Assembly (NCBI GenBank): GCA_965209035.1
Contig: OZ242372.1
Span: 1,376,001 to 1,440,000, forward strand
DNA length: 64,000 bases
Direction: 5' to 3'
Origin: Gammaproteobacteria bacterium
GTDB taxonomy: Bacteria; Pseudomonadota; Gammaproteobacteria; CBDBNL01; JAAOII01
This document shows, piece by piece, positions 1 through 64,000 of this stretch. Both the position numbers and the translations under genes were made by a program. The stretch's first letter is position 1. Each line of letters opens with the position of its first letter. Under the pieces are notes generated by a model, which searched no databases, was not told the origin of the DNA, and worked only from the letters and a program-made list of their open reading frames with translations.

Positions 1-2
1 AC

Positions 3-2639
3 CAAGAAGCACTGTCGAATTATGATCGTGCGATAGAATTGGATCCTAAAAATGCGGATGCATACAATAATCGAGGAATTTCCAAGTCGGAATTAGGCTT
101 TCACAAAGAGGCTTTCTCGGATTATGATCGTGCGATTGAACTTGATTCTAAAAAATTAGATGCATACAAGAATCGAGGGAATGTCAAAATAAAATTAAAT
201 AGGTTTGAAGATGCTCTTTCAGATTATGATCGTGCGATAGAACTGGCCCCTCAAAATGCTGGTGCATATATTTTGCGAGGAGTGGTCAAGAGAAAATTGA
301 ATAAATTTGAGGGGGCACTGTTGGATTATGATCGTGCGATTGAACTTGATTCTAAAAACGCGGGTGTGTACAACAAGCGAGGGGTTGTCAAATCAAAATT
401 GGGTGTTCACAAAGAAGCTCTTTCGGATTATGATCGCGCGATAACATTGGATCCTAAAAACTCCGATATGTACAAGAATCGGGGGAATGCTAAATCAGAA
501 TTAAAGAGATTTGAAGAGGCGCTGGTGGATTATGATTACTCTATCAAATTTGATCCTGATAACTCAGGCGTATATCATAATCGAGGGAATGTCAAGAGTA
601 CATTGAACAAATTTGAAGAGGCATTATCGGATTATGATCGTGCGATAGAACTGGATCCTAAAAATGTGATTGCATATGTTGGTCGGGGGAATGTTAAAAG
701 AAAATTGGGAAAATTTCAGGAGGCCCTTTCAGATTTTGATCGTGCGATAGAATTGGATCCTGAAAATGCACTTGCATATGTTGGTCGGGGGATTGCTAAG
801 TCAGAATTAGGCTTTCAAAAAGAAGCACTATTAGATCTTGACCGTGCGATAGAACTTGACCCTGAAAATGTGGGTGCACTTAATAATCGTGGGAATGTCA
901 AAAGTAAATTGGGAAAATTTCAGGAGGCCATTTTAGATTATGATCGTGCGATAGAACTGGATTCTAAAGATGCACTTGCATATAGTGAGCGGGGGGATGC
1001 CAAAATAGAATTAAAGCGGTTTGAAGAGGCATTATCGGATTATGATCGTGCGATAGAACTGGATCCTAAAGATGCGATTGTATATAGTAATCGCGGGAAT
1101 GCCAAAATAGAATTAAAGCGGTTTGAAGAGGCACTATCGGATTATGATCGTGCGATAGAATTGGAGCCTAAGAATGCAGGTGTGTATAACAATAGAGGGA
1201 AGGCCAATTCAGAATTAGGATTTCACAAAGAAGCTCTTGCGGATTATGATCGCGCGAGTGAACTTGAGCCTAAAAATGCGGATGCATACAAGAATCGGGG
1301 GGATGCCAATTCAGTTCTAGGGTTTTATAAAGAAGCCCTTTTGGATTATGGCCTTGCGATAGAACTGGATCCTAAAAATGCGGGGGCATACAATAATCGG
1401 GGAAACGCTAAATTAAAATTAAAGAGGTTTGAAGAAGCCCTTTTAGATTATGATCGTGCGATAGAATTGGATCCAAAAAACACAATTGCACATGGTAGTC
1501 GGGGGAATGCCAAGTCAGAATTAGGTTTTCACAAAGAAGCTCTTTTGGATTATGGTCGTGCAATAGAATTGGATCCTAAAAATGCGGGGGCATACAATAA
1601 TCGGGGAAACGCTAAATTAAAATTAAAGAGCTTTGAAGAGGCATTGTTGGATTATGCCTGTGCGATAGAATTGGAGCCAAAAAATGCGATTGCATATTGT
1701 GGTCAGGGAATTGCTAAAATAGAATTAAAGAGGTTTGAAGAGGCACTGTTGGATTATGCTCGTGCGATAGCATTGGAGCCAAAAAGTGCGATTGCATATT
1801 GTGGTCGGGGGAATGCCAATTCAGCATTAGGGTTTCACAAAGAAGCTCTTGCGGATTATGCTCGTGCGATAGCATTGGAGCCAAAAAGTGCGATTGCATA
1901 TTGTGGTCGGGGGAATGCCAATTCAGCATTAGGGTTTCACAAAGAAGCTCTTGCGGATTATGATCGTGCGATAGAGTTAGACTCTAAAAATGCGGATGCA
2001 TTTAATAATCGGGGGAATGTAAAAATTAAACTCGAGAAATACGATGATGCGATAAAAGACTATAACACAGCATTAGACATAGAACCCGGTGATGAGAAAA
2101 TAATCTACAATCGAGCCTACGCTGCGGTGCTAAAACAATCGAGCGTATACAAAAAGCAATTTGATGAAATAGAAAATGAATATAAAGAGCGCGAAGGAAA
2201 ATATAAGTGCTATTGTCGATGTTTGCGTTTGATCATATCAGTTACTATAATTGCGATTTTATCAGTCCTTATTGGAACTGTATCAGGGTGTTTTAATTTT
2301 TTCTTGCAAGATGTTCATCTATTAACAAGGCTTACCGTTGCTTTTGCAGTTTGTTCTCCGTTGATATGGTCTGTAAGTATTCTTTTGCAGGCAGAGAAGA
2401 GATATCATGCCCTTAAGGAGGATGCGTTCACCAAACGGCAAGTTATCTACCTAATGCGTGCAAATCCTGTGAAGGAGGACCCAGACAGACTGCAGTTGAT
2501 ACAACAATTTATAGAACATCACGAAAAACGCTCCACTGCCGATATTGTGCTAGGTTTTAAGCCGCCAGTAATTCCTCAACAAGAGGCGGTGAAAATAATA
2601 AAGGGAGCAGTTAAGACAGGTATCTCAAGTAGTCAATAG
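3..2639 (+). CDS. TPR-repeat protein (~20 repeats) with two C-terminal TM segments; 5' end lies outside the window
   Basis: 34-aa repeats AYxxRGxxKxxLxxxxEALxDYDRAIELDP. Frame is open from position 3 (QEALSNYDRAIELDPK), so the track start at 39 is not the true start. Two hydrophobic stretches lie near the C-terminus. Confidence 0.9.
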   Translation, partial: QEALSNYDRAIELDPKNADAYNNRGISKSELGFHKEAFSDYDRAIELDSKKLDAYKNRGNVKIKLNRFEDALSDYDRAIELAPQNAGAYILRGVVKRKLNKFEGALLDYDRAIELDSKNAGVYNKRGVVKSKLGVHKEALSDYDRAITLDPKNSDMYKNRGNAKSELKRFEEALVDYDYSIKFDPDNSGVYHNRGNVKSTLNKFEEALSDYDRAIELDPKNVIAYVGRGNVKRKLGKFQEALSDFDRAIELDPENALAYVGRGIAKSELGFQKEALLDLDRAIELDPENVGALNNRGNVKSKLGKFQEAILDYDRAIELDSKDALAYSERGDAKIELKRFEEALSDYDRAIELDPKDAIVYSNRGNAKIELKRFEEALSDYDRAIELEPKNAGVYNNRGKANSELGFHKEALADYDRASELEPKNADAYKNRGDANSVLGFYKEALLDYGLAIELDPKNAGAYNNRGNAKLKLKRFEEALLDYDRAIELDPKNTIAHGSRGNAKSELGFHKEALLDYGRAIELDPKNAGAYNNRGNAKLKLKSFEEALLDYACAIELEPKNAIAYCGQGIAKIELKRFEEALLDYARAIALEPKSAIAYCGRGNANSALGFHKEALADYARAIALEPKSAIAYCGRGNANSALGFHKEALADYDRAIELDSKNADAFNNRGNVKIKLEKYDDAIKDYNTALDIEPGDEKIIYNRAYAAVLKQSSVYKKQFDEIENEYKEREGKYKCYCRCLRLIISVTIIAILSVLIGTVSGCFNFFLQDVHLLTRLTVAFAVCSPLIWSVSILLQAEKRYHALKEDAFTKRQVIYLMRANPVKEDPDRLQLIQQFIEHHEKRSTADIVLGFKPPVIPQQEAVKIIKGAVKTGISSSQ
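1751..1954 (+). repeat. Exact tandem duplication of one 102-bp TPR unit
   Basis: DYARAIALEPKSAIAYCGRGNANSALGFHKEALA occurs twice with identical DNA. Confidence 0.85.
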
Positions 2640-2899
2640 GAAAATAAAACGATTTTTATATTGGTGAATATAAAAGATCTTATATCCATTCGATAAAATC
2701 CGGAACAAAAACACAAACTCTGACAATGAAATTGAATTGATAGTGGCCCTAAAAAAAGTAAGATACTTCCTCAATACACATCATCAATTAATCTACCCCC
2801 ATTACCCGATTTTATATCTGCCCTCCAAAACTGGTTGAACCGAGCCAAAGAAAACAAACAACTCTCATTTATATCAAATAACATTACAATAATACTATT

Positions 2900-4708
2900 A
2901 TGAAAAAAGTCGAAGATTATTTAAAAACAGGTGACGCCAAGCTCACAAGTGGCGATTATGAAGGTGCGATCAAAGATTATAGCGAAGCGATAAAACTTGA
3001 TCCTCAAAATTCGGATGCATATAAAAAGCGTGGGAATGCTGAAACAAGTTTGGGAATATTTAAAAATGCTCTTTCAGATTATGATCGAGCGATAGAATTG
3101 AATCCTAAAGAAGCTGGTACATATATTTTGCGGGGGTCGGTCAAGGCTAGTTTGGGCAAGTTTGAAGAGGCACTATCGGATTGTGACCGTGTGATAGAAT
3201 TGAACTCTAAAGAAGTGGGTGCATATATTTTGCGGGGGGCGGTCAAGACTAGTTTGGGCAAGCTTGAAGAGGCACTTTTGGATTGTGATCGAGCGATAAA
3301 GTTGGACTCTCAAAATACAGCTGTATATATTAGCCGAGGGAGTATCAAAATAGCATTAAAGAGGTTTGAAGAAGCATTATCGGATTATGATCGAGCGATA
3401 GAATTAGATTCTAAAGATGCAGAAGCATATCTTGTGCGAGGAGCGGCGAGGAATCAATTGAGCAAGTTTGAAGAGGCATTATCGGATTATGAGCATGCGA
3501 TAGAATTGGATCCTAACAATGCGGATGCATATCTTTTGGGAGGAATGGTCAAGGATAATTTAGGCAATTTTAAAGAGGCTCTTTTGGATTATGACCGTGC
3601 GATAGACCTGGATCCTCAAAATGCTGATGCATACGGCCATCGTGGGTATGTCAAAGGGCAATTGGGAAAAGGCCAAGAAGGACTATTGGATTGTGATCGA
3701 GCGATAAAACTAGATCCTAAAAATGCGGCTGCATACAGTGCTCGTGGTTATATCAAAGGGCAATTGGGAAAAGGCCAAGAAGGACTACTAGATTGTGATC
3801 GAGCGATAGACCTGGATCCTCAAAGTGCCGTTGCATACGATCATCGCGGCAGTGTTAAGAGAATATTAGGAAAGTCGCAAGAAGCCCTTTTGGATCATAC
3901 TTTTGCAATAGAACTTGATTCTAAAAACGCGTCGGCGTACTTTAACAGAGGGTTTCTCAAAGAGGAATTAGAACTCCATAAAGAAGCACTATTGGATTAT
4001 GATCGTGCGATAGAACTGAACCCTAAAAATGTGGGTGCACTTAATAATCGGGGGAATGTAAAACTTAAACTAGAGGAGTATGATGATGCGATAGAGGACT
4101 ATAAAGAAGCATTACGTATAACCCCGGGTGACGAAAAAATAATCCACAATAGAGCCTACGCCTTGGCATTAAAACAGTCAGGTGTATACAAAAAGCAATT
4201 TGATGAAACAGAAAAAGAATATAAAGATCGAGAGGAAAAATATGAGGAGCGTTGTCAATCTTTGCGGAAGGAAAGATTAAAAACTATAAATACGATTAAA
4301 CTAATTCTTTCAATAGGTTTTGGAATTGCGGGAATCGGAGGGATATACTTTTACTGCGTTGAAGAAAATTTTCATCTACTGACAGCGGTGCTCTCAACCC
4401 TTTCCGTTACTTTTGCCCTTTGTTCTCCGTGGGTGTGGTCTGCGAGTATTCTTTTGCGGGAAGAGAGGAAATACCATGCTCTTAAGGAGGATGCGTTTAC
4501 CAAGCGGCAGATTATTTATCTAATGCGTGCAAATCCTGTGCAAGAGGGTCAAGACCGATTGCAGTTGATACGACAATTTATAGAACATCACGAAAAACGC
4601 TCCACAGCCGATATTGTGTTGGGTCTTAATCCGCCTGCAATTCCTCAACAAGAAGTGGTGAAAACAATAAAAGAAGTGGTTAAGACAGGCACCTCAAGTA
4701 GTCAATAG
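2900..4708 (+). CDS. TPR-repeat protein (~12 repeats) with two TM segments; paralog of the upstream gene
   Basis: Same TPR consensus and a near-identical C-terminal domain (YHALKEDAFTKRQ..YLMRANPV..FIEHHEKRSTADIVLG). About 120 bp downstream of the stop is also shared (2640-2760 vs 4709-4830). Confidence 0.9.
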   Translation: MKKVEDYLKTGDAKLTSGDYEGAIKDYSEAIKLDPQNSDAYKKRGNAETSLGIFKNALSDYDRAIELNPKEAGTYILRGSVKASLGKFEEALSDCDRVIELNSKEVGAYILRGAVKTSLGKLEEALLDCDRAIKLDSQNTAVYISRGSIKIALKRFEEALSDYDRAIELDSKDAEAYLVRGAARNQLSKFEEALSDYEHAIELDPNNADAYLLGGMVKDNLGNFKEALLDYDRAIDLDPQNADAYGHRGYVKGQLGKGQEGLLDCDRAIKLDPKNAAAYSARGYIKGQLGKGQEGLLDCDRAIDLDPQSAVAYDHRGSVKRILGKSQEALLDHTFAIELDSKNASAYFNRGFLKEELELHKEALLDYDRAIELNPKNVGALNNRGNVKLKLEEYDDAIEDYKEALRITPGDEKIIHNRAYALALKQSGVYKKQFDETEKEYKDREEKYEERCQSLRKERLKTINTIKLILSIGFGIAGIGGIYFYCVEENFHLLTAVLSTLSVTFALCSPWVWSASILLREERKYHALKEDAFTKRQIIYLMRANPVQEGQDRLQLIRQFIEHHEKRSTADIVLGLNPPAIPQQEVVKTIKEVVKTGTSSSQ

Positions 4709-4886
4709 GAAAACAAAACGATTTTTATATTGGTGAGTATAAAAGACTGATATCCGTTCGATAAAATCCGGAACAGAAACATAAACTCCGGTAATGAAGT
4801 TGAATTGATTGTGGTCCTACAAAAAGTATAATCCGGAATTTAAATGTGCGTCTTTATTTAATTCATCATCATTCCCGGCTCATCTC

Positions 4887-6350
4887 TCATTCCTGGATTA
4901 GAGGTATCGGTACGGCTCGTTTGTAGAATCGATAGAAGCGCCCAATGGGTTCTGGAGTCCAATCAAAATTATCTGCCTTGGATGGATAAAGAATGACACA
5001 GGGCGGGGATACGATCTCCGTCTTGTTGATATCTGCGACATTGCCATTGTCGCCATTTGACTGCAGTTTTTTTGAGACATCCAAGACATAGAAGTGGCGA
5101 GCATAGGCACTGATCTGTCGGATATCGTCGATGATATCTTTCATATGATGTTTTTTCTTCTGGTATTCCTCTCTGTATTTCGCATCAAAAACAACAACCT
5201 CCGCACCGCTTGGTTGCTGTTTCCACCATTTACCGGTCCCCAGCATGTCCACATAAAGAGAATATTTGCCCAACTCATACAACCTCAACCCATATTGATA
5301 TTTCAAACTTCGTCCGTCCCTTGCTTGAATCATTTCTTGCAGCAGGGTTGCGTAGGCATACAACTCAAAGAGTAACGCCATATCGATCCAATAGGGGGGT
5401 GTCTTCCGCTCGGGCGATTGGGAGCGGCTGATGTCCTCGGATAACAGCCGCAGGATCAAGTCCGCAAGTTTCAGTGCTTCTTTATATTCGGGAAAGAGTC
5501 GATGGCGGCGGAGGGTTGTTGAGCGTCGTTGCCGATGGTCTGCCTGATCGGAAACAGAAGCGAACGGTGCCAAACAGAAGGATAATTGCTGTTCTATGTG
5601 TGTGTGCTGCATCCGCATCCGCCGGAGCGACCGCCGTGAAAAGAGTAACGCTTTTTTGAGGATGCGGTTCTCCGGGCAGTCCAAACTAAATTCTTGCCAA
5701 CTGCACCAGACCCTGTCTATGCGTTGATGTCGCAAATGCTCGCGCACACTGGCTCCCACCAACAGCCGTCCTCGGACGCTTGCCGACAACCGTTGTGTCA
5801 CCCGAACATAACCCCGTTTCAAATGCCGACGCACCAACTGCTCGACCAACTGTAAAAAGTGCAGGATGAGTAGCGGGGTCAGATAGTCACTTTTCTGCCG
5901 GTCATTTGGAATGGCAGGGAGGTCTGTTTTTAACTGATAGATACAACCTAAGTGTTGGGCCGCAGCCGGTTGGTTCGCGATCTCCGACACCATCTTTGGA
6001 AAATCAAGGCGGTCAATTTTCGGATTTACTCGCACTGCCAGACTGTTCTTTGCCAGCCAATCCACTCCGATCCAGTATTTGGCTTTTAGGTTATAAGTAT
6101 CCTCGGCACCTTCTTTGCATTCAACAGATATTGGTTCTGCTTGTGTTGTTTCTGATTGTCGATGCCCCGGGGATTTCTTATTGACGAACACAGAACAATC
6201 GGACAGATCCTCCTTCGTCCATAGCAACGGACACTTCTTATCCTCACTCTCTCCATAATGTTCTTTTAGGGTAACGACGGATATGTTGCCGGATTGTTCG
6301 GGCTCACAGTACTTGTCGTCTGTGTTCTCATCCGACGAAGATTGATTCAT
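4887..6350 (-). CDS. mcrC: McrC-family restriction nuclease subunit
   Basis: FSLDCPENRILKKAL, YWIDMALLFELY, DAKY and DIRQISAYAR motifs; directly downstream of the McrB-like gene. Confidence 0.85.
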   Translation of the reverse strand: MNQSSSDENTDDKYCEPEQSGNISVVTLKEHYGESEDKKCPLLWTKEDLSDCSVFVNKKSPGHRQSETTQAEPISVECKEGAEDTYNLKAKYWIGVDWLAKNSLAVRVNPKIDRLDFPKMVSEIANQPAAAQHLGCIYQLKTDLPAIPNDRQKSDYLTPLLILHFLQLVEQLVRRHLKRGYVRVTQRLSASVRGRLLVGASVREHLRHQRIDRVWCSWQEFSLDCPENRILKKALLFSRRSLRRMRMQHTHIEQQLSFCLAPFASVSDQADHRQRRSTTLRRHRLFPEYKEALKLADLILRLLSEDISRSQSPERKTPPYWIDMALLFELYAYATLLQEMIQARDGRSLKYQYGLRLYELGKYSLYVDMLGTGKWWKQQPSGAEVVVFDAKYREEYQKKKHHMKDIIDDIRQISAYARHFYVLDVSKKLQSNGDNGNVADINKTEIVSPPCVILYPSKADNFDWTPEPIGRFYRFYKRAVPIPLIQE

Positions 6351-6360
6351 TCCTAATTTT

Positions 6361-8598
6361 TTAGGATATCTTCAATTCTTTAATCTTTTCGGAAGCTTTC
6401 TTTGTTTTCCGGTCTTCGTCTGTTAGGTTGTCGTCGCCGGCATATTCTTCCAGTAGGATACCGTCGCGGACATATTCTTCCAGCAGTGGCTTGATCTCAT
6501 ATTCCAGCCGAAGTCCCAAGTCTGTAGTTTTCTCAACATCGCGCGGTATAAAGTAACTGTGACCGATCATCATATCCTCTTGGTTGAATTCTTTCGACAA
6601 ATGATCATTGAATAGTTTAATAATTTCATTATAAAGATTAATCGCACTAATGTTGTTTTTCTCTACGATTTTTCTTTCGGACGTCACCTTCCTAAAAATG
6701 AAACGCCGGCGAATTGCGTAGTCTATGACACCGACAGAGCGATCGGCGGTGTTCATCGTGCCGATGATATAGAGATTATGAGGAATGATTAAAGTATGGT
6801 CATCCTGTTCTTGATCTTTTTGTGTTGGTTCCGGTTCGCCGGTTTCCGCATCACCTTTCGGTTGTTCGTCATTCTGTTCCGGATCTTCCGGTATTGGATA
6901 GAGTGCCTGCACCGGTTCGCCGCGATACTCCAACGCATAAATTAACTCACCCAATACGGATGACAGGTTGGCACGATTGATTTCGTCAATGATCAATATA
7001 TAAGGATTTTGGGGATACCGTTTGGCAAGTTTCGCCAGTTTTGCAAGGATCTTATTTCGCACTTCATAAGTGATTTTCCCTTCATCGGTCCTGGCAACAA
7101 TACCGCGTACAAAATCCTCGTAGTTGTAAGAGGGATGAAATTGTACCAACTCCATCTGACTCTCATACGCAGGATCTTTAAATTTACCAATCATCTCTTC
7201 CCATTCTTCATCCTCCACGTTGTCCTGTAACCAATGCAACAGCGGCGAACCGTCAACTTCATTACCTTTTAGGCATAGCCATGCCGCCAACTGCTTGGCC
7301 AGCCGAGTTTTGCCGGTTCCGGGAGGCCCGGTTAAAATTAGATTTTTTTGATCTTGTTTCATTTTTTCTATTTTTAGTAAGCGTTCTAATAATTCAAATG
7401 TTTTGGGGTAGGCTTTTTTATAACGATTAATATAACTGCGACCAGTCATCAGTCCTTGTTGTGGCCCCATATCTTTTACGTTGTGTTTTTCTTCTGCCGC
7501 TATCCAGATAACACTAATATAAGCATCTTTTTTCCAGTCATTGCTATAACCATTGTCAGTAACTATACCTATACCATGTGCTGTTTTTGGGCCGATGCGA
7601 CAGAACATGATGTCTCCGCGTTCCGGTTCTTGAACAGGGTATGGGTTACCGCCACCACCATCAGGCCTACTTGTCCAGATACAACTTTGATCGCGAAAGG
7701 ACCATTGCTGTATAGCATTTTTAGTGTATGTGTCCTTCCACCAATCCTTTTTATTTGGGTCATTTTTTGCGTTGGAAGATATCAACCAATATTTATTATG
7801 GATCTTCAGTGGTGTTTGTTTTCCCGCCTGCTTTTTCAGACCGACTAAATACCCGAACAAGTTGATTTCATAAGGATGGCAATCCGGGAAAGGCTTGCGT
7901 AAACTCTCCATCACATCACTGAATTGCAATTTATCTTTTTCTATCTGTTTTCTCACACCATCCTCTGACATGCTACGAATATTCTCGTCTGCTGACAGAT
8001 GTAGCGTGCGGTCGTCAATAGGCAGAAAGACCTTGGGATTGATTAAAAAGAGTGTATGTGTTAAACTGACCAATCCAACTTGATGGCTTTTTAGAATCGT
8101 CTGTTGAATACGCTTATCCCCATCCTCAATGTCGGCATATTCGTCTGCCCGGTAACTGTCACAAAATAAACTCCACAGCCGGTCCAATGCTTTCTGCTCC
8201 TTTAGAGGGGTACTACTATCTGGTTTGCATCTATTTCCCTTATTATGAAAAAGTTTGTTGCGTGAGCTTGCATAGGGATATACTACGTCTTTAATAGTAA
8301 GATTATTATCTTTCCACAATATTTTTGCACACAGTTCGCGCTGCTTTTTAGCTGGGTTGCTGTTGACTGATAGCGCATAAATAAACGAGAAGGGGTCTAT
8401 GCCGGATTTTTTCAAATACTCTGGGTTTACAATGGAATGTTTTTTACCCAAAACCACTTCTTCATGAAAAACTTTCTTTGCCAGTTCCACCATTGCGTTA
8501 TCGAGATCCTCGCTCTTTTTGTGCTTTTCGTACATATCACACAATTCCTTTGCCACAGGGCGAAAGAATTTTATCCAGTCGTATTTGGTAGTAGTCAT
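6361..8598 (-). CDS. mcrB: McrB-family AAA+ GTPase
   Basis: Walker A GPPGTGKT, QFHPSYNYEDF, Walker B IIDEINR, signature GTMNTADRS, IGHSYF. Confidence 0.9.
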   Translation of the reverse strand: MTTTKYDWIKFFRPVAKELCDMYEKHKKSEDLDNAMVELAKKVFHEEVVLGKKHSIVNPEYLKKSGIDPFSFIYALSVNSNPAKKQRELCAKILWKDNNLTIKDVVYPYASSRNKLFHNKGNRCKPDSSTPLKEQKALDRLWSLFCDSYRADEYADIEDGDKRIQQTILKSHQVGLVSLTHTLFLINPKVFLPIDDRTLHLSADENIRSMSEDGVRKQIEKDKLQFSDVMESLRKPFPDCHPYEINLFGYLVGLKKQAGKQTPLKIHNKYWLISSNAKNDPNKKDWWKDTYTKNAIQQWSFRDQSCIWTSRPDGGGGNPYPVQEPERGDIMFCRIGPKTAHGIGIVTDNGYSNDWKKDAYISVIWIAAEEKHNVKDMGPQQGLMTGRSYINRYKKAYPKTFELLERLLKIEKMKQDQKNLILTGPPGTGKTRLAKQLAAWLCLKGNEVDGSPLLHWLQDNVEDEEWEEMIGKFKDPAYESQMELVQFHPSYNYEDFVRGIVARTDEGKITYEVRNKILAKLAKLAKRYPQNPYILIIDEINRANLSSVLGELIYALEYRGEPVQALYPIPEDPEQNDEQPKGDAETGEPEPTQKDQEQDDHTLIIPHNLYIIGTMNTADRSVGVIDYAIRRRFIFRKVTSERKIVEKNNISAINLYNEIIKLFNDHLSKEFNQEDMMIGHSYFIPRDVEKTTDLGLRLEYEIKPLLEEYVRDGILLEEYAGDDNLTDEDRKTKKASEKIKELKIS

Positions 8599-9085
8599 AA
8601 AGCGTATTTTATGCTATGAAATGAAATGTCGGCACGCGCCGGCGTTCTGCACCTTTGATATTGTTGTAGTAACACTTTGAATGAGACTTATCATTGCTCG
8701 TAAGTTCCGGCCGTAATTAATCAATACCCCCCAAATTGTGTTAAAGTATGGTAAATCATTTTGTTCGGCGGAGAGACTATGTTTAAGGATTAAGAAAATT
8801 AAACTATGCCGACAACAACAATCAACTCAAATCTTTTGACAAGAGCAAGTACTGTGTCCGAAATATCTTTTCGGGCGGGTGTGTTCCCGGGTTTTCCTTT
8901 TTCCACCAGATCATATCGCATCCCATCCCACGCCAAGTTTTGTTGCGACCTTGCCGCGATCACGCAATGATGCGAATGCACTTTTGTGAGGATCACAAAA
9001 TCCCGGACGAGTGCATGCGTGCTTTGACCTTGCCGATATATTTCGTCTGCCGGGGGCTTGAAGTTTTTCTTTGCGAACTCGAACT

Positions 9086-12000
9086 ATGAAGAATATTTTA
9101 GATAATAGTTCGCCCGAGAAGAGCGTGGGGAACTTTCTCAAGCAAGAGATACCCAAAGCGGATTTGATGCGTGCGGTCTCGGCATACTTCACCATATACG
9201 CATACGAATCACTGGAAACGGAATTGTCCGACTTAACAGAGTTTCGGTTCTTATACGGCGACCCCAGGTTTGTCGGTTTGGTGGACCCGGACAAGGGCTA
9301 TGTATCCCCTATGAAATTAACGGAGGACGGTCTGACTGTCGTAATGCAACTTCAACAAAAACTGCAAGCTCGGAAGTGTTTGAAGTGGTTGGAAGATGCG
9401 AATGTAAAAATCCGCAGTATGCGCCAAAGCAATTTCTTGCACGGCAAGATGTATCATTTGGAAAAGGCCGACACGGAATATCAAAATGCCACAGTGGGCA
9501 GTGCCAACTTCACCCTTAACGGTTTGGGTTTAAGCACCAACAAAAACATTGAAATTAATATCTTGGCGGACGAGCCGACCGCTCAAAGTTTAAAAGAGTG
9601 GTTTGATATTCTGTGGTCCGATGAGCGCCGGGTCCTGGATGTCAAAGAAAAAGTCCGGGAAGCCCTGCAGAAATTGGGCAAGGACTACTCACCCGAGTTC
9701 GTTTTTTATAAAACACTTTTTGAATATTTCAAAAAGCAGTTTGAAGAATACGAACAAAGCGGAGACATCATTGAGAAGACGCACTTACCGGATACGGAGA
9801 TATGGAAAAAATTGTATAAGTTTCAGAAGAGCGGTGCTCATAACATTATTGCCAAACTGAACCGCTTTAATGGATGCATTCTTGCGGACAGTGTCGGCTT
9901 GGGAAAAACATGGACGGCACTGGCTGCCATAAAATACTTTGAACTTCTGAACGAAAGAGTGCTTGTCCTTTGTCCGAAACGGCTGGAGGAAAATTGGAAG
10001 TACTTTACGCAAGAAAGCGGCATTGTCGGCAATCCTTTGGAGCAAGACAGATTCGCCTATAAGGTTTTGGCACACACCGACCTGTCTTATCCGGACAAAC
10101 CGGGTCTTAGAAACTTTAATTGGGGGGCATATAATCTGGTTGTCATTGACGAATCGCATAACTTTCGCAATGATGCCGGTATCAAAAAAGCGGAAGACGG
10201 GACCGAGAGGATGAGCCGTTACAGATTTTTATTGGAAAAAATAATCAAGGAGGGTGCCAGAAGCAAGGTTCTAATGTTGTCGGCGACGCCGGTCAACAAT
10301 TCTATGCGTGATCTGCGCAATCAAATTTACCTGATGACCGAAGGATCCCGGGATGCCTTTAGCGAGAATTTAAAAATTAATGATCTGGAAAAATTCTTTG
10401 CCCGGGCACAAACAGCATTTCAGCAATGGGAAAAGGAAAAACATAGAAACAAATCGGTCTTGATGGAAAAGTTGGATGACAGATTTTTTAATTTATTGGG
10501 CTCCGTTTCTATTGCCCGTTCCCGGCGTCATATTAAGGAGTTTTATAAAGATGCCGTACAGGAACTCGGAAGTTTTCCCAAACATGCGCCGTTGGTATCA
10601 AAAAAGCCCGAACCGGATGACGCTAAAGATTACAAGTATCAAGATACTTGGCAAGGTATTTCCGACTTTGGCTTATCCATATACAAGGTTTTTCATTATG
10701 TCAAGGATTTGTCTTTGCTGGAGCGGGAGAAGGCAAAGCAGTTTAATCAGAAGGAACGTGAAGAGGCTTTGATTTCCATGCTCAGAATTAATTTTTTGAA
10801 GCGACTGGAAAGTTCGCCGCATGCTTTTTCATTGACCTTGGCACGAACCATCAACAAAATAGAGGAACGCTTGAGTGGGATAAAGGAATGGAATACGAAC
10901 TTGCAAAAGGATGCGGAACTTCCCGAGGATATGTTGGATGAGGGGGGTGCCGAGAGTGAAGAAGATACCGAACTTGTTTTTTATAAAAGGGACAGTATTA
11001 AATATTCCCAACTGGATACGAAAAAGTGGGAAACAGATTTACAAAAAGACAAAGCACAACTCCAAAAAGTTTTGGATAGGGTAAAGGAGATTAACCCGGA
11101 CAGAGACGGGAAGTTGAAGGATCTTAAAGAGGTGATTCGAAAAAAATGGCAGAATGCCCCGACGGATAACGAGGGCAACCCCAACTACAAGATTCTCATT
11201 TTCAGCACTTTCCTGGACACCACCAAATATCTTTATGAAAACCTCCGGCAGCTGGCGGAAGAACACGGACGGCATATTGCTATGGTCAGCGGTGGCGGGC
11301 AGAATATGACAAGCACAGGCAATAACGGATTTCATGATATTTTAAATCAGTTCGCGCCGCATGGCCGCGGTGTCCCGTTGAAGGAAGATGAAGATGCCAT
11401 AGACCTGTTGATAGCCACGGATTGTCTTTCCGAAGGTCAGAATCTGCAGGATTGCGATTGCGTGGTTAATTACGACATCCATTGGAATCCGGTACGTTTA
11501 ATCCAAAGGTTTGGTCGTATTGATCGCTTGGGAAGTAAGAATAAAGAAATCCGAATGATTAATTATTGGCCGCCTTTGAAATTGAATGATTATTTAAATT
11601 TGGAGGGGCGGGTAGAAGCAAGGAAGGGGTTGATGGAATTGGTGAGCACTGGCGACAGTTCTATTCCTTCGGATATGCAAAAGGTTTCCGCGGATGGGGC
11701 CCAGTTGGAATTGTCTTTTCGGAATGAGCAGACAAAGAAAATGGAAGAAGCCGAGGACATCGAAGATCTGTACGCATCGGACAACAGTTTGAGTTTAAGC
11801 GATCTGTCAATGGACGATCTGTTTATGACCCTGCAAGAATATCTTGCGACAAAACGCAAAGAATTGGAAGAGGCGCCTTTGGGTATTTATGCGGTGACGG
11901 ACTTGGAGCGTTCGCCGCTTGTCAGTATTGCCGAGCAAGAGATAAGGCCGGGGGTTATTTTTTGTCTGGGTCAAAAAGAGGAGGAGGGACAAAAAGATGA

Positions 12001-12466
12001 TAATAGCCAAAAAGACGATGAGGGACAAGGACATTGGAAGTCGGTATATCTGGTATACCTGAGGGAAGATCGCAATGCTACATTTAAAGGCGGGGATGTT
12101 GCAGATACGCATATCAGTATTCTTAATATCAAAAAGAACTTCAGGTATTTTCAAGCATTGGCTTCCGGCAAGCACGAACCTCTGCAAGAACTCTGCAGTC
12201 AAACGGAGCGAGAGTTATCCAACAAAGAAGGGTTGGACTTTTATACCCGATTGGTCCGCAAGGCAATTTCGGATATCATCGGCAACTATAGAAATCGGGC
12301 AGTGGCAAAAATCGGGCAGAGAGATTTTACATTACCCAATCAAAATGAAAGGCCGCAGCAAAACAATTTGGAACTCATTAGTTGGTTGATTATCAAAGAC
12401 CCGAGCCAAGAATCGCCGTTCAAAGATTCGGAACAAATCACAAATCATAAACATAATGCCCAATAA
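9086..12466 (+). CDS. PLD-nuclease-domain SNF2-type helicase
   Basis: PLD motifs HGKMY and GSANFT; helicase motifs LADSVGLGKT, DESH, SATP, SEGQNLQ and QRFGRIDR. ATG at 9086 chosen over TTG at 9071. Confidence 0.85.
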   Translation: MKNILDNSSPEKSVGNFLKQEIPKADLMRAVSAYFTIYAYESLETELSDLTEFRFLYGDPRFVGLVDPDKGYVSPMKLTEDGLTVVMQLQQKLQARKCLKWLEDANVKIRSMRQSNFLHGKMYHLEKADTEYQNATVGSANFTLNGLGLSTNKNIEINILADEPTAQSLKEWFDILWSDERRVLDVKEKVREALQKLGKDYSPEFVFYKTLFEYFKKQFEEYEQSGDIIEKTHLPDTEIWKKLYKFQKSGAHNIIAKLNRFNGCILADSVGLGKTWTALAAIKYFELLNERVLVLCPKRLEENWKYFTQESGIVGNPLEQDRFAYKVLAHTDLSYPDKPGLRNFNWGAYNLVVIDESHNFRNDAGIKKAEDGTERMSRYRFLLEKIIKEGARSKVLMLSATPVNNSMRDLRNQIYLMTEGSRDAFSENLKINDLEKFFARAQTAFQQWEKEKHRNKSVLMEKLDDRFFNLLGSVSIARSRRHIKEFYKDAVQELGSFPKHAPLVSKKPEPDDAKDYKYQDTWQGISDFGLSIYKVFHYVKDLSLLEREKAKQFNQKEREEALISMLRINFLKRLESSPHAFSLTLARTINKIEERLSGIKEWNTNLQKDAELPEDMLDEGGAESEEDTELVFYKRDSIKYSQLDTKKWETDLQKDKAQLQKVLDRVKEINPDRDGKLKDLKEVIRKKWQNAPTDNEGNPNYKILIFSTFLDTTKYLYENLRQLAEEHGRHIAMVSGGGQNMTSTGNNGFHDILNQFAPHGRGVPLKEDEDAIDLLIATDCLSEGQNLQDCDCVVNYDIHWNPVRLIQRFGRIDRLGSKNKEIRMINYWPPLKLNDYLNLEGRVEARKGLMELVSTGDSSIPSDMQKVSADGAQLELSFRNEQTKKMEEAEDIEDLYASDNSLSLSDLSMDDLFMTLQEYLATKRKELEEAPLGIYAVTDLERSPLVSIAEQEIRPGVIFCLGQKEEEGQKDDNSQKDDEGQGHWKSVYLVYLREDRNATFKGGDVADTHISILNIKKNFRYFQALASGKHEPLQELCSQTERELSNKEGLDFYTRLVRKAISDIIGNYRNRAVAKIGQRDFTLPNQNERPQQNNLELISWLIIKDPSQESPFKDSEQITNHKHNAQ

Positions 12467-15400
12467 TACTTCAACAAATGCTTCCGCGGATCCGGCTGCC
12501 GGGCAAAAGATTAAAAATCTCCTGGGGGGCTTGGCCGGCCCGGGAAGTTTTACGGCGGAAAGCATTCTCAAATTACTCGGCGGTTTAAATTATGAAAGTG
12601 AAAGAAAGGCGGAGGATATTTACCGTTCCTCTTCAACGGGTCAAGATGCAAGTCTGAAAGAAGAAGGGGCGGACTATGACGAGCGAAATACGATACCTTT
12701 TTTAAAATATCTTAAAGAAGAAGACTGGCAAGAGATTCATACTATTCCCTTGGTATTGCAGTTTACCAATGACGAAATAAGACCGCAGGATGGTTTGTTT
12801 GATGGAAAAGAATTTAATCCCCAAAACAACAGTTGTTTTTACTTTTTAGCGGTAGATCTTCTTGAAGAGAAGAAAAGATCACGCACAAACTATGTGCGTA
12901 AAGTCAGACAGATTAGTCGCGGATTTGAGACACCGGTCATTATATTTTTACGCAATGGCGACAAACTGACTATTGCCTTTGCCGATTGTCGTCCTTCAAG
13001 GAGAGATCAAAATAAGGATGTCATTACTTCCGTTTCCTTACTGCACGAAATTAATACGAAAAATCCGCACAGAGCGCATACGGATCTTCTGACGGATTTA
13101 AATTTTAAGAAAAGAGAGAAATGGATGCGGGATGAAAATGCATCTTATGATTTTGAGGGGCTGCGTAAATCTTGGTTGCAGGTATTGGATGTTAGCGAAC
13201 TCAATAAAAAGTTTTACCGGGAATTACAACAATGGTTTCAAAGAGCCTGCAAAGAAGCCAAGTTTCCAAAAGCCATCATTAAGCATCCCGGCCAAGATGA
13301 CCGCACAGTATCTGTGGAGGAGCAAGTGATGCGTCTGATAACCCGTATTCTTTTCATATGGTTTATGAAGGAAAAGAAGTTGGTGCCGAAGGAATTGTTT
13401 AAGAAGAGCAAAGTATCCGAATGGTTAACATTAAAAGATGAAACAAAATCCGGCGGAAACTATTATCAAGTTGTTCTACAAAATCTGTTTTTTGCGACTC
13501 TCTGTACACCGATTGCCGAGCGTGACTCCGGGCAGCCCGGTAAAAATGATCCAAACTACCACTACAAATACCAAGATCTGATGACAGGCCCGGACCCGGA
13601 GGACTTGTTGCAAGAATTTGAGAAAATCCCTTTCATTAATGGCGGGCTTTTTGAGTGTCAAGATCATCGCACAGCAGAGGAGAAGCGTTTAATAGACTGC
13701 TTTACCAATGATCTTGCCGAGCGCAAGGAATTGTCTGTACCGGATGCACTTTTCTTTGGTAAAAACGGGCTATTTGAATTGTTGAATCGTTACAAGTGGA
13801 CGGTAGAAGAAAATACGCCGCTGACCCAAGAGGTCGCTTTGGACCCGAAACTGTTGGGGATGACATTTGAAAATCTTCTGGCAAGCCTTGATCAGGATAC
13901 CCAGGAGGATGTGCGTAAAAAAACCGGCTCTTACTATACGCCGCGCAGCATCGTTTCTTATATGGTTCAAGAATCCTTGACTGCTCATTTAATTAGCCGG
14001 GTAAAAAGTGATGACAGTGAAGGCAGCGTAGATGCGACAGAAAAGTTTTCAAAAAAAGTATCAAAATTATTTGAGGAGAATTTTGAGGAGAGTTTTGATA
14101 AAGAATCATTTACGAAACAGGAGACCAAATCTCTGGTGTCAGAAATTCACTCTATTAAGGTATTGGACCCCGCTGTTGGCTCGGGTGCTTTCCCGATGGA
14201 AGTGTTATTGCAACTTGCACGCGCCCTCAAACATCTGGACCCGGATAATAAAGTATGGCCTAATTGGAAAATGAAGGGAATTGAGCATGACACCAAAATA
14301 TTGAAAAAATCGAACCTTGGAGAGGAACAGTTCAAAAAAAATGATTATCTGCGTAAGTTATACTTGATCCGGGATAACATATTCGGTGTGGATGTTTTAC
14401 CCATAGCCTGCCAGATTGCAAAATTACGCTTCTTCATTTCGTTGATCATAGAGCAAACACAAAATGATGACCGGAATGATAACTTTGGCATACACCCTCT
14501 TCCTAACTTGGAAACAAAGATCATTGCTGCGAATACTTTATTCAATAAAAATATATCTCTGCTAAAATCCAAGTCGTCGACTCAAAAAATAGAACGCCTA
14601 ATTTTAGAAAATCGCAAACGCTATTTTACGACTCACAAAAAACAGGATAAAAAAGAATGTATCGCGTTGGACTCTAAGTTGCGCGGAGAATTGTGCGAGG
14701 AATTAAAAAAGGTAGATCCTGAGCGAGCCGAGTATCTTACAGATCAGATCTTGGACTGGGATTTCTTTAATCAGCATATATCCGCAGACTGGTTTGATGC
14801 CGACTGGATGTTCGGCGAAACGGACGGTTTTAATTTAATCATCGGCAATCCGCCGTACAGGCAATTACAAAAAGAAGGAGGGCGTTTAGGAAAACTTTAT
14901 GTGGGACAAAATTATCATAGTTATGAAAAAAAGGGGGACATCTATTGTCTTTTTTATGAAAAAGGAATTCAACTTCTTAAGCAAAATGGCCACCTTTGTT
15001 ATATTACCAGTAATAAATGGCTACGCTCACAATACGGATTTTCCATGAGAGAGTACTTGGCAAATAATTCTCGAATTAAACAAATCATTAATCTGGGGGC
15101 GAATATCTTTTCCACTGTTGCTGTGGATACGAATATCCTTTTGACGGCGAAAGAAGAACCTTCAAATAGGGTGAAAACACTGACTTGTGATCTGAGTGGT
15201 TGCGATAAAAAGAACCTAAATAGTGCGGCGGGTATAAGGGAAGTCTTTCAGAAAAATGCAAGTAAAAGTATCTTAAGACAAGATGGCAGCATATGGTGGG
15301 ATATCCACTCTGATCCTTGGATAGCAGAAATAACAAGAAAAGTCAAGGCAAAAATTGACGAAGGCAAGGGCAACTCACTACAAAAGTGGCCGGGAATATC

Positions 15401-16253
15401 TATTAGACGCGGCATTGTTACCGGATGCAATGAAGTATTGATAATTAACAAGAGTCATAGAGATCAATTGATTTCTGAAGATGCTAATAGTCAAAACCTA
15501 ATCAGGCCTCTTATCCGAGGAAAAGAGATAGGGAGGTATGATATTAATTCTCAGGATAATTATTTGATTTATATCCCATCTTCTCAAAATAAAAAATGGC
15601 CTTGGTCTGAATATCAAAAAGAGGAAGAAGCAGAAAAAATATTCTTAGAACATCATCCGGGAGTCGGCAAATATTTGCACAGCCATAAGGATAAATTAAA
15701 AAATATTGTCTCTAAAAAACAGTTTTATTGGGAAGCAGATACTTGTGCTTTTTATAAAAGTTTCGAAGAAAATAAAATTGTGGGTAAAGAGATGTTGTCG
15801 AGTCCGTCGTTTTTTTACGATAGGGAAAAAAGAATTGTTCTTGATACCTGCCTTATGATTAATGTCCCCAATGTCCCCGATACCTCCGATGCCTCCGATG
15901 CCTCCAATGCCGAATATTTACTCGGAATGCTGAATTCTAAATTACTATCTTTTGCTTACAAGACTTTTTATGCGGGCGGTGGTTTGGGGGACAAGGGTTT
16001 CCGATATAAAAAGAGTTTTCTTAAAAAATTACCGGTGATAATCTTTGATCCCCAAAATTCTAAACATCAATCTCTTGTTAAGTTAGTGCAAAAGATCAAC
16101 AACTCCGTAAGCAAAGACGGTATGTCCGCATCTGTGAAAGAATGGATCAACGAAACAGATCAACTCGTGTACGAGATATACAAATTAACCCCGAAAGAAA
16201 TAATCTTGATAGAAGCAGAAATGCCCCTGACAGAAAAAGAAAACCAAGTTTGA
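12456..16253 (+). CDS. Eco57I/TaqI-like N6-adenine DNA methyltransferase with C-terminal target recognition domain
   Basis: TGSYYTP, motif I DPAVGSGAF, motif IV IGNPPY; overlaps the helicase 3' end by 11 nt. Confidence 0.88.
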   Translation: MPNNTSTNASADPAAGQKIKNLLGGLAGPGSFTAESILKLLGGLNYESERKAEDIYRSSSTGQDASLKEEGADYDERNTIPFLKYLKEEDWQEIHTIPLVLQFTNDEIRPQDGLFDGKEFNPQNNSCFYFLAVDLLEEKKRSRTNYVRKVRQISRGFETPVIIFLRNGDKLTIAFADCRPSRRDQNKDVITSVSLLHEINTKNPHRAHTDLLTDLNFKKREKWMRDENASYDFEGLRKSWLQVLDVSELNKKFYRELQQWFQRACKEAKFPKAIIKHPGQDDRTVSVEEQVMRLITRILFIWFMKEKKLVPKELFKKSKVSEWLTLKDETKSGGNYYQVVLQNLFFATLCTPIAERDSGQPGKNDPNYHYKYQDLMTGPDPEDLLQEFEKIPFINGGLFECQDHRTAEEKRLIDCFTNDLAERKELSVPDALFFGKNGLFELLNRYKWTVEENTPLTQEVALDPKLLGMTFENLLASLDQDTQEDVRKKTGSYYTPRSIVSYMVQESLTAHLISRVKSDDSEGSVDATEKFSKKVSKLFEENFEESFDKESFTKQETKSLVSEIHSIKVLDPAVGSGAFPMEVLLQLARALKHLDPDNKVWPNWKMKGIEHDTKILKKSNLGEEQFKKNDYLRKLYLIRDNIFGVDVLPIACQIAKLRFFISLIIEQTQNDDRNDNFGIHPLPNLETKIIAANTLFNKNISLLKSKSSTQKIERLILENRKRYFTTHKKQDKKECIALDSKLRGELCEELKKVDPERAEYLTDQILDWDFFNQHISADWFDADWMFGETDGFNLIIGNPPYRQLQKEGGRLGKLYVGQNYHSYEKKGDIYCLFYEKGIQLLKQNGHLCYITSNKWLRSQYGFSMREYLANNSRIKQIINLGANIFSTVAVDTNILLTAKEEPSNRVKTLTCDLSGCDKKNLNSAAGIREVFQKNASKSILRQDGSIWWDIHSDPWIAEITRKVKAKIDEGKGNSLQKWPGISIRRGIVTGCNEVLIINKSHRDQLISEDANSQNLIRPLIRGKEIGRYDINSQDNYLIYIPSSQNKKWPWSEYQKEEEAEKIFLEHHPGVGKYLHSHKDKLKNIVSKKQFYWEADTCAFYKSFEENKIVGKEMLSSPSFFYDREKRIVLDTCLMINVPNVPDTSDASDASNAEYLLGMLNSKLLSFAYKTFYAGGGLGDKGFRYKKSFLKKLPVIIFDPQNSKHQSLVKLVQKINNSVSKDGMSASVKEWINETDQLVYEIYKLTPKEIILIEAEMPLTEKENQV

Positions 16254-16496
16254 CATAAAAAGCCTTCCATATTCTTATGTGGCACACCATTTCAGTAACC
16301 CACCTCCAAACTTATTGATGTAATACTAATTTTTCATAACTTATAAACTTAAGAAAATCAATATAAATGTTTTAGAGTACTACATAGTACAATACTCTCT
16401 AAACTAAAAAGTACAAATGATTCATAATATAATTCTAGTATATATAAGAATATGAAAGATAGACAAGGAAACAAGGACCGGTAAAAAAGAAAAAGA

Positions 16497-17012
16497 TTGA
16501 TGGGAGCATATTTAAGTAACGGGTATATTTTAGATCCAAAGAAAAAAGAAATTATTATTAAATTTCATGAAGAAAATGAACCTCCATATTTGATCAATCA
16601 ATTATCTCAGAAATTTGGTGTGGAAAGAGTGTACTCCACAGATATGCCTTGTAACATTTCCGGCTGGGTAAAAAAATCAGGTGAAGGGAAATATGAAATA
16701 GCATTAAACAATAAAGAAAATTTTAGGCGCAAAAGATTTACCGCTGCCCACGAATTGGCGCATCTTTTGTTACACGAAGAATTTATTGGAGATGGGATAC
16801 AAGACGATGCTTTGTATCGGAGTAAGCTATCTTCGGATAAAGAGGTTCAAGCCAACAAACTGGCAGCAGATATTCTTATGCCGTATCGTAAAGTCTATGA
16901 CTTTTTAGGGGTGGGTGCGAAAATGATAGAACTGCCTTCTATTTTTGAAGTTTCACATTTAGCGATGTGTATCCGACTTGGAGTGAGTGATGTTGCTTTG
17001 GCAAATTCATAA
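16497..17012 (+). CDS. ImmA/IrrE-family zinc metallopeptidase
   Basis: RKRFTAAHELAH (HExxH) and EVQANKLAADILMP. Confidence 0.88.
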   Translation: MMGAYLSNGYILDPKKKEIIIKFHEENEPPYLINQLSQKFGVERVYSTDMPCNISGWVKKSGEGKYEIALNNKENFRRKRFTAAHELAHLLLHEEFIGDGIQDDALYRSKLSSDKEVQANKLAADILMPYRKVYDFLGVGAKMIELPSIFEVSHLAMCIRLGVSDVALANS

Positions 17013-17073
17013 TTCAATAAGAATAATCATTTACAAGAAAGGAAACAAGGACCGGTAAAAAAGAGAAAGATTT

Positions 17074-17589
17074 ATGAAAGCATATTTAAATAACGGATAT
17101 ACTTTAGATTCAAACAAACAAAAAACTATTCGGTGGTTTCATAAGGATGGTGAACCTCCTTATTCTGTGAGCAAGTTGGCTAAACTTTTTGGAATAGAAA
17201 AATTGTATTCCGGGGATTTACCTTATAACATTTCCGGTTGTATCAAAAAAATTGGTAAAGAGGATCAGTACGAAATAGTATTAAATAGCGGGGAAAGTTA
17301 TAACCGCAGAAGATTTACGGCAGCGCACGAACTGGCACATTTTTTATTACACAAAGATGATATAGGAGATGGGATCAAAGATGATGCTTTGTATCGCAGC
17401 AAGTTATCCACGATCCAAGAAGTGGAAGCGAATAAACTGGCGGCAGATATCTTAATGCCGTTGGATAAAATTTATGAGATTTTAGGCAAGGATAAAAGGT
17501 TGGCGGAATTATCTTCTATTTTTGAAGTTTCAAATTTAGCGATGTGTATCCGCCTTGGAGTTAATGAATTAACTTTATTGAGTTCATAA
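17074..17589 (+). CDS. ImmA/IrrE-family zinc metallopeptidase (tandem paralog)
   Basis: RRRFTAAHELAH and EVEANKLAADILMP; same length as the first copy and a shared upstream motif aaggaaacaaggaccggtaaaaaa. Confidence 0.88.
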   Translation: MKAYLNNGYTLDSNKQKTIRWFHKDGEPPYSVSKLAKLFGIEKLYSGDLPYNISGCIKKIGKEDQYEIVLNSGESYNRRRFTAAHELAHFLLHKDDIGDGIKDDALYRSKLSTIQEVEANKLAADILMPLDKIYEILGKDKRLAELSSIFEVSNLAMCIRLGVNELTLLSS

Positions 17590-17632
17590 TTCAATCAATC
17601 ATAGTATAATAATACTACACAAACATAAAAAT

Positions 17633-17830
17633 ATGAAGGGCGGCGCAAAAAAACAAACAGGGGAAACAATGAGCGTTTTCCAATTTATGAAAATAGTGCC
17701 GGATGAGGCAACTGCTCACAAGTTTACGGAAACGCTAATTTGGTCGGACGGGGTCAAATTGAAGTCCCTTTTTATTTGGCGTTTCATTAATGAGAGCGGA
17801 CAAAGTATAGTAGTTTGATGAAACAAGCGG
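17633..17830 (+). pseudogene. Internally deleted IS1595-family transposase remnant
   Basis: N-terminus MSVFQFMKIVPDEATAHKFTETLIWSDG resembles IS1595 N-termini. It is joined to LKSLFI and, frameshifted, RTKYSSLMK, matching the C-terminal remnant in the MITE at 59633. Confidence 0.6.
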
Positions 17831-17840
17831 GTATTGGATT

Positions 17841-18326
17841 ATGAAAAAAGAAGGAAAATATAAGCCTTCTATATTGGCGAATCATTTTATTCATAGGGCG
17901 AGACAAGATAAAGTAACGATCACTAACTTATCTTTACAAAAACTGCTTTATTTCTTACACGGTTATTATTTAGTTAAAACGGATAAAAGTTTATGCCGGG
18001 AACATTTTCAACCTTGGCATTACGGACCTGTTATAGAAAGTGTTTATCAGTATTTTAAGCGTTATGGTATGACATCTATTAAGGAATATTATGCGGAGTA
18101 TGATCCAAAGAGCACAAACTTTATTTCTTGTATTGTTTCGGATAAAGATGAAGAATTCCGGCAAGTTTTTGATGAGGTATGGGGGTCATACGGGAGAAAA
18201 GATCCCTTTGTAATGGTTAATATTTCACATCGCGATGGCGGGGCTTGGTCCGAAGCCAGACGCAATAACCAATTGTATTTAGCAGACGAAGCCATAAAAA
18301 AAGAATTTAGCGTTATTTGTAAATAA
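17841..18326 (+). CDS. Panacea (DUF4065/SocA-like) antitoxin-domain protein
   Basis: ANHFI, ITNLSLQKLLYF, FQPWHYGPV..VYQYFK and SHRDGGAW motifs. Confidence 0.85.
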   Translation: MKKEGKYKPSILANHFIHRARQDKVTITNLSLQKLLYFLHGYYLVKTDKSLCREHFQPWHYGPVIESVYQYFKRYGMTSIKEYYAEYDPKSTNFISCIVSDKDEEFRQVFDEVWGSYGRKDPFVMVNISHRDGGAWSEARRNNQLYLADEAIKKEFSVICK

Positions 18327-18661
18327 TGTTAGATCATAATACAAATAGTTCTGAACCCCAAGTAATTGAACGGGAGAGTGGGGAAGACAAATTACAAGAA
18401 GATTTATTAAAATCCAGGAAGTTAAAAACTGGTTTAAGGGGTTTTTTAGGTGAAGAAGAAGAAAAAATAACTAATATCGTATTTTTGACATTAGCTGCTA
18501 TATTTCTCTTAATTGCTGCCTTTATATTCCTCCCATATTTTTTCGATCCCCCAAAAGATATGTGGATTGAATTTAGTTCTATTTATGTTTTTCTTACCAG
18601 TATGGCTACACTCGCTTTTGGCTATATTTTTGGACGAAGCTCACAACCTAAAGGCAAGTAA
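18326..18661 (+). CDS. Small 2-TM membrane protein; candidate toxin partner of the Panacea protein
   Basis: TAATG stop/start coupling; two hydrophobic helices ending GYIFG. Confidence 0.65.
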   Translation: MLDHNTNSSEPQVIERESGEDKLQEDLLKSRKLKTGLRGFLGEEEEKITNIVFLTLAAIFLLIAAFIFLPYFFDPPKDMWIEFSSIYVFLTSMATLAFGYIFGRSSQPKGK

Positions 18662-18941
18662 CTAGCGTAACACCCGCATCATCTCATAAAGGTTTTGGAC
18701 TCTGAGTTCGGCATTGTGCGTTCTCGGATCAATGCATTCAACGCCGGACGCATTGATGACTAACTTCTTTGGCATCATTTCAAACATCTCCGTTATTCTT
18801 ATAAACAATTCTCGCCGGTTCGGTTCTTAATCAAAAAATCCGAAGTCGGATGGAATTATGCAGACTTGTATATCTCTTGGAAGGTGGAATGTCTTTGGCT
18901 TTAGGAACGATTATTATTAAACTTAACAAGAGGAAAACAAA

Positions 18942-19277
18942 ATGGAAGAAAGAGATATTGAAATAACTGACGAACTCGTCACTCGCACCAATGCCCTGCT
19001 TAAGGAATTAGGCAAGGACAAAGAATATGTGGCAGAGGAGAGCGGCAGTGCACATATGTTAAATATATTAACCCGTGACGAGAACTGTATTAAGTGCCTT
19101 GAGGGCTGGGCAGTCCAAAAGGACGATGGAACTTACGAAGTGAGCTCCGGCACTGCACCCGCTTATGACGCCGACGTCGTCACCGTGTCCGGCAACGATG
19201 ACGATGCTCGTGATGCAATCTTGAGTGGTATGCGTCCGCTGATCGAGGCTCTACCGAAAGTTACAAAGAAAAAATAA
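18942..19277 (+). CDS. Hypothetical acidic protein
   Basis: Good RBS (agagga) and a 111-aa ORF; no recognised motif. Confidence 0.6.
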   Translation: MEERDIEITDELVTRTNALLKELGKDKEYVAEESGSAHMLNILTRDENCIKCLEGWAVQKDDGTYEVSSGTAPAYDADVVTVSGNDDDARDAILSGMRPLIEALPKVTKKK

Positions 19278-19303
19278 AAGGAGCGTTGAATAGAGGTGTG
19301 TAA

Positions 19304-19660
19304 ATGATAGAAGAATATAATACGTGGTTTCTTGCCGAAGGAAAAAGTCAAACCAAAAAAGTTACATTTAGGAAATGGCTTGCGGTTCTGGGAGCAGATG
19401 GAATAGAAAAGGGGCATCCGCCAAGTACTGTGCGGCAATATAGCAACGCCATAGACAAGATTTCCCAACACTATTCAGAAAACAGAGAACCCATAGATTT
19501 GTATGAGGTGAATGATGTTGAGGAATTATCGCGCATCTCCACTCTTTATCGCAGTGGCGAATACAAAGGAGTTGGTAGAACTTGGTCCGGGGATTATAGA
19601 GCAGCCATTCAGAAACTCGTTAATTTCGAGAAATACCTAAACGAACACAACCTTCGTTGA
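19304..19660 (+). CDS. Hypothetical protein resembling an integrase N-terminal SAM-like helical domain
   Basis: RBS gaggtg; pattern FRKWL..STVRQYSNAI..IDLYEV..YRAAIQK. Confidence 0.55.
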   Translation: MIEEYNTWFLAEGKSQTKKVTFRKWLAVLGADGIEKGHPPSTVRQYSNAIDKISQHYSENREPIDLYEVNDVEELSRISTLYRSGEYKGVGRTWSGDYRAAIQKLVNFEKYLNEHNLR

Positions 19661-19953
19661 TCTTAACCGGTTAACGAGAAGGGATAATACTGCTACTGCT
19701 TTGAGGGATCTTGTGCGAAATACCGGGCGAACCTCATTTCGCGGCACCCTTTGAAATCTTAACCGGGACTATGGCATAGCCCCGCCGCAGAAAGCAGATA
19801 TCGGTTTTTGAATGATGCGATGCTGTGGCTAATTGCCGGCTCTTTGATCTGAGCACACACAATACCCAACCCGGCGTCCAAAACCTTTCCGGGGTTATGC
19901 AGAAGCCGAAAGCGTTGCCATATTTGGGAGATGAACTATAATCTCTTTCCGCA

Positions 19954-20736
19954 TTATTGATATGTGTATATGGTATACGAATCGAGAGTTCCGTCACCCG
20001 AGGAAAAATTGTGCCTGGTAAGTTGCCCTGCCTCATTGTAGATGTATGTGGTGGACTTATCGAGAGTGCCGTCAAAGTAAAAATTGCGCTTGGTGCGTTG
20101 CCCCGCCTCATTGTATGTGTATGTGATATAAAAATTGACAGTTCTGTCACCCCGGTAATTATTTTCCCTGGTGAGTTGTTCCGCCTCATTGTATCTGTAT
20201 GTGTAGTGGCTAATGAGAGCTCCGTCCGCCGAGTAATGATTTTTCCTGATAATTTTTCCCACAGCATTGTATATAGAGATGGAGTACGAATGGAGAGTTC
20301 CGTCAGTCAAGTAATTGTTTCTCCTTGTTTCTTGCCCTGTTTCATTGTATGTGTATGTTGAGTAACTTTTGAGATGTCCTTTACCCAAGTAAGTATTTTC
20401 TCTGGTGAGTTGCCCCGCAGGGTTGTATATATATGTGGAGTAAGCCCCGGGAATACCCCTACCCGAGTAAGTATTCAGCTTGGTGATGTTCCCCGCAGCA
20501 TTGTGTGTGGATATGGTGTACGAAACGAGAGTTCCGTCAGCCGAGTAAACATTTTTTCTGGTGCGTTGCTCTGCCTCATTGTCATTGTTGTCGTTATTAC
20601 CGGCACAAGCGGTGAGAAGGGCGACAAGTAATCCGCCGAGCAAGAACATTAAGGAGGACCTTTTGTGTTTGCCTGTAATTGTATTGGGATGGTGGGCCGT
20701 CCAATCCTGCCCGTTTTTGATCTTCTTATGCATCAC
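19954..20736 (-). CDS. Lipoprotein with YD/RHS-like repeats
   Basis: Lipobox LTAC; about eight ~25-aa repeats of YTYNxAGQxTRxNxY. Confidence 0.75.
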   Translation of the reverse strand: MMHKKIKNGQDWTAHHPNTITGKHKRSSLMFLLGGLLVALLTACAGNNDNNDNEAEQRTRKNVYSADGTLVSYTISTHNAAGNITKLNTYSGRGIPGAYSTYIYNPAGQLTRENTYLGKGHLKSYSTYTYNETGQETRRNNYLTDGTLHSYSISIYNAVGKIIRKNHYSADGALISHYTYRYNEAEQLTRENNYRGDRTVNFYITYTYNEAGQRTKRNFYFDGTLDKSTTYIYNEAGQLTRHNFSSGDGTLDSYTIYTYQ

Positions 20737-21120
20737 TTAATTCTCAATTTCCTTCGTGTAAATCTGCTCCTCTTTACGAATAATTTCTTTTTCCGTTTCG
20801 TCATAGTAATGTCGCATAAACTTTTGACCCGGTTTTACGGTGAACAGAGGATCTATCCATTTCAATGTCCCGTTTGAATGATAATAACGCTCTTCCAACA
20901 ACATCCCATATCCGTTGTAGATGGCTCTTTTCTTCACATTTCCATCTTCATCAAAATAAGTTGATAGGACTAGGTTTTTATTATAGAGATCCTCCCAGTC
21001 CTTCCTCTTAATTGTTCCATCTTCTCTGTAATAGATTTTACCTTCTACCGGCACAGTGGTGCAACCGGAAAAAATGGTGGAGCAGATAACAATTAAGATA
21101 AACGCTTGTAGGTTCAACAT
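20737..21120 (-). CDS. Small lipoprotein with MORN/YwqK-like repeats
   Basis: Lipobox FSGC; YYREDG, YFDEDG and YYHSNG repeats. ATG at 21120 chosen. Confidence 0.6.
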   Translation of the reverse strand: MLNLQAFILIVICSTIFSGCTTVPVEGKIYYREDGTIKRKDWEDLYNKNLVLSTYFDEDGNVKKRAIYNGYGMLLEERYYHSNGTLKWIDPLFTVKPGQKFMRHYYDETEKEIIRKEEQIYTKEIEN

Positions 21121-21311
21121 AAGAGATCCCGAATTCAGTGAGTTGGACAACTTCATTTCTCTCATTATAAAAGGAAGGGGGAAGCGTTTTATTATTCCGG
21201 GAAAAACTTGAAAGTCACCGCCCCGTACAAAACACAATAAAGCAAGACATCTGTTAAAAACAAGCAACAAACCGCGACAGATATTCTATAATAGATTTAT
21301 TGAATCGGATG

Positions 21312-21384
<73 letters not shown>

Positions 21385-21574
21385 TTTTTTTACATCCTTC
21401 AAACGGTTCAAATGCTCGCAATGTTTTCATCCCGCCCGCTGTTTTTGTCCTTGTCTTTATCTTTGCTCTTGCCTTTTCCCTTGTTCTTACCTTTGCGAAA
21501 CAAAGTTTACTGTCGGCTTGGATTTTTTCTTTGTTTAAAGGCGGGGTCAGTTTTGATGTAAAATATCGAGTACT

Positions 21575-21991
21575 ATGAACTACCATTATTTTGGTCAAAA
21601 CAGAAGTAAGACAAGAGTTTTTATCAGTTTTGATTATGATCATGATGCCTTTCTTAGAGAGGCGATTATTGAGCAAGCAAAAAACGACAGTTCTCCTTTT
21701 GAGATCGCGGATTGGTCTCTTAAAAAAGCATTACCCGGTGACTGGCAAGCAAAGGTCAGAGAGAGAATACGAAAGGTTGATGTTGTTGCGGTTATCTGCG
21801 GCTGGGATACGGATAAGGCATCCGGAGTCAGTGCCGAAGTAAGAATAGCACGAGAGGAAAAGAAACCGTACTTTTTACTAGAGGGCAAGAAAGAGGGAGG
21901 TTGTAAAAAGCCTGAGTATGCAAAATATACCGACAAAATTTATTCGTGGACCTGGGATAATCTTGAATTACTTATCGAAGGTCGGCGATAA
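21575..21991 (+). CDS. TIR-domain protein (MTH538/DUF1863, ThsB-like)
   Basis: RVFISFDYDHD, DWS, VICG and GVSAEVRIA carrying the expected catalytic Glu. Confidence 0.85.
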   Translation: MNYHYFGQNRSKTRVFISFDYDHDAFLREAIIEQAKNDSSPFEIADWSLKKALPGDWQAKVRERIRKVDVVAVICGWDTDKASGVSAEVRIAREEKKPYFLLEGKKEGGCKKPEYAKYTDKIYSWTWDNLELLIEGRR

Positions 21992-21993
21992 TC

Positions 21994-22497
21994 ATGTCCG
22001 ATAAACTATTCTCAAAAAAGAAGAAGGGTTATGGTAGTCAATATGACGAACATTTTTTTAAGCAATATAAGTTGTATCTTCAAAGTGCTGAAAAGATCAG
22101 TGACAGAAGACAGCAAGCAAATAATTATTTCATCACCATCAATGCCGCGTTGATTACTTTTTTGGGGTTGTCCTTTCGATTTAATGGTTTAGAATCTCTT
22201 GTTTGTGTGTACCTTTTATTCTGCTTATTAGGAGGTGTTATTTGTTTTATTTTTGGACATTTGATAAGATCCTATAAACAACTGAATACTGGAAAATTTC
22301 AGGTGATACATGAAATAGAACGACATTTGCCGCTCGCAATGTATGAACGCGAATGGCAGCTTTTGGGAGAAGGGAAAGATAAGAAAACTTATTTTCCGTT
22401 TTCTGATGTTGAGATTTGGGTGCCTCGGGTTTTTGGCGTATTATACGTGATTTTATTTATAGTATTTATATTTTCGGCATATCCTGTCTCACCCTGA
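21994..22497 (+). CDS. 3-TM membrane protein (resembles the family annotated as RipA/octameric membrane protein)
   Basis: QYKLY..SAEKISDRRQQANNYF-TM-TM-SYKQLNTGKFQVIHEIE..LP..EW..TM; starts 2 nt after the TIR stop. Confidence 0.7.
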   Translation: MSDKLFSKKKKGYGSQYDEHFFKQYKLYLQSAEKISDRRQQANNYFITINAALITFLGLSFRFNGLESLVCVYLLFCLLGGVICFIFGHLIRSYKQLNTGKFQVIHEIERHLPLAMYEREWQLLGEGKDKKTYFPFSDVEIWVPRVFGVLYVILFIVFIFSAYPVSP

Positions 22498-22767
22498 CAG
22501 CAACAACTGCTTCTGCTTTTGTTGACTTAGCAATGATTTGTCGGCGATGCCAAAGTTCTCAATAAAACTTTTGGCGAAGGACATGTAATTATTTTGATAG
22601 TTTCTGCTGATATGGCAGATTCAGCATATCCTGTCTCACCCTGACAGCAACAACTGCTTTTGCTTTTGTTGCCTTAGTAACGATTTGTCGGCGATGCCGA
22701 AGTTCTCAATAAAACTTTTGGCGAAGGACATGTAATTATTTTGATAGTTTCTGCTGATATGGCAGAT
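22477..22767. repeat. Tandem 144-bp duplication of the methyltransferase 3' end
   Basis: 22477-22620 vs 22624-22767, with 5 substitutions seen. Confidence 0.9.
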
Positions 22768-24186
22768 GTAGAATTCCATCTCTTTGGAGTTCAGATGTTT
22801 CGCCAAGCGGTTTAGGTCGCCGTCAAACTTGATGCAGTAGCCCGCATAAAAAGTGTACTCTTCTTTTTCCCAAACGATGAAGTTTGGTTTGAGGTTGATG
22901 GGCGAGGTTAGGATTTTCCGCTCAAACGAGGTATCCAACCCTTGCGCTCTGCCGAAGGCATACCATGCCACCGAATTGGGTTTGCCCTTGTCGCGGCTGT
23001 CCAAGTGATGTTTGATCGCCAAAAAATATTCATATGTTAACGGCAGGGTGTTTTTTAATTCATTTTCCGGGATGATGGTGTGCTTGTTATTTTCTTTGCG
23101 GTAGGGGAAAATCACATAACGATTTTGTTCTTCGTTGGGGTCTTTCAAAACGGAAGCCTTGATAATCGGCTTCAAAATGCTCTTCTCAATCTTAAAGGTT
23201 CTGCCGTCTTTTAATGTGATCTTTGCAACCTTGCCGTTAAACTCGGGGTTTTTGAAAATGTAAAAATCATCGGCAAGGGTTGTGATGCCGACATGTATTT
23301 TGGCGATACTTTTTAGCGGCATCCCTCTGTTCTCTATGCTATGTATTTTTTTGAGGGTGTCGCCGGATGTCAAAATCCAGTTGCCGCCATTAAACTTTTC
23401 CATATTGATTTTGTCAACATAATCGGTTTTTTCCGTATCGCCTTTGAATAAGGAAAAGATTTTTTGTTTGTGGTTTTTATCCAAGACGGTGATGACAGAG
23501 TAGGTGGTCGCATGTTCAAACAACTGATGGTGTCCAAAGTCAATCAAGGTTTTTAGCGAACTGCTTAGTTTGAGGAATTGCCGCAGGGGCTCGCCGGCTT
23601 TTGTTTTGAGGTAGGTGTTCGGCGTGATGTAGCCCAGTTTGCCGTTCTTGTTTAGCAAGGAGAGTCCGAGTTCAAAAAAGGCGATAAAAATATCGGTGGA
23701 GCCTTTTCTACATAGCATCCACTCGTTTTGAATTGCGGTGCGTCTGTCCCGGCCAAGGTGTTGAATTCTGATATAGGGCGGATTGCCGATAACAAAGTCA
23801 AAAGAATTGAAATAGGCACTGACAAAGGTTCTGTCCAGGCTGTCGGTTTTGATGATATTCCACTTGATGTTTCGGTTGATCCGGTGCTTTGTGGCAATTT
23901 CGTTCAGTGTGCGGATGCATTTTTTGATGGCGTCGCCGTCCGTATCAAACCCCCACACATTTTTTTCCAAAGATGTTTTCATCTGTTGCGGGCTCAGTTT
24001 TTGCCGGCGCGCGTCGGCAATCCATCTTTCCGCCACTTCGCTTAAGAATGCCCCGTCGCCGCAGGCCGGGTCAATAATCTTTTTATGACAGATGTTGTTT
24101 TTGTAATCCAAATGGTCCAAAATCAGATCAACGATCCGTTTCGGAGTGTAAACAACACCATTTAATTTTGCATTGTGCGTGTGCAT
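22636..24186 (-). CDS. N6-adenine DNA methyltransferase (Eco57I/TaqI-like), apparently orphan
   Basis: GVVYTP, DPACGDGAF and IGNPPY. ATG at 24186 chosen to avoid overlap with dctM. Confidence 0.88.
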   Translation of the reverse strand: MHTHNAKLNGVVYTPKRIVDLILDHLDYKNNICHKKIIDPACGDGAFLSEVAERWIADARRQKLSPQQMKTSLEKNVWGFDTDGDAIKKCIRTLNEIATKHRINRNIKWNIIKTDSLDRTFVSAYFNSFDFVIGNPPYIRIQHLGRDRRTAIQNEWMLCRKGSTDIFIAFFELGLSLLNKNGKLGYITPNTYLKTKAGEPLRQFLKLSSSLKTLIDFGHHQLFEHATTYSVITVLDKNHKQKIFSLFKGDTEKTDYVDKINMEKFNGGNWILTSGDTLKKIHSIENRGMPLKSIAKIHVGITTLADDFYIFKNPEFNGKVAKITLKDGRTFKIEKSILKPIIKASVLKDPNEEQNRYVIFPYRKENNKHTIIPENELKNTLPLTYEYFLAIKHHLDSRDKGKPNSVAWYAFGRAQGLDTSFERKILTSPINLKPNFIVWEKEEYTFYAGYCIKFDGDLNRLAKHLNSKEMEFYICHISRNYQNNYMSFAKSFIENFGIADKSLLRQQKQKQLLLSG

Positions 24187-24230
24187 ACCGCGATCCGGAT
24201 GAACACAAAGAGACATTCCCTCCATCCCCT

Positions 24231-25550
24231 CTACCACAACAACCGGACTGCCGCCAGGGTGACGGCCGGTGTGGCGATGAGGATGCCGGTGCGGATGATG
24301 TCGGTTAGGATGAAGGGCAGGACGCCTTTGAAGGTTTCGGATACGGGTGTTTGCGGGGTGAACGAATTGATGAGGAGGGTGTTCATCCCCATTGGCGGTG
24401 TGATGAGACCGGTTTCAACAACCATTAGGGCGAGAATGCCGAACCAGAGGGCGGTTTCCTCGGGCGACATGCCGAAATCCAAACTCATAATGGCGGGGAA
24501 GAACAGGGGCATGGTGATGAGGAGCATGGATAAACTTTCCATGATGCAGCCGAGTAGGATGTAGGCGGCAAGAATCAGGATGAGAATGATGTAGGGCGAC
24601 AGGTTGCTTTGCCCGACCCAGTCGGTCATCCAAATCGGCAGACCGCTTAGCGAAAGGAAGGCGCCGAAGAACTGGGCGCCGAGGATGATGAGATAAACCG
24701 AGGCGGTGGTTACGGCGGTTTCTTTTAGTCCTTCCAGTAAACTCCGCCAATTCATTCGTTTTAGACAGAAGGCGAGGATGGCGGCGAGGCATGCGCCGAT
24801 TGCCGCGGCTTCGGTTGGCGTGAAGATGCCGCCGTAGATGCCGCCCAGGACGATGAAGAAGATGAGCGCGATATGCCAGGCACTGCGGAGGTGGCGCAGG
24901 CGGACCTTGCCGCCGCTTTTTTCGGTTTTGGGGGCACTGCCCGGGCGCAGGCGGATGTAGACGCCAATGGTGATGAGATATGCGATGACGGAGAGCAGGG
25001 CGGGTCCGACGGCGGCGACAAACAATTTGATGAGGTTTTGTTCGGCGACTATGGAATAGACCACCAGCACGACGGACGGCGGTATGAGAATGCCGAGTGT
25101 TCCGCCGGCGGCAAGTACCCCGCCGGCGAAGGCGGGGGCATAGTTGAGGCGGCGCATTTCCGGGAGGGCGATGCGTCCGATGGTGGTGGCGGTTGCCAGC
25201 GAGGAGCCGCAGACGGCGCCGAAGCCGGCACAGGCGCAGACCGATGCCATGGCGACCCCGCCTTTGCGGTGTCCGAGCAGGCTGTTCATCAGGTTGAACA
25301 GGTCGGCACTGAGGCCGCCGCGGGCGGCAAACATACCCATCAAAAGAAAGAAGGGGATGACGGACAGGGGGTAGGACGCAAACAGATGATAGGGGTCGTT
25401 GTAAAACTTGGTGAGCATCGGCTCCCAGCCGATGAGGAGGCCGCCGCCGTAAAATCCGGTGAATAGCATCGCGATGGCAACGGGGATTCTGAGAATGATC
25501 AATCCAAAGAGGACGACGAAACCGAGTATGCCGAGTATGGGGTCGCTCAT
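24231..25550 (-). CDS. dctM: TRAP transporter large permease
   Basis: GGTLGILIPPS, GIFTPTEAAAIG and GLITPPMG; highly hydrophobic. Confidence 0.92.
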   Translation of the reverse strand: MSDPILGILGFVVLFGLIILRIPVAIAMLFTGFYGGGLLIGWEPMLTKFYNDPYHLFASYPLSVIPFFLLMGMFAARGGLSADLFNLMNSLLGHRKGGVAMASVCACAGFGAVCGSSLATATTIGRIALPEMRRLNYAPAFAGGVLAAGGTLGILIPPSVVLVVYSIVAEQNLIKLFVAAVGPALLSVIAYLITIGVYIRLRPGSAPKTEKSGGKVRLRHLRSAWHIALIFFIVLGGIYGGIFTPTEAAAIGACLAAILAFCLKRMNWRSLLEGLKETAVTTASVYLIILGAQFFGAFLSLSGLPIWMTDWVGQSNLSPYIILILILAAYILLGCIMESLSMLLITMPLFFPAIMSLDFGMSPEETALWFGILALMVVETGLITPPMGMNTLLINSFTPQTPVSETFKGVLPFILTDIIRTGILIATPAVTLAAVRLLW

Positions 25551-25914
25551 GGGGCCTGCTTTGTCATCCGTGTGGGGGTGTTTGGGTGTTCGGACAAAAA
25601 CGAGGAGCGGCTGCGGATGCAAGTTGTCTCTTGCTTCCCGCCTCGCCCGGGCATCTTGAGTATGAGTTCGCTCATGGGATCTGCTTTGTCAACCGTGTGT
25701 GGTGTTCGGGCGTTCGGACAAAAACGAGGAGCGGCTGCGGATAGGGGCTGCCTCCCGCCTCTTGCTTCCCGTCTCCCGTCTCGCCCGGGCATCTTGAGTA
25801 TGAGTTCGCTCATGGGATCTGCTTTGTCATCCGTGTTCGGGCGTTTGGGTGTTCGGACAAAAACGAGGAGCGGCTGCGGATGCAAGTTGTCTCTTGCTTC
25901 CCGCCTCGCCCGGG
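25533..25914. repeat. Three imperfect ~125-138 bp tandem copies of the dctM start and upstream region
   Basis: cgctcatggg..ctgctttgtca..gttcggacaaaaacgaggagcggctgcggat..tcgcccggg occurs three times. Confidence 0.88.
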
Positions 25915-25929
25915 TATGCCGGACAGGGT

Positions 25930-26538
25930 TCACCGGCTTTTTTGCGGGTGGCGAAGGGATGCGGCAACTTCGGCGTAGGAACTGTGAAAGCGATGGATGC
26001 CGACGAGGAGCAGTATGATCAGTGCGGGGGTGACGGCGACATGCGCCCACCAAACGGGGATGGCGAGCACGACTGTTTCTTCGCCATAGGCGCGCAGTGC
26101 CAGTCCGCCGCGCGGGATGTATAAAAAAAGCAGAAGGGCAAACACAAGAAACAGAAGGTTGCCGGCGGCATCCAGCCAGGGGCGGAATGCGGCCGGGATC
26201 ATTTCAAGGCGGACGGCGAGGTGCCCGCCGGACAAATGGGCCCATGGCAAAAAATAAAAGACGGCGATGGCACAGCCTATTTTGACGATCTCAAAATCGC
26301 CGTTAAGGGGAGCGGAGAACAGGCTTCTGCCGAGGACAGAAGTGGCGGTCAGGCAGACGAGTAGCATTAACACAAAACCCCCGATGATGGCGGCACCGCC
26401 GCTGAGTTTGCGGATGAGGGTTGTTATCGGGGTAGCAGATTTTTTTTTGAGGTTCTTTGGGAGGCTTGCAGGTCTTTTGGGTCTTTTGAGGTGAGCGTTT
26501 CGCATTTGGGTTTGTGTTTTCTTTTCTTTATGATTCAT
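25930..26538 (-). CDS. dctQ: TRAP transporter small permease
   Basis: Four TM segments; SVLGRSLF..P..GDFEIV and GGHLAV motifs; upstream of dctM. Start is uncertain. Confidence 0.8.
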   Translation of the reverse strand: MNHKEKKTQTQMRNAHLKRPKRPASLPKNLKKKSATPITTLIRKLSGGAAIIGGFVLMLLVCLTATSVLGRSLFSAPLNGDFEIVKIGCAIAVFYFLPWAHLSGGHLAVRLEMIPAAFRPWLDAAGNLLFLVFALLLFLYIPRGGLALRAYGEETVVLAIPVWWAHVAVTPALIILLLVGIHRFHSSYAEVAASLRHPQKSR

Positions 26539-27027
26539 CTTTCACTATTTGTTCTTCGTTCCTCGTTCTTTGCCCTTCGTGTTTCGTTCCTTGCTCTTGC
26601 TTTTACCTGCGTTTGTTTCCCGGTAGTTGGTCCACTATTTCGGGGCGGGTCGGGAAACAGTCCGGGGACCTTGTTGTTTCTTTGCCGGCGTTCTTTGGAA
26701 GGCATTCATTCCGGGGCGAGGCGGGAAACAGCCCGGCGACCTTGTTGTTTCTTTGTCGGCATTCTTTGGGAGGCATTCATTCCGGGTCGGGATCGGCGGC
26801 AGGGTTGGAGCTTGCATTTCCATTTTCTTTTCTTTATGATTCATCTTTCACTATTTGTTCTTCGTCTTTCGTGTCTCGTGTTTTATTCCTCTATTCCTCG
26901 CTCTCGCCTTTACCTGTGTCTGTTCTCCGGCCGCCGGTCCGCTATTTCGGGGCGGGGCGGGAAACAGCCCGGGGACCTTGTTGTTTCTTTGCCGGCATTC
27001 TTTGGAAGGCATTCATTCCGGGTCGGG
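26517..27027. repeat. Duplicated ddl-stop to dctQ-start interval with a nested triplicated ~65-bp unit
   Basis: ttttctttatgattcatctttcactatttgttcttcgt occurs twice; cgggaaacag..gaccttgttgtttcttt..ggcattcattccggg occurs three times. Confidence 0.85.
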
Positions 27028-28239
27028 GTCGGTGGCGGAGCCGGGGTCAGTTGCGGCGGCAGAGCCGGGGTTAGCGGCGGACGAGTTGCCGAGTGCGTCC
27101 CGAACGAGTTTGTCCGCCAGTTGTGGCAGCGGGATGCCTTTGAGGGCGAGGAGTTTGGGATACATACTGATAGAGGTGAAACCGGGGATGGTTTGGACTT
27201 CATTAATGAGAAGTTTTTCGTCATCGGTTAGAAAGAGGTCCAGTCGCATGATGTGTCTTCCTTCCAGCAGTTGGAACGCGCTGCGGGCAATTCTTGCTAT
27301 TTCCGCGTTCAGGTGCGGCGGGAGTTCGGCGGGAGTTTGCAGACTCACCAGGGGTTCTCCCGCCGATGTCGTTTTGTCATCCGAGTGGTACTTGGCATCA
27401 TAGTCGTAAAACCGGTGTTTGTTGCGGACAATGATCTCGCCCGCCAAAGAGACCGTGATTTCTTTGGCGGTCTGCAACACGGCACACTCCAACTCTCTGC
27501 CGTTCGTGTGTTGCTCCACCAGAACTTTTGTGTCCAAAGCGAATGCCTGTTTCAGGGACGCGGCATACTCGCCCGCCGTTTCCGCACAGCGGATGCCGAG
27601 CGAAGAGCCGAGACCCGCCGGCTTCACCCACAGCGGACTGCCGAGTTGCTTAACCGCCGTGTCGTAATCCAACTCACTCGGCGAGGAGATGGCAATATGC
27701 GGGACGACCGGTAGGCCGCCTTCTCGCAGGAGGCGTTTGGTGATGTCCTTGTCGTTGGTGACTGCCGAGCCGATGATGCCGGCGCCGACAAACGGCAGCG
27801 AGCAGCCGGTTAGCATCCCCTGGACCATACCGTCTTCACCGCGAATGCCGTGCAGGACGGGAAAGACAACATCCGGTCGCAGAATAATTCGCCCGTCGCC
27901 CGGATTGCTGTCCGACCGGACGGCATTGATGACACAGGCGGGCAGACTTTCAATGCCCGGGCTGTCGGCGGCCCCGTCTTTTCTCTTTCCGTCCCCGTCG
28001 CCGAGCGCAAAACCGCCCGCTTCGCCCGGCACAAGTGCCAGACGGCCGAGTTTTTTGGCGTCTGCGCGGATTCTATCCTGCAGCCACCAACCGCCCTGTT
28101 TGTCTATGTATAGGCAAAGGACGGCGTAGCCGGCTTCCGTCAGTGCCGCCGCAACGGACGCGGCGGAAATCAGCGAGATTTCGTGTTCCACCGATTGGCC
28201 GCCGCACAGCACGGCGACCGTTATTTTTTTTGTCGTCAT
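27013..28239 (-). CDS. ddl: D-alanine--D-alanine ligase
   Basis: GGQSVEHEISLISA, FPVLHG..GEDG, GSSLG, FYDYDAKY and NEVQTIPGFT. Confidence 0.95.
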   Translation of the reverse strand: MTTKKITVAVLCGGQSVEHEISLISAASVAAALTEAGYAVLCLYIDKQGGWWLQDRIRADAKKLGRLALVPGEAGGFALGDGDGKRKDGAADSPGIESLPACVINAVRSDSNPGDGRIILRPDVVFPVLHGIRGEDGMVQGMLTGCSLPFVGAGIIGSAVTNDKDITKRLLREGGLPVVPHIAISSPSELDYDTAVKQLGSPLWVKPAGLGSSLGIRCAETAGEYAASLKQAFALDTKVLVEQHTNGRELECAVLQTAKEITVSLAGEIIVRNKHRFYDYDAKYHSDDKTTSAGEPLVSLQTPAELPPHLNAEIARIARSAFQLLEGRHIMRLDLFLTDDEKLLINEVQTIPGFTSISMYPKLLALKGIPLPQLADKLVRDALGNSSAANPGSAAATDPGSATDPDPE

Positions 28240-28527
28240 ACCGATATGGGTTGCGCCGGCGAGGTTATCCGTGCCATGACCCGGACGGCGTTTTCGGTGG
28301 CGGGCATTTGCATTTGATGGACAACCTTAATCATTTAATCGTTTAATGATTCGGCAGGGACGGGTGCGTTCGACGGGAATTCCGGTGTGCGCATGCCGGA
28401 GATGCCTTGCTGTTTTTTTGTTACTTTTTGTTGCTTTGCCATATGCATAAGATGAGGTATTCACGGATATATTCTATGTTCTTTGTGGCGGTGACGGCGA
28501 CGATGTTGGCGTTTACGGAAACGGAAC

Positions 28528-29223
28528 TTATCGGGATTCTGTTTGCGGGGAGAGGAGTGCCATTAATCTTTTGGCATATTCGGCAACGGGCAATCGCTTG
28601 TCAATGTTGAGAATGCGATCCGCACAGGCACGGTAAACGGGGTCTCGGGTGTGCAGCATCTCCGAGATTCTTTTTTGTTTGGCAGTGCGGTCCGAGTTTG
28701 CGGGCCGGTCGGCGGTCGGGTTGGGCGATAGCATTGGGCGGGTATCATTGTCGGCGAGTCTTTCGGTCAGAAGAGCCACATCCGCATGCAGGTAAATAAC
28801 ATATCGGGGATTGCTTTGGGTCAGCAGCAATCGGTTTTGCTCGCGCATCACCAGTCCGCCGCCGCATGACAGGACGCCGTCGGGTTTTTGCAGAATGTCG
28901 ACAAGCACGGCACTTTCCAGATCGCGAAACACTGTCTCGCCGTCTTCTGCAAAAATCTTACGGATGGTCTTGCCTGCCAGTTGCTCTATTTCGGCGTCCG
29001 CTTCGTAGAACGGGACAGATAATTGGTCGGCAACGCAAGAACCGAGTTTGCTTTTGCCGCTGCCGGGCATCCCGATCAGAACAATATGGCCGCCATCCGT
29101 GCGCGGTATGGATGTGGGCGCCCGCGGCCGGAGCTCCGCCTCCGTGGATGGGGTTTGCGTGCGTTTCCGTGTCCGGGACTCCGTGGGTGTGGTTTGCGTG
29201 CGTGTGCGTTTCCGGGATTGCAT
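28528..29223 (-). CDS. aroK: Shikimate kinase
   Basis: LIGMPGSGKS, GETVFRDLE, SCGGG and RPML; low-complexity N-terminal extension. Confidence 0.9.
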   Translation of the reverse strand: MQSRKRTRTQTTPTESRTRKRTQTPSTEAELRPRAPTSIPRTDGGHIVLIGMPGSGKSKLGSCVADQLSVPFYEADAEIEQLAGKTIRKIFAEDGETVFRDLESAVLVDILQKPDGVLSCGGGLVMREQNRLLLTQSNPRYVIYLHADVALLTERLADNDTRPMLSPNPTADRPANSDRTAKQKRISEMLHTRDPVYRACADRILNIDKRLPVAEYAKRLMALLSPQTESR

Positions 29224-29293
29224 GTGCTGTCGGCCGCGGCCGCTTTCTCGGTGGTGCGGGGAAAAAGAAACTCCGGTTAGCGGTCTTGGGAGA

Positions 29294-30196
29294 TCACTCG
29301 GCGGGATTAAAATCCGCCAGTTGTTGGCGAACCTGGCCGAATGCCTTTTTTTCTATCTGCCGGACGCGTTCAGCCGAGATGTCGTACTTTGTTGCCAGTT
29401 CCTGCAGGGAAGTTTTTTGCGGCAGAAGCCATCTTTGTTTGATGATGTCGCGACTTCTCTCGTCAAGCAATCCGATACCCCGTGCCAATGCCAGATGCAG
29501 TCGCTCTTTTCGGTCGTCTATCATAGTGCGCTGTTCGGGATTATCTATGTCGTCCGGCAAGTAGTTGAGTAGGGTGGAAGAATCACCTTCTTCGTCTTCT
29601 ATTGTGGCGTCCAGGGATACATCACCGCCGGTCAGGCGCGCTTCCATTGCCCGCGTTTCCTCGGGGGTGACGCCCAGGTCCTTGGCGATGGCTTTTGCCT
29701 CGTCGTCTGTCATCCACGCCAGTCGCTTCTTGTGGCTGCGCAGATTGAAAAAGAGTTTGCGCTGGGCCTTGGTGGTGGCGATCTTGACCAGGCTCCAATT
29801 TTTGAGAATGTATTCGTGAATTTCCGCCCGTATCCAGTAAACGGCAAAGGTGATTAAACGCACCTTTCTGTTAGGGTCAAATCGCTTGACCGCTCGCATT
29901 AATCCGATGTTCCCTTCTTGGATGAGGTCCGCCAGCGGCAGGCCGTATCCTTCGTATGAGCGGGCGATATATACGACAAAGCGCAGGTTGGAGATAACCA
30001 GCGAGCGCGCCGCCATCAGGTCCTGTTTTTCGTATAGTTTGTGTGCCAGTTCTTGCTCCTTTTCCGGTGTCAGCATGTCTACTTGGCGAATTGCCCTTAA
30101 ATAGGCAGTTAAACTTTGTTGCGGACTCGCATTAATGGGTAACATACCATAGCTCTTTTTGGTGGCGGGAGTCAATGCAGCCTTTTTTGCATTCAT
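29294..30196 (-). CDS. rpoH: RNA polymerase sigma-32 factor
   Basis: DLIQEGNIGLM, RpoH box QRKLFFNLR and SAERVRQIE. Confidence 0.97.
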   Translation of the reverse strand: MNAKKAALTPATKKSYGMLPINASPQQSLTAYLRAIRQVDMLTPEKEQELAHKLYEKQDLMAARSLVISNLRFVVYIARSYEGYGLPLADLIQEGNIGLMRAVKRFDPNRKVRLITFAVYWIRAEIHEYILKNWSLVKIATTKAQRKLFFNLRSHKKRLAWMTDDEAKAIAKDLGVTPEETRAMEARLTGGDVSLDATIEDEEGDSSTLLNYLPDDIDNPEQRTMIDDRKERLHLALARGIGLLDERSRDIIKQRWLLPQKTSLQELATKYDISAERVRQIEKKAFGQVRQQLADFNPAE

Positions 30197-30352
30197 TACG
30201 ATTTATTATAGGGAACAATTTTTTTGTGTTGTTTGTTCGTTTATCCTCTTATGTATTATCTGTATCATCCCACCCGGTTTTGGAATCTGTGTATTGAGAA
30301 TGGTGCCGATGAGAGTTATTTGTGAGTTTGAGGGTGCACAATGCTAAGTTTA

Positions 30353-30513
30353 AAGCCCGAAGCCCGAAGCCCGAAACTTGAAGCCCGAAACCTGAAGCCC
30401 GAAACTTGAAGCCCGAAACCTGAAGCCTGAAACTTGAAGCCCGAAACCCGAAACCCGAAACCCGAAACCCTAAACCCGAAACTTGGAGCCCGAAACCCGA
30501 AACCCGAAACCTT
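30353..30513. repeat. Heptanucleotide tandem repeat, ~23 units (AAGCCCG/AAACCCG/AAACTTG/AAACCTG)
   Basis: 7-bp phase read directly across 161 bp. Confidence 0.92.
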
Positions 30514-30638
30514 GCCGGGATGATGCCCGTATTTTTAGATTTTTAAAAACAAGTTGCCCTTCTGTTTGCATTCATCCCCGCTGATGTGCATTTCTCTTTT
30601 GGCTGGCAATCGTTTCTCACATTTCATTCGTCATTTTT

Positions 30639-30647
30639 TGGTATAAT
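30639..30647 (+). promoter_or_regulatory. Extended -10 promoter element (TGnTATAAT) in the array leader; also at 31876-31884 and 33154-33162
   Basis: Conserved in all three leader copies, ~75 nt upstream of the ATG and followed by a GGAGGA RBS. Confidence 0.55.
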
Positions 30648-30721
30648 AATAGTATGTTTTATGTTGGTAAGACATTAATTGGAAGGATTATTTTATTAGT
30701 AATTACTTGGGAGGAATCACT

Positions 30722-30964
30722 ATGACAACATCATCTATCATTGAAATGGCAATGCATATGAGAGCGGCGACCGGCAACGCAGAGCATTCGGATGCTTTCT
30801 TGGCCGGACTGGAAAAGCGCGAAGCCGAACGCGAAGCACGACATCGTGCCGATCAAGACCGCTTCATCGCGGCGGTGCAGCGTGAGCTAACTTTGCAACG
30901 CTGGTTCTTTGTTGCCGCTGTTGCGGCAATGGGTTTGGTTGTGGCGGCTATTTCCGTGGCTTAA
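30722..30964 (+). CDS. Small coiled-coil membrane-anchored protein, array copy 1 (80 aa)
   Basis: GGAGGA RBS; conserved head and C-terminal TM; 4-aa variable stalk. Confidence 0.8.
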   Translation: MTTSSIIEMAMHMRAATGNAEHSDAFLAGLEKREAEREARHRADQDRFIAAVQRELTLQRWFFVAAVAAMGLVVAAISVA

Positions 30965-31032
30965 ACTTAAATTCCACTACTTCTTGTTTTACAAGAGGGA
31001 CTGCGGAACTTGTTCACCCGGAGATAGTTGAA

Positions 31033-31371
31033 ATGGCAATGCATATGAGAGAGGCAACCGGCGACGCAGAGCATTCGGATGCTTTCTTGGCCGGACTGGA
31101 AAAGCGCGAAGCCGAACGCGAGGCCGAGCGTAAAGAACAACGCCGCGCTGATGAAGTACAACGCCGTGCCGATGAGGCTAAACGCGAAGCACAACATCGT
31201 GCCGATGAGGCTAAACGCGAAGCACAACATCGCGCCGATGAAGCTAAACGCAGTGCCGATCAAGACCGCTTTATCGCGACGGTGCAGCGTGAGCTGACTT
31301 TGCAACGCTGGTTTTTGCTTGCCTCTGTTGCGATCATAGGTTTGGTTGTGGCGGCTATTGCCGTGGCTTAA
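31033..31371 (+). CDS. Array copy 2 (112 aa)
   Basis: Same head and anchor; 44-aa stalk. Confidence 0.8.
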   Translation: MAMHMREATGDAEHSDAFLAGLEKREAEREAERKEQRRADEVQRRADEAKREAQHRADEAKREAQHRADEAKRSADQDRFIATVQRELTLQRWFLLASVAIIGLVVAAIAVA

Positions 31372-31444
31372 ATTCCGCTGCTTCTTGTTTTGCTTCCGGT
31401 TTTACAAGAGGGACTGCGGAACTTGTTTGCCCGGGGAAGTTAAA

Positions 31445-31783
31445 ATGGCAATGCATATGAGAGCGGCGACCGGCAACGCAGAGTATTCGGATGCTTTCTT
31501 GGCCGGACTGGAGAAGCGCGAAGCCGAACGCGAGGCCGAGCGTAAAGAACAACGTCGTGCCGATGAAGCTAAACACGAAGCACAGCGTAGTGCCGATGAG
31601 GCCCAACATCGTGCTGATGCAGCCGAGCGTAAAGAACAGCGTCGTGCCGATGAGGCACAACATCGTGCCGATCAAGACCGCTTCATCGCGACGGTGCAGC
31701 GTGAGTTCGCTCTGCAACGCTGGTTTTTGCTTGCCTCTGTTGCGATCATAGGCTTGGTTGTGACGGCTATTTCTGTGGCTTAA
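31445..31783 (+). CDS. Array copy 3 (112 aa)
   Basis: Same head and anchor; 44-aa stalk with a different module order. Confidence 0.8.
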   Translation: MAMHMRAATGNAEYSDAFLAGLEKREAEREAERKEQRRADEAKHEAQRSADEAQHRADAAERKEQRRADEAQHRADQDRFIATVQREFALQRWFLLASVAIIGLVVTAISVA

Positions 31784-31958
31784 ATTCCGCTTGTCCTTCT
31801 GTTTGCATTCATCCCCGCTGATGTGGATTTTTCTTTTGGTTGGCAATTATGTTTCATATTTCATTCGTCATTTTTTGGTATAATAATAATATGTTTTATG
31901 TTGGTAAGACATTAATTGGAAAGATTATTTTATTGGTAATTCCTTGGGAGGAATCACT

Positions 31959-32234
31959 ATGACAACATCATCTATCATTGAAATGGCAATGCATATGAGA
32001 GCGGCAACCGGTAACGCGGAGCACTCGGATGCTTTCTTGGCCGGACTGGAAAAGCGCGAAGCCGAACGTGAAGCCGAGCGTAAAGAACAACGCCGTGCCG
32101 ATGAGGCACGACATCGTGCCGATCAAGACCGCTTTATCGCGACGGTGCAGCGTGAGCTGACTCTGCAACGCTGGTTTTTGCTTGCCTCTGTTGCGATCAT
32201 AGGCTTGGTTGTGACGGCTATTTCCGTGGCTTAA
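31959..32234 (+). CDS. Array copy 4 (91 aa)
   Basis: Own leader and RBS; 15-aa stalk. Confidence 0.8.
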   Translation: MTTSSIIEMAMHMRAATGNAEHSDAFLAGLEKREAEREAERKEQRRADEARHRADQDRFIATVQRELTLQRWFLLASVAIIGLVVTAISVA

Positions 32235-32356
32235 ATTCCGCTGCTTCTTGTAAAACAAGAGGGACTGCGAAACTGGGATCAGTCGGGAATAATAGAAGGA
32301 CGCACCAAAAACTATCAAAAAGAGTTGAATAACTTGTTCACCCGGAGATAGTTGAA

Positions 32357-32650
32357 ATGGCAATGCATATGAGAGAGTCAACCGGCGACGCAGAGCATTC
32401 GGATGCTTTCTTGGCCGGACTGGAAAAGCGCGAAGCCGAACGCGAGGCACAACGTCGTGCCGATGAAGACGAGCGTAAAGAACAACGTCGTGCGGATGAG
32501 GCACAGCATCGTGCCGATGAAGCTAAACGCAGTGCCGATCAAGACCGCTTCATCGCGGCGGTGCAGCGTGAGCTCACTTTGCAACGCTGGTTCTTTGTTG
32601 CCGCCGTTGCGGCCATGGGTTTGGTTGTGACGGCTATTTCCGTGGCTTAA
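32357..32650 (+). CDS. Array copy 5 (97 aa)
   Basis: Same head and anchor; 29-aa stalk. Confidence 0.8.
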   Translation: MAMHMRESTGDAEHSDAFLAGLEKREAEREAQRRADEDERKEQRRADEAQHRADEAKRSADQDRFIAAVQRELTLQRWFFVAAVAAMGLVVTAISVA

Positions 32651-32711
32651 ATTCCGCTGTTTCTTGTTTTACAAGAGGGACTGCGGAACTTGTTCGCCCG
32701 GGGAGGTTGAA

Positions 32712-32984
32712 ATGGCAATGCATATGAGAGCGGCAACCGGCGACGCAGAGCATTCGGATGCTTTTTTGGCCGGACTGGAAAGGCGCGAAGCCGAACGTGA
32801 GGCAAAACGCGAAGCACAGCGTCGTGCCGATGAGGCACAACATCGTGCCGATGAAGCTAAACGCAGTGCTGACCAAGACCGCTTCATCGCGGCGGTGCAG
32901 CGTGAGCTGACTTTGCAACGCTGGTTCTTTGTTGCCGCTGTTGCGACCATGGGTTTGGTTGTGGCGGCTATTTCCGTGGCTTAA
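32712..32984 (+). CDS. Array copy 6 (90 aa)
   Basis: GGAGG RBS; 22-aa stalk. Confidence 0.8.
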   Translation: MAMHMRAATGDAEHSDAFLAGLERREAEREAKREAQRRADEAQHRADEAKRSADQDRFIAAVQRELTLQRWFFVAAVATMGLVVAAISVA

Positions 32985-33236
32985 ATTCCGCCAGTCCTTG
33001 TTTTGCCTCCGGTTTTACAAGAGGCATCGCGAAGCGAAACGGGGCTTAGTCGGGAATAGTAGCGGAACACACCATACCGATTTTTCCGGGATGATGCCCG
33101 TATTTTTAGATTTCTAAAAACAAGTCGTCCTTCCGGTTTCATTCATCATTTTTTGATATAATAATAGTATGTTTTATGTTGGTAAGACATTGATTGGAAA
33201 GATTATTTTATTGGTAATTACTTAGGAGGAATGACT

Positions 33237-33500
33237 ATGACAACATCATCTATCATTGAAATGGCAATGCATATGAGAGCGGCAACCGGCAACGTCGAGC
33301 ATTCGGATGCTTTCTTGGCCGGACTGGAAAAGCGCGAAGCCGAACGCGAGGCACAACATCGTGCCGATGAAGCTAAACGCAGTGCTGATCAAGACCGCTT
33401 CATCGCGGCGGTGCAGCGTGAGCTAACTTTGCAACGCTGGTTCTTTGTTGCCGCTGTTGCGGCCATGGGTTTGGTTGTGGCGGCTATTTCCGTGGCTTAA
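33237..33500 (+). CDS. Array copy 7 (87 aa)
   Basis: Own leader and RBS; 11-aa stalk. Confidence 0.8.
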   Translation: MTTSSIIEMAMHMRAATGNVEHSDAFLAGLEKREAEREAQHRADEAKRSADQDRFIAAVQRELTLQRWFFVAAVAAMGLVVAAISVA

Positions 33501-33736
33501 ACTTAAATTCCACTGCTTCTTGTTTTGCTTCCGGCTTTACAAGCGGCATCGCGAAGCGAAACGGGGCTTAGCTGGGAATAATAGCGGAACACACCATACC
33601 AAACTTAGAGTCCAAAACCTTGCCGGGATGACGCAGTTTGTGTATCATTCCCCTCGGCTTTGGATGTCCGCCCTTGCCGGGCTTTTTGAATTCCAAACCC
33701 TTGCGTTTGGATTTGGGCTTACTTTTAGGCTTACTT

Positions 33737-35113
33737 TTAAATTAGCCTTTTGGGGTCCAGGAGTTTGCGCAGTTCTGTCTCGCTCAGATCGGTCATTTCT
33801 TTTGCCACTTCAAGTACCGGTCGGCCTTGCTTGTATGCCTGTTTGGCGATGGCGGCGCCTTTTTCGTAGCCGATGACCTGATTGAGGGCGGTGACCAGAA
33901 TGGGGTTGCGTTCCAGCGGAATACGAATGTTGTCTTCTCGCACCGTGAAATCTTTGATGGCCTTGTCGGCGAGTAGCCTGCAAGAGTTTGTCATCAGGTG
34001 GCAGGATTGAAGGAGATTGTAAGCGATGACCGGCAGCATGACATTGAGTTGAAAGTTGCCGGAGAGGCCGCCGAGGGCGACAGTGGTATCGTTGCCGATA
34101 ACCTGTGCCGATGCCATGCAGACAGATTCGCCGATGACCGGATTGACCTTGCCGGGCATGATGCTGCTGCCGGGCTGTAGGGCGGGCAGTTCAATTTCGC
34201 CCAGACCGGCGAGGGGGCCGCTGTTCATCCAACGCAGGTCGTTGGCAATTTTCATCAGGACGACGGCGAGGCCGCGCAGTTTGGCGCTCGTTTCCACGGG
34301 GGCGTCCTGTGCGGAGAGACCGGCAAAGAAGTTGTTCATCACCGTGAATTTCAGCCCGGTTTTGCGGTTGAGAGCTGCGACAAACTTGCGGGAGAATCCT
34401 TTTTCGGCGTTAATGCCGGTGCCGACGGCTGTGCCGCCTTGCGGCAGGGCGGCAAGACGCGGCAGGGCGTCTTCTATCGCCTTTTTGGCATCGCGCAGCT
34501 GGGCACTCCAGCCGCCCATCTCCTGCTTCAAACTCAACGGCATGGCATCCATTAAATGCGTGCGGCCGGTTTTTATGACTTTGGCGTGTTGGTTCGCCTT
34601 TTTATCGGTTGTTCGGATCAAATGTTCCAATGCCGGTAACAGGGACAGGCGTATGTGGGCAACCGCGCTGACTTTGATGGCGGTCGGGATGACATCGTTG
34701 GAACTTTGGCTCATATTGACATGGTCGTTGGGATGGACGGCCTGCTTGCCTGCGGATGCCAATGAGGCGATGACTTCGTTGGCGTTCATGTTGGAACTGG
34801 TGCCGGAGCCGGTCTGAAAGACATCTATGGGGAACTGGGCGTCGTGCTTGCCGGCTGCGACCGCATTGGCCGCCTGTTGAATTTTTTTGCCGAGGGCCGG
34901 CTTGAGTTTGCCCAATTGCATATTGGCTTCGGCACAGGAGAACTTGATATGTCCGAGTGCTTCAATGAAACGGCGCGGCATTTTCAGGTCGCTGACCGGG
35001 AAGTTGGCAACCGCCCGTCCGGTCTGGGCGCCGTAAAGAGCGTCCGCCGGGATTAGGACTTCGCCCATGCTGTCACGGACTTTTTGATGCTTTGTTGTTG
35101 TTTTGTCGTTCAT
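33737..35113 (-). CDS. fumC: Fumarate hydratase class II
   Basis: QTGSGTSSNMNANE, HPNDHVNMSQSSND, GRTHLMDA and GSSIMPGKVNP. Confidence 0.96.
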   Translation of the reverse strand: MNDKTTTKHQKVRDSMGEVLIPADALYGAQTGRAVANFPVSDLKMPRRFIEALGHIKFSCAEANMQLGKLKPALGKKIQQAANAVAAGKHDAQFPIDVFQTGSGTSSNMNANEVIASLASAGKQAVHPNDHVNMSQSSNDVIPTAIKVSAVAHIRLSLLPALEHLIRTTDKKANQHAKVIKTGRTHLMDAMPLSLKQEMGGWSAQLRDAKKAIEDALPRLAALPQGGTAVGTGINAEKGFSRKFVAALNRKTGLKFTVMNNFFAGLSAQDAPVETSAKLRGLAVVLMKIANDLRWMNSGPLAGLGEIELPALQPGSSIMPGKVNPVIGESVCMASAQVIGNDTTVALGGLSGNFQLNVMLPVIAYNLLQSCHLMTNSCRLLADKAIKDFTVREDNIRIPLERNPILVTALNQVIGYEKGAAIAKQAYKQGRPVLEVAKEMTDLSETELRKLLDPKRLI

Positions 35114-35292
35114 TGGATTAGAAAAGAGGTTAAAGGAGGGGGATAAAAAAGCGTGGCGGGAAATCGGGGAGTGGGGAAAAAAGAGCGATTGCGACCCGCC
35201 GATTCCCGGACGGGTTCATTGGTTATCCTTTAAGTAAGTAAGCGGCTGTTATATAAGAGGCGATTCAATAAACCAAGCGGCTATATAAGCAG

Positions 35293-36027
35293 CTATGTAA
35301 CATCTTTCCAGTATTCGCGTTTGACAAGCCAGGCAAGAAAAATTAAGACAAGCAAGAACAGCATCACCTTCCAGCCGAGGCGGATACGCTGAATTTTTGC
35401 CGGCTCGCTCACATATTCCATGAAGTTGACCAGGTCGTTCATTTGGTTATGAAATTCTTTGCGGCTCATGCTGCCCGGCACCGCAAGGGTGAGTTTGACG
35501 AGTTGCTTCTTGCCGTGGACTTCCTCGTAAACGGGGTCTTGAATGCCTTGCGTCGCCGCCAGAATATTGGGCATGGCGGTGCCGGCAAAGATGGCGTTGT
35601 TGAAGCCGCTGGTGCTGTCCGGATCCCGATAAAATCCTTTGAGGTAACTGAGTATCCAGTTGTTGCCGCGCACCCGCGCCCGGAGTGTCAGGTCCGGCGG
35701 TGCCACGCCGTAGGCCTGTAAACCCGCGTCCTCGCTTAAAGGCGAGACGATCGCGTCATAAACACCGCCGCCGAATAGCATCACATTTTTGCGAAGTTCG
35801 TCGTCGTTCCAGCCAAGGTCCTTGCCAACACGGTTGTATCGCATATAGCCGAGCGAATGGCAGGAAAGGCAGTTGATGGCATAAAATTGGGCGCCGCGGC
35901 GCAGGGACTCAATGTCCGTGATGTCCGTTTGTGCCTTGTCCAAGCGGTAGCCGGACTCGGCGGCAAATGCGAATGCGGGCAGCAGGGTTGTCATCAGGAC
36001 CGCCAACAGAGTTGTGCGCAGTTTCAT
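35293..36027 (-). CDS. petC: Cytochrome c1
   Basis: CLSCH heme motif, PPDL and a C-terminal TM. Confidence 0.93.
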   Translation of the reverse strand: MKLRTTLLAVLMTTLLPAFAFAAESGYRLDKAQTDITDIESLRRGAQFYAINCLSCHSLGYMRYNRVGKDLGWNDDELRKNVMLFGGGVYDAIVSPLSEDAGLQAYGVAPPDLTLRARVRGNNWILSYLKGFYRDPDSTSGFNNAIFAGTAMPNILAATQGIQDPVYEEVHGKKQLVKLTLAVPGSMSRKEFHNQMNDLVNFMEYVSEPAKIQRIRLGWKVMLFLLVLIFLAWLVKREYWKDVT

Positions 36028-37337
36028 TTGGTTAGTCTGGTGGGTAAGGGCTTGGTTTTGTCAATTCGGCTATAAACCGGCATGGTGATAAAAAACACAA
36101 AATACATAAAAGTGAGGAATTGGGCGATGCCCGTATATAGAGTGGACGGCGGCAGAGTGCCGAGAATGCCGAGACCGATAAAACTCACTACGAGAATCCC
36201 GATGGCGACGCGCGAGATGGGACCCTTATAGCGTATGGAACGCACGGGAGACTTGTCCAACCAGGGCAGAAAAAACCAGACGAGAATGGCAAAGAACATC
36301 ACAAGGACGGCCGGGAACTGGCTGCCGGCAATACTCGGGATTGCCCGCAGCATCGCATAAAAGGGTGTGAAATACCAGACCGGGGCGATGTGTTCGGGTG
36401 TTTTAAGCGGATTGGCTTCTTCAAAATTGGGGGGTTCTATCAAGTAGCCGCCGCCGGTCGGGGCATAAAAGAGAACAAAGGAAAACAGCAGCAGGAAGAC
36501 CATAGTTACAAAAATATCTTTTACGGTCATGTAGGGATGAAACGGGACTCCGTCCACAGGGATGCCGCGCTCGTTTTTATGGTCTTTGATTTCTATGCCG
36601 TCCGGGTTGTTGGAGCCGACATGCCGTAATGCGACCAGATGCAAGAAAACAAACAAAAGGAGAATCAGCGGGATGGCGGCGACATGAAACGCAAAGAAAC
36701 GATTCAGGGTGACATCCGAGATGACAAAATCACCTCTTACCCACTCCGCCAGGCCGGTGCCTATGTAAGGAACCGAAGCGAACAGGTTCACGATCACCTG
36801 CGCGCCCCACAGGGACATTTGTCCCCAAGGGAGGAGATAGCCGAAAAAGGCTTCCATCATCAGCAGCATGTAAATGGTCATGCCGATCAGCCACAACAAT
36901 TCGCGCGGCTTGCGGTAGGAACCGTAAATGAGACCGCGAAAAATATGCAGGTACACAACCGCGAAAAATGCCGAGGCGCCCGTGGAATGCATATAGCGAA
37001 TCAGCCAGCCGAAGTCCACATCGCGCATGATGGACTCAACGGATGAGAAGGCTTTGGTGGCGTCCGGCTTGTAATTCATTGTCAGGAAGATGCCGCTGGC
37101 GAGTTGAATGACCAGCACAAGCAACGCCAAACTTCCCATGAAATACCAAAAATTGAAGTTTTTGGGGGCAAAGTAACTGAGCAGTTGTTTGTCCAGAAAC
37201 TCGCTCATCGGAAAGCGTTCGTCCGTCCATTGCATCCACTTGCTCTTTTGTTCCTCTTTTGTTTGCCCGGAGGTTTGCTTGGAAGATGCCGGTTCCGTTT
37301 TCGTTTTCAATTGATTCTGTGTCTGTTGTTCGTTCAT
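36024..37337 (-). CDS. petB: Cytochrome b
   Basis: GWLIRYMHSTGAS, GYLLPWGQMS and the gammaproteobacterial-type PVWY motif. Confidence 0.96.
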   Translation of the reverse strand: MNEQQTQNQLKTKTEPASSKQTSGQTKEEQKSKWMQWTDERFPMSEFLDKQLLSYFAPKNFNFWYFMGSLALLVLVIQLASGIFLTMNYKPDATKAFSSVESIMRDVDFGWLIRYMHSTGASAFFAVVYLHIFRGLIYGSYRKPRELLWLIGMTIYMLLMMEAFFGYLLPWGQMSLWGAQVIVNLFASVPYIGTGLAEWVRGDFVISDVTLNRFFAFHVAAIPLILLLFVFLHLVALRHVGSNNPDGIEIKDHKNERGIPVDGVPFHPYMTVKDIFVTMVFLLLFSFVLFYAPTGGGYLIEPPNFEEANPLKTPEHIAPVWYFTPFYAMLRAIPSIAGSQFPAVLVMFFAILVWFFLPWLDKSPVRSIRYKGPISRVAIGILVVSFIGLGILGTLPPSTLYTGIAQFLTFMYFVFFITMPVYSRIDKTKPLPTRLTK

Positions 37338-37420
37338 AGTTCGTTTTTCGTTTTTGGAGTTGCTTGAGCTGTTGCTGTTTAAGTTGTTTAAGAAACTTTA
37401 AGAGACCTTGATAAGAGGCC

Positions 37421-38011
37421 TTAAGAAATCGGGTCCTCGCCGATGATCACCGTGGTGTCGTCCGCATATCGGTGCGGCGGAACTTCCAAGTTAGATGGCG
37501 CGGGCATGTTTTTATAAACGCGGCCGGCCATGTCAAATTTTGAGCCGTGACAGGGGCAGAAGAAACCGCCGTTCCAATCGTCACCAAAATCCGGATCCTG
37601 CGGCAGCGGCTTATATAAGGGCGAACACCCCAGATGCGGGCAGATCCCGACCAGGATCAGATATTCCGGTCTAATCGCCCGGCTTGTATCTGAAATGTAC
37701 ACGGGTTGTGTGCTGATTTTGGAGTTCGGATCCGCCAAGACGGCGGCATTTTGTGCCAGATTGTCCAGAACATCCCCGGTGCGCCGGATGATCCATACCG
37801 GCTTGCCGCGCCACCCCACTACTTTTAATTGTCCCGGTGCCAGATCGCTCAAACTGACTTCCAAAGGAGCACCGAGTGCCTTGGTTAGTTCATTGGGGAA
37901 GAGGGCACGCACAAACGGCACCATCGCAAAGATGCCGCCAAGCACGGTGAATCCCCCCAAAACTCTGTTGAGAAATCTGCGTCTTTTGATATCAACTGTT
38001 TGTTGTGCCAT
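37421..38011 (-). CDS. petA: Rieske iron-sulfur subunit
   Basis: Tat signal RRRFL; CPHLGC and CPCHGS. Confidence 0.96.
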   Translation of the reverse strand: MAQQTVDIKRRRFLNRVLGGFTVLGGIFAMVPFVRALFPNELTKALGAPLEVSLSDLAPGQLKVVGWRGKPVWIIRRTGDVLDNLAQNAAVLADPNSKISTQPVYISDTSRAIRPEYLILVGICPHLGCSPLYKPLPQDPDFGDDWNGGFFCPCHGSKFDMAGRVYKNMPAPSNLEVPPHRYADDTTVIIGEDPIS

Positions 38012-38567
38012 AATGACTTTTGTTTTCTTATTTTTCTTTTAGGTTCCTTGCCTTTTCATAGGATTTATTTTACCTTATCTTTCTCATTATATGGTGATAT
38101 TGTCCTATCTTACCTGGTTTTGATATTTTTTGGTAAAAACCGAAGCGGCGAGAGTGGCTATTTTCACGCAGATCCCGTGTTGTTGCTTCGCCTTGTCAGG
38201 CTGTCGGGTGTGCGAGTGAGGGTGGTGGGCGGAGAGGATGGAGGACTGTGCTTGTCTTGTGCTTGGCTTCCAATCTCCAATCCTTCCTTTACAGCACCCG
38301 ATTGATAAGATCTTGATAAAGGATTAATAAGAACTTGCCGGTAGTTTGTATCTCGGCTTTTATCTCGGGTTCGGCAACTTTTTAAAAAACCCTGATTTTA
38401 TAAGGGTTTGCGTGCATTTTTTATACACTGCCAGCCTGGCCTGGCACTCAGTGCCGGTTGCGAACAGATTGCATCAAGCGGTTTGTTTGGCTCGCCGAAG
38501 GCAGCCAAACGAACTCTTGGTCTGCTTTAGATTCCGCTTGCCCGCTGCTGACTTCCGACTTACCTGC

Positions 38568-40994
38568 CTACCTGCCTTGCGCCGAGAGGCCGTCCGGCAT
38601 GCAGTTCAGGGCGGGATATTGGCTGCTCGTGCCCAGATCCCAAACACTTAAGAATCCGTCCGGCTGGGCATCCACTTCCATTACTGCGCCCGTATCCGGA
38701 TGACACCAGATGCCACCCCAGTCTTCATAGATACCTGCGAAAGTAAGCGGGCTTTTCAGCTGGGCGGTGGTCTGCCCCGTACCCAAATTAGCAGCACTGT
38801 TTGACTGTTGGGTGGTTTGAGTATCCCAATAGGAGGCAGTGACGACAGCCGGAGGACTATCAAATATCTGGCCAATCAAGCCTCCAACCTGGGGACTAGA
38901 AGAGGTAATTAAAATCTGCCCGGTAGCGGCATAAGAATAATAAGTTTGACTGAGCTCCCCATTCCCTATTAGTCCGCCAGCACGAATATCCCCGGTAACA
39001 CTTCCGCCGGATACATAAGTATAGCGAGCGGACGCGAATTGCCCCAGCCCAATTAGCCCGCCAACACTAACCCCCGTTCCGGAAACATCTACGCCGAGCA
39101 CATAGGCATAGCGAATATTTGTCGCCCCACTTCCAATCAGTCCGCCACCATCAGAATCAATCGTGTTAACACTTCCGCTAGAAGCATAAACATAGCGAAT
39201 AGTAGCCCCTCCTCCAGCCCCAGTCAATCCGCCAACAGCAGTACTCCCGACAACATTTAGACCGGATACACCGGCATAGCGAATGGTAGTACGCGACCCA
39301 TCCCCAACCAGCCCGCCCACGCTGATGGCGGACGGACTCATCACACTGACATCCGTAACTGACAGATTCTCATAACGGCCATTCTGACCATTGCCGACCA
39401 GTCCGCCCACAGCAGCTGCACCGCCACGGACAGTTGCATTCCGGAGATGCAGATTTTGCACACTGCCATTGAACGCACCGAATAAGCCCACTCCATTGGC
39501 GGTATCCTCCGCCGAAATGAACAGATCAGCAAGAGTGTGATCCCGACCATCAAAGATTCCCGCATAAGGGGTGCAATCATTAGGGGCAACACAGGAGCCA
39601 ATCGGCACCCAGCCGCTGCCGGTCGTCCAGGCAGTATTAACGGTGCCGTCGGCATAGGAAGCCGCATCGCTAAAATTGAGCGAGCGGGTCAATTCATAAC
39701 CCACACAGCCATCTGGGACCGGACAGCCCACAGATTCCACAGTAATTGCATCAATCTCATTGTCATCCATCCCATTGCCATCCAGATCATCGCGCAGCAG
39801 GGCCAGTTGATCCAAATTGTGAATCTCGATCAAGCCGTTATTGTTGTCATCCGAATCACAGGCATCCCCGAGTGTATCTGTATCGTTATTGAACTGCTCC
39901 GGATTTCCAACTAGCGGACAATTATCCATCCCATTCACCACATCATCGTCATCATCATCGGCATTCGGATCCGCTCCGATTGTGTGCTCAACCGCAGCCG
40001 AAAGGACGGGATCTGGACGACCCGCATAACGCACCGCAACTGTGATCTCGTAGGTGGCATCATAAATAAGCCCCGTAATGGTGTCCGTATTATCCGAAGC
40101 ACCCGCCGCAACATTCACTTCGTCAGAATCAAGTTCCTCTGTGCCGCTATCGGCATCATCATCAACATTGACCCAATTAATATTGAACCCGATAATCTCA
40201 CCCTGACCATCCTGACTCGGATTGGTCCAACTCACGGTAATGGTATTCCCGCTGACCATGGCTTGGACATCGGAAACAGCCGGGAACCTGGGATCACCAC
40301 CGCCATTCGGATCCGCCCCGGCCGTGCCTTGAGTGGAAACAGAAGTAGAGGATGAGCCATCCATATAAAGCACCGCAATCGTGATCCGGTAGGTGATGCC
40401 ATTGGTTAGACCCGTAATGTTGAACATCACCAGACTCCCGGGCTGCAGCAAATCCGCCGCAGGCGTCAGCAGCCGCACATCGGTGGCATTAAGGATAATT
40501 CCCTCAACGCTCATATCGTCGACGTTAAACAAAGTGATATTGAACCCGGTGATATTCTCCCGGTTCGGATTGGTCCAACTCACGAGAATATTCTCCTCAC
40601 CGACCATGGTTTGAATGTTGGAAACAGCCCGGCCATCACCGCCGCCGCCACCGGAACCGCCGCCTCCGCCGCCGGCACAACCGGCAAGGACCAAACCGAA
40701 CATACCTGTAAGCAGAAGGGTACACCCTAAACTTCCGAAACGCCCCAAACGAGCCAAATTTCGCAAACGAGCCAGCCGTTTCATCCGCAGGCCGGCATTA
40801 AAAAAGGCTGCCGCTAGCGGCGATAGAACCCGCCCGGCAAACAACCTTAGCGACCGCCAAGCATTGATGGGGTAAAAGATTAGAGGCATTGCCTTGAAGT
40901 TATTATTATTAAAGGAGACACGCGAATTTCGGGCGTCTTTGCCGGCGATGCATTGCTTGCACCGACCGGACAGGAAAAGAGATATCTTGTTCAT
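38568..40994 (-). CDS. Lipoprotein with 2x Fn3, TSP3-like and GLUG-like (VGGLVG) repeats, paralog 1
   Basis: LAGC lipobox plus poly-Gly; VSWTNP Fn3 motifs; DNCP..GDACD; WDLG..QYPAL C-terminus. Start is uncertain. Confidence 0.8.
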   Translation of the reverse strand: MNKISLFLSGRCKQCIAGKDARNSRVSFNNNNFKAMPLIFYPINAWRSLRLFAGRVLSPLAAAFFNAGLRMKRLARLRNLARLGRFGSLGCTLLLTGMFGLVLAGCAGGGGGGSGGGGGDGRAVSNIQTMVGEENILVSWTNPNRENITGFNITLFNVDDMSVEGIILNATDVRLLTPAADLLQPGSLVMFNITGLTNGITYRITIAVLYMDGSSSTSVSTQGTAGADPNGGGDPRFPAVSDVQAMVSGNTITVSWTNPSQDGQGEIIGFNINWVNVDDDADSGTEELDSDEVNVAAGASDNTDTITGLIYDATYEITVAVRYAGRPDPVLSAAVEHTIGADPNADDDDDDVVNGMDNCPLVGNPEQFNNDTDTLGDACDSDDNNNGLIEIHNLDQLALLRDDLDGNGMDDNEIDAITVESVGCPVPDGCVGYELTRSLNFSDAASYADGTVNTAWTTGSGWVPIGSCVAPNDCTPYAGIFDGRDHTLADLFISAEDTANGVGLFGAFNGSVQNLHLRNATVRGGAAAVGGLVGNGQNGRYENLSVTDVSVMSPSAISVGGLVGDGSRTTIRYAGVSGLNVVGSTAVGGLTGAGGGATIRYVYASSGSVNTIDSDGGGLIGSGATNIRYAYVLGVDVSGTGVSVGGLIGLGQFASARYTYVSGGSVTGDIRAGGLIGNGELSQTYYSYAATGQILITSSSPQVGGLIGQIFDSPPAVVTASYWDTQTTQQSNSAANLGTGQTTAQLKSPLTFAGIYEDWGGIWCHPDTGAVMEVDAQPDGFLSVWDLGTSSQYPALNCMPDGLSAQGR

Positions 40995-41183
40995 GATTGT
41001 TTTTTATTGTTAAAAATATTAATGGTTATGGTATGAAGCATACTATTATTATAACTTTAATTTCCAAAATTATGCAGAGATTGTCCAATTCCGCCCGGCC
41101 TTGATTTTTTTGTAAAAACCGGATTGGCGAGAGTTATCTATGAGAATCATTGGGACTTGAGAAAGCCGTCTTTTTTGTCTGTG

Positions 41184-43820
41184 TTAGGGTGTTGTTCTGC
41201 CTTGGGATTCCGGGCCGCCGGGTGTGCAGTTCAGGACGGGGTATTCTGTGTCGCTGCCAAGATTCCAGACATACTCGGTAAAACGGCTATTCGCCGGTAT
41301 AGATCCATCGGCAGATTCCATTACATCGCCCGTGTCCGGATCACACACGAAATTACCCCAGGCCGCATAGATATTATCCGTGCCGGTAAAAGTGACGGGC
41401 GTTTGCAGTTCGCTTGTGGTTTTACCTTCGCCGCCGCTGCCCGCACTGTCAGACTGGCCTGTGGTGTCTGTGTCCCAATAAGAAGCACTTATATCACCGA
41501 ACTGGCCGTGGAATATCAATCCTATTAATCCGCCGATGCCGTTATCACCGGATAGGCTGTCAACAGCCGCATAAGAATACTCAATATTTGTGCCCGTGCC
41601 GGTTCCCGTTAGTCCGCCGATGGATCTGTTCGTGCCGGTAACACTGCCACCGGTCGTGTAAGAATGGCTAATCGTTGCGGTGCTGCCGCCTCCGATTAAT
41701 CCGCCGATTACGGAATCTCCGGTTACATTGCTATTGGTTACATAGGAATAACGAATGCCGGTTTCTGCGCCTTGTCCGACCAGACCGCCTACGGTGTGGG
41801 AAGATCCTTCTATGCTACTGGCGGCCACATAAGAATAACTAATTTTAGCATCCTGCCCGAAACCGACCAGACCGCCTAATGAGTCTTCGGTTCCTTCTAT
41901 GTTGCTATTGGCTACATAAGAACCACTAATCTTAACACCAGGTCCGTGTCCGACCAGCCCGCCCAAAACTCTGGTGCCGCTTACATTACTGTCTTTGACG
42001 ATGACTCCGATGATGGTCGCACTGGTGCCGGCAGCTCTGGTATCTCCGGTATCTCCGACGAGATCTCCCACACTGCGGCCTCCCGAGATCACTCCCGAAA
42101 CCAAAATATTTTCAAAACGGGCATTGGGGGCATAACCCGCTAACAAGCCCGCATCGTTGCTATTTTTGTCACTGATAGCGACATTCGCATCCTCCAGGCG
42201 CAAATTACGCGCTGTTCCGATGAGTGCGGCGAACAACCCAATTCCATTGACTCTTTCATTCCTCATGATATGCAGCCCGACAATACTATGGTTGTTGCCG
42301 TCCAGGATACCGGCATAGGATAACGGACATGTGCTATCGCCCGTACAAGAGCCGATCAGTTCCCAGCCATTGCCACTCGTCCAGACAGACATCTTGTCGC
42401 TGTCTGTGGCATAGGAATCCGCATCATTAAAATCGAGCGAGCGAGTCAATTCATAGCCGATACAGCCGCCGTCGTCATCGTTATCCGGGTCGTCCGGGCA
42501 ACCCATGGATCCCACGGATGTTATCTCGGCAATTCTGCTCTCATCCTCGCCATCGCCGTTCAGATCATCGCGCAGCCGTGCCAGATCGTCCAGAGTACGA
42601 ATCTCTATCAAGCCGTTATTGTCATCGTCCGCATCACAGGCATCGCCGACTTCGTCATCATCGTTATCATCTTGCCCCGCATTGGCAACCGCCCGACAAT
42701 TATCTATCCCGTTCGGCAGACTATCCCCATCATCATCAGCAGTCGGATCTATTTCGGTGGTGCCTTGAACCGGAGCAGCAACCACGGATGTGCCATCCTC
42801 ATAAAGCACCGTAATCGTAATCTCGTAGATGGTGTCATATTCCAGGTCCGCAATGGTATGCATCCTGTCGTCCGCATCAAGTACCATGACTCCGTTATCG
42901 CTTGCGTCTTCAATGGCGGTCCAATTGATACTGAGCCCGGTGATGTCATCCTGATCCGGATTGGTCCAACGCACGATAATTGTATTTCTGCTAGCGGTGG
43001 TTTGGATACCGAAAACAGACCGGTCTGCTTTTAAAGATGTCGTGCAACCTGCAATCAGACGATCCGGCATGCCATCTTCATCCGTGTCGGCACTCGCACA
43101 AGCATCCAGATGAAACGCATCTTCGCTATTCCCAACACCGTCATCATCAATGTCCGAGTCCGTACTGTCCGTTCCCGTCGTCCTTCGCACAGGTTCCGAA
43201 TCCACAGAATCGCCGTTCTCATAGATCACCGTAATCCTGATCTCGTAGTCTACGCCATTGGTTAGACCCTTAATGTTGTAGATCACCCGTTCGCCGGGCA
43301 GCAGCAAGCTACCGACGGGTGTACGCAGATCCGCATTGGTGGAATTAACTGAAATCATTTTAGGATCAGTCCGATTTACGGTATTGTTCGCAGCATTGAT
43401 CGAAGTAATGCTGAAACCGATGATATTCTCCCGGTTCGGATTGGTCCAACCCACCAGAATACTATTCTCACCGACTATGGTTTGGATCTTGGAAACAGCG
43501 CGGGGATCACCGCCGCCGGAACCGCCGCCGGAACCGCCACCACCACAGCCGGCAAGGACCAAAGCAAGCATGCCGGTCAGCAGAACGGCATAAAAACGAG
43601 CCGGCCAATGAGTCTGCCGAAAAGCGGCAAAGACTGTCGTTAGCGGCGATAATGTGGTAACCCACCCGGCAAACAACCGTAGCGACCGCCAAGCATTGAT
43701 TGGGCAAAAGATTAGAGGCATTGCATTGAAGTTATTAAAGGAGACACGCGAATTTCGGGCGTCTTTGCCGGCAGTGTATTTCTTGCACCGACCGAACAGG
43801 AAAAGGTATATCTTGTTCAT
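41184..43820 (-). CDS. Fn3/TSP3/GLUG-like lipoprotein, paralog 2
   Basis: Same architecture as paralog 1. Confidence 0.8.
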   Translation of the reverse strand: MNKIYLFLFGRCKKYTAGKDARNSRVSFNNFNAMPLIFCPINAWRSLRLFAGWVTTLSPLTTVFAAFRQTHWPARFYAVLLTGMLALVLAGCGGGGSGGGSGGGDPRAVSKIQTIVGENSILVGWTNPNRENIIGFSITSINAANNTVNRTDPKMISVNSTNADLRTPVGSLLLPGERVIYNIKGLTNGVDYEIRITVIYENGDSVDSEPVRRTTGTDSTDSDIDDDGVGNSEDAFHLDACASADTDEDGMPDRLIAGCTTSLKADRSVFGIQTTASRNTIIVRWTNPDQDDITGLSINWTAIEDASDNGVMVLDADDRMHTIADLEYDTIYEITITVLYEDGTSVVAAPVQGTTEIDPTADDDGDSLPNGIDNCRAVANAGQDDNDDDEVGDACDADDDNNGLIEIRTLDDLARLRDDLNGDGEDESRIAEITSVGSMGCPDDPDNDDDGGCIGYELTRSLDFNDADSYATDSDKMSVWTSGNGWELIGSCTGDSTCPLSYAGILDGNNHSIVGLHIMRNERVNGIGLFAALIGTARNLRLEDANVAISDKNSNDAGLLAGYAPNARFENILVSGVISGGRSVGDLVGDTGDTRAAGTSATIIGVIVKDSNVSGTRVLGGLVGHGPGVKISGSYVANSNIEGTEDSLGGLVGFGQDAKISYSYVAASSIEGSSHTVGGLVGQGAETGIRYSYVTNSNVTGDSVIGGLIGGGSTATISHSYTTGGSVTGTNRSIGGLTGTGTGTNIEYSYAAVDSLSGDNGIGGLIGLIFHGQFGDISASYWDTDTTGQSDSAGSGGEGKTTSELQTPVTFTGTDNIYAAWGNFVCDPDTGDVMESADGSIPANSRFTEYVWNLGSDTEYPVLNCTPGGPESQGRTTP

Positions 43821-43845
43821 GATTGTTTTTTATATTAATTATCTA

Positions 43846-44581
43846 GGGGCTAGACTAACTGAGAGGTAGAATATGAGCATAAATGCCAGTAAATACAAGG
43901 AAAAATCGGTATGTTTTTCGTTCCAGAATCTCGGAGCGGAAATTTCGGCAGTTGGTCAAGCTATTTGCACTGGATCTGGAGGCCAATAAGATAGCTATAC
44001 TGACTGGATTGAATCGTAATACGGTGAACAAATATTTGATGATGTTTCGGCAACGGTTAGCGGGGGCGTGTCGCTGTCAAAAAAAGTCTTGTGGAGAATT
44101 TGAAGTGGATGAGAGTTATTTTGGACCAAGGCGTATTCCCGGTCCTCGTGGTCGCGGTGCCGGCAACAAGACCATTGTCGTTGGTGTGCTCAAACGCGGT
44201 GGCAAAGTGTCTACGGAGATTGTGCCGGACTGCTCAAAAAGCCAGTTATTACGCGTGATTCGTGGTCGTATCGGTGAGGATAGTATCATCCACACGGATA
44301 GCTGGCCAGGTTATAATGGATTGATTGATATGGGTTATAAGAAACATTATCGGGTGCGTCATGGAGACCATGAGTTTGCTGTGGGAACGAATCACATCAA
44401 TGGGATAGAAAGTTTTTGGAGTTATACCAAGACGCGTCTGGCACGTTTGCATGGCTTACGCGCCGAATATTTTTTGTTGCACTTGAAAGAATGTGAGTTC
44501 CGTTTCAATCACCGGAACAAAAACTTCTATCAAGTCATGCTAAAATTGTTAAGAAAAAGACCTCTCAGTTAGTCTAGCCCC
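43846..44581 (+). mobile_element. Intact IS1595-family (IS1016 group) insertion sequence, 736 bp
   Basis: Perfect 22-bp TIR GGGGCTAGACTAACTGAGAGGT; 7-bp target duplication TTATCTA on both sides. Confidence 0.93.
43883..44572 (+). CDS. IS1595/IS1016-type DDE transposase
   Basis: EVDESYFG, HTDSW, HINGIESFWS and LKECEFRFN. Confidence 0.95.
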   Translation: MPVNTRKNRYVFRSRISERKFRQLVKLFALDLEANKIAILTGLNRNTVNKYLMMFRQRLAGACRCQKKSCGEFEVDESYFGPRRIPGPRGRGAGNKTIVVGVLKRGGKVSTEIVPDCSKSQLLRVIRGRIGEDSIIHTDSWPGYNGLIDMGYKKHYRVRHGDHEFAVGTNHINGIESFWSYTKTRLARLHGLRAEYFLLHLKECEFRFNHRNKNFYQVMLKLLRKRPLS

Positions 44582-44745
44582 TTATCTATTATCATTTAAG
44601 GCATCATTCAATGTCTGTTATTATTATAACCTCAATTTTGAAAATGTTTCCAAAATGATGCACAAAATGACCCGGCTATTTTTAGCCCGCCCGCCTAGAT
44701 CCCAAAATACAACATTAAAAAATTACCGATTTTTTTGTAAAAACT

Positions 44746-44768
44746 GAACCGGCAAGAGCTGCCGGTTC
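44746..44768 (-). terminator. Putative intrinsic terminator of paralog 3
   Basis: GAACCGGCA/TGCCGGTTC stem followed on the minus strand by AGTTTTT. Confidence 0.5.
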
Positions 44769-44793
44769 TAACGGAAATCCCGCGTGATTGCCT

Positions 44794-47289
44794 TTATTGT
44801 CGCTGCTGGGCCGGGGTGAGGGGCATGCAGTTCAGGGCGGGATATTGGTCTGCCTCGCCGAGATCCCACAGGCGAATGTAGGGGACACCGGGGTCGGCGG
44901 CATCTGTGTTTTCCAGGATCTCGCCGCTTGCAGGATCACACCAAAAGTTGCCCCAGTCGGCATAGATGCCCGTGAAGGTGGTCGGGGTTTGCAGTGCGGC
45001 GGTGGTCCGGCCATCGCCGAAATCGCCGGCACTGGCCGCCTGCCCGGTGGTTTGATTGTCCCAATAGGAGGCGTTGATTGTTGCTGTGGACCGGAATAGA
45101 ATAAAGCCAATCAAGCCACCAGTGAAGTTATTACTGCCCGGGACAACAGTGCTATTGACCGACACAGTGCCATTGGCCGAGACAGTGATACTGGTCGAGA
45201 CAACGCCACTGGCCGAGACATTGCCACCGGCCGCATAAGCATAATAGATCTCAGGGTTCCTCCCCAAGCCGATCAGACCGCCGATTCTATTCTCACCGGA
45301 AACAGTTCCGCCGACCACATAGGAATGTCGAATCTCAGCACGAATCTCCTGTCCGCCGATCAGACCGCCCACATTAATGTCTTTACCGGCAACAGCGGTG
45401 TTGGAGACGGACACAGCCTGAATCTTAATATTCGGACTCCAGCCGACCAGACCACCGACATTACGATTGCCGGAAACAGCAACATCGGACACGGACACAG
45501 CGCGAATATTGGCATTTTCTCCCCGTCCGACCAAACCGCCGACATTACCATTGCCGAAAACAGCCAGATCGGAAACGGTGATAGCACGCATCATAGCATG
45601 CGTTCCATCGCCGAGCAGACCACCCACACTGAAACTCTTTGGACTCATCACTTGCCCGCCGGTAACCGACAGGTTTTTAAATGTGGCATTCTTGCCGTAG
45701 CCCGCCAGCAGGCCCACACCATTGGCACCGCCGTTAATAGTCGCATTCGCCAGATGCAGATTTTGGATCTGACCGGTTAACGCGGCAAACAACCCCACAC
45801 CATTGACGCTATTATTTGCCGAGATGAACAGATCGGCAAGAGTATAGCCCTTGCCATCAAACATAGCCGTCCAAGAGGTGCAATTATTATTATTAAAGCA
45901 GAAACCGATCGGCACCCAGCCGCGGCCATCGCGATTCGTCCAGTCGGCCATATTATCGCTGCCCTCGGCATAGGAAGCCGCATCGCTAAAATTGAGCGAG
46001 CGAGTCAATTCATAACCCACACAACCGGCAGCCGGGCAGCCGGCGGATCCAATGGCATCCGTCTCGGCAAACCTGCCATCATCTTCGCCATCGCCGTTCA
46101 GATCGTCGCGCAGCCGCGCCAGGTCATCCAGAGTACGAATCTCTATCAAGCCGTTATTATTATCGTCCGCATCACAGGCATCGCCGAATCCATCATCATC
46201 GTTATCATCTTGCCCCGCATTGGCAACCGCCCGACAATTATCTATCCCGTTCGGCAGACTATCCCCATCATCATCAGCATTCGGATCTATTGCGGTGCTG
46301 CCTTGAACCGGAGCCGAAACCACGGATGTGCCATCCGTATAAAACACCGTAATCGTGATCTCGTAGATGGTGTCATAATCCAGAGCCACAATGGTATGCA
46401 TCCTGTTGGCAAAAGACCTAATCATGTCGCCCGAATTAAATACGATTTCCCCGCTATCGCTTGCGTCTTCAATGGCGGTCCAATTGATACTGAGCCCGGT
46501 GATGTCATCTTGATCCGGATTGGTCCAACGCACGATAATTGTATTCCCGCTGGCGGTGGTTTGGATACCGAAAACAGACCGGTCTGCTTTTAAAGATGTC
46601 GTGCAACCTGCAATCAGACGATCCGGCATGCCATCTTCATCCGTGTCAGCACTCGCACAGGGATCCAGACGAAACGCATCTTCGCTATTCCCAACACCGT
46701 CATCATCAATGTCCGAGTCCGTACTGTCCGTTCCCGTCGTCCTTCGCACAGGTTCCGAACCCACAGAATCGCCATTCTCATAGATCACCACAATCTCGAT
46801 CTCATAGCCGACGCCATTGGTTAGACCCTTAATGTTGTAGATCACCCGTGCCTTGGGCAGCAGCAAACTACCGCCGGGTGTACGCAGATTCGCATCGGTG
46901 GAATTGAGTGAAATGGTTGTGATACCGCTCCCATTTGTGATTGCGGTATTCATCCAAGTGATATTCAACCCGATAATGTTCTCCTGATCCGGGTTAGTCC
47001 AACCCACCAGAATACTATTCTCACCGACTATGGTTTGGATCTTGGAAACAGCCCGGGGATCACCGCCGCCACCGCCGCCGGAACCGCCACCACCACAACC
47101 GGCAATGACCAAAGCAAGCATGCCGGTTAGCAGAACGGCATAAAAACGAGCCGGCCAATGAGTCTGCCGAAAAGAGGCAAAGACTGTCGTTAGCGGCGAT
47201 AATGTAGTAACCCACCCGGCAAACAACCGTAGCGACCGCCAAGCATTGATTGGGCAAAAGATTAGGGAATTATATGCTTTGTGACCCAT
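44794..47289 (-). CDS. Fn3/TSP3/GLUG-like lipoprotein, paralog 3 (5' end replaced by an IS remnant)
   Basis: IAGC lipobox; similarity to paralog 2 stops abruptly at 47264. Confidence 0.78.
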   Translation of the reverse strand: MGHKAYNSLIFCPINAWRSLRLFAGWVTTLSPLTTVFASFRQTHWPARFYAVLLTGMLALVIAGCGGGGSGGGGGGDPRAVSKIQTIVGENSILVGWTNPDQENIIGLNITWMNTAITNGSGITTISLNSTDANLRTPGGSLLLPKARVIYNIKGLTNGVGYEIEIVVIYENGDSVGSEPVRRTTGTDSTDSDIDDDGVGNSEDAFRLDPCASADTDEDGMPDRLIAGCTTSLKADRSVFGIQTTASGNTIIVRWTNPDQDDITGLSINWTAIEDASDSGEIVFNSGDMIRSFANRMHTIVALDYDTIYEITITVFYTDGTSVVSAPVQGSTAIDPNADDDGDSLPNGIDNCRAVANAGQDDNDDDGFGDACDADDNNNGLIEIRTLDDLARLRDDLNGDGEDDGRFAETDAIGSAGCPAAGCVGYELTRSLNFSDAASYAEGSDNMADWTNRDGRGWVPIGFCFNNNNCTSWTAMFDGKGYTLADLFISANNSVNGVGLFAALTGQIQNLHLANATINGGANGVGLLAGYGKNATFKNLSVTGGQVMSPKSFSVGGLLGDGTHAMMRAITVSDLAVFGNGNVGGLVGRGENANIRAVSVSDVAVSGNRNVGGLVGWSPNIKIQAVSVSNTAVAGKDINVGGLIGGQEIRAEIRHSYVVGGTVSGENRIGGLIGLGRNPEIYYAYAAGGNVSASGVVSTSITVSANGTVSVNSTVVPGSNNFTGGLIGFILFRSTATINASYWDNQTTGQAASAGDFGDGRTTAALQTPTTFTGIYADWGNFWCDPASGEILENTDAADPGVPYIRLWDLGEADQYPALNCMPLTPAQQRQ

Positions 47290-47489
47290 AAAAAATAAGT
47301 ATTATTATTATCTCATTAAATGAGAGTTGAGGAGTAAAATATGAGCATAAATACAAGAAAAAAGAGGGTTATTTTCTGTTCACGACCTTCAGAATGGAAG
47401 TTTTGGCAGATCCCCAGGCTGTTTGCAATGCATCTTGAGGTAAATGGCAAATTTTTTGAAGCCCATAGGTTGTCAAGTGTATAATTCCC
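47265..47489 (+). mobile_element. Degenerate IS1595-family remnant/MITE, 225 bp
   Basis: Ends GGGAATTATA/TATAATTCCC. Internal mini-ORF 47341-47484 (MSINTRKKRVIFCSRPSEWKFWQIPRLFAMHLE) aligns with the N-terminus of the transposase at 43883. No TSD seen. Confidence 0.65.
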
Positions 47490-47796
47490 CAATTTTAGAC
47501 CAAAAAGTGTAAATTTCACACAATTAAAGGATATAACAACCTTAAAACCAATTATAATAGTATTCCGTAGACGCTTTGGTAGAGAGCATAAACGGGAGCC
47601 GGAACATATTTTGTATGACCTTTTTTTTAGTTTTGTTGTTGATTATCGGCTCAGAGTTATTCGGTTCAAACCGCCGGGCGATGATGAAACGATGAAGGAA
47701 TGTTGTTGATATTGTTTGGTATTTATTAAGGCGCCTCATATTTTTAAGTAGATTATTTGTATTGACATACAAGACATAAGCAAGATAAAAAGAAAA

Positions 47797-49209
47797 ATGA
47801 CAGAAAATGCAATTAAACTGATCAGAGATCACAAAGCAAAATGGGTAGCCCTGCGTTTTGCGGATTTGCGCGGCAAAGAGCATCATATTGCGGTGCCGGC
47901 AAGCAAAGTGGACGCGGAATTTTTCAAAACCGGCAAGGCTTTTGACGGCTCTTCCATCGTCGGCTGGAAAACTATAGACGATTCGGATATGCTACTCATC
48001 CCGGAGCCGGATTCGGCGGTACCGGATCCGTTTCGCGAACAACCCTCGGTGATTCTGCACTGCGATGTGGTGGAACCCGGCACCGGCGAACCCTACTCTC
48101 GGGACCCGCGCGGCCTGTGTAAGCGGGCCGAGGCCTATTTGCGCTCCACGGGTATAGGGGATCTGGCAATATTTAGCCCGGAACCCGAGTTTTTTGTGTT
48201 TGACGATGTTCGCTGGAAGGTGGATATTAATGGCGCTTTTTACGAAGTGGACAGTGAGGAAGGCGCTTGGAACAGTGACGCCGATTACGAACAGGGTAAT
48301 ATGGGACACAGACCCGGCGTGAAGGGCGGGTATTTCCCGGTGCCGCCGGTGGATTCGGCAATGGATATGCGCGTTGCCATGGCACAGGCGATGGAAGATA
48401 TGGGGCTGGATGTGGAGGCGCATCATCACGAAGTTGGCACCGCCAACCAGAATGAAATCGGCACTTCCGCCAATAGTATGTGCAAGAAGGCGGATGAGGT
48501 CTTGATATTTAAGTATTGCGTCCATAATGTTGCCCATACCTACGGCAAAACGGCAACCTTCATGCCGAAGCCGATTGTGGGCGACAACGGCAGCGGTATG
48601 CATTGTCACCAGTCTATTATGAAGAAGGGCAAGAATGTGTTTTCCGGCAACAAGTATGCGCATCTTTCCGATATCGCGCTTTACTATGTCGGCGGCCTTT
48701 TGAAGCATGCCCGGGCTTTGAATGCCTTCACCAACGCCTCAACCAATTCTTACAAGCGACTGGTGCCCGGTTTTGAAGCCCCCACTATTTTGGTTTACTC
48801 CGCCAAGAACAGGTCGGCCGCCATCCGCATTCCGTTTTCCGATATTTCCAAGGTAAAGGAAAGACGCATTGAGACGCGTTTTCCGGATGCTTGCGGCAGT
48901 CCTTATCTGATGTTTGCCGCCCAGTTAATGGCGGGGTTGGACGGTATTAAGAATAAGATTGAGCCGGGTAACCCGGTTGACAAGGATCTGTATGAGATAT
49001 CCGCGGAAGAAGACAAGAAGTATAACCATGTCTGCGCCAGTTTGGGTGAGGCGATTGATGCCTTGAACAAGGATCGCGCTTTTCTGAAAGAAGGCGGTGT
49101 CTTTTCGGACGAGATTATAGATGCTTATATCTCTCTTAAGCAGGAGGAATTAATGCGTTTTCGGGCGACCACACATCCGGTGGAGTTGGATATGTATTAC
49201 AGTTTGTAA
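47797..49209 (+). CDS. glnA: Glutamine synthetase type I
   Basis: [34 protein letters not shown] and the adenylylation-site DLYE. Confidence 0.97.
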
Positions 49210-49283
49210 TCTGTTGTCGCCGTCTTTTACCCGTATCGCCGTTTTTCCCGGTCAATTCGTTGTATCATATGCGGACAGATTGA

Positions 49284-49356
<73 letters not shown>

Positions 49357-49408
49357 TTTTAATTTGTTTATAATTATTAAAGAAAACATTAAAAAACTAA
49401 AACTAAAA

Positions 49409-50173
49409 ATGAAAAAAGTAATTGTTCTTATTTGGGGTTTTTTGGCATTTTTGGCCTTTTTGGCCTTAGTTTCTTGCACAAGATCCTGGGTGCCAGGGGC
49501 CGATAATGACAAAACCCTGACAAATCAAAGTGCCGGTGGCGCGCTTTTGTTTACCGGTATCACCGAAGAAGCCGATCTCGCGGACGAGCAAGAGAGGTTG
49601 AGTTATGCTCTCGGTGCCTATTTTGGCACGCAACTGGCATTGTTTGATGAATTGGATTTTTCCATTTTTCTTGCCGGGCTGAAACATTCCTATAATGATC
49701 AGGGTGAAGCTATCTTGGATGAGCAGCAAATCAGCCAGATCATCATTACCGGACAACAACGGGCGATTTCCCAAGCCGGTGAGAATGCTCTGAAAGAGGG
49801 GGGGGACTTTTTGGAAACAAACGCCCGCCGAGACGGTGTGACCTCGTTGGACAACGGTATCCAATACCGAATTCTGACCGAAAGCACCGGAGCCAAACCG
49901 AAACCTACCGATACGATTGAAGTCCATTATGAGGGCACTCTGGTGAGCGGGGAGGTCTTTGACAGCTCCTATCAACGCAACGAAACAGCGGTGTTCCCGC
50001 TGCAGGGAGTGATCCAAGGTTGGCAAGAGATCTTGCCGTTGATGCCGGTTGGCTCTGTTTGGGAAGTGATCATTCCGCCGGCACTTGCCTATGGCGAGCA
50101 AGGATCCGGTCGTATCGGGCCGAATGCCGTATTGATATTCAAAATAGAACTGGTCGCTATTGTCACAGAATAG
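49409..50173 (+). CDS. FKBP-type peptidyl-prolyl isomerase (FklB/Mip-like)
   Basis: SYALG, VHYEGTL, FDSSY, VIQGWQE and LAYG. Confidence 0.92.
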   Translation: MKKVIVLIWGFLAFLAFLALVSCTRSWVPGADNDKTLTNQSAGGALLFTGITEEADLADEQERLSYALGAYFGTQLALFDELDFSIFLAGLKHSYNDQGEAILDEQQISQIIITGQQRAISQAGENALKEGGDFLETNARRDGVTSLDNGIQYRILTESTGAKPKPTDTIEVHYEGTLVSGEVFDSSYQRNETAVFPLQGVIQGWQEILPLMPVGSVWEVIIPPALAYGEQGSGRIGPNAVLIFKIELVAIVTE

Positions 50174-50190
50174 GCACAAACGGATCGCCA

Positions 50191-51099
50191 ATGGGGGAAA
50201 CGAGTTTTCGCACCGAGATACCGGCTTATCGGAACAGAGAACGGGAAGGATTCGTTTTTTCTTCGTTCGTATCCGTTCTGATGCATCTGGTGATCATTTT
50301 GGGTGTTTCTTTTTTCTCTCCCCAAACGGTGCGGAGCATTACCGTGGATCTGGTGCCGGTGCATGATCCTTCCAAAGAAACGCCGCATGCAAGCGAGTAT
50401 GAATCCTATGCCGATCAGCGCGGCAGCGGCGTGCAAACAGAGAACCGGCCGGCAAGGGTTCCGCTGATGCCTTTGGTGGTGCGGCACGAACTTCTTCCGC
50501 AGAGTCGCCTGGTATCCGGTCGTCCGGATTCGGCAAGAGACCCCGGCAACTCGCCGGGGGTGCGTGCGGACGAACTTCGCTCCGTAGCCGGTCCGCCAAC
50601 TTACGATACGGGCGCTCGCGGCGCCGAGGCACAGAGTCAATCAGTGAACACGGCACGCGACAGTCTGGAAGCGGAAATCATTGGTTTGGAAAGTTACCTG
50701 GGTACTCTGGAGGAACAGTATGCGCGGCGGCCGCGTATCAAGCGATATACTTCCATTGCCGCTCGCGGTTCGCCGGCGGCAGCCTACATTCATAATTGGG
50801 TCAAGCGCGTGGAGCGAGTGGGTAACTTGAATTATCCGCGTCAGGCTGTGCAACAAAAACTAAACGGTGACTTACGGTTGCTGGTGGTATTAAATGCACT
50901 GGGCGAAACCGCGGCGGTGCGTATTTTGGAGACTTCCGGGCATCCGGAATTGGATGATGCGGCACTGCGCATTGTTCGGCTTGCCGAGCCGTTTGGCGAG
51001 TTTCCGACGGAGTTGCGGGATGAGGCGGATGTGATCGAGATCATTCGTACCTGGCGTTTCGTTTCGGAATACGAGGGAGGGCGTTTGGAATTTGAATGA
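50191..51099 (+). CDS. TonB-family energy transducer
   Basis: N-terminal TM with S..H; GNLNYP, SG...LDDAA and IIRTWRF. Confidence 0.8.
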   Translation: MGETSFRTEIPAYRNREREGFVFSSFVSVLMHLVIILGVSFFSPQTVRSITVDLVPVHDPSKETPHASEYESYADQRGSGVQTENRPARVPLMPLVVRHELLPQSRLVSGRPDSARDPGNSPGVRADELRSVAGPPTYDTGARGAEAQSQSVNTARDSLEAEIIGLESYLGTLEEQYARRPRIKRYTSIAARGSPAAAYIHNWVKRVERVGNLNYPRQAVQQKLNGDLRLLVVLNALGETAAVRILETSGHPELDDAALRIVRLAEPFGEFPTELRDEADVIEIIRTWRFVSEYEGGRLEFE

Positions 51100-51159
51100 G
51101 AGTTCTTCCGCGGCCGCGCAGCGCGTGCCGCAGCATCCAATAAGGATATCTCCTCATCT

Positions 51160-51738
51160 ATGATGATGCCCGATAACCCGTCCGGTTATGACGGGTTGGC
51201 CGCAATGACCGGCCGCTTTGGGCTGACACCGACCGAATTGGATGCGTTGAGTTGGGGGCGTGTGGTTGGCGGGCCGTCGTTTGAAGACGAAAGGCAACTC
51301 TTGGAGCATTTTGTAACTCGGGATCTGCCGGACGATGAACTTTGCCAGTTGTTTGACGAACGACTGGAGGCGAACCGAGCGGGTTTGCAGCTGGACGAGG
51401 TGCGTTTTCTTCTACCCGATGACGATGCTCCTATGGAAAAACGACTGGACGCAATTTCGGTTTGGTGTCAGACTTTCTTGGCATCGTTGGGGTTTAGTAA
51501 GTATCTGAAAGACGAAGATACGGCGTTCAAGATATCCGCGTTGCTTGCCGACTGTCGGTCGATCGGCGCTTTGGACCCTCAAAGTTATCGCGATTACGGC
51601 ACTTTGGAAGAGGCGGAAACGGGCTGGGCGGAGATTCATGAATTCTTGCGAGTGAACATCATGCTGCTGTATGCCGAATTGGCGGCACAGGATCAAGCCG
51701 ATGACGGCGGCGATGACAATGAATTGCCCGCGGAATGA
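51160..51738 (+). CDS. UPF0149 (YgfB/YecA) family protein
   Basis: LLPDDD, R.DAISVWCQTFL..LG and EIHEFLRV. Confidence 0.75.
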   Translation: MMMPDNPSGYDGLAAMTGRFGLTPTELDALSWGRVVGGPSFEDERQLLEHFVTRDLPDDELCQLFDERLEANRAGLQLDEVRFLLPDDDAPMEKRLDAISVWCQTFLASLGFSKYLKDEDTAFKISALLADCRSIGALDPQSYRDYGTLEEAETGWAEIHEFLRVNIMLLYAELAAQDQADDGGDDNELPAE

Positions 51739-51782
51739 CTAAGCAATTATTATTAAAAATCTATTAATAAAAAACAAGAAAG

Positions 51783-53036
51783 ATGAAACAGAAAAAGTAT
51801 CTTTTATTATTGGCGGCGGTTCTCTTTGGTGTTGTGACCGCATGTCAAAAACCCGCATCGCCGGCAGAGGCAAGTTTGGACGCACCCGATCTTTCGCCTG
51901 CCGATTGGCCGGCCGTTGTCGCGGCGGCCCGCGGGCAGACCGTTTATTGGCATGCCTGGGGTGGCAGTCCGACAATTAACAACTACATTCAATGGGTTGG
52001 GTCGGTCCTCAAAGAGGAGAATGGAATCACCTTGCAGCATGTGAAAGTCAGCGATACCGCCAATGTGGTGTCCCAGGTTCTCGGTGAAAAGGCCGGCGGG
52101 ATTCACCGGGGAGGTTCGGTGGATTTGATCTGGTTGAACGGCGAAAACTTTAAGAACATGAAAGACAATGATCTTCTTTACGGCCCTTTTGCGGAGCAAT
52201 TACCAAACTTTGCATATGCGGATATCGAAAACAAGCCCACTGTGCTGACGGATTTTACCGAGCCTACCGAAGGCTATGAATCGCCTTGGGGAATGGCACA
52301 GTTGAATTTTGTTTATGACAGTAACTACCTGCCTGATCCGCCCAAATCCGTGAATGCCCTGTTGGCTCACGCCAAAAGCCGCAAGGGACGCGGGCGAATT
52401 ACCTATCCCGCACCGCCGGATTTTATCGGCAATACCTTTCTTAAACAGATTCTTTATGAAACGATTGAGGATCCGGGGGTGTTGCAAAACCCGGTGGTGC
52501 CGGCAGACTTTGAAACGCATACCCGCGGCATGATAGAGTTTCTCGATGAGATAACGCCTTTTCTTTGGCAAAAAGGGAGAAACTATCCGAACGACCTGAC
52601 TCAGTTGGAAAGGCTGTTAGCCGATGACGAGGTGGATATTGCTATGAACTTTAATCCCGGCCAGGCATCCGAAGCCATTATTGCCGGCCGCCTGCCGCCT
52701 TCGGTGCGTGCTTATGTGATGGACGGCGGGACAATCGGTAATACGCATTTTGTTGCCATTCCCTATAACGCCAATGCAAAAGAAGCCGCAATGGTTACCG
52801 CCAATTTCTTGTTGTCCCCGCGGGCACAGGCGCGCAAGGAAGATCCGAAAGTATGGGGAGATCCGACAGTGCTTGCCATGCACAAACTCTCCCCGGCAGA
52901 TAAGGAGTTTTTTGACAAGTTGGATATCGGCCCCGCCACCTTGAGATCGGCAGACCTGGGCAGGACTCTGCCTGAGCCGCACCCTTCCTGGGTAATGAGT
53001 GTTGAAAAGTTGTGGCTCGAGCGCTACGCCAGATAA
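51783..53036 (+). CDS. ABC transporter substrate-binding lipoprotein (YnjB-like)
   Basis: GQTVYWHAWGG, DLIWLNGENF, PWGMAQL, GTIGNTHFVAIP and PEPHPSW. Confidence 0.85.
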   Translation: MKQKKYLLLLAAVLFGVVTACQKPASPAEASLDAPDLSPADWPAVVAAARGQTVYWHAWGGSPTINNYIQWVGSVLKEENGITLQHVKVSDTANVVSQVLGEKAGGIHRGGSVDLIWLNGENFKNMKDNDLLYGPFAEQLPNFAYADIENKPTVLTDFTEPTEGYESPWGMAQLNFVYDSNYLPDPPKSVNALLAHAKSRKGRGRITYPAPPDFIGNTFLKQILYETIEDPGVLQNPVVPADFETHTRGMIEFLDEITPFLWQKGRNYPNDLTQLERLLADDEVDIAMNFNPGQASEAIIAGRLPPSVRAYVMDGGTIGNTHFVAIPYNANAKEAAMVTANFLLSPRAQARKEDPKVWGDPTVLAMHKLSPADKEFFDKLDIGPATLRSADLGRTLPEPHPSWVMSVEKLWLERYAR

Positions 53037-53087
53037 GGAAAACATCGCTCCGCATCACTCCACATTGCTCGTCCGCATGCACCGAGT

Positions 53088-54821
53088 GTGACCCGTATTA
53101 CTCGGCGGGTGTATCAGCCACAGTCCGCCAATTTCTCGGATCGGGTTCCGAATTTCCTTAGGCCTGTTTTGATGGCGCGGGGGGTCTATTCCGATGCGGG
53201 TTTGCGCACGGATTTTGCGGATCTGCCGCAGCCGGATCACCTTGCCGACATAGACAAGGCGGCGTCTCTGCTCGCGGATGCGATTATGGCGAACGAGAAG
53301 ATTTTGATAGTCGGTGACTATGATGCGGACGGGGCCCTGTCCGTTGTGTTGGCACTCAAGGCCTTGAAAGACATGTCGGCACAAAACACGGATTATGCGA
53401 TCCCGCACAGAGTGCGCGACGGCTACGGCCTGACCGGCGAACTGGCAAAACGCCTGACAGACGAGAGATCGCCGTGCTTGGTGTTGACCGTGGATAACGG
53501 TATTCGCAGTCATGCGGCGGCCGAGCTGTTTAAGCAAAAAAACTTTCGGTTGATCATTACGGATCACCATTTGCCGGAAGATCGGCTGCCGCCGGCCGAT
53601 GCAGTCGTCAACCCCAATCGCAGTGACTGCCCGTTTCCCGCCAAGAACCTTGCCGGGGTGGGTGTTTGTTTTTACCTGATGTGTCATCTGCGACGACTGC
53701 TGCGCGAGCGGCGATACTTTCTTTACCGGGGAGTGACACCGCCGAATATGGCAAAATTTTTGGATCTGGTCGCACTCGGCACCCTTGCCGATATGGTGCC
53801 GATGGACAAAACAAACAGAATTTTAACCCAGCGAGGTCTTGATTTGATCCGTGCGGGAAAGACCAGGCCGGGCATTAAGATGCTGCTTAATCATCGGCAC
53901 AGGTATTCGGATGCGGTTCGACTGGCGTTTAATGTGATCCCCGTCCTAAATGCCGCGGGTCGGATGGAGGATATGTCTTTGGCGGTGGATTTTTTGACGG
54001 CGGAATTGCCGGCGACCGCGGAGCCTTATCATAAAAAATTGCAGTCATTGAACCGGCTGCGCCGGCAACGATTTGCGGCAATGCGGGCGGAAGCGGAGAA
54101 GATGCCGGGCGATGTGCCGACCGACGGTTGTTTGTGTTTTGCCGATGCGTCTTGGCATGTGGGGCTTACCGGCGTTCTTGCCGGCTCCTTGTCGGATGAG
54201 CATTCTTGTCCGGTGGTGGTTTTTGCCGGGGAGGGGTTGCCGGATGATATCCTGCGCGCGTCGGCACGCACCCCCGCTTCCGTTAGAGCCGATGCCCTGT
54301 TTGAAGAGATTCGGACGGCGGAGCCGGACCTGCTGCTGAGATACGGAGGGCACAAGCATGCGGCCGGGATTAGCATTCGCAGAGAGCATCTGGACAAATT
54401 TAAGGCCGTTTTCAAACAAGCTGTTGCGAAACAAAAGACATCGTCATTCGGTGCGGCTGCGCCGGTTTTGACGGACGGCAGCTTGCCGGTTGAGCGGATG
54501 ACCCGGGAGTCGGCGCGCCTTCTTGCCGAGTTTATGCCCTGGGGGCAAGAATTCCCGCCGCCCCTGTTTGACGACGAGTTCACCTTGTTGCATCAAGAAC
54601 ACACCGCCACAGGGACTTTGAAACTCAAGTTAAAGCGGGCGGAAGCCGATGCGTCCGTTGCGTCTGATGTGTCTTTTGTGGCGTGGAAGTTTCGCCACTC
54701 GGCCGCCTTGTATCCGCTAAAAGCAAAGAAGGTGCGCTTGGCATACAGTTTGCTGTCCGAGCCGCAGTTCAACGGCGGCGGTCTTGTCCTTAAAACACAA
54801 TATCTGGAAGAATTATCTTAG
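53088..54821 (+). CDS. recJ: Single-stranded DNA exonuclease RecJ
   Basis: GDYDADG, TVDNG, TDHH, LAGVGV, LNAAGR and GGH..AAG. Confidence 0.92.
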   Translation: MTRITRRVYQPQSANFSDRVPNFLRPVLMARGVYSDAGLRTDFADLPQPDHLADIDKAASLLADAIMANEKILIVGDYDADGALSVVLALKALKDMSAQNTDYAIPHRVRDGYGLTGELAKRLTDERSPCLVLTVDNGIRSHAAAELFKQKNFRLIITDHHLPEDRLPPADAVVNPNRSDCPFPAKNLAGVGVCFYLMCHLRRLLRERRYFLYRGVTPPNMAKFLDLVALGTLADMVPMDKTNRILTQRGLDLIRAGKTRPGIKMLLNHRHRYSDAVRLAFNVIPVLNAAGRMEDMSLAVDFLTAELPATAEPYHKKLQSLNRLRRQRFAAMRAEAEKMPGDVPTDGCLCFADASWHVGLTGVLAGSLSDEHSCPVVVFAGEGLPDDILRASARTPASVRADALFEEIRTAEPDLLLRYGGHKHAAGISIRREHLDKFKAVFKQAVAKQKTSSFGAAAPVLTDGSLPVERMTRESARLLAEFMPWGQEFPPPLFDDEFTLLHQEHTATGTLKLKLKRAEADASVASDVSFVAWKFRHSAALYPLKAKKVRLAYSLLSEPQFNGGGLVLKTQYLEELS

Positions 54822-54858
54822 TCCGATTTTGGTATATCGCCGAAACGAAAAAAAGAGG

Positions 54859-55341
54859 ATGAACAAACCGGAGAGTTTTTACAGACCCAATGTTGTTATG
54901 GCGGTGATGAAAAACGGCCGCCTACTCTTGTTGGAACGGGTCAAAAACCGGGATAATTGGCAGGTGCCTCAGGGCGGAGTGGATGAAGGCGAAGGGGCCG
55001 AAGAGGCCATGTGGCGCGAACTTAAAGAGGAAACCGGTCTTTTACCGGGTATGGCAAAAATTCACGCAGTGACAAAAAGTGACGACTTGCGTTACGACAT
55101 ACCGCCGCAATACCGGAGAAGAGGAAGCAATTATAAAGGGCAAAAACAGCGTTGGTTTTTGTTGGAACTGCATGCGGGTGACCAAAATATTCACTTTGGC
55201 AATATGCGGCGACCGGAATTCTTGTCCTGGCGTTGGTGCGGCTATTGGAGTGCCATTTACTATGCCGTGGATTTTAAAAGAGAAGTTTATCGCGACGCCC
55301 TTTTGGAACTACTCCCGCAGGCACTCAAACTGGGTGTTTGA
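54859..55341 (+). CDS. rppH: RNA pyrophosphohydrolase
   Basis: YRPNV, WQVPQGG Nudix box, RELKEETG, GQKQRWF and FKREVY. Confidence 0.93.
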   Translation: MNKPESFYRPNVVMAVMKNGRLLLLERVKNRDNWQVPQGGVDEGEGAEEAMWRELKEETGLLPGMAKIHAVTKSDDLRYDIPPQYRRRGSNYKGQKQRWFLLELHAGDQNIHFGNMRRPEFLSWRWCGYWSAIYYAVDFKREVYRDALLELLPQALKLGV

Positions 55342-55356
55342 ATCCGGGGTTATCGG

Positions 55357-56115
55357 TTATCCGCCGAATAACAACACAAAGATGAAAATTAGCCCCCAAA
55401 GAATCGGCTGGTGCAGCATATAAATCAGCAGACTGTGACGACCCATACGAGCGAGAGGGGCAAGTAGGGCGTTGCTTGCCGCATAAATCCTGTCTCCCAG
55501 CAAGCGGGCAATGAATATTCCCAAGGGAACCATACCGAACCAGGGGAAGATCGGAGTAAAGTCGGCGGAACCGGTTGGGATGGTTAGCATGCCAATCCAG
55601 CGTAATGGGAAATTGTTGAATATAGAGTTTTCGTAAGTAAAGCCGAAGAACAGGATGCAGATCCCCAAGGGCAGGTTCAGCCAAGTGAGCCGGACAAACA
55701 AAAGGCCGAGCACCGAGGCAACCGCAATTAGATGAAGAATGCCGAAGTAAATAAATTGGTCACCCAAGGTCAGATAGGTAGTGAGCGTTATTAAAGCAGC
55801 GCAGGCGATCAGAAAGAAAAGACGACGACCGTAGGAGTGCCAATGTATTCCGCGGCGATAGTGCAGAAACAAACTCATTCCGACCGAAACGAGAAAGAGT
55901 GTGAGAATGATATAGCGAAATGCAATCCATTCGGCGGAAGAGTATATTGGGATCTCCGCCAGGTTAAACAGAGTTAGATCATAAAAGAAGTGAAAGACAA
56001 CCATCAGCAGGACGGCCAGGCCGCGCAGGGCGTCCAGTAAGGAACTGCGGTTGTAATCGGAAGAGCGCCGGGCGAGAAAACTCAAACTTCTTGTCTTATT
56101 TAAAGGAGAAGGCAC
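55357..56115 (-). CDS. DUF1624 / HGSNAT-like membrane acyltransferase-family protein
   Basis: LDALRGLAV..M..FHF.YDL, FGILH, DFTPIFPW and GRHSLLIYMLHQP. Confidence 0.82.
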   Translation of the reverse strand: MPSPLNKTRSLSFLARRSSDYNRSSLLDALRGLAVLLMVVFHFFYDLTLFNLAEIPIYSSAEWIAFRYIILTLFLVSVGMSLFLHYRRGIHWHSYGRRLFFLIACAALITLTTYLTLGDQFIYFGILHLIAVASVLGLLFVRLTWLNLPLGICILFFGFTYENSIFNNFPLRWIGMLTIPTGSADFTPIFPWFGMVPLGIFIARLLGDRIYAASNALLAPLARMGRHSLLIYMLHQPILWGLIFIFVLLFGG

Positions 56116-56188
56116 TTTTTCACTTTTTCACTTTTTAATGAGTCAGTTAATCGGCAAGAAAGAGTTTTTAGATGAACTTGGCGATTGA

Positions 56189-56944
56189 TTACAGCAAGAA
56201 AGGAATGAGCGCGCGTCGCCGTTTTGGATAGTCCGCAAACTTGGCATGATACCACTTGTGGTGGGCGAGGGCGCGCGGCAGAAGGTTGGCGATGGTCCAG
56301 ACGGCGAAAGCGAAGCACGGGAATGCCATGGTCATCAACGCAAAGCCGACCCATTCCGTGATTTCTCCCAGAAGGTTGGGACAGGAAATATGCTTAAAGA
56401 GGCCGCCGGTCGGAATCACATAGCCGGTGTCATTTTTTTTCCTGAGTCGGATCAGAATGTTATCGGAAGTGATATTGAGAAGCGCGCCGCCGCCAAAAAG
56501 CAAAAGACCGATGATGAAAGCGGGCCGCATTAGAAGGTCCGCCGTGTAGTTTGCGTAGTTTGCATAGTTGCCAAAATAGTAACCGCACAAAAAACCGTTT
56601 GTCAGATTAAAACAAAGTGCCATCAGCAGGATGCCGAGTGGCATGGTTTTGCCGGTTGTGTGGATGCGGAACGGGAAAATACAGGAGCGGTTAAAATAGT
56701 GCGCGATCCAGAGAATTACAAAGAAGGTCCCGATCATGCCGGGGCTGCCGGCAAACGCGAATGCGGGCATCACGATGAGTGCCGGCAGTTCCATCACAAA
56801 CCAGGCAAGGCGATTTGAAACCGGCAGCCCCCAACCTTTGGCGGTGTGTCTGCCGAACGGCGCTTTTATTTTGAACAGAAGCACGAATACCGGCAAGGAG
56901 ATCAATAGCCAGATGAGAACCGTCCAAAAATACCAAGGATCCAC
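56189..56944 (-). CDS. Steroid 5-alpha-reductase-family protein
   Basis: APFGRH, AWFVMELP, HYFNRS, GGLF..ISCPN.LGEI.EW, NLLPRA..HH.WY and RRALIPF. Confidence 0.88.
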   Translation of the reverse strand: MDPWYFWTVLIWLLISLPVFVLLFKIKAPFGRHTAKGWGLPVSNRLAWFVMELPALIVMPAFAFAGSPGMIGTFFVILWIAHYFNRSCIFPFRIHTTGKTMPLGILLMALCFNLTNGFLCGYYFGNYANYANYTADLLMRPAFIIGLLLFGGGALLNITSDNILIRLRKKNDTGYVIPTGGLFKHISCPNLLGEITEWVGFALMTMAFPCFAFAVWTIANLLPRALAHHKWYHAKFADYPKRRRALIPFLL

Positions 56945-56978
56945 TTTCGTTTGTCTTTCGTCTTTTGTCTTTTACCTT

Positions 56979-57995
56979 TTACGCGGCTTCTTGTAAATCA
57001 CCGTGCCGGCGAAACCAATCATAGGTGTCCGCCACCGTGTCCCTGAGAGGACGCAACCGGTAACTCAGGTCGCGCCTTGCCGGGGTGTCGTCAATTGTCT
57101 GCGGATGATGACGCAGGACGCTCAGAGATTCGTAGGTGTAAAGAGGAGGCACTCCCGTCAAATAAGCAAAACCGCGCAGGAAGGGCAAGCCAAGCAATGC
57201 CATTTCGTATGGCAGTGTGGGGGGGGTGGAAAGTTTGAGAAGTTTTGGAAGTTTGGCGGGCTTCTCACAGAATTCTTTTGCGATGTCCGCCAACTCGGCA
57301 ACTGTGGCATAGTGTCCGCCGAGCAAATAGATATCTTCTTCGGTTTTGGCATCCAGCGCGCGGATTGCGGCGGCGGCTGTGTCGCGGACATCCGACCAAT
57401 GAAACGCGCCGCGCACCAGAGCGGGCAATTTTTTTCGGTACAAGTTGACAAAGAAACCGCCCATCAGCGAGAACTTGTAGTCTTCCGGTCCCAGTAAGCC
57501 GACCGGACAGAGAATGACCGCATTCAATCCGTTTGCGATGGCGCGTTGCACACCGAGCAGGCCGTCGCGCTTAGACCTGTCATAAGCGAAGCCGCGGTCT
57601 TCAACAAGAGAGTCGCTCCCGCAGAGGGTGGTTGCTTTTTTTAAGTTAAACGCATGCACGGAGGAAATGTGCACCAGGCGCGGGATGCTCAGTTGGCGGC
57701 AAAGGTCCGCCACACATTCGGTTCCCCGCACATTGGTGCGCCGGACCTCCCCGTCCTTGTCGCCGTCTATGGAAATTTTGGCGGCGCAGTGGATGACCGC
57801 GCCGGCACCGCGCAACGCCTGTCGCATAAATTCCTTGTCCGTGATCTCACCGAGGAGTTCTTCCGCGGGTGTATTGGCAAAGGCTTTTGACGGCAGGCGA
57901 TGGATCGCCCGCACCCTGTGACCTTTTTGCAGTAACTGGGTGCAGATGTTAACACCCAGATGGCCGCTGGCACCTGTGACCGCGACGAGGTTCAA
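56979..57995 (-). CDS. NAD-dependent epimerase/dehydratase (extended SDR, HpnA/3-beta-HSD-like)
   Basis: TGASGHLG, HCAA, TNVRGT and YDRSK. Confidence 0.82.
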   Translation of the reverse strand: MNLVAVTGASGHLGVNICTQLLQKGHRVRAIHRLPSKAFANTPAEELLGEITDKEFMRQALRGAGAVIHCAAKISIDGDKDGEVRRTNVRGTECVADLCRQLSIPRLVHISSVHAFNLKKATTLCGSDSLVEDRGFAYDRSKRDGLLGVQRAIANGLNAVILCPVGLLGPEDYKFSLMGGFFVNLYRKKLPALVRGAFHWSDVRDTAAAAIRALDAKTEEDIYLLGGHYATVAELADIAKEFCEKPAKLPKLLKLSTPPTLPYEMALLGLPFLRGFAYLTGVPPLYTYESLSVLRHHPQTIDDTPARRDLSYRLRPLRDTVADTYDWFRRHGDLQEAA

Positions 57996-58957
57996 GGCTC
58001 CGATTTTTTCAACCCTTTTCGCAGGTAAAATTGTTCGTGCAAGGTGAGCAGGTGTCCCAGGATTTTCAGCGCGTCGTTATCTTCCGCCGGACACTTTATG
58101 GCCGCATAGGCACTGAGGCAATTATCGCGTGTGATGGGCGGGTTCTTTATCCATTTTTCACACAGGCCCGCCATTATGAAGGACATTTTTTTATTCATTG
58201 GCAAAACAAGGCGTCTTTTGCCGAATTCATGACGAGCGATCATTTGGAGGAGCCGTCTCATATTCGTCGCTTCCGGCCCCGCCGCCGCCAAGGTCTTCCC
58301 GCAAAACTCTTCGGGTTTTTGCAGGATATGCAAGATGAGGTCTCGCAGATCTTCTACCATGATCGGCTGGGTCACAGAACTGCCGGCCGGTAACCAAAGG
58401 CACGGCAAGTAGCGCAGCATACCAAGCATTTGGATGGCAAAGGGGCTGTCGTTGCCGTACACCAAAGAAGGACGAATGATTGTCCGGTGCCGGTAGGCGG
58501 TGACTTTCTGTTCGCCGGCGTATTTGCTGCGCAGATATTCGCTTTTTGCGTCCGCGCTTGCCCCAAGCGCGCTGATATGCACCAGATGCGGCTTTTTGTT
58601 ATTGCTGTTGTTATTGCTCGGTACTTTTTTGGTGGCAGCCGTAATTGCAGCCGGCCAGTCTTCGTGACTTTCCCGGAAACCGCGCTCTTTGTTTGGGTTC
58701 AAGATGCCGATCAGATTGACGACCGCATCCGCACCCCGGATGACTTCTTCCAAACTATCGGGGTTTCCCAAAGAGCACCCGAAAACCTCCGCCAGAGGAT
58801 GTTGGGAATCCTTTGGCAGAATGGCACGCTCACTGGCGACTGCCAGTCGGACCCGGTGGCCGCGCGCACAAAGACGCTTGAGCAGATAGCCGCCGATGAA
58901 ACCATAACCACCGAACAGGGTAATGCATTGGCTCGTAGAATATTTGGCAGGAAGCAT
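57992..58957 (-). CDS. NDUFA9-like atypical SDR
   Basis: FGGYGFIG, VVNLIGIL, HISALGA, YLRSK and RPSLVYG. Confidence 0.82.
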   Translation of the reverse strand: MLPAKYSTSQCITLFGGYGFIGGYLLKRLCARGHRVRLAVASERAILPKDSQHPLAEVFGCSLGNPDSLEEVIRGADAVVNLIGILNPNKERGFRESHEDWPAAITAATKKVPSNNNSNNKKPHLVHISALGASADAKSEYLRSKYAGEQKVTAYRHRTIIRPSLVYGNDSPFAIQMLGMLRYLPCLWLPAGSSVTQPIMVEDLRDLILHILQKPEEFCGKTLAAAGPEATNMRRLLQMIARHEFGKRRLVLPMNKKMSFIMAGLCEKWIKNPPITRDNCLSAYAAIKCPAEDNDALKILGHLLTLHEQFYLRKGLKKSEP

Positions 58958-59632
58958 ATATAAAGATTATCTTAACAATTTTAACTCGTCAAAATTGCAT
59001 TTTTTAATGGTTAGTATATCGGGGGTGTATAAATGATAAATCCCGCTCTGTTTTGGGGTTTCCTGTTTTTGTCCGCATCGAGCCATCTGTTGGGGTTTAT
59101 AATCCCATCCGCCGCATAATCCTACACGGTTTCGGGCTTTTCCCGTTTTTGTCCGCGCCGAAGCGCCGAGAGTTGTTTGTGAGAATCATATATGAGGGCG
59201 TTTGAAAGTACCCCAAAGAAGCCGGTCAGTCTATCGGATAAGGAAACTATTTTGTAGTTTTTGTATGCCTGGCTTGACGGTTGATTTGGGGCGAGCATCC
59301 AAACCAATTGCGGAGGGAATTTGCCACTTTTAATTTTCAATCAAGTCGTTCACTTGTTATTTGGAACTGCCGAATTGAATCGATAGGGTATTCGTTTATC
59401 ATCGTCCGGTGAGGGCAAGAACTTGCGAAGTGATGCCGGAGCCGGTTGCTGCCGTCATCTATCCTCGCCCGGTTGGGTCAGGACATTGAGAACCATAAGA
59501 AAGGCATTGAAATCTGCGGGTTAACAAGAACACCGGCATATTTTAGTTTTCTGCCGCCTCCGAAACCGGGCGAGGTTGTATACTCGCGGCGGTTCGGGTC
59601 CCAGGCCCCCGACTTAGATTGGGTATTTTTTA

Positions 59633-59855
59633 GGGAATTATATACAATACTCCCCAATTTGATCCATACTTTATTTCACTAAATCACAATACTTGATCCG
59701 TTTGCCCCGAAGGGCAATACAAAGGGATTTCAATCGATCTAAGGTATCAATCGCACAATTTGTTTTTTCTTCTTGTCTTCATAGTGGTATGAATACCATT
59801 ATTATACTGTGAAATATTTACTTTTTAAGGTTGGGGAGTATTGTATATAATTCCC
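59633..59855 (-). mobile_element. MITE derived from an IS1595-family (ISNwi1-like) element, 223 bp
   Basis: Perfect 25-bp TIR GGGAATTATATACAATACTCCCCAA and 8-bp TSD ATTTTTTA. The minus strand retains a transposase C-terminus (DTLDRLKSLCIALRGKRIKYCDLVK*). Confidence 0.88.
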
Positions 59856-59879
59856 ATTTTTTAAGGTTTAAGGCGTTCC

Positions 59880-61268
59880 TTAGTTATCGCCGCCATAGAT
59901 GTAGATAGCGAATTCACGGAGGCCCACAACGGCATCATCGTCATCTCCGGGAGGTAAGCCATAATTATCTTCCCGAGTTAATTGTCCCGCCGAATTGTAG
60001 GTGTAAGTATTATATGAAACTAATGTTCCGTCAAAATCGTAATCATTCGTCCTGTTTACTTGCTCCGCCGCATTGTAGATGTAAGTGCTGGATTCCGTGA
60101 GATTTCCGCCAGAATCGTAATCATTTACTCCGGTGAGTTGCCCCGCCGCATTGTAGGTAAGGTTGGTATGTCCTGTGAAATCTTCACTTGGACCGGAATA
60201 GCTATCAAATCTGGTGAGTTGCCCCGCCGCATTGTAGGTAAAGTTGTTACTTCTGAATAAGTTACTTTCGTTCTCATCGATTAATTGCCCCGCCGCGTTG
60301 TAAGTATAGTTTCTATAGTTAGTGCCAGCCTCAAGCTCGGCAAAAAAGCGGGATTCTGATGCAAAAATCACTTCCGTCGGTTGTTGTCCGCTTATGTCAT
60401 AGATGATGTTAGAGGCTAATGGTTCAGATATAACTGCCGTAAAGTTATAGTAAACTTCCTGAGTCGGCTGCCCGTCCGCATAATAGTTATAAGTTGTAGA
60501 GACTAATAGGCTTCCGTTATTAGTGCGGAGATCTGCCCGAATTACTTGTTGTGCGTCATTGTATGTCAAATTGGAACAAGTATTAAATGTCTCATTTCCC
60601 CGATCGAAGCCGGAGCTGATGCATATTTGCGTCAAACGATTGTTGCCGTCAAGTGGGGCCAGCGGTTCTGCCGGATTGTTCGGTTCCGGATCACAGACAT
60701 CGCCGATACCATCATTGTCGGCATCGTCCTGCCCTGAATTGGACATTGAAGGACAGTTGTCTAGACTGTCCGGCAGATCGTCTCCGTCCGTATTCACTCC
60801 GGGTCTTCTGCTTTCGGGTTTTGATGGGGCCGAACGGCCGTCACCATAAATGACGACGACAGTCACTTCATAGTTGTTATCATTATCTAGATCGCGAATG
60901 GTGTAATTCACAGCAGCTTCGGATGAGAGAGCATTCGCGGAGTTCAGTATGAACGATTTTACATCCCCCGGATTACTCTTGTCAAACCAGGTAATGTTAA
61001 GCCCTGTAATGTTATCACTTTTCGGGTTGGTCCAACTGAGCATCAAGGTCTCATCGCCCGGGATTGCTCTGAAATCGGAAATGGAGGGAGGCCCGGTCCT
61101 GCTGCCATCATTACTGCCGCTCTCGCCGCAAGCGGTGAGAAGGACGGTGAATAATCCGCCGAGCAATAAAGGCAGAATGATTAAAGAGGGTCTTCTGTTG
61201 TTGCCCGAGCGTGTATTGGCGAGGTTTACAGGCTTCAAAAAGGTGAAGAGATTACTGATTGTTTTCAT
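59880..61268 (-). CDS. Lipoprotein with Fn3, TSP3-like and YD-like repeats
   Basis: LTAC lipobox, LSWTNP, DNCP..DNDGIGDVCD and YNAAGQLT repeats. Confidence 0.8.
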   Translation of the reverse strand: MKTISNLFTFLKPVNLANTRSGNNRRPSLIILPLLLGGLFTVLLTACGESGSNDGSRTGPPSISDFRAIPGDETLMLSWTNPKSDNITGLNITWFDKSNPGDVKSFILNSANALSSEAAVNYTIRDLDNDNNYEVTVVVIYGDGRSAPSKPESRRPGVNTDGDDLPDSLDNCPSMSNSGQDDADNDGIGDVCDPEPNNPAEPLAPLDGNNRLTQICISSGFDRGNETFNTCSNLTYNDAQQVIRADLRTNNGSLLVSTTYNYYADGQPTQEVYYNFTAVISEPLASNIIYDISGQQPTEVIFASESRFFAELEAGTNYRNYTYNAAGQLIDENESNLFRSNNFTYNAAGQLTRFDSYSGPSEDFTGHTNLTYNAAGQLTGVNDYDSGGNLTESSTYIYNAAEQVNRTNDYDFDGTLVSYNTYTYNSAGQLTREDNYGLPPGDDDDAVVGLREFAIYIYGGDN

Positions 61269-61611
61269 TGTTCTTTTTTTAATAAATTACAAAAATTAAA
61301 TATAATGATTATTGTAAGGTTACCTGTAAAATTTTTACGAATATGCAGATTTTTTCTTTTAAAGGTGTCGTCCCTCTTTATTTTTGTATGATGCTCTTTT
61401 GTTATGCTCAGTTCAAGCGATTGCCGGTGGGTTCCGCCCGAGATGTTGTGTGGGATGCTTTAATGAGGCCCGCGGATCTGCGTCTGTCCGCAGATTCGGT
61501 GCACCGCCAATGACATCCAATCTCGGCATAGTTTCTACGGACATCTTCCGCCTGCCGCTGCTTGGCGGCACTAACGGCATTTAAGACGGCGTAATTTTTA
61601 CGGACAGACAG

Positions 61612-62163
61612 ATGCAAGTTGCGGGTGTGGACGAAGCCGGGCGAGGTTGTCTTGCGGGTCCTGTGTATGCGGCTGCGGTGATCTTGCGACAGCCGGTTGC
61701 GGGTCTGCGAGATTCCAAACAACTTTCGGCGTCCAGGCGGGAGCAACTCGCCATAGAAATTCGCGCCGCTTCCGTGTGGGCTTTGGGGCGGGCGAGTCCC
61801 CGCGAGATTGAGAAACTGAACATTCTGCAAGCCAGTTTGTTGGCGATGCGGCGGGCGGTGTTGTCCTTGTCGGTTGTGCCGGACTTGGCACAAGTGGACG
61901 GTAACCACTGTCCCGCGCTGCCATGTCCGTGTGAGGCAATTATCGGCGGAGATGCTCTGATTCCGGCAGTGATGGCGGCTTCCATTTTGGCAAAAACGGC
62001 CCGGGATCAATGCATGCGGCGGCTGGATCATCGCTATCCCGGTTACGGTTTTGCGCGTCATAAGGGATATCCGACGGCCGCGCATATTGTTGCCATGCGG
62101 CGGCTGGGTGTTTCACCGGTGCACAGGCGCACCTACAAACCGGTGCGCGCTCTGTTGGAATGA
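61612..62163 (+). CDS. rnhB: Ribonuclease HII
   Basis: [22 protein letters not shown] and HKGYPT. Confidence 0.95.
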
Positions 62164-62301
62164 AGCCCGCCCTGCCCCGACATTAATTGCGATTGCGATT
62201 GTGATTTTGTGTTCTGCTCAGCTCAGCCTTGACAAAAAGCCACCGCCTGTTGGAATGAACCCCGCCCTGCCCCGACATTAATTGCGATTGCGATTGTGAT
62301 T
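62152..62301. repeat. 55-bp direct repeat of the rnhB 3' end
   Basis: ctgttggaatgaa.cccgccctgccccgacattaattgcgattgcgattgtgatt at 62152 and 62247, with 1 mismatch. Confidence 0.85.
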
Positions 62302-62319
62302 GCCCGCACTTGCCGGTCA

Positions 62320-63195
62320 TCACAGTAATCCCGCCCAGAGACCGAGCAGAATCATCCAACCAAAACGGTTGTTGTCGCGAAACGAGTCGAGACAAGCGTG
62401 CGTGTGTGTATATCCGGCTGTTCGTCGCCAATGCAGGAAGAAGAGAATTGCCCCGCAGCCGGGCGCAACATAAAAGGACGGGTGAAGTTGTTGCCACAGA
62501 CCGAACAGAGTCAGTCCGCAAAGAAGAAGAGTTTGCAGGAAGACGATGGCCGCCGGAGTATGCTTGCCAAAAAATAACGCGCCGGAATGCATACCCATCA
62601 GGCGGTCATCTTTTTGGTCGCAGAGCGAATATTGAATGTCGTAAGCGAGAATCCAAATCAGGTTTAATCCGTAGAGTGCCCATGCCTGTAGTGGCAAAGC
62701 GTCCGCCTGCGCGGCGTATGCCATTAAAACGCCCATACCAAAGACCAGACCTAAAACGAGTTGCGGTAAAAAGAAGAATCTCTTGCATAGCGGATAAAGA
62801 ATCGCGCCCGGCAAGGCGAAAAGGGCGACAAGCTGCGCCCGGGAATTAAGAAACAACAAAAGAGCCAACGCAATGGAGATCAAGATCACAAAGAGAGCCA
62901 GCGCGTCGCGCCTTCCCAGGGCACCGCTTGCCAGGGGTCTTTGTTTGGTGCGTCGGACTTGTCGGTCCAGTTTGAGGTCCCAGAAATCATTAATCACGCA
63001 ACCGGCACTGCGCATGACAAAGCAGCCGCCGGTAAAAATTAGAAAGAGAGATAAGTCCGGGCTGCCGTTGCCGGCGAACAACAATGCCCACCAGGTCGGC
63101 GTGAGGATCAGATAAAAACCGATGGGCTGATGCCAGCGCATCAGGCGGGCACAGCTTGTCAAATAGGCGGTCGGGAACTTGTCGGCAGATGGCAT
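62320..63195 (-). CDS. ubiA: 4-hydroxybenzoate octaprenyltransferase
   Basis: RSAGCVIND, D..VRRT..RPLASG, YPLCKR and YD..Y..D..DD. Start moved to 63195 because the longer ORF runs into rnpB. Confidence 0.92.
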   Translation of the reverse strand: MPSADKFPTAYLTSCARLMRWHQPIGFYLILTPTWWALLFAGNGSPDLSLFLIFTGGCFVMRSAGCVINDFWDLKLDRQVRRTKQRPLASGALGRRDALALFVILISIALALLLFLNSRAQLVALFALPGAILYPLCKRFFFLPQLVLGLVFGMGVLMAYAAQADALPLQAWALYGLNLIWILAYDIQYSLCDQKDDRLMGMHSGALFFGKHTPAAIVFLQTLLLCGLTLFGLWQQLHPSFYVAPGCGAILFFLHWRRTAGYTHTHACLDSFRDNNRFGWMILLGLWAGLL

Positions 63196-63208
63196 AAGAT
63201 TCAAAAAA

Positions 63209-63538
63209 GCGAGGCAGTCTGTAAGCCGGGTTCTGGTATAGACAGTCATCCATCTTTGCGGCCTACCTGTGTCCATGCGAGCAACATCATTGACTCTGTT
63301 TGGCCTTGCTTCGGACGGGGTTTACCCTGCCGCTTGCGTTACCGCAAGCGCGGTGCGCTCTTACCGCACCTTTTCAACCTTACCCGAACATCCAAAGATA
63401 ACATCCAAAGATGCGGGGGCGGTGTGTTTTCTGTGGCACTTTCCGTAGGCTTGCGCCCCCCGACCTCCGTCGGCGTCCCGCTCTGTGAAGCCCGGACTTT
63501 CCTCTTTTCTGCGAAAAGCGACTGCCCGACTGCCTCGC
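63209..63538 (-). ncRNA. rnpB: RNase P RNA, type A (lacking P18)
   Basis: GAGGAAAGTCCGGGC, GGTGCGGTAAGAGCGCACCG, GGTAAACCCC and AGAACCCGGCTTA; P1 GCGAGGCAGTC/GACTGCCTCGC. Confidence 0.93.
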
Positions 63539-63603
63539 TTGTTTTTATTTTACAACTTTTTTAGAGGAGTAAATGGCGCGGTCTGAGTGCGTATGACGAT
63601 TTG

Positions 63604-63999
63604 TTACAGATCGGCAAGTAAAGACTCTAATTTTTTCTCGAAGGTCTTATATGTTTTTTGGTGTGTTTTTGGTAATTTTTTATGCGGAATTTTTAATTGC
63701 TTTAATACTTCTTCAAATTTTCTAAATCCTAACTCACTTCTAAATTCAACCCATGCGATGCCTCGCTCCGTTAGTTGTCTTTTGTTCATATCGGAAAGTT
63801 TGTCCGCCACAAATATCTTGCTATCCCGTGCAATCACGGCATCGGCACTTTCCGGATTACCTCTTCCCATTAGTTTCACTTCGCATTTATACTTGTGATG
63901 TTCGGGGCTCCCGGAAATCAAATAAAAATCTACTTCTCGCTCAAAACTGTCGGCTCCCGTATTTTTGCCGAGCGTTTTGCATAAGTAGTGTTTTTTAGG
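63604..63999 (-). CDS. C-terminal part of a PD-(D/E)xK restriction endonuclease (CfrBI-family-like), truncated by the window edge
   Basis: Frame is open to the edge: EREVDFYL..KCEVKLMGRGNPESADA..FVADKLS. Family assignment is from recall. Confidence 0.65.
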   Translation of the reverse strand, partial: PKKHYLCKTLGKNTGADSFEREVDFYLISGSPEHHKYKCEVKLMGRGNPESADAVIARDSKIFVADKLSDMNKRQLTERGIAWVEFRSELGFRKFEEVLKQLKIPHKKLPKTHQKTYKTFEKKLESLLADL

Positions 64000-64000
64000 A

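Follow-up and report, generated by a model that had tools for sequence, protein, structure and literature searches.

Seven tandem genes in the stretch of DNA analysed here (64,000 nucleotides; hereafter, the window) and an eighth elsewhere in the same genome encode members of an unnamed, rare family of predicted tail-anchored proteins. The genes look real, their head and anchor parts are under purifying selection, the stalks between them are modular, the copies have recombined with one another, and the family ranges beyond this genome. We propose, with confidence that comes close to even, that the seven genes and the eighth encode tail-anchored tethers or spacers of the inner membrane, with the head facing the cytoplasm and a rod whose length is stepped by recombination of modules.

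The list of open reading frames (ORFs) in the window contains seven paralogous ORFs on the + strand, flanked by rpoH and fumC. All seven were complete, as expected from the earlier note, which had described seven intact paralogs with a common head and anchor. The array lies on a contig of 2.18 Mb, a chromosomal setting between housekeeping genes, and its neighbours rpoH, fumC and petABC give no pointer to function. Compared with copy 1, the other copies were 85-97% identical over the alignable parts, and the encoded proteins were 72-112 aa in size. The gene coordinates below are those of the likeliest starts.

30722-30964, + strand: copy 1, long head, stalk of 4 aa, anchor allele FFVAAVAAMG
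31033-31371, + strand: copy 2, short head, stalk of 44 aa (11-7-11-11-4), anchor allele FLLASVAIIG
31445-31783, + strand: copy 3, short head, stalk of 44 aa (11-11-7-11-4), anchor allele FLLASVAIIG
31959-32234, + strand: copy 4, long head, stalk of 15 aa (11-4), anchor allele FLLASVAIIG
32357-32650, + strand: copy 5, short head, stalk of 29 aa (7-11-7-4), anchor allele FFVAAVAAMG
32712-32984, + strand: copy 6, short head, stalk of 22 aa (11-7-4), anchor FFVAAVATMG
33237-33500, + strand: copy 7, long head, stalk of 11 aa (7-4), anchor allele FFVAAVAAMG

The eighth copy is 47% identical, and a truncated remnant adjoins it. The two flanking genes, rpoH and fumC, were not adjacent in three genomes of the same taxonomic family. 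In the other family of the order, a 4-kb interval separates them; it contains fabA- and fabB-like genes but lacks the array. The array differs between related strains.

All seven copies share a common anatomy: a head of about 30-38 residues, a rod, a neck (ADQDRFIAxVQRELTLQRW) and a C-terminal hydrophobic helix of 19 residues that ends the protein. The mean hydropathy of these last 19 residues was 2.4-2.9 in every copy, and the segment is a predicted C-terminal transmembrane anchor. The N-terminus is hydrophilic and the single hydrophobic stretch is at the C-terminus, an arrangement typed as a C-tail anchor without an N-terminal signal; inspection of the sequences of the copies found no signal peptide, lipobox or sorting signal. 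The soluble parts (52-92 residues, 18-44 of them charged) are near-neutral and highly charged. Two anchor alleles had been noticed earlier, and both were recovered: FFVAAVA(A/T)MG in copies 1, 5, 6 and 7, and FLLASVAIIG in copies 2, 3 and 4. Arginines flank the hydrophobic helix on its N-terminal side only; head and rod should therefore face the cytoplasm, on the cytoplasmic side of the inner membrane. A homodimer prediction for two chains of copy 6 scored 0.01, where the mark was 0.42, a result that is neutral on self-association.

The stalks of the seven copies, parsed with a regular expression, were 4, 44, 44, 15, 29, 22 and 11 aa long. Each consists of 7-mers of the AQHRADE type and 11-mers of the AERKEQRRADE and AKREAQHRADE types, closed by a final 4 residues. 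The earlier description of the stalks as 4 plus whole heptads and hendecads was thus exact in all seven copies. When the terminal 4 residues are read together with the ADQ that follows, they make up a heptad, so that the entire stalk is made of 7s and 11s. For copy 2, Tandem Repeats Finder reported a 33-bp repeat in 3.0 copies at 31153-31251.

Two further claims about the stalks fared less well. One was that the absence of frameshifts meant that the register had been preserved. This argument carries little weight: repeats of 21 and 33 bp stay in frame whatever their number, and in-frame stalks therefore give no evidence of selection. The other was that the stalks are coiled coils, which we consider doubtful. 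The rods are 59-70% charged and hold only 0-1 large hydrophobic residues, so that they look more like single charged helices, with an alanine seam at the most, than like classical coiled coils. Glu and Arg each make up 22% of the rods overall, Ala 21%, Asp 12% and Lys 8%, and residues of opposite charge are often paired at i/i+3 and i/i+4; alanines recur at heptad positions 1 and 5 and could make a weak seam. The rods are probably helical, as read from composition only. The long rods balanced 7s and 11s (mean |n11-n7| of 0.90 versus 1.85 when permuted, P = 0.013, n = 10 proteins, excluding the relatives P0007, which the filter removed in error, and P0025, which did not parse); this result is weak, and the P value is overstated since the proteins are partly orthologs.

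The selection check returned purifying selection: pooled pN/pS was 0.20 for the head and 0.43 for the anchor. The 35 variable sites were distributed over codon positions 1, 2 and 3 as 12, 4 and 19. The four modules encoding AERKEQRRADE were four distinct DNA strings that differed at synonymous sites only. Recombination between the copies, suggested earlier from the assortment of heads and anchors, was supported by the four-gamete test on head and anchor: all four gametes occurred in 71 of 153 informative site pairs, which implies at least five recombination events.

The family had about 47 detectable members in 5.8 billion proteins. In the close group, 24 of 25 database proteins (7 of the 25 being the window's own) obeyed the 7/11 rule. 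Three other contigs followed this rule with stalk sets of their own, which ranged from 4 to 73 aa. The first had stalks of 4, 11, 18, 26, 33, 40, 44 and 51 aa; the second, of 130463 bp, had stalks of 4, 11, 11, 11, 15, 18, 33 and 44 aa; the third had one stalk of 73 aa. All three multi-copy genomes held a minimal 4-aa form together with forms of 44-51 aa. Distant relatives, six of which sit on one 2.17-Mb contig, retain the head motif A..LR.ATGN.E.SDAF..ALEERE and the C-terminal hydrophobic helix. Some of them have 18-residue (7+11) and 7-residue repeats. In the short stalk of the distant relative P0036, no internal repeat was seen. Conservation across the whole family is confined to the head and the neck-anchor region.

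The family was not found in the 4 other genomes of the taxonomic family, the 5 of the order or the 399 others sampled from the class, so that close kin can do without it. Scans of genome, metagenome and viral contig collections did not find the loci of the relatives. Among 8000 scored candidates of 274-2000 aa, no fused or longer form was found at E≤0.01, which is weak evidence.

Searches against known families returned no match above threshold in Pfam, NCBIfam, PHROG, PADLOC or PDB, in line with the earlier expectation that a characterised family would be lacking. Pfam and NCBIfam gave only sub-threshold compositional matches to the seven copies, as did Pfam to seven relatives. The best matches were at E = 0.0021 in PHROG (10 members searched) and E = 0.0074 in PADLOC (21 members), both sub-threshold, and the best match to PDB profiles was at E = 0.037, to an unrelated tail-anchor receptor. 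Phage, plasmid and viral-contig collections had no match (tblastn with P0036 for phage and plasmid), and a literature search by motif and keyword found no description of the family. Language-model look-ups gave leads only: 0.77-0.78 for a copy of the window, and 0.90 for P0036, to a cluster in which 14% of the members carry PF07798. The nearest language-model clusters were unnamed viral proteins at 0.83, which is within the range of shuffled sequences.

The tether or spacer that we propose could arise as follows. The modules of 7 and 11 residues would correspond to approximately two and three helical turns and are encoded by repeats of 21 and 33 bp. As modules and copies exchange sequence by unequal recombination and gene conversion, the rod would lengthen or shorten in steps of approximately 1.0 and 1.6 nm, and with each step the head would rotate by only about 20 degrees with respect to the anchor. 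One common head would then be held about 2.4-8.4 nm off the membrane, given 16-56 residues of rod and a rise of 0.15 nm per residue, and the rods would tether this head on the cytoplasmic face of the membrane for one common partner or for each other. The spread of rod lengths may be used by the cell. The earlier note had considered molecular rulers or hetero-oligomeric membrane proteins as candidates. The spread is not demonstrably even: two stalks in the window are 44 aa long, and the three equal stalks of 11 aa on the 130463-bp contig of a relative indicate that an even ladder is no rule.

A different explanation, possible though somewhat unlikely in our judgement, is that the proteins are real and tail-anchored but the length of the rod is irrelevant. 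Rod length would drift neutrally as a consequence of recombination-prone repeats and of gene conversion within the tandem array, and function would lie in head, neck, anchor and dosage, for example in membrane protection or stress adaptation as for ElaB, a C-tail-anchored protein that supports the integrity of the membrane under oxidative stress (PMC6389858). Changes that stay in frame are a consequence of the repeat sizes, the same lengths recur within genomes (44 and 44 aa here; 11, 11 and 11 aa on the 130463-bp contig), and both the short stalk of P0036 and the restriction of family-wide conservation to head and neck-anchor are as expected if length is neutral. However, the module peptides have been retained despite synonymous change, and the 4-aa form accompanies forms of 44-51 aa in all three multi-copy genomes. 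The balance of 7s and 11s in the long rods also speaks against neutrality, though weakly. As for an ElaB-like function in particular, DUF883 matched neither the copies nor the genome.

The tether or spacer proposal also has a more specific form, which we regard as unlikely. The array would encode a length ladder of stiff single-helix rods on the cytoplasmic face, in which shuffling of 7s and 11s is maintained by selection. The heads would stand at graded heights with their phase kept, and a mixed bundle or brush of rods would position a cytoplasmic structure. In distant relatives, the 18-residue (7+11) repeats would represent an independent route to this solution.

The upstream regions of the genes bear on another alternative. 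The long-form head (MTTSSIIEMAMHM...) occurs in copies 1, 4 and 7, which are preceded by GGAGG and a conserved promoter-like leader, while the short-form head (MAMHM...) occurs in copies 2, 3, 5 and 6, which are preceded by a short spacer. This distribution suggests three operon-like units: 1-2-3, 4-5-6 and 7. Their putative leaders are as follows.

30636-30721, + strand: promoter-like leader of unit 1, TGGTATAAT, with -10 hexamer at 30642-30647, a 5' part that is AT-rich, and GGAGG placed 7 nt upstream of the ATG
31873-31958, + strand: promoter-like leader of unit 2, with -10 hexamer at 31879-31884
33151-33236, + strand: promoter-like leader of unit 3, TGATATAAT, with -10 hexamer at 33157-33162

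The leader is near-invariant across the three units. The same promoter-like string is found upstream of the eighth copy, and it is kept at four of four loci of the protein family in this genome. A Shine-Dalgarno-like GGAGG or GGAGA precedes every ATG. Inspection by eye for a promoter of the sigma-32 type ahead of copies 1 and 4 gave a poor match to the consensus, and the idea was dropped.

A possible hydrophobic reading frame of 23 codons also lies in the conserved leader and runs across the main ATG. Such a frame would suit small membrane-active toxins, lysis factors or holin-like factors, possibly under the control of an upstream frame or an antisense RNA as in type I toxin-antitoxin loci. 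The proteins are small, with one hydrophobic helix and multiple tandem copies, and the nearest language-model clusters are viral, at a similarity (0.83) that shuffled sequences also reach. We nevertheless find this explanation very improbable. At 72-112 aa the proteins have a long, strongly hydrophilic part; Rfam had no match over 30100-33800, and the leader RNA folded no better than shuffles (z = +0.70). The PHROG and PADLOC matches stayed below threshold, the phage, plasmid and viral collections lacked a match, and housekeeping genes flank the array.

Paralog families with variable repeats are often surface-exposed, and the array differs among related strains. It could accordingly be imagined that head and rod are periplasmic or surface-exposed and that variation in length and sequence evades phages or a host. 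This would require a part of 52-92 residues, 18-44 of them charged, to cross the membrane without a signal. The arginines just on the N-terminal side of the hydrophobic helix do not fit such a topology, and selection on the head is purifying, not diversifying. We give this possibility slightly less credence still. An array produced by misassembly, or made of repeats that are not translated, is hardly credible. No read or unitig spans the array, so that independent reads leave some chance of collapsed or expanded copies, and one run had minor alternative joints such as 30538>33102 (depth 8 versus about 30). However, short-read unitigs from the source sample matched the junction pieces 31311-31472, 31525-31665, 32214-32360 and 32956-33186 with no difference, the unique junction pieces were found unchanged in three runs of that sample, substitutions were biased to third codon positions, every start had a ribosome-binding site, and independent contigs of other assemblies held comparable arrays.

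If the spread of lengths is functional, as the tether or spacer proposal would have it, the array would be a natural bacterial system that carries one binding head on helical spacers, anchored in the membrane and kept at several defined lengths. Work on spacing usually relies on engineered variants, for example of Lpp, of subunit b of ATP synthase and of single alpha-helix (SAH) domains. The array would then also offer a natural series of 7- and 11-residue insertions for the effects of helical phase and length on membrane-proximal function. Even if length is neutral, the array defines an unnamed tail-anchored family with a conserved head motif. It is a clear case of concerted evolution and module shuffling within a tandem array.

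The earlier note had likened the proteins to DUF1640/CCDC90-like proteins and to the Bdr proteins of Borrelia. The likeness in architecture was supported in both cases but membership of the families was not, as none of the seven copies matched PF07798 or PF02524 at E≤10. Bdr proteins end in a C-terminal hydrophobic tail. They are described as small multi-copy paralogs with a conserved N-terminal part, variable central repeats and inner-membrane association, their function being given there as unknown (PMC10016077, PMC4370689). The array likewise consists of multi-copy small paralogs with a conserved N-terminus and a variable number of repeats, and membrane association is predicted from the hydrophobic C-terminus. 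The Bdr/KID family is defined by KID or KIE tripeptide repeats (PMC4370689). The translations of the array contain neither tripeptide; its modules are of 7 and 11 residues with an Ala/Glu/Arg composition. Bdr genes lie on cp32 or lp28 replicons, in contrast to the chromosomal position of the array on its 2.18-Mb contig. The organism of the array has an rpoH-type sigma factor and, judging by the neighbouring genes, is not a spirochaete.

DUF1640/CCDC90-like proteins (PF07798; MCUR1, CCDC90B and prokaryotic members) share their overall plan with the array proteins: the head is N-terminal, the stalk is helical (probably so in the array), and the membrane anchor is C-terminal. Their stalk is a trimeric coiled coil with a hydrophobic core, joined to a globular head and a beta-layer neck. 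Adlakha et al. are said to have described a 'head-neck-stalk-anchor' architecture for prokaryotic CCDC90-like proteins in Structure in 2019. The head in the array is just about 30 residues, and the rods, with 0-1 large hydrophobics, are unlikely to form a classical hydrophobic core. PF07798 returned no row at E≤1 for seven relatives either, and a genome-wide search with it gave three sub-threshold matches, none of them in the array. MCUR1-CCDC90B is presented in a preprint as a coiled-coil membrane scaffold (bioRxiv 10.1101/2025.10.14.682030).

The array proteins share with ElaB, YqjD and YgaM (DUF883) a C-tail anchor without an N-terminal signal sequence. These proteins are induced by stress or in stationary phase and function at the ribosome or in keeping the membrane intact. 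To our knowledge, proteins of the ElaB type have no modular rod of variable length and no tandem array. A search with DUF883 (PF05957) came back empty for the copies and for the whole genome; the E. coli control did match. In E. coli, ElaB is a C-tail-anchored inner-membrane protein that aids membrane integrity under oxidative stress (PMC6389858).

The peripheral-stalk subunit b of F-type ATP synthase and subunits E/G of the A-/V-type ATPases are described as Ala/Glu/Arg-rich membrane-anchored rods with an 11-residue (hendecad) periodicity (PMC6131620). The rods of the array are likewise membrane-anchored, rich in Ala, Glu and Arg, and of 11-residue periodicity. The NCBIfam match of subunit b to the copies was weak and compositional (E = 0.012, 15.5 bits versus a cut-off of 65.5), and a significant sequence match was absent. 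Subunit b is anchored at its N-terminus, the reverse of the topology of the array proteins. It has a single length and is part of a defined machine, whereas the rods of the array vary in length.

We know of no described paralog set of graded-length SAHs with a C-terminal membrane helix, and a literature search for graded-length, C-terminally anchored SAH paralogs found none. The rods resemble the ER/K type of SAH in their charged composition, their i/i+3 and i/i+4 pairs and their few large hydrophobics. Known SAH domains belong mainly to motor and scaffold proteins of eukaryotes. The known role of such helices is that of stiff spacers of defined length.

Seven complete reading frames (copies 1 to 7) lie on the plus strand between rpoH and fumC in the window:

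29294-30196, minus strand: rpoH, left flank of the array
30722-30964, 31033-31371, 31445-31783, 31959-32234, 32357-32650, 32712-32984 and 33237-33500, plus strand: copies 1 to 7
33737-35113, minus strand: fumC, right flank of the array, with cytochrome bc1 genes beyond it

Aligned from the shared MAMHM motif, the copies were 85-97% identical to copy 1 over alignable stretches. Each consists of a head, (M)AMHMRxxTGxxExSDAFLAGLExREAERE, a variable stalk, a neck, ADQDRFIAxVQRE(L/F)(T/A)LQRW, and 19 hydrophobic residues at the C-terminal end. A regular-expression parse gave stalks of 4, 44, 44, 15, 29, 22 and 11 residues for copies 1 to 7, made of 7-mers, 11-mers and a final 4, and nothing else. 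The final 4 and the following ADQ form a heptad, so that the whole stalk segment is composed of 7s and 11s. The parse of all seven copies bears out the earlier note, which had described seven paralogs with these stalk lengths and this modularity; the two anchor alleles assort exactly as stated there, one in copies 1, 5, 6 and 7 and the other in copies 2, 3 and 4.

The exchange between copies proposed in that note also held. All four gametes were present in 71 of 153 site pairs (18 informative sites in head and anchor), which requires at least five recombination events. Nearly every combination of head variant (N or D at residue 11), anchor allele and leader type is represented, and three modules are identical in DNA between different copies.

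Nineteen of the 35 variable sites in head and anchor fall at the third codon position and four at the second. The dN/dS-type comparison suggested earlier points to purifying selection, with a pooled pN/pS of 0.20 in the head and 0.43 in the anchor (pS about 0.15-0.16). The peptide AERKEQRRADE occurs four times, in four different DNA strings with synonymous differences only. The third-position bias, the pN/pS values and these synonymous module variants together indicate that selection acts on the protein, modules included. Long reverse-strand frames over the array are best explained as by-products of repeat composition.

The rod, from EKREAERE of the head to ADQD, has 16-56 residues and an overall composition of 22% Glu, 22% Arg, 21% Ala, 12% Asp, 9% Gln and 8% Lys. 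The stalk had been taken for a coiled coil; with 59-70% charged residues and 0-1 large hydrophobic residues per protein, its composition does not match the classical type with a hydrophobic core. The resemblance is to single alpha-helices of the ER/K type or at most, given alanines recurring at heptad positions 1 and 5, to an alanine seam. A 7-mer spans about two helical turns and an 11-mer about three; with 100 degrees per residue, the phase changes by -20 degrees for a 7-mer, +20 for an 11-mer and 0 for an 18-mer. In ten proteins with at least four modules, mean abs(n11-n7) was 0.90 versus 1.85 in permutations (P = 0.013). Some of the ten are orthologs of each other, one relative had been filtered out in error and another was unparsed, so we treat the balance of 7s and 11s in long rods as a hint.

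The last 19 residues are the only hydrophobic stretch in the copies, with arginines on its N-terminal side, and no signal peptide was found in the array proteins. By the established positive-inside rule, head and rod are predicted to be cytoplasmic. In the most likely reading, the proteins would form a lineage-restricted, tail-anchored family in which a stiff, charged helix carries a small conserved head; recombination among repeats of 21 and 33 bp would alter the length of that helix by modules of whole turns. We tentatively lean towards the view that the set of rod lengths (about 2.4-8.4 nm) is put to use, with the rods tethering a common partner or setting its spacing. Somewhat doubtful in our judgement is that rod length is a neutral by-product, with function residing in head, neck, anchor and dosage. 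Repeat units that are multiples of three stay in frame anyway, so the absence of frameshifts, previously read as preserved register, does not speak for selection. A periplasm-facing orientation, opposite to the predicted one, and a toxin-like role are minor readings.

Also minor is the reading of the array as an artefact: its unique junction pieces were found without differences in unitigs from three runs of one sample, none of which covers the whole array. In one short-read run (X3), minor alternative joints 30538>33102 and 31374>33127 omit 2563 and 1752 bases at a depth of 8-10 (8 for the former) versus about 30 for the main form. Either variants of the array with a reduced copy number or a further strain in the sample may account for them. 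In a run from a different sample there is a diverged strain, 90-95% alike; by our own reading, one of its loose ends translates into the extra neck segment of P0014, a relative from the database searches.

Upstream of copies 1, 4 and 7 the sequence is nearly invariant, comprising TG(G/A)TATAAT, roughly 70 nt of AT-rich leader and, 7 nt ahead of an ATG, GGAGG; this ATG puts MTTSSIIE ahead of MAMHM. Copies 2, 3, 5 and 6 start at MAMHM, and a short spacer, conserved and containing GGAGA or GGGGA, separates each from the gene before it; ahead of these starts the reading frame is not conserved, because of a 1-nt difference between copies in alignment. This arrangement suggests that the array comprises three transcription units (1-2-3, 4-5-6 and 7). 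No Rfam match was obtained for the leader, and its folding was no better than that of shuffled sequences (z = +0.70). A possible short hydrophobic upstream frame, MFYVGKTLIG(R/K)IILLVI(T/P)WEESL, lies at 30654-30725, 31891-31962 and 33169-33225. The frame begins with an ATG 7 nt after the -10 box, so a leaderless transcript is possible; it ends in a TGA that overlaps the start codon of copies 1 and 4 (ATGA) or, in unit 3, in a TAG after 18 codons. A conserved but untranslated leader would look the same.

The heptanucleotide CCCGAAA is repeated about 22 times in tandem (also readable as a 28-bp unit) at 30353-30511, in the spacer that separates copy 1 from the divergent rpoH. The repeat lies outside the promoter spacer, about 130 nt upstream of the -10 box, and the genome has no other run of four or more units. 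Two short elements flank the units: a CCGGGATGATGCCCG hairpin with a T-run after it, a possible terminator, at 30515-30542 and 33086-33113, and GGGAATA(G/A)TAGCGGAACACACCATACC at 33052-33078 and 33574-33600. In the whole genome each has only two occurrences, both of them at the array, and the two elements may mark the ends of duplicated units.

Close proteins in a search of 5.8 billion numbered 25: the window's own seven, and nine, eight and one on contigs of 16784, 130463 and 40387 bp, respectively. The 7/11 rule was kept in 24 of the 25, whose stalks range from 4 to 73 residues. P0025, on the 16784-bp contig, is the exception: it begins with MLFWPDW, the +1 frame of the head, and is in the normal frame from EKREAERE. 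It looks frameshifted, suggesting a 1-nt change near a GGAAAAG run, and may be a pseudogene or a sequencing error. One relative contig carries stalks of 4, 11, 18, 26, 33, 40, 44 and 51 residues, another 4, 11, 11, 11, 15, 18, 33 and 44. Copy 3 and P0015, from different genomes, share the module order 11-11-7-11 plus 4, and the architectures of P0002 and P0012 are one heptad apart.

A profile search of 1.84 billion representatives gave nine proteins at E<=0.001, one of which, the repetitive P0029 (938 aa), was regarded as spurious; a second gave 47. Distant members have the head motif and the C-terminal hydrophobic helix in common, some with 18-residue (RKAEQDRVIAQMRHDELQ) and 7-residue (LQNKQLE) repeats, and six sit on one 2167023-bp contig. 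The family was not found in four other genomes of the taxonomic family, five others of the order and 399 other sampled genomes of the class (one genome unscored).

An eighth copy lies elsewhere in the genome (G000:C1; L009 is the locus around it):

G000:C1:267846-268115 (L009:1462-1770, minus strand): eighth copy, 102 aa, 47% identical, a diverged family member
L009:1217-1552: remnant after the eighth copy, with the first 15 codons of a further copy left and nothing more

The eighth copy and the adjoining remnant show that the tandem arrangement is old in this lineage. Upstream are the same promoter-like string as in the array and a different 23-codon frame sharing the MFY start. By our reading of translations, an oxidoreductase-like and an isomerase-like gene flank this copy.

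Positions 1-24237 of the window are low in GC (0.34-0.45 versus 0.50-0.58 downstream) and are probably a defence island. They encode two large TPR proteins, McrB- and McrC-like genes, an RHS-repeat fragment, a PLD-helicase protein adjoining a 1265-aa Eco57I-type methylase, and a second such methylase. The array lies about 6.5 kb past the edge. On its other side are two more large proteins:

38568-43820, minus strand: two proteins of 808 and 878 aa, with a fibronectin type III domain in each

Before the first of these, a promoter-like string, TATAATAATAGTATG, matches the array promoter over 15 nt.

None of the seven copies or seven relatives reached a cut-off in Pfam or NCBIfam; the best Pfam match (E = 0.0088, 17.2 bits versus a cut-off of 27.6) was compositional. 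No credible match came from PHROGs, from PADLOC or from PDB sequences searched by profile, so that no characterised family, which would have spoken against the undescribed system suggested in the earlier note, was matched above cut-off in these collections. No phage or plasmid match was obtained by tblastn with the distant relative P0036, and motif and keyword literature searches found no published account of this family. In the genome, PF07798 (DUF1640/CCDC90-like) had three matches below cut-off, all outside the array, and PF05957 (ElaB type) had none. Language-model look-ups, which are leads only, placed a window copy at 0.77-0.78 to clusters carrying DUF1640, KID (Bdr) or XhlA, and P0036 at 0.92 to unnamed clusters and at 0.90 to a cluster with PF07798 in 14% of its members. 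Since no cut-off was reached and the look-ups are leads only, the likeness to Bdr and DUF1640/CCDC90 proteins drawn previously stands for architecture and not as demonstrable membership. CCDC90B is reportedly the subject of a head-neck-stalk-anchor paper by Adlakha et al. 2019. The array proteins share their class with E. coli ElaB, a C-tail-anchored protein (PMC6389858).
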